Assembly: GCA_964617525.1 (NCBI GenBank)
Contig: CAZTWG010000037.1
Coordinates: 1-6,398 of the forward strand
Length of the DNA stretch: 6,398 nt
From: an uncultured Gammaproteobacteria bacterium
GTDB taxonomy: Bacteria > Patescibacteriota > Patescibacteriia > UBA2591 > UBA6264
Direction of reading: 5' to 3'
Part shown: piece by piece, positions 1 through 6,398 of the stretch
Layout: each line of letters starts with the position of its first letter
Numbering within the stretch: position 1 is the first letter of the stretch
Program-made: the position numbers and the translations under genes
The notes under the pieces: generated by a model
What the model was told of the DNA's origin: nothing
Databases searched by the model: none
Seen by the model: the letters and a program-made list of their open reading frames with translations, nothing else

Positions 1-20
1 CGAGCTCCTAAACTTTTAAT

Positions 21-44
21 CTTGCCTTATTTTTTTTATTTGTT
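21..44 (+). repeat. 24-bp exact direct repeat, copy 1 (CTTGCCTTATTTTTTTTATTTGTT); copy 2 is at 881-904
   Basis: Read directly from the sequence. Positions 21-44 are identical to 881-904. The flanking bases differ immediately on both sides (t/a on the left, ctgac/aaaat on the right), so the repeat has sharp edges. Confidence 0.9.
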
Positions 45-58
45 CTGACTGACCTCTG

Positions 59-83
59 ACTGACTCGTGAGTCAGTTATTTTT
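59..83 (+). terminator. Candidate rho-independent terminator for an upstream + strand gene lying off-window
   Basis: ACTGACTC (59-66) pairs with GAGTCAGT (69-76), realistically as a 7-bp stem with a CGTG loop. It is followed by TATTTTT (77-83). The stem is short and the U-tract is interrupted, so support is moderate only. Confidence 0.45.
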
Positions 84-84
84 C

Positions 85-113
85 TTGACAAATGCACTTA
101 AATTTGCTTTACT
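85..113 (+). promoter_or_regulatory. Candidate sigma70-type promoter for the DUF218 gene
   Basis: There is a perfect -35 TTGACA at 85-90. A 17-bp spacer leads to TGc (105-107) plus TTTACT (108-113), which reads as an extended -10 with a weak hexamer. An alternative pairing is TTTGCT (103-108) with TAAAAT (125-130). AT-rich DNA produces many such matches. Confidence 0.35.
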
Positions 114-172
114 TATTATAAGGATAAAATAAAGTTAGTTACTTATTATTTTATTCTAAAAAATCTTTGACA

Positions 173-178
173 AGGAGG
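173..178 (+). promoter_or_regulatory. Shine-Dalgarno site AGGAGG for the DUF218 gene
   Basis: AGGAGG lies 4 nt upstream of the ATG at 183. It is the only canonical SD I can see in front of any gene in this window. Confidence 0.8.
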
Positions 179-182
179 AAAA

Positions 183-752
183 ATGAAAATCGTTGCCATA
201 CCGTCTTGTAGAATAGGTTACGATGTCTCGTCCAACGGGACATGGATAGTGAAACAAAATAATTTGACACCAGTTGACACTAAGATTCGTTGTGACGAAG
301 GTGCTAAGTTGTTTGAAAGAGAAGAAGCGGACATCATTTTTTGTATGGGAGGAATATTTTTGCCAGCGAATTTGCAGACAAAGCCTGCGTCAGAACTAAT
401 GAAAAATTATTTGGTTTCCTGCTACGACATTCCTTCTGAAAAAATCTGGACAGAGAAAGAATCTCTTGATTCATGGCAGAATATAGAAATGATGATTAAA
501 GTTTTGAAACAAAATAGTGTTGGAATTAAGGAAACTGAAATCATCATTGTCTCTCATTGGACGCATACTCTCAGGTTAAAAAGGATTTTACGTTATAATG
601 GTTTTCGTAAAATTCGAAGACTTGGTTTATGTTATCATATTGGTTGGCGAATGTATCTTTCTGAATTTTTGAATAACAGTCTTACTGTTTTAGACCCAGC
701 GGGAAAGTCTGTATGGGTTAAAAAAGAGAGGATGCATCGACAACAATCTTAG
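183..752 (+). CDS. DUF218 (YdcF/SanA/ElyC-like) domain protein of 189 aa with no N-terminal TM segment
   Basis: The ORF has a strong SD and a terminator. Its motif pattern matches what I recall for DUF218: an N-terminal beta strand KIVAIPS, R-x3-A-x-L followed by IIFCMGG, ASELMKNYL, E-x-ESLDSWQN (compare E-x-S-x-NT-x-EN), and IIIVSHWTHTLRLKRIL (compare VTS-x2-H-x2-R). The assignment is by eye only. Confidence 0.7.
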   Translation: MKIVAIPSCRIGYDVSSNGTWIVKQNNLTPVDTKIRCDEGAKLFEREEADIIFCMGGIFLPANLQTKPASELMKNYLVSCYDIPSEKIWTEKESLDSWQNIEMMIKVLKQNSVGIKETEIIIVSHWTHTLRLKRILRYNGFRKIRRLGLCYHIGWRMYLSEFLNNSLTVLDPAGKSVWVKKERMHRQQS

Positions 753-757
753 TAAAC

Positions 758-799
758 ATCGCTATAGTCTAAAAAGACTATAGCGATTTTTCATTTTTT
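758..799 (+). terminator. Strong rho-independent terminator of the DUF218 gene
   Basis: A perfect 13-bp stem forms between ATCGCTATAGTCT (758-770) and AGACTATAGCGAT (775-787) around an AAAA loop. It is followed by TTTTCATTTTTT and sits 6 nt after the TAG stop. There is no T-run on the opposite strand, so it is unidirectional. Confidence 0.85.
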
Positions 800-880
800 G
801 GCGCTACATATTTTTATAAACGAATGGGAACTATTTGTTTATTTTTTGCAAAATATATCGCGCAAACACTGTCGAAAATA

Positions 881-904
881 CTTGCCTTATTTTTTTTATT
901 TGTT
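881..904 (+). repeat. 24-bp exact direct repeat, copy 2 (see 21-44)
   Basis: Identical to 21-44. It overlaps the putative -35 element and spacer of the secD promoter. Confidence 0.9.
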
Positions 905-909
905 AAAAT
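882..909 (+). promoter_or_regulatory. Candidate promoter of the secD-secF-GT-murJ operon
   Basis: The -35-like TTGCCT (882-887) is separated by a 16-bp T-rich spacer from the -10-like TAAAAT (904-909), which lies 39 nt upstream of the secD ATG. It follows the upstream terminator, and a promoter is needed in this position. Other AT-rich hexamers nearby are possible alternatives. Confidence 0.4.
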
Positions 910-947
910 ATTAAAATAATTTTTAAATATTAAATTTTTTTATTGAT

Positions 948-2570
948 ATGAATCGTAATAAAGTCTGGCTTACTTTTGTTCTAGTTATAGTATTTACTCT
1001 TTTAGCCTTATTAGTTGATATTCCTCAGGTCCCAGATTGGGTTCCTGGCCATCAATGGTTCTCTAAGCACAAAGTTCATTTGGGTTTGGACTTGCAAGGA
1101 GGCACCCAGTTAATATATAGAACAGATACTAGCGATATTCCGTTAAAAGAAAAGGTTTCTGCAGTGGAGGGTGCTCGTAATGTTATTGAACGTAGGGTAA
1201 ATATTTTTGGTGTTACTGAACCAACAGTTCAAACTGCTAAACTAGAAGACGAATGGAATCTAATTATTGAATTGCCCGGAATTGAGGACGTTCATTCTGC
1301 GGTGAATATGATTGGAGAAACTCCAATATTGGAATTTAAAGAACAAGCTCCTCCTCACGAACTAAGTCAATCAGAAAAAGATGCGATTGCGGAATATAAT
1401 TCGGAAGCGAAAAAAAGAGCACAAGACATTCTAGAAAAGGCCTTAGCTAAAGATGCTGATTTTTCACTTTTAGCTCAAGAGTATTCGGAAGACCCAAATT
1501 CTAGCCCTGATGGTGGAAATTTAGGATGGTTCTCAAGAGGGACGATGATCCCTGAGTTTGAAAAAGTGGTTTTTGAAGATTTATCAGTAGGTCAAATTAC
1601 GCCGGAATTAGTAACCACAAGCATTGGTTACCATATTATTAAAAAAACAGACGAAAAAAAAGATGACCAGGGGAAAGTCACAGAAGTTATGGCTAGTCAT
1701 ATTTTAATTATCACTCAGTCTGAGGAAATGATTAAACAAAATGGACAATGGCAATATACAGGGTTAACCGGCAAACAACTTCAGAGAGCTTCAGTCACCT
1801 TTGATTCGCGAACAGGAGAGCCAGAAGTTTCTTTAGAATTCAACAAAGAAGGAGCAAAGCTTTTTGGAGAAATTACTGGTCGTAATATAAATAAGCCTGT
1901 AGCTATATTTTTAGATAATTATCCTTTAAGTATTCCTATTGTACGAGAAAAAATAACTAGTGGACAGGCAGTTATCAGCGGTAGCTTTAAATTGGCTGAG
2001 GCTAAAGAATTGGCACGTCGTTTGTCGGCTGGAGCATTACCTGTGCCTATTAAATTGATTGGACAACAGAATATTGGCCCTAGCTTAGGCAAGACGTCAG
2101 TAGAGAAGAGCATTATCGCAGGACTTTTGGGATTTTTATTGGTAGCCATCTTTATGATTGGTTTCTATAAATGGAGAGGAGTTATAGCAATAGTGGCTTT
2201 GTCAGTTTATGCTTTAATAGTTTTGGCTTTGTATAAATTAATACCAGTTACACTAACCTTAGCGGGCGTGGCTGGTTTTATTATTTCCTTAGGGATGGCA
2301 GTTGATGCTAATATTTTAATATTTGAACGTATTAAAGATGAAAGGCGTTTGGGGAAAGTATTACCTGTTGCTATTGATGATGGCTTTAGGCATGCATGGA
2401 CTGCTATTAGAGATGGAAATATAACTACCATCATTGTTTGTTTTATTCTTTATCAGTTTGGATCAGGATTGGTTAGAGGATTTGGTTTTACTTTAGGATT
2501 AGGAGTTCTTTTGAGTATGTTAACAGCTATTGTTGTTACTAGAACATTTTTAAGAATTACTACTAAATAA
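948..2570 (+). CDS. secD: Protein translocase subunit SecD with an inserted parvulin-type PPIase domain (540 aa)
   Basis: It has an N-terminal TM segment followed by LGLDLQGG, RRVNIFGVTEP-x-VQ, IIELPG and ILEFKE (P1 base motifs). P1-head-like sequence runs from LTGKQL to KPVAIFLDN, SGSF and GALPVPI. The C-terminal TM bundle carries GMAVDANILIFERIKDE and DGNITT. Residues about 133-258 form the extra domain, listed as a separate feature. Confidence 0.95.
   Translation: MNRNKVWLTFVLVIVFTLLALLVDIPQVPDWVPGHQWFSKHKVHLGLDLQGGTQLIYRTDTSDIPLKEKVSAVEGARNVIERRVNIFGVTEPTVQTAKLEDEWNLIIELPGIEDVHSAVNMIGETPILEFKEQAPPHELSQSEKDAIAEYNSEAKKRAQDILEKALAKDADFSLLAQEYSEDPNSSPDGGNLGWFSRGTMIPEFEKVVFEDLSVGQITPELVTTSIGYHIIKKTDEKKDDQGKVTEVMASHILIITQSEEMIKQNGQWQYTGLTGKQLQRASVTFDSRTGEPEVSLEFNKEGAKLFGEITGRNINKPVAIFLDNYPLSIPIVREKITSGQAVISGSFKLAEAKELARRLSAGALPVPIKLIGQQNIGPSLGKTSVEKSIIAGLLGFLLVAIFMIGFYKWRGVIAIVALSVYALIVLALYKLIPVTLTLAGVAGFIISLGMAVDANILIFERIKDERRLGKVLPVAIDDGFRHAWTAIRDGNITTIIVCFILYQFGSGLVRGFGFTLGLGVLLSMLTAIVVTRTFLRITTK
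1344..1721 (+). other. Parvulin/PpiC-type peptidyl-prolyl isomerase domain embedded in the SecD periplasmic P1 loop (about aa 133-258)
   Basis: DADFSLLAQEYSEDPNSSPDGGNLGWFSRGTMIPEFEKVVFEDLSVGQITPELVTTSIGYHIIKK aligns almost residue for residue with E. coli Par10/PpiC and B. subtilis PrsA as I recall them (DFxxLAxxxSxxxxxxxGGxLGxFxxGxMVPxFxxxxF...GYHIIK). The ASHILI strand is also present, but downstream of this block. Confidence 0.85.
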
Positions 2571-2611
2571 ACAATTATGGACGTTCACAGACCTGTCTGC
2601 CGGCAGGTAAC

Positions 2612-2632
2612 AATTAACAATTAACAATCAAC
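2612..2632 (+). promoter_or_regulatory. Three perfect tandem heptamers, AATTAAC AATTAAC AATCAAC, within the G-free leader of secF
   Basis: Read directly from the sequence. The heptamers sit at 2612-2618, 2619-2625 and 2626-2632, ending 5 nt before the secF ATG. There is no G between 2608 and 2639 and no SD. Their function is inferred. Confidence 0.6.
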
Positions 2633-2637
2633 CCTTT

Positions 2638-3513
2638 ATGTTTGACTTTGTTTCACACGGGAAAAAATTTTTACTTATATCAGGTATTTTATTAACAATA
2701 TCAATTTTAGCTTTGTTTGTTTTCGGATTAAAGTTGGGAATTGACTTTAAAGGTGGGTCAATGTTACAAGTTGCGTATCCAGAGTCAAGGCCTGATAGCT
2801 CCGAGATTATTAATCAATTAAATTCTTTAGATTTAGGAGAAATTCATATTCAGTCTACTGGCGCGAAGTCTGTAATTTTAAGGTTCTCCAAAATTAGCGA
2901 GGAACTCCATCAACAGGTTTTGGATAGTCTAGGAGACGTTGAGGAAGAGAGATACGAATCAGTTGGTCCAATTATTGGGAGGGAAGCTTCACGTAAAGCT
3001 ATATATGCTATTGTTTTATCTCTAATTGCTATTGTTCTATATGTTACCTGGGCTTTTAGAAAATTATCTCATGTTTTAAAAGAGGGTGAATCTTGGAGGT
3101 ATGGATTTGGGGCAACTATCGCATTAGCTCATGATGTTTTAATTTTATTGGGATTTTTTGCTATTTTGGGCCATTTCAAGGGAATAGAAATTAATGTTTA
3201 TTTTGTAACAGCTATTTTAACGGTCTTAGGGTATTCGGTGAACGATACTATTGTTATCTACGACCGCATCCGAGAGAATTTTTTACTTCATCGATCTAAA
3301 GATATGATCGGTACGATTAATTTAAGCCTTAACGAGACTGTGACTAGATCATTAAATACATCTTTGACTACTCTTTTTGTGCTTTTAGCGATTTATTTGT
3401 TTGGTGGAGCAGCAACACAAAGCTTTATTTTAGCTATGATGATTGGCGTTATCACTGGTACTTGGTCCTCAATCGCTATCGCTAGTCAGTTTCTTTTATT
3501 TAAAAGGAAATAG
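2638..3513 (+). CDS. secF: Protein translocase subunit SecF (291 aa)
   Basis: The N-terminus has the FDF motif and a TM segment, followed by GIDFKGGS, YSVNDTIVIYDRIREN and a C-terminal TM bundle. It lies immediately downstream of secD. Confidence 0.95.
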   Translation: MFDFVSHGKKFLLISGILLTISILALFVFGLKLGIDFKGGSMLQVAYPESRPDSSEIINQLNSLDLGEIHIQSTGAKSVILRFSKISEELHQQVLDSLGDVEEERYESVGPIIGREASRKAIYAIVLSLIAIVLYVTWAFRKLSHVLKEGESWRYGFGATIALAHDVLILLGFFAILGHFKGIEINVYFVTAILTVLGYSVNDTIVIYDRIRENFLLHRSKDMIGTINLSLNETVTRSLNTSLTTLFVLLAIYLFGGAATQSFILAMMIGVITGTWSSIAIASQFLLFKRK

Positions 3514-3580
3514 TTGGGTGCTCGTGGGCTAGGTAATCAGGATTTATTATAGTTAATTAAATACTTTATCCCAATTGGCT

Positions 3581-3603
3581 AATCAACCAATTAACTAATT
3601 AAC
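3581..3603 (+). promoter_or_regulatory. The same three heptamers, AATCAAC c AATTAAC t AATTAAC, within the G-free leader of the glycosyltransferase gene
   Basis: Read directly from the sequence. The heptamers sit at 3581-3587, 3589-3595 and 3597-3603, ending 8 nt before the ATG at 3612. There is no G between 3579 and 3613 and no SD. Confidence 0.6.
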
Positions 3604-3611
3604 CAACATTT

Positions 3612-4709
3612 ATGCGCGTTGCTTTAGTGCACGATTTTTTAACGCAGTATGGGGGAGGAGAAAAAGTTTTAGAAGCTTTTCATGAAATCTGGCCACAAGC
3701 CCCGATTTTTACTTTATTCTATGATCCTAAAAAGATGAAGGGCAAGTTTAACGATTGTCGCATCAACGTTTCACCTATTCAGAATCTTCCATTTGGTGTC
3801 AAAAAATATCGTTGGTATTTACCACTTATGCCAAGCGCTATTGAACGTTTTAATCTTAGTGAGTTTGATTTAGTTATTTCTGATTGCTCGGCTTATAGCA
3901 AGGGAGTCTTAACTAAGCCTGGCACCATGCATATTTCTTACCTACACACTCCTACTCGCTATCTTTGGTCTGATGCTTACGAATACATTGATTCTTTAAG
4001 GGGTGGAGAGAAGTTAGTTAGTAAATTTTTAGCTCCAATTTTAACACGTTTACGTATTTGGGACCAAATTGCGGCTCAAAGACCTGATTACTTGATTGCT
4101 AATTCTAATTTTATAGCTCAGAGAATTAAGCATTATTACAAAAGGGATAGTGCTGTTATTTATCCACCAGTAGATATTTCAAACTTTAGTATTTCTAATA
4201 AAATTAAAGATTATTATCTAATTATTTCTCGTTTTCGTCCCTACAAGAGAGTGGACTTAGCTATTGAGGCCTTTAATAGACTAAAGATGCCATTAAAAGT
4301 TATCGGAACGGGTGAAGGCAAACTTTTGAAGAAAATAGCAGGTCCTAATATTGAATTTTTGGGCTTTGTCTCTGATAAAGAAAAAGCTAAATATTTATCT
4401 CATTGCAAGGCTTTTATTCATCCCCAAGAAGAAGATTTTGGCATTACTCCAATTGAGGCTATGGCCTCAGGGCGACCAGTTATTGCTTATAAGAAGGGGG
4501 GAGCTTTAGAAACAGTAGTTGATGGTTTGACTGGTAAATTTTTTGAGAATCAGACAGTGGAAGATTTGGCTAATGCAGTGCTTAAGCTTGATTTAAATAA
4601 AATTAATCCTAAAAAAATTCGTGAACATGCTGAAAAATTTAGTAAAAAGCAATTTAAAAAAGATATCAAAAATTTTGTCCAAAAACGGTTAGAAGAAAAT
4701 AGTTTATGA
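3612..4709 (+). CDS. GT-B fold glycosyltransferase, family 4 / group 1 type (365 aa); substrate unknown
   Basis: The N-terminus MRVALVHDFLTQYGGGEKV is typical of the GT4 N-terminal domain. The C-terminal EX7E region is EEDFGITPIEAMASGRPVIAYKKGGALETVVDGLTGKFF. The donor and acceptor cannot be assigned from sequence alone. Confidence 0.88.
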   Translation: MRVALVHDFLTQYGGGEKVLEAFHEIWPQAPIFTLFYDPKKMKGKFNDCRINVSPIQNLPFGVKKYRWYLPLMPSAIERFNLSEFDLVISDCSAYSKGVLTKPGTMHISYLHTPTRYLWSDAYEYIDSLRGGEKLVSKFLAPILTRLRIWDQIAAQRPDYLIANSNFIAQRIKHYYKRDSAVIYPPVDISNFSISNKIKDYYLIISRFRPYKRVDLAIEAFNRLKMPLKVIGTGEGKLLKKIAGPNIEFLGFVSDKEKAKYLSHCKAFIHPQEEDFGITPIEAMASGRPVIAYKKGGALETVVDGLTGKFFENQTVEDLANAVLKLDLNKINPKKIREHAEKFSKKQFKKDIKNFVQKRLEENSL

Positions 4710-6280
4710 TGGCGAAAATTTCTAAATTACAAAAAACTATTGCTGGCGGAGCAATGATTATTGCTCTTTTTTCTATTTTGAGTCGTTTATTAGGTCTTCT
4801 TAGAGACAGGTTGTTAAGTAGCACTTTTGGCGCTGGTGAAGTTTTGGACGCTTATTACGCAGCATTTAGGTTGCCTGATTTAATTTTCAATACATTAATT
4901 TTAGGCGCTTTGTCTTCGGCTTTTATCCCCATTTTCTTAAAGTATTGGAATAAGAATAAAGAAGAGGCATGGAATATTACAAACTCAGTTTTTAATATTT
5001 TATTTTTGATTGTTTTGGTTTTAGGTCTAGTGGCCTTTGCTCTCGCCCCTTCAATTATTAAATATTTGGTTCCAGGCTTTGATTTAGAAACTCAATCTTT
5101 AACAATTTCCTTGACTAGAATAATGCTAATTGGCATTTTGTTTTTTACCTGTAGTAATATTGCTAGCAGTGTTTTAAATTCTTTTAGGCGATTTTTAGCT
5201 TATAGTCTAGCCCCTTTAATGTATAATTTAGGCATTATTTTTGGAATTGTTTTTTTGGTTCCTAAGACTTCATTGGGTTTAAATGGTTTGGCGTGGGGTG
5301 TTGTTTTGGGTGCGGCTGGTCATTTTTTGATTCAAGTCCCAGCCTTATTAAAGGTTGGATATCGTTGGAAACCAGTTATAAAATCTCATCCAGCGATAAA
5401 AAGGATAATTACTCTTATGTTGCCTCGTTCTTTTGGGTTAGCAGTTGGTCAATTAAATTTTGTGGTTACTACTTTAGTTGCTTCTACTGTAACTGTTGGG
5501 GCAGTGGCGATTTATAGCTTGGCGTTTAATTTGTTTAATGTTCCAGTTGGTATTTTTGGTATTTCTTTGGCCATTTCTATTTTCCCCGCTTTAAGTAAAA
5601 GTTTTGCGATTGGAGATAAAAAAACCTTTATTTCCCAAATGTCAAAAACAATTTGCAGAATTCTATATCTAATTATTCCTATTACTGCTATTTATCTTGC
5701 ATTACGAACACAAATCGTTCGTTTGATTTTGGGGTCTGGTGTTTTTTCTTGGCGAGATACGGTTTTAACTGCTAGTGCTTTAGGGTTTTTTTCAATTTCG
5801 CTTTTGTCCCAAAGCTTAATTCCAATTTTTTCAAAAGCTTTCTATGCGACTCATGATACCTTAACTCCAGTTAAGATAGCGATTGTTAGTTTTATTGTTA
5901 ATATAATTGGTTGTTTCGTTTTGGGTCCTTCTATGGGAGTTGGTGGATTGGCTCTGGCTTTTTCTTTAGCTTCTTTTATAAATTTAATTTTACTGTATTA
6001 TTTTTTTCACAAGAAAATATTACCTTTGCCAAATAAAAAATTATGGTGGAGCTTTTTGAGAGCAATGGGGCTTTCTTTGATAATGTTGATAGTTGTTCAA
6101 TTAAGTAAGAGTTTAGTTGGTTCTTTGGTTAATATGCAAACTTTTATAGGAGTTTCAACCCAAACTATTGTTGCAGCTACAACTGGGTTTTTGTTTTATT
6201 TTATAGTTAGTTTACTTCTGCATTTCCCAGAAGTAGAAATAATTACTCAATTTTTAAAAAGAAAACAAAATAGAGTTTAA
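4706..6280 (+). CDS. murJ: Lipid II flippase MurJ (MviN, MOP superfamily; 524 aa)
   Basis: SRLLGLLRDRLLSSTFGAGEVLDAYYAAFRLPDLIFNTLILGALSSAFIPIF aligns with the E. coli MurJ N-terminus ([35 protein letters not shown]...AFSQAFVPIL). The rest of the protein is highly hydrophobic and consistent with many TM helices. Its ATG overlaps the GT stop codon as ATGA at 4706-4709. Confidence 0.93.
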   Translation: MMAKISKLQKTIAGGAMIIALFSILSRLLGLLRDRLLSSTFGAGEVLDAYYAAFRLPDLIFNTLILGALSSAFIPIFLKYWNKNKEEAWNITNSVFNILFLIVLVLGLVAFALAPSIIKYLVPGFDLETQSLTISLTRIMLIGILFFTCSNIASSVLNSFRRFLAYSLAPLMYNLGIIFGIVFLVPKTSLGLNGLAWGVVLGAAGHFLIQVPALLKVGYRWKPVIKSHPAIKRIITLMLPRSFGLAVGQLNFVVTTLVASTVTVGAVAIYSLAFNLFNVPVGIFGISLAISIFPALSKSFAIGDKKTFISQMSKTICRILYLIIPITAIYLALRTQIVRLILGSGVFSWRDTVLTASALGFFSISLLSQSLIPIFSKAFYATHDTLTPVKIAIVSFIVNIIGCFVLGPSMGVGGLALAFSLASFINLILLYYFFHKKILPLPNKKLWWSFLRAMGLSLIMLIVVQLSKSLVGSLVNMQTFIGVSTQTIVAATTGFLFYFIVSLLLHFPEVEIITQFLKRKQNRV

Positions 6281-6288
6281 GCAAAAAT

Positions 6289-6322
6289 ATCACTACAAGG
6301 TCTAATCTTCTGGTGATTTTTT
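6289..6322 (+). terminator. Candidate terminator 1 after murJ
   Basis: ATCACTA (6289-6295) pairs with TGGTGAT (6311-6317), including one G-U pair, around a 15-nt loop. A T6 run follows at 6317-6322. The stem is weak. Confidence 0.4.
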
Positions 6323-6325
6323 AAT

Positions 6326-6360
6326 GGTTGACTATAGGGGTCAACCACTTAAGTTTTTTT
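6326..6360 (+). terminator. Candidate terminator 2 after murJ
   Basis: GGTTGAC (6326-6332) pairs with GTCAACC (6340-6346) around a 7-nt loop. A T7 run follows at 6354-6360, after a 7-nt spacer. Confidence 0.55.
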
Positions 6361-6362
6361 AT

Positions 6363-6390
6363 TTGACAAAATAAAACCACGTATTATAAT
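6363..6390 (+). promoter_or_regulatory. Consensus sigma70-type promoter firing out of the window
   Basis: TTGACA (6363-6368) is separated by a 16-bp spacer from TATAAT (6385-6390). Both hexamers are perfect consensus, and the element sits directly after the terminators. The driven gene lies beyond position 6398. Confidence 0.65.
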
Positions 6391-6398
6391 ATTAATAT

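What the first reader, a model, noticed from the sequence alone, without database searches (positions are those of the whole stretch)
1344..1721. SecD carries a complete parvulin-type prolyl isomerase domain inside its periplasmic P1 loop
Seen in sequence: about 125 residues between the SecD motif ILEFKE and the P1-head-like segment (YTGLTGKQL...) are not SecD-like. They contain the parvulin signature DFxxLAxxYSxD...GGxLGWFxxGxMIPEFEKVVF...GYHIIKK plus ASHILI. Removing them leaves about 415 aa, the size of a minimal SecD. Established knowledge: SecDF acts on the trans side of SecYEG to pull or release emerging preproteins through its mobile P1 head. Parvulin-domain foldases (PrsA in monoderms; PpiD and SurA in E. 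coli) act on the same emerging chains as separate proteins, and PpiD is known to dock at the translocon. Inference: this is a Rosetta-stone style covalent fusion that places a foldase at the base-head hinge of the translocation motor, possibly replacing a stand-alone PrsA/PpiD in a reduced genome. I am not aware of a characterised SecD with this architecture, but I cannot search databases here.
Basis: partly seen in the sequence, partly recalled or inferred. Interest (0 to 1): 0.72.

Follow-up and report, generated by a model that had tools for sequence, protein, structure and literature searches.

The report
SecD with built-in, circularly permuted parvulin
The protein-export motor subunit SecD of this small-genome (Patescibacteria) bacterium carries a prolyl-isomerase folding domain, with one strand moved from front to back, built into its outward-facing loop; hundreds of related genomes share this undescribed design, which physically links protein export to protein folding.

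Summary
The 540-aa ORF at 948-2570 is a real SecD, with SecF immediately downstream. It has a parvulin (Rotamase, PF00639) domain at E 2.6e-21, nested between the P1-base and P1-head Pfam domains.

It is not an assembly artefact. The identical protein lies in the same gene context in four independent assemblies. All 120 closest protein clusters and all 80 best genome loci have the same architecture. Named sources are all Candidate Phyla Radiation lineages.

The strand carrying the first catalytic histidine (ASHILI, H251) follows the last strand (GYHIIKK, H229) instead of opening the domain. Moving it to the front raises the score against a canonical parvulin profile by about 14 bits in 207 of 207 sequences. 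AlphaFold2 predicts a confident hairpin there (pLDDT 96-98).

The residues matching the Pin1/Par14 catalytic and proline-pocket positions are conserved. A working foldase tethered at the translocon exit is therefore the likeliest reading, though activity is only inferred. Whether it replaces a separate PrsA could not be tested.

I found no paper describing this fusion or a permuted parvulin. Databases call these proteins simply "SecD". I rate it a new variant of known kinds, of moderate-to-high interest.

The parts
948..2570 (+). secD ORF, 540 aa, including the stop codon
   Evidence: ORF list. TIGR01129 secD matches at 385 bits over its full profile. Thermus SecDF 3aqp matches at E 6.9e-79. 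Foldseek of the AF2 model hits SecDF 5yhf, 5xan and 3aqp at E 1e-22 to 1e-24.
1167..1346 (+). P1-base N-terminal subdomain (aa 74-133). It ends with the strand TPILEFKEQ.
   Evidence: Pfam SecD_1st at E 1.5e-14. AF2 predicts a strand at aa 127-133. T125, P126, L128, F130 and E132 are invariant in 112 sequences.
1362..1718 (+). Circularly permuted parvulin (PpiC-type PPIase) domain, aa 139-257, in the order alpha1...beta4 then beta1'
   Evidence: Pfam Rotamase at E 2.6e-21 covers only profile positions 6-97, and Rotamase_3 only positions 30-115. The insert-only AF2 model has pLDDT 96-98 over aa 138-257. Translation checked.
1491..1493 (+). Codon for D182, which aligns with Pin1 C113 (Par14 D74 by motif, from memory)
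   Evidence: Alignment A3. The position is D in 114 and C in 4 of 120 sequences, and D in 73 and C in 3 of 76 genome loci.
1626..1661 (+). Parvulin beta4 (aa 227-238, GYHIIKKTDEKK) carrying H229, which aligns with Pin1 H157
   Evidence: AF2 strand at aa 227-238. G227 and H229 are invariant in 120 of 120 sequences.
1677..1712 (+). Displaced parvulin beta1' strand (aa 244-255, VTEVMASHILII) carrying H251, which aligns with Pin1 H59
   Evidence: Translation. AF2 strand at aa 244-255 forms a hairpin with beta4. H251 is present in 119 of 120 sequences. The strand is an island of conservation (0.78) between poorly conserved flanks (0.45 and 0.39).
1761..2045 (+). P1 head subdomain (aa 272-366)
   Evidence: Pfam SecDF_P1_head at E 7.2e-29, profile positions 20-114 of 114.
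2058..2555 (+). SecD transmembrane bundle TM2-6 (aa 371-536). It includes D453, which aligns with Thermus SecDF D340.
   Evidence: Pfam SecD_SecF_C. Residue-level alignment to 3aqp. D453 is invariant.
2638..3513 (+). secF, 291 aa, the partner subunit
   Evidence: TIGR00966 SecF at E 1.9e-80 and Pfam SecD_SecF_C at E 1e-53.
758..787 (+). Terminator-like hairpin (13-bp stem followed by a T run) between the DUF218 gene and secD. It suggests that secD starts a new transcription unit.
   Evidence: Consensus scan and sequence. This is a pattern match only.

Best explanation
The gene is the SecD subunit of a functional SecD/SecF proton-driven export motor from a Patescibacteria (CPR) bacterium.

In other SecDs a variable linker joins the last P1-base strand (...ILEFKE) to the P1 head. 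Here that linker is replaced by a full parvulin-type prolyl isomerase domain. The domain is circularly permuted. The chain enters at helix alpha1, runs through beta4 (GYHII, second catalytic His), turns back through a variable loop, and supplies the missing central strand beta1 (ASHILI, first catalytic His). It then leaves into the P1 head. The two connections to SecD therefore sit where a canonical parvulin has its beta1-alpha1 loop.

Shown: the architecture, the permutation at sequence level and in a predicted structure, clade-wide conservation, and conservation of the catalytic and proline-pocket residues.

Inferred: the domain is an active, non-phospho-specific PPIase and substrate-binding foldase held on the outer side of the membrane next to the SecYEG exit. 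There it would act in cis on unfolded secretory chains as the P1 head captures and releases them. That would do covalently what SurA, PpiD, PrsA and Mpn444 are proposed to do by docking.

The confidence of 0.65 is for the whole statement including the inferred foldase role. For the architecture and the permutation alone I would put it at about 0.9.
For: Architecture: the Rotamase domain is nested between SecD_1st and P1_head, and the secD equivalog profile is fully covered.

Not an artefact: the identical protein lies in the same secA-DUF218-secD-secF-GT4-murJ context in two ENA assemblies, one NCBI MAG and one JGI metagenome. There is no GC discontinuity across the insert.

Conservation:
- All 120 best clusters, from 100% down to 54% identity, carry PF00639 plus the SecD domains.
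- All 80 best genome loci have the architecture. 71 of them are complete single inserts and 4 are double inserts.

Permutation:
- The native insert matches Rotamase_3 only from profile position 30.
- Placing the trailing strand in front extends the match to position 15 and adds about 6 bits over the controls.
- Against PDB parvulins the rearranged sequence aligns over the full domain. Pin1 residues 52-163 score 35.7 bits against 24.7 in native order. PrsA 2jzv scores 46.4 bits against 36.9.
- With a canonical parvulin HMM the gain is +13 to +16 bits in 207 of 207 unique sequences over native-order, reversed, shuffled and N-flank controls.
- AF2 predicts beta4 (aa 227-238) and beta1' (aa 244-255) as a hairpin, with pLDDT 96-98 in the insert-only model.
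- The strand stays conserved while the loop before it varies from about 9 to about 60 aa.

Active site: H251, S180, D182 (alternating D/C), L192, M200, F204, T224 and H229 align with Pin1 H59, S111, C113, L122, M130, F134, T152 and H157. They are 90-100% conserved.

Motor intact: D453, the equivalent of Thermus D340, is invariant, and SecF is adjacent.

Precedents for SecDF-parvulin cooperation: PMC9987972, bioRxiv 10.1101/2024.09.05.611430 and PMC9643414.
Against: - No activity data exist. Parvulin domains with conserved-looking sites can be dispensable or inactive in chaperones such as SurA P1 and PpiD.
- I could not read model coordinates. The position of beta1' in the sheet and the direction the active site faces are deduced from the DSSP strings, pLDDT and sequence, not measured.
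- AF2 may place the strand by analogy with canonical parvulins.
- The full-length pTM is only 0.55, so the arrangement of the domains relative to each other is uncertain.
- Foldseek gave only moderate structural matches. The best was the B. fragilis PPIase 8hm3, with 117 aligned columns, rmsd 3.1 A and TMq 0.55.
- In one search the strand was located by an H[ILV][ILVF] motif, which the HMM itself rewards.
Confidence: 0.65

Rival explanations
1. The embedded parvulin is mainly a substrate-binding (holdase or docking) surface and prolyl isomerase catalysis is irrelevant. This would resemble the inactive parvulin domain of PpiD or the P1 domain of SurA. It would enlarge or tune the polypeptide-binding capacity of the P1 head.
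For: Known biology of PpiD and SurA, where chaperone function does not need PPIase activity (my own knowledge; context in PMC9643414 and PMC9987972). In double-insert relatives the outer parvulin has lost its histidines yet is retained. This shows that a catalytically dead copy is tolerated and presumably useful.
Against: In single-insert proteins such as this one, both histidines, the D/C position, the T/S position and the proline-pocket residues L192, M200 and F204 are kept in more than 90% of over 200 sequences. In double-insert proteins one complete histidine pair is kept in 12 of 14. That pattern suggests selection for one active site per protein.
Confidence: 0.22
2. The domain has been recruited for a role unrelated to general secretion. 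It might regulate or brake P1 head movement, or anchor SecDF to another envelope structure of these epibiotic cells such as the wall, S-layer or pili.
For: The site is insertion-tolerant and lineage-variable. E. coli SecD has about 170 extra residues before the head (5mg3_D residue 328 against Thermus residue 160). The loop inside the parvulin also accepts long low-complexity inserts. The neighbouring genes are envelope genes, GT4 and MurJ.
Against: Nothing specific points to another partner. Conservation of the catalytic pocket is better explained by peptide substrates. The neighbouring genes are ordinary housekeeping envelope genes.
Confidence: 0.08
3. The insert is an assembly chimera or a recent, non-functional insertion.
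For: None found.
Against: The identical protein occurs in four independent assemblies. The architecture holds in all 120 nearest clusters and all 80 genome loci spanning GC 27-62%. The reading frame is intact, composition is even, and column conservation in the insert (0.69 to 0.78) is close to that of the SecD core (0.76 to 0.77).
Confidence: 0.01

Closest known systems
SecDF of Thermus thermophilus / Deinococcus radiodurans (PDB 3AQP, 5YHF, 5XAN)
   Same: TM1, then P1 base, P1 head and TM2-6. The GG motif is present. The proton-relay Asp is conserved (D453 aligns with Thermus D340). SecF is the partner subunit. Sequence match E 6.9e-79 and fold match E 1e-22 to 1e-24.
   Different: SecD and SecF are separate genes here. 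The 42-aa base-to-head linker of Thermus is replaced by 140 aa that contain a parvulin domain. None of the solved SecDF structures matched here carries a parvulin at this site.
PrsA (Bacillus, Staphylococcus, Listeria), the lipoprotein foldase of monoderm bacteria
   Same: It is the closest solved parvulin by sequence (6vj6 E 4.8e-14; 1zk6, 4wo7, 2jzv). It is extracytoplasmic and membrane-tethered, it lacks the phospho-specific loop, and it is thought to act on chains leaving the Sec channel. In PrsA the parvulin is likewise nested inside another domain.
   Different: In PrsA the parvulin has canonical strand order, is nested in the NC chaperone domain, and the protein is separate from the translocon. 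Here there is no NC domain, the host is SecD, and the domain is circularly permuted.
SurA, PpiD-YfgM (E. coli) and Mpn444 (Mycoplasma pneumoniae), parvulin chaperones that associate with the Sec machinery
   Same: Parvulin-containing chaperones are placed at the translocon exit. AlphaFold puts the SurA parvulin domains on the SecDF P1 head (PMC9987972). Mpn444 cross-links to SecD (bioRxiv 10.1101/2024.09.05.611430). PpiD-YfgM contacts SecYEG (PMC9643414).
   Different: Those associations are non-covalent and between separate proteins. Here the link is covalent, is a single domain, and lacks the SurA-N/PpiD chaperone module.
Pin1 / Par10 / Par14 (the parvulin family, Pfam PF00639)
   Same: The same fold elements and the same catalytic and proline-pocket residues.
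   Different: The strand order is alpha1...beta4-beta1 instead of beta1-alpha1...beta4. There is no phosphate-binding loop and no WW domain. I found no report of a natural circularly permuted parvulin, within the limits of the open-access library searched.

Membership tests
SecD (protein translocase subunit, TIGR01129) | Full-length match to the SecD equivalog profile above its curated cut-off | tested here: met
   TIGR01129 scores 385.3 bits against a cut-off of 244.4, with profile positions 1-397 of 397 matched across aa 45-535.
SecD (protein translocase subunit, TIGR01129) | Domain order TM1, P1 base, P1 head, then a five-helix RND-type bundle | tested here: met
   Pfam SecD_1st, P1_head and SecD_SecF_C occur in that order. 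The AF2 model has helices at aa 2-24 and four long helices spanning aa 382-539. Foldseek hits SecDF structures at E down to 3e-24.
SecD (protein translocase subunit, TIGR01129) | Conserved transmembrane Asp of the proton pathway (Thermus SecDF D340) | tested here: met
   D453 aligns with Thermus D340 in the printed alignment and is invariant in 112 sequences. That this residue is essential comes from my own knowledge of the Thermus SecDF work.
SecD (protein translocase subunit, TIGR01129) | A partner SecF encoded alongside | tested here: met
   The ORF at 2638-3513 matches TIGR00966 SecF at E 1.9e-80.
SecD (protein translocase subunit, TIGR01129) | PMF-dependent enhancement of protein export | not testable with these tools
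   This needs genetics or biochemistry.
Parvulin / PpiC-type PPIase (Pfam PF00639, PF13616) | Significant match to the family profile | tested here: met
   PF00639 scores 76.8 bits (cut-off 21.7) and PF13616 scores 78.7 bits (cut-off 22.5).
Parvulin / PpiC-type PPIase (Pfam PF00639, PF13616) | Canonical secondary-structure order, beta1-alpha1-alpha2-alpha3-beta2-alpha4-beta3-beta4 | tested here: not met
   Nothing before alpha1 matches beta1. The profile match starts at Rotamase_3 position 30. The beta1-like strand follows beta4. All fold elements are present but in permuted order.
Parvulin / PpiC-type PPIase (Pfam PF00639, PF13616) | The dual-histidine motif, the Cys/Asp position and the Thr/Ser position (Pin1 H59, C113, T152, H157), plus the proline pocket (L122, M130, F134) | tested here: met
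   H251, D182, T224, H229, L192, M200 and F204 align with those residues.
Parvulin / PpiC-type PPIase (Pfam PF00639, PF13616) | Parvulin three-dimensional fold | tested here: inconclusive
Parvulin / PpiC-type PPIase (Pfam PF00639, PF13616) | Catalysis of prolyl cis/trans isomerisation | not testable with these tools
   This needs an enzyme assay.
PrsA-type foldase (NCBIfam PRK03002 and related models) | Lipoprotein with an N/C chaperone domain flanking the parvulin, scoring above the model cut-off | tested here: not met
   The PrsA models match only aa 156-238, at 56 bits against cut-offs of 343-361. No SurA_N or PrsA NC domain was found.

The most novel reading that the evidence does not exclude
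The permuted parvulin is mechanically coupled to the proton-driven swing of the P1 head. Its two tethers emerge where the beta1-alpha1 loop normally sits. In Pin1 that loop borders the substrate cleft. Head movement could therefore open, close or reposition the isomerase site on the emerging chain. The result would be a PMF-powered 'pull-and-isomerise' device that makes a separate PrsA- or PpiD-type foldase unnecessary in the CPR lineages where the fusion was found (Falkow-, Buchanan-, Magasanik-, Kerfeld-, Kuenen-, Komeili-, Veblen- and Moranbacteria).
Probability: 0.15. Interest if true: 0.85.

Novelty: new variant of a known kind. Interest (0 to 1): 0.62.

Why it matters
Whether SecDF merely pulls chains out of SecYEG or also hands them to folding factors is an open question. 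So far the evidence for SecDF-parvulin contacts is indirect: AlphaFold docking of SurA, cross-links to Mpn444, and PpiD near SecY.

A natural, clade-wide covalent fusion is the classical Rosetta-stone argument that the two activities work together. It also offers a compact single-polypeptide system in which to test this by structure determination, by PPIase assays on the excised domain, and by insert deletion or His-to-Ala mutants.

The domain also appears to be the first natural circular permutant of the parvulin fold. Its relatives include a case where a canonical parvulin is nested inside the permuted one. That makes it a useful case for studying how domain insertion and permutation evolve.

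Finally, surveys of CPR gene content that count 'PrsA' or 'SecD' by domain hits should be aware of this architecture.

Tried and rejected
1. Origin of the insert. The best non-SecD hits in the representative search were proteins with 2-4 tandem parvulins. A follow-up with P0122 showed that these come from Planctomycetes, Myxococcales and Deltaproteobacteria with large genomes. They scored high only because several domains add up. This gave no lead on origin.

2. A stand-alone permuted parvulin family. P0263 is a membrane-anchored, non-SecD protein with the same alpha1...beta4-beta1' unit. It turned out to be a singleton whose nearest relatives are SecD inserts. It is a one-off, not a family.

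3. Testing whether these genomes lack a separate prsA, ppiD or surA. Only 10 kb flanks can be fetched. The cluster look-up gave almost no names. The supplements of PMC9166423 hold nothing on prsA. The question remains untested.

4. Could the native SecD strand TPILEFKE serve as parvulin beta1? Placing it in front of the domain does not extend the profile match. Rejected.

6. Literature. I searched for SecD + parvulin, SecD + peptidyl-prolyl + Patescibacteria, SecDF + PPIase + fusion + CPR, and circular permutation or circularly permuted + parvulin. No description turned up.

7. Fusion outside CPR. Several loci are labelled Gammaproteobacteria, Bdellovibrionales, Lysobacteraceae, Bathyarchaeia or Saccharibacteria. 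Their SecDs are 47-84% identical over the full length to CPR-labelled ones and interleave with them. I treat these labels as unreliable.

8. Rfam, tRNA and promoter/terminator scans of the window. They found no RNA genes, only a terminator-like hairpin upstream of secD.
Full report
**What is in the window**

The window holds five co-directional genes:
- a DUF218 gene (183-752)
- secD (948-2570, 540 aa)
- secF (2638-3513)
- a GT4 glycosyltransferase (3612-4709)
- murJ (4706-6280)

A strong terminator-like hairpin at 758-787 separates the DUF218 gene from secD. GC content is low and even, 0.29-0.39, with no break at the insert. No RNA genes were found.

**Checking the observation**

The SecD protein gives these Pfam hits:
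- SecD_1st, aa 74-133
- Rotamase PF00639, aa 142-235 (E 2.6e-21)
- Rotamase_3, aa 148-236 (E 6.6e-22)
- SecDF_P1_head, aa 272-366 (E 7.2e-29)
- SecD_SecF_C, aa 371-536

The NCBIfam secD equivalog is matched end to end (profile 1-397) across aa 45-535 at 385 bits, against a cut-off of 244. SecD is therefore complete around a foreign segment.

Against Thermus SecDF (3aqp), query 30-132 aligns to residues 25-117 and query 273-535 to residues 160-422. That means 140 residues here stand where Thermus has 42. E. coli SecD has a much longer segment at the same place (5mg3_D, head alignment starting at residue 328). This junction therefore tolerates lineage-specific insertions.

The finding's coordinates (aa 133-258) enclose the parvulin unit.

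**It is real and widespread**

The identical protein is found on at least ten contigs. Four of them are shown, from two ENA assemblies, one NCBI MAG (GCA_053986565.1) and one JGI metagenome. All have the same secA-DUF218-secD-secF-GT4-murJ neighbourhood.

All 120 best protein clusters, from 100% down to 54% identity, carry PF00639 together with the SecD families. Where a source names them, they are called only 'protein translocase subunit SecD', from Patescibacteria, Parcubacteria or Kuenenbacteria.

A scan of species-representative genomes with an alignment of the insert plus its flanks confirmed at least 320 stretches. The best 80 loci all span both SecD flanks and the insert. Of these, 71 are complete single-insert SecDs and 4 are double-insert, over a GC range of 27-62%.

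The record titles name these groups:
- Falkowbacteria, Buchananbacteria and Magasanikbacteria
- Kerfeldbacteria, Kuenenbacteria and Komeilibacteria
- Veblenbacteria and Moranbacteria
- 'Parcubacteria' and 'Patescibacteria group'

Some loci carry odd labels (Gammaproteobacteria, Bdellovibrionales, Bathyarchaeia and others). Their SecDs are 47-84% identical over the full length to CPR-labelled ones. I treat those labels as unreliable.

In the exhaustive search of 50%-identity representatives, about 31 of the top 150 hits are SecD-type.

**The parvulin is circularly permuted**

In canonical parvulins the strand 'xSHILv' (beta1, first catalytic His) opens the domain. Here the profile matches begin only at helix alpha1 (Rotamase_3 from position 30 of 116). 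ASHILI lies after GYHIIKK (beta4).

I tested this in several ways.

(a) Pfam scan of rearranged constructs. Placing aa 242-260 in front of aa 139-238 extends the Rotamase_3 match to profile position 15 and the PF00639 match to position 1. The score rises to 87.1 bits, against 81.3 with a reversed strand or with no strand. A tandem duplicate of the insert gives a full-length match that spans the junction between copies. Placing the native SecD strand in front adds nothing.

(b) Search against PDB sequences. The rearranged sequence aligns over whole parvulin domains:

| PDB parvulin | Aligned region | Rearranged (bits) | Native order (bits) |
|---|---|---|---|
| Pin1 | residues 52-163 | 35.7 | 24.7 |
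| S. aureus PrsA (2jzv) | residues 9-109 | 46.4 | 36.9 |
| Ess1 (1yw5) | residues 67-176 | 42.5 | 33.6 |
| Pin1At (1j6y) | residues 26-138 | 38.1 | 27.4 |

(c) Canonical parvulin HMM across the family. I built the HMM from 200 canonical domains of unrelated tandem-parvulin proteins. Moving the strand raises the score in 207 of 207 unique single-insert SecDs:
- by a mean of +15.6 bits over native order
- by +13.8 bits over a reversed strand
- by +13.3 bits over a shuffled strand
- by +14.4 bits over the native N-flank

The alignment then starts at the beta1 positions in 100% of cases, against 0-11% in the controls. One caveat applies: the strand was located by an H[ILV][ILVF] motif, which the HMM rewards. 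Still, 207 of 210 proteins have that motif in the right place.

(d) AlphaFold2. The full-length model (112-sequence alignment) has mean pLDDT 83.7, with 82-90 over the insert. Its secondary structure is helix 141-165, helix 172-179, strand 191-196, helix 202-211, a short beta3, strand 227-238 and strand 244-255. The last two strands form a hairpin. An insert-only model has pLDDT 96-98 over aa 138-257, including the displaced strand.

(e) Conservation. The strand is an island (column consensus 0.78) between poorly conserved segments (0.45 and 0.39). The SecD core scores 0.76-0.77. The loop before the strand varies from about 9 to about 60 residues, including long acidic Gly/Val/Glu-rich inserts in P0127 and P0148, yet the strand is always kept.

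(f) Double-insert relatives:

| Element | Has His |
|---|---|
| First unit, beta4 | 1 of 14 |
| Middle strand | 14 of 14 |
| Second unit, beta4 | 12 of 14 |
| Trailing strand | 3 of 14 |

The middle strand therefore pairs with the second domain, which is canonical and intact. Pfam aligns that domain from profile position 1-3. The trailing strand goes with the degenerate first unit. The first unit resembles the single-insert domain, scoring 60 bits with the single-insert HMM against 45 with the canonical HMM. The second unit resembles canonical parvulins, scoring 96 against 80. The simplest reading is that a canonical parvulin was inserted into the beta4-beta1' loop of the permuted one. This again treats the trailing strand as an integral part of the first domain.

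**Is the active site intact?**

I aligned the rearranged insert with the Pin1 PPIase domain, E. coli Par10 and the canonical consensus. They agree with the PDB alignment coordinates.

| This SecD | Pin1 |
|---|---|
| H251 | H59 |
| S180 | S111 |
| D182 | C113 |
| L192 | L122 |
| M200 | M130 |
| F204 | F134 |
| T224 | T152 |
| H229 | H157 |

Conservation across 120 clusters:

| Residue | Count |
|---|---|
| H229 | 120 of 120 |
| H251 | 119 of 120 |
| D182 | D 114, C 4 |
| T224 | T 92, S 28 |
| F204 | 120 of 120 |
| M200 | 110 of 120 |
| L192 | 107 of 120 |

The 76 single-insert SecDs from the genome scan give the same picture. The D/C alternation at position 182 mirrors the Asp/Cys alternatives known among active parvulins (Par14 versus Pin1). 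There is no Pin1-type phosphate loop, so the domain belongs with the non-phospho-specific parvulins such as PrsA, SurA and Par10. PrsA and SurA are also its best PDB sequence matches (6vj6 at E 4.8e-14, SurA 1m5y).

**Mechanism**

Shown:
- a complete SecD/SecF motor, with D453 aligning to Thermus D340 and invariant
- a selectively maintained parvulin in the extracytoplasmic P1 region, at the junction between base and head

Inferred:
- The domain is an active PPIase and peptide-binding module, tethered next to the SecYEG exit.
- It acts on unfolded chains as the P1 head binds and releases them.
- The permutation puts both tethers where the beta1-alpha1 loop normally is. In Pin1 that loop borders the substrate cleft. 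The active site should therefore lie close to the hinge.
- Coupling of head movement to the isomerase is speculative.

Published work supplies non-covalent counterparts:
- AlphaFold consistently docks the SurA parvulin domains on the SecDF P1 head (PMC9987972).
- The Mycoplasma parvulin lipoprotein Mpn444 cross-links to SecD and has PPIase activity (bioRxiv 10.1101/2024.09.05.611430).
- PpiD-YfgM sits at SecYEG (PMC9643414).

**Rival explanations**

- A chaperone-only role, as in PpiD. This is possible and not exclusive of the foldase reading. It is weakened by the conserved catalytic set and by retention of one intact histidine pair in 12 of 14 double-insert proteins.
- A regulatory or anchoring role. 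There is no specific support for this.
- An artefact. This is refuted.

This could not be tested, because whole genomes are out of reach with these tools. A CPR survey reports PrsA in members of all CPR classes (PMC9166423). Replacement is therefore unproven and perhaps unlikely as a general rule.

**Novelty**

Databases label these proteins simply as SecD. The Pfam domain combination is visible in precomputed annotations. Five literature searches found no description of a SecD-parvulin fusion or of a circularly permuted parvulin. The library searched covers open-access papers only.

I class it as a new variant of known kinds, SecD and parvulin. It has two unusual features: the host protein and the permutation.

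Noticed in passing
Related proteins P0124, P0134, P0178, P0193, P0211, P0245, P0114; loci L081-L084: Some CPR SecDs (about 650-716 aa) carry two parvulin units at the same site. The histidine pattern and HMM affinities suggest a canonical, intact parvulin nested in the beta4-beta1' loop of a degenerate permuted one, which is itself nested in SecD. That makes three levels of nesting. L083 keeps all four histidines.
   Followed up: partly
Related proteins P0127 (aa 245-300) and P0148 (aa 228-282), and several members of alignment A2: The loop between parvulin beta4 and the displaced beta1' strand is expanded to about 25-60 residues of acidic Gly/Val/Glu-rich low-complexity sequence in some lineages. 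The strand itself stays conserved.
   Followed up: partly
Related protein P0148 (905 aa): A single-chain SecDF fusion that also carries the permuted parvulin insert. This shows that the insert occurs in both split and fused SecD/SecF gene arrangements.
   Followed up: no
Related protein P0263 (456 aa, a single Logan contig): A non-SecD protein with an N-terminal cytoplasmic segment and one TM helix. These are followed by the same permuted parvulin unit (GYHIIKK...EVRVSHILF) and a roughly 240-aa C-terminal region with no Pfam hit. Its parvulin is up to 61% identical to SecD inserts, and no other protein shares its overall architecture.
   Followed up: yes
Loci L005, L006, L010, L021, L032, L058, L076 and others: Many MAG records, mostly third-party (TPA_asm) assemblies, that carry CPR-type SecD-parvulin genes are titled 'uncultured Gammaproteobacteria', 'Bdellovibrionales', 'Lysobacteraceae', 'Bathyarchaeia' or 'Saccharibacteria'. 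Their SecDs are 47-84% identical to CPR-labelled ones, so the public taxonomic labels look wrong or are placeholders.
   Followed up: partly
window 758-787 and 882-909: A 13-bp-stem terminator-like hairpin with a T run lies right after the DUF218 gene. A promoter-like site (TTGCCT, 16-nt spacer, TAAAAT with an upstream TG) lies about 40 nt before the secD start. No obvious Shine-Dalgarno sequence precedes the ATG at 948.
   Followed up: no
window 4706-4709; L001 2635-5864 and 6276-9029: The GT4 and murJ genes overlap by 4 bases (ATGA-type overlap). On the parent contig secA lies two genes upstream of secD, so secA, secD and secF are clustered. Two tandem paralogues of cofactor-independent phosphoglycerate mutase sit further upstream.
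   Followed up: no
Literature: PMC9166423: A CPR genome survey reports PrsA in all CPR classes from automated annotation. It is worth checking whether some of those calls come from the SecD-embedded parvulin and not from separate genes.
   Followed up: partly
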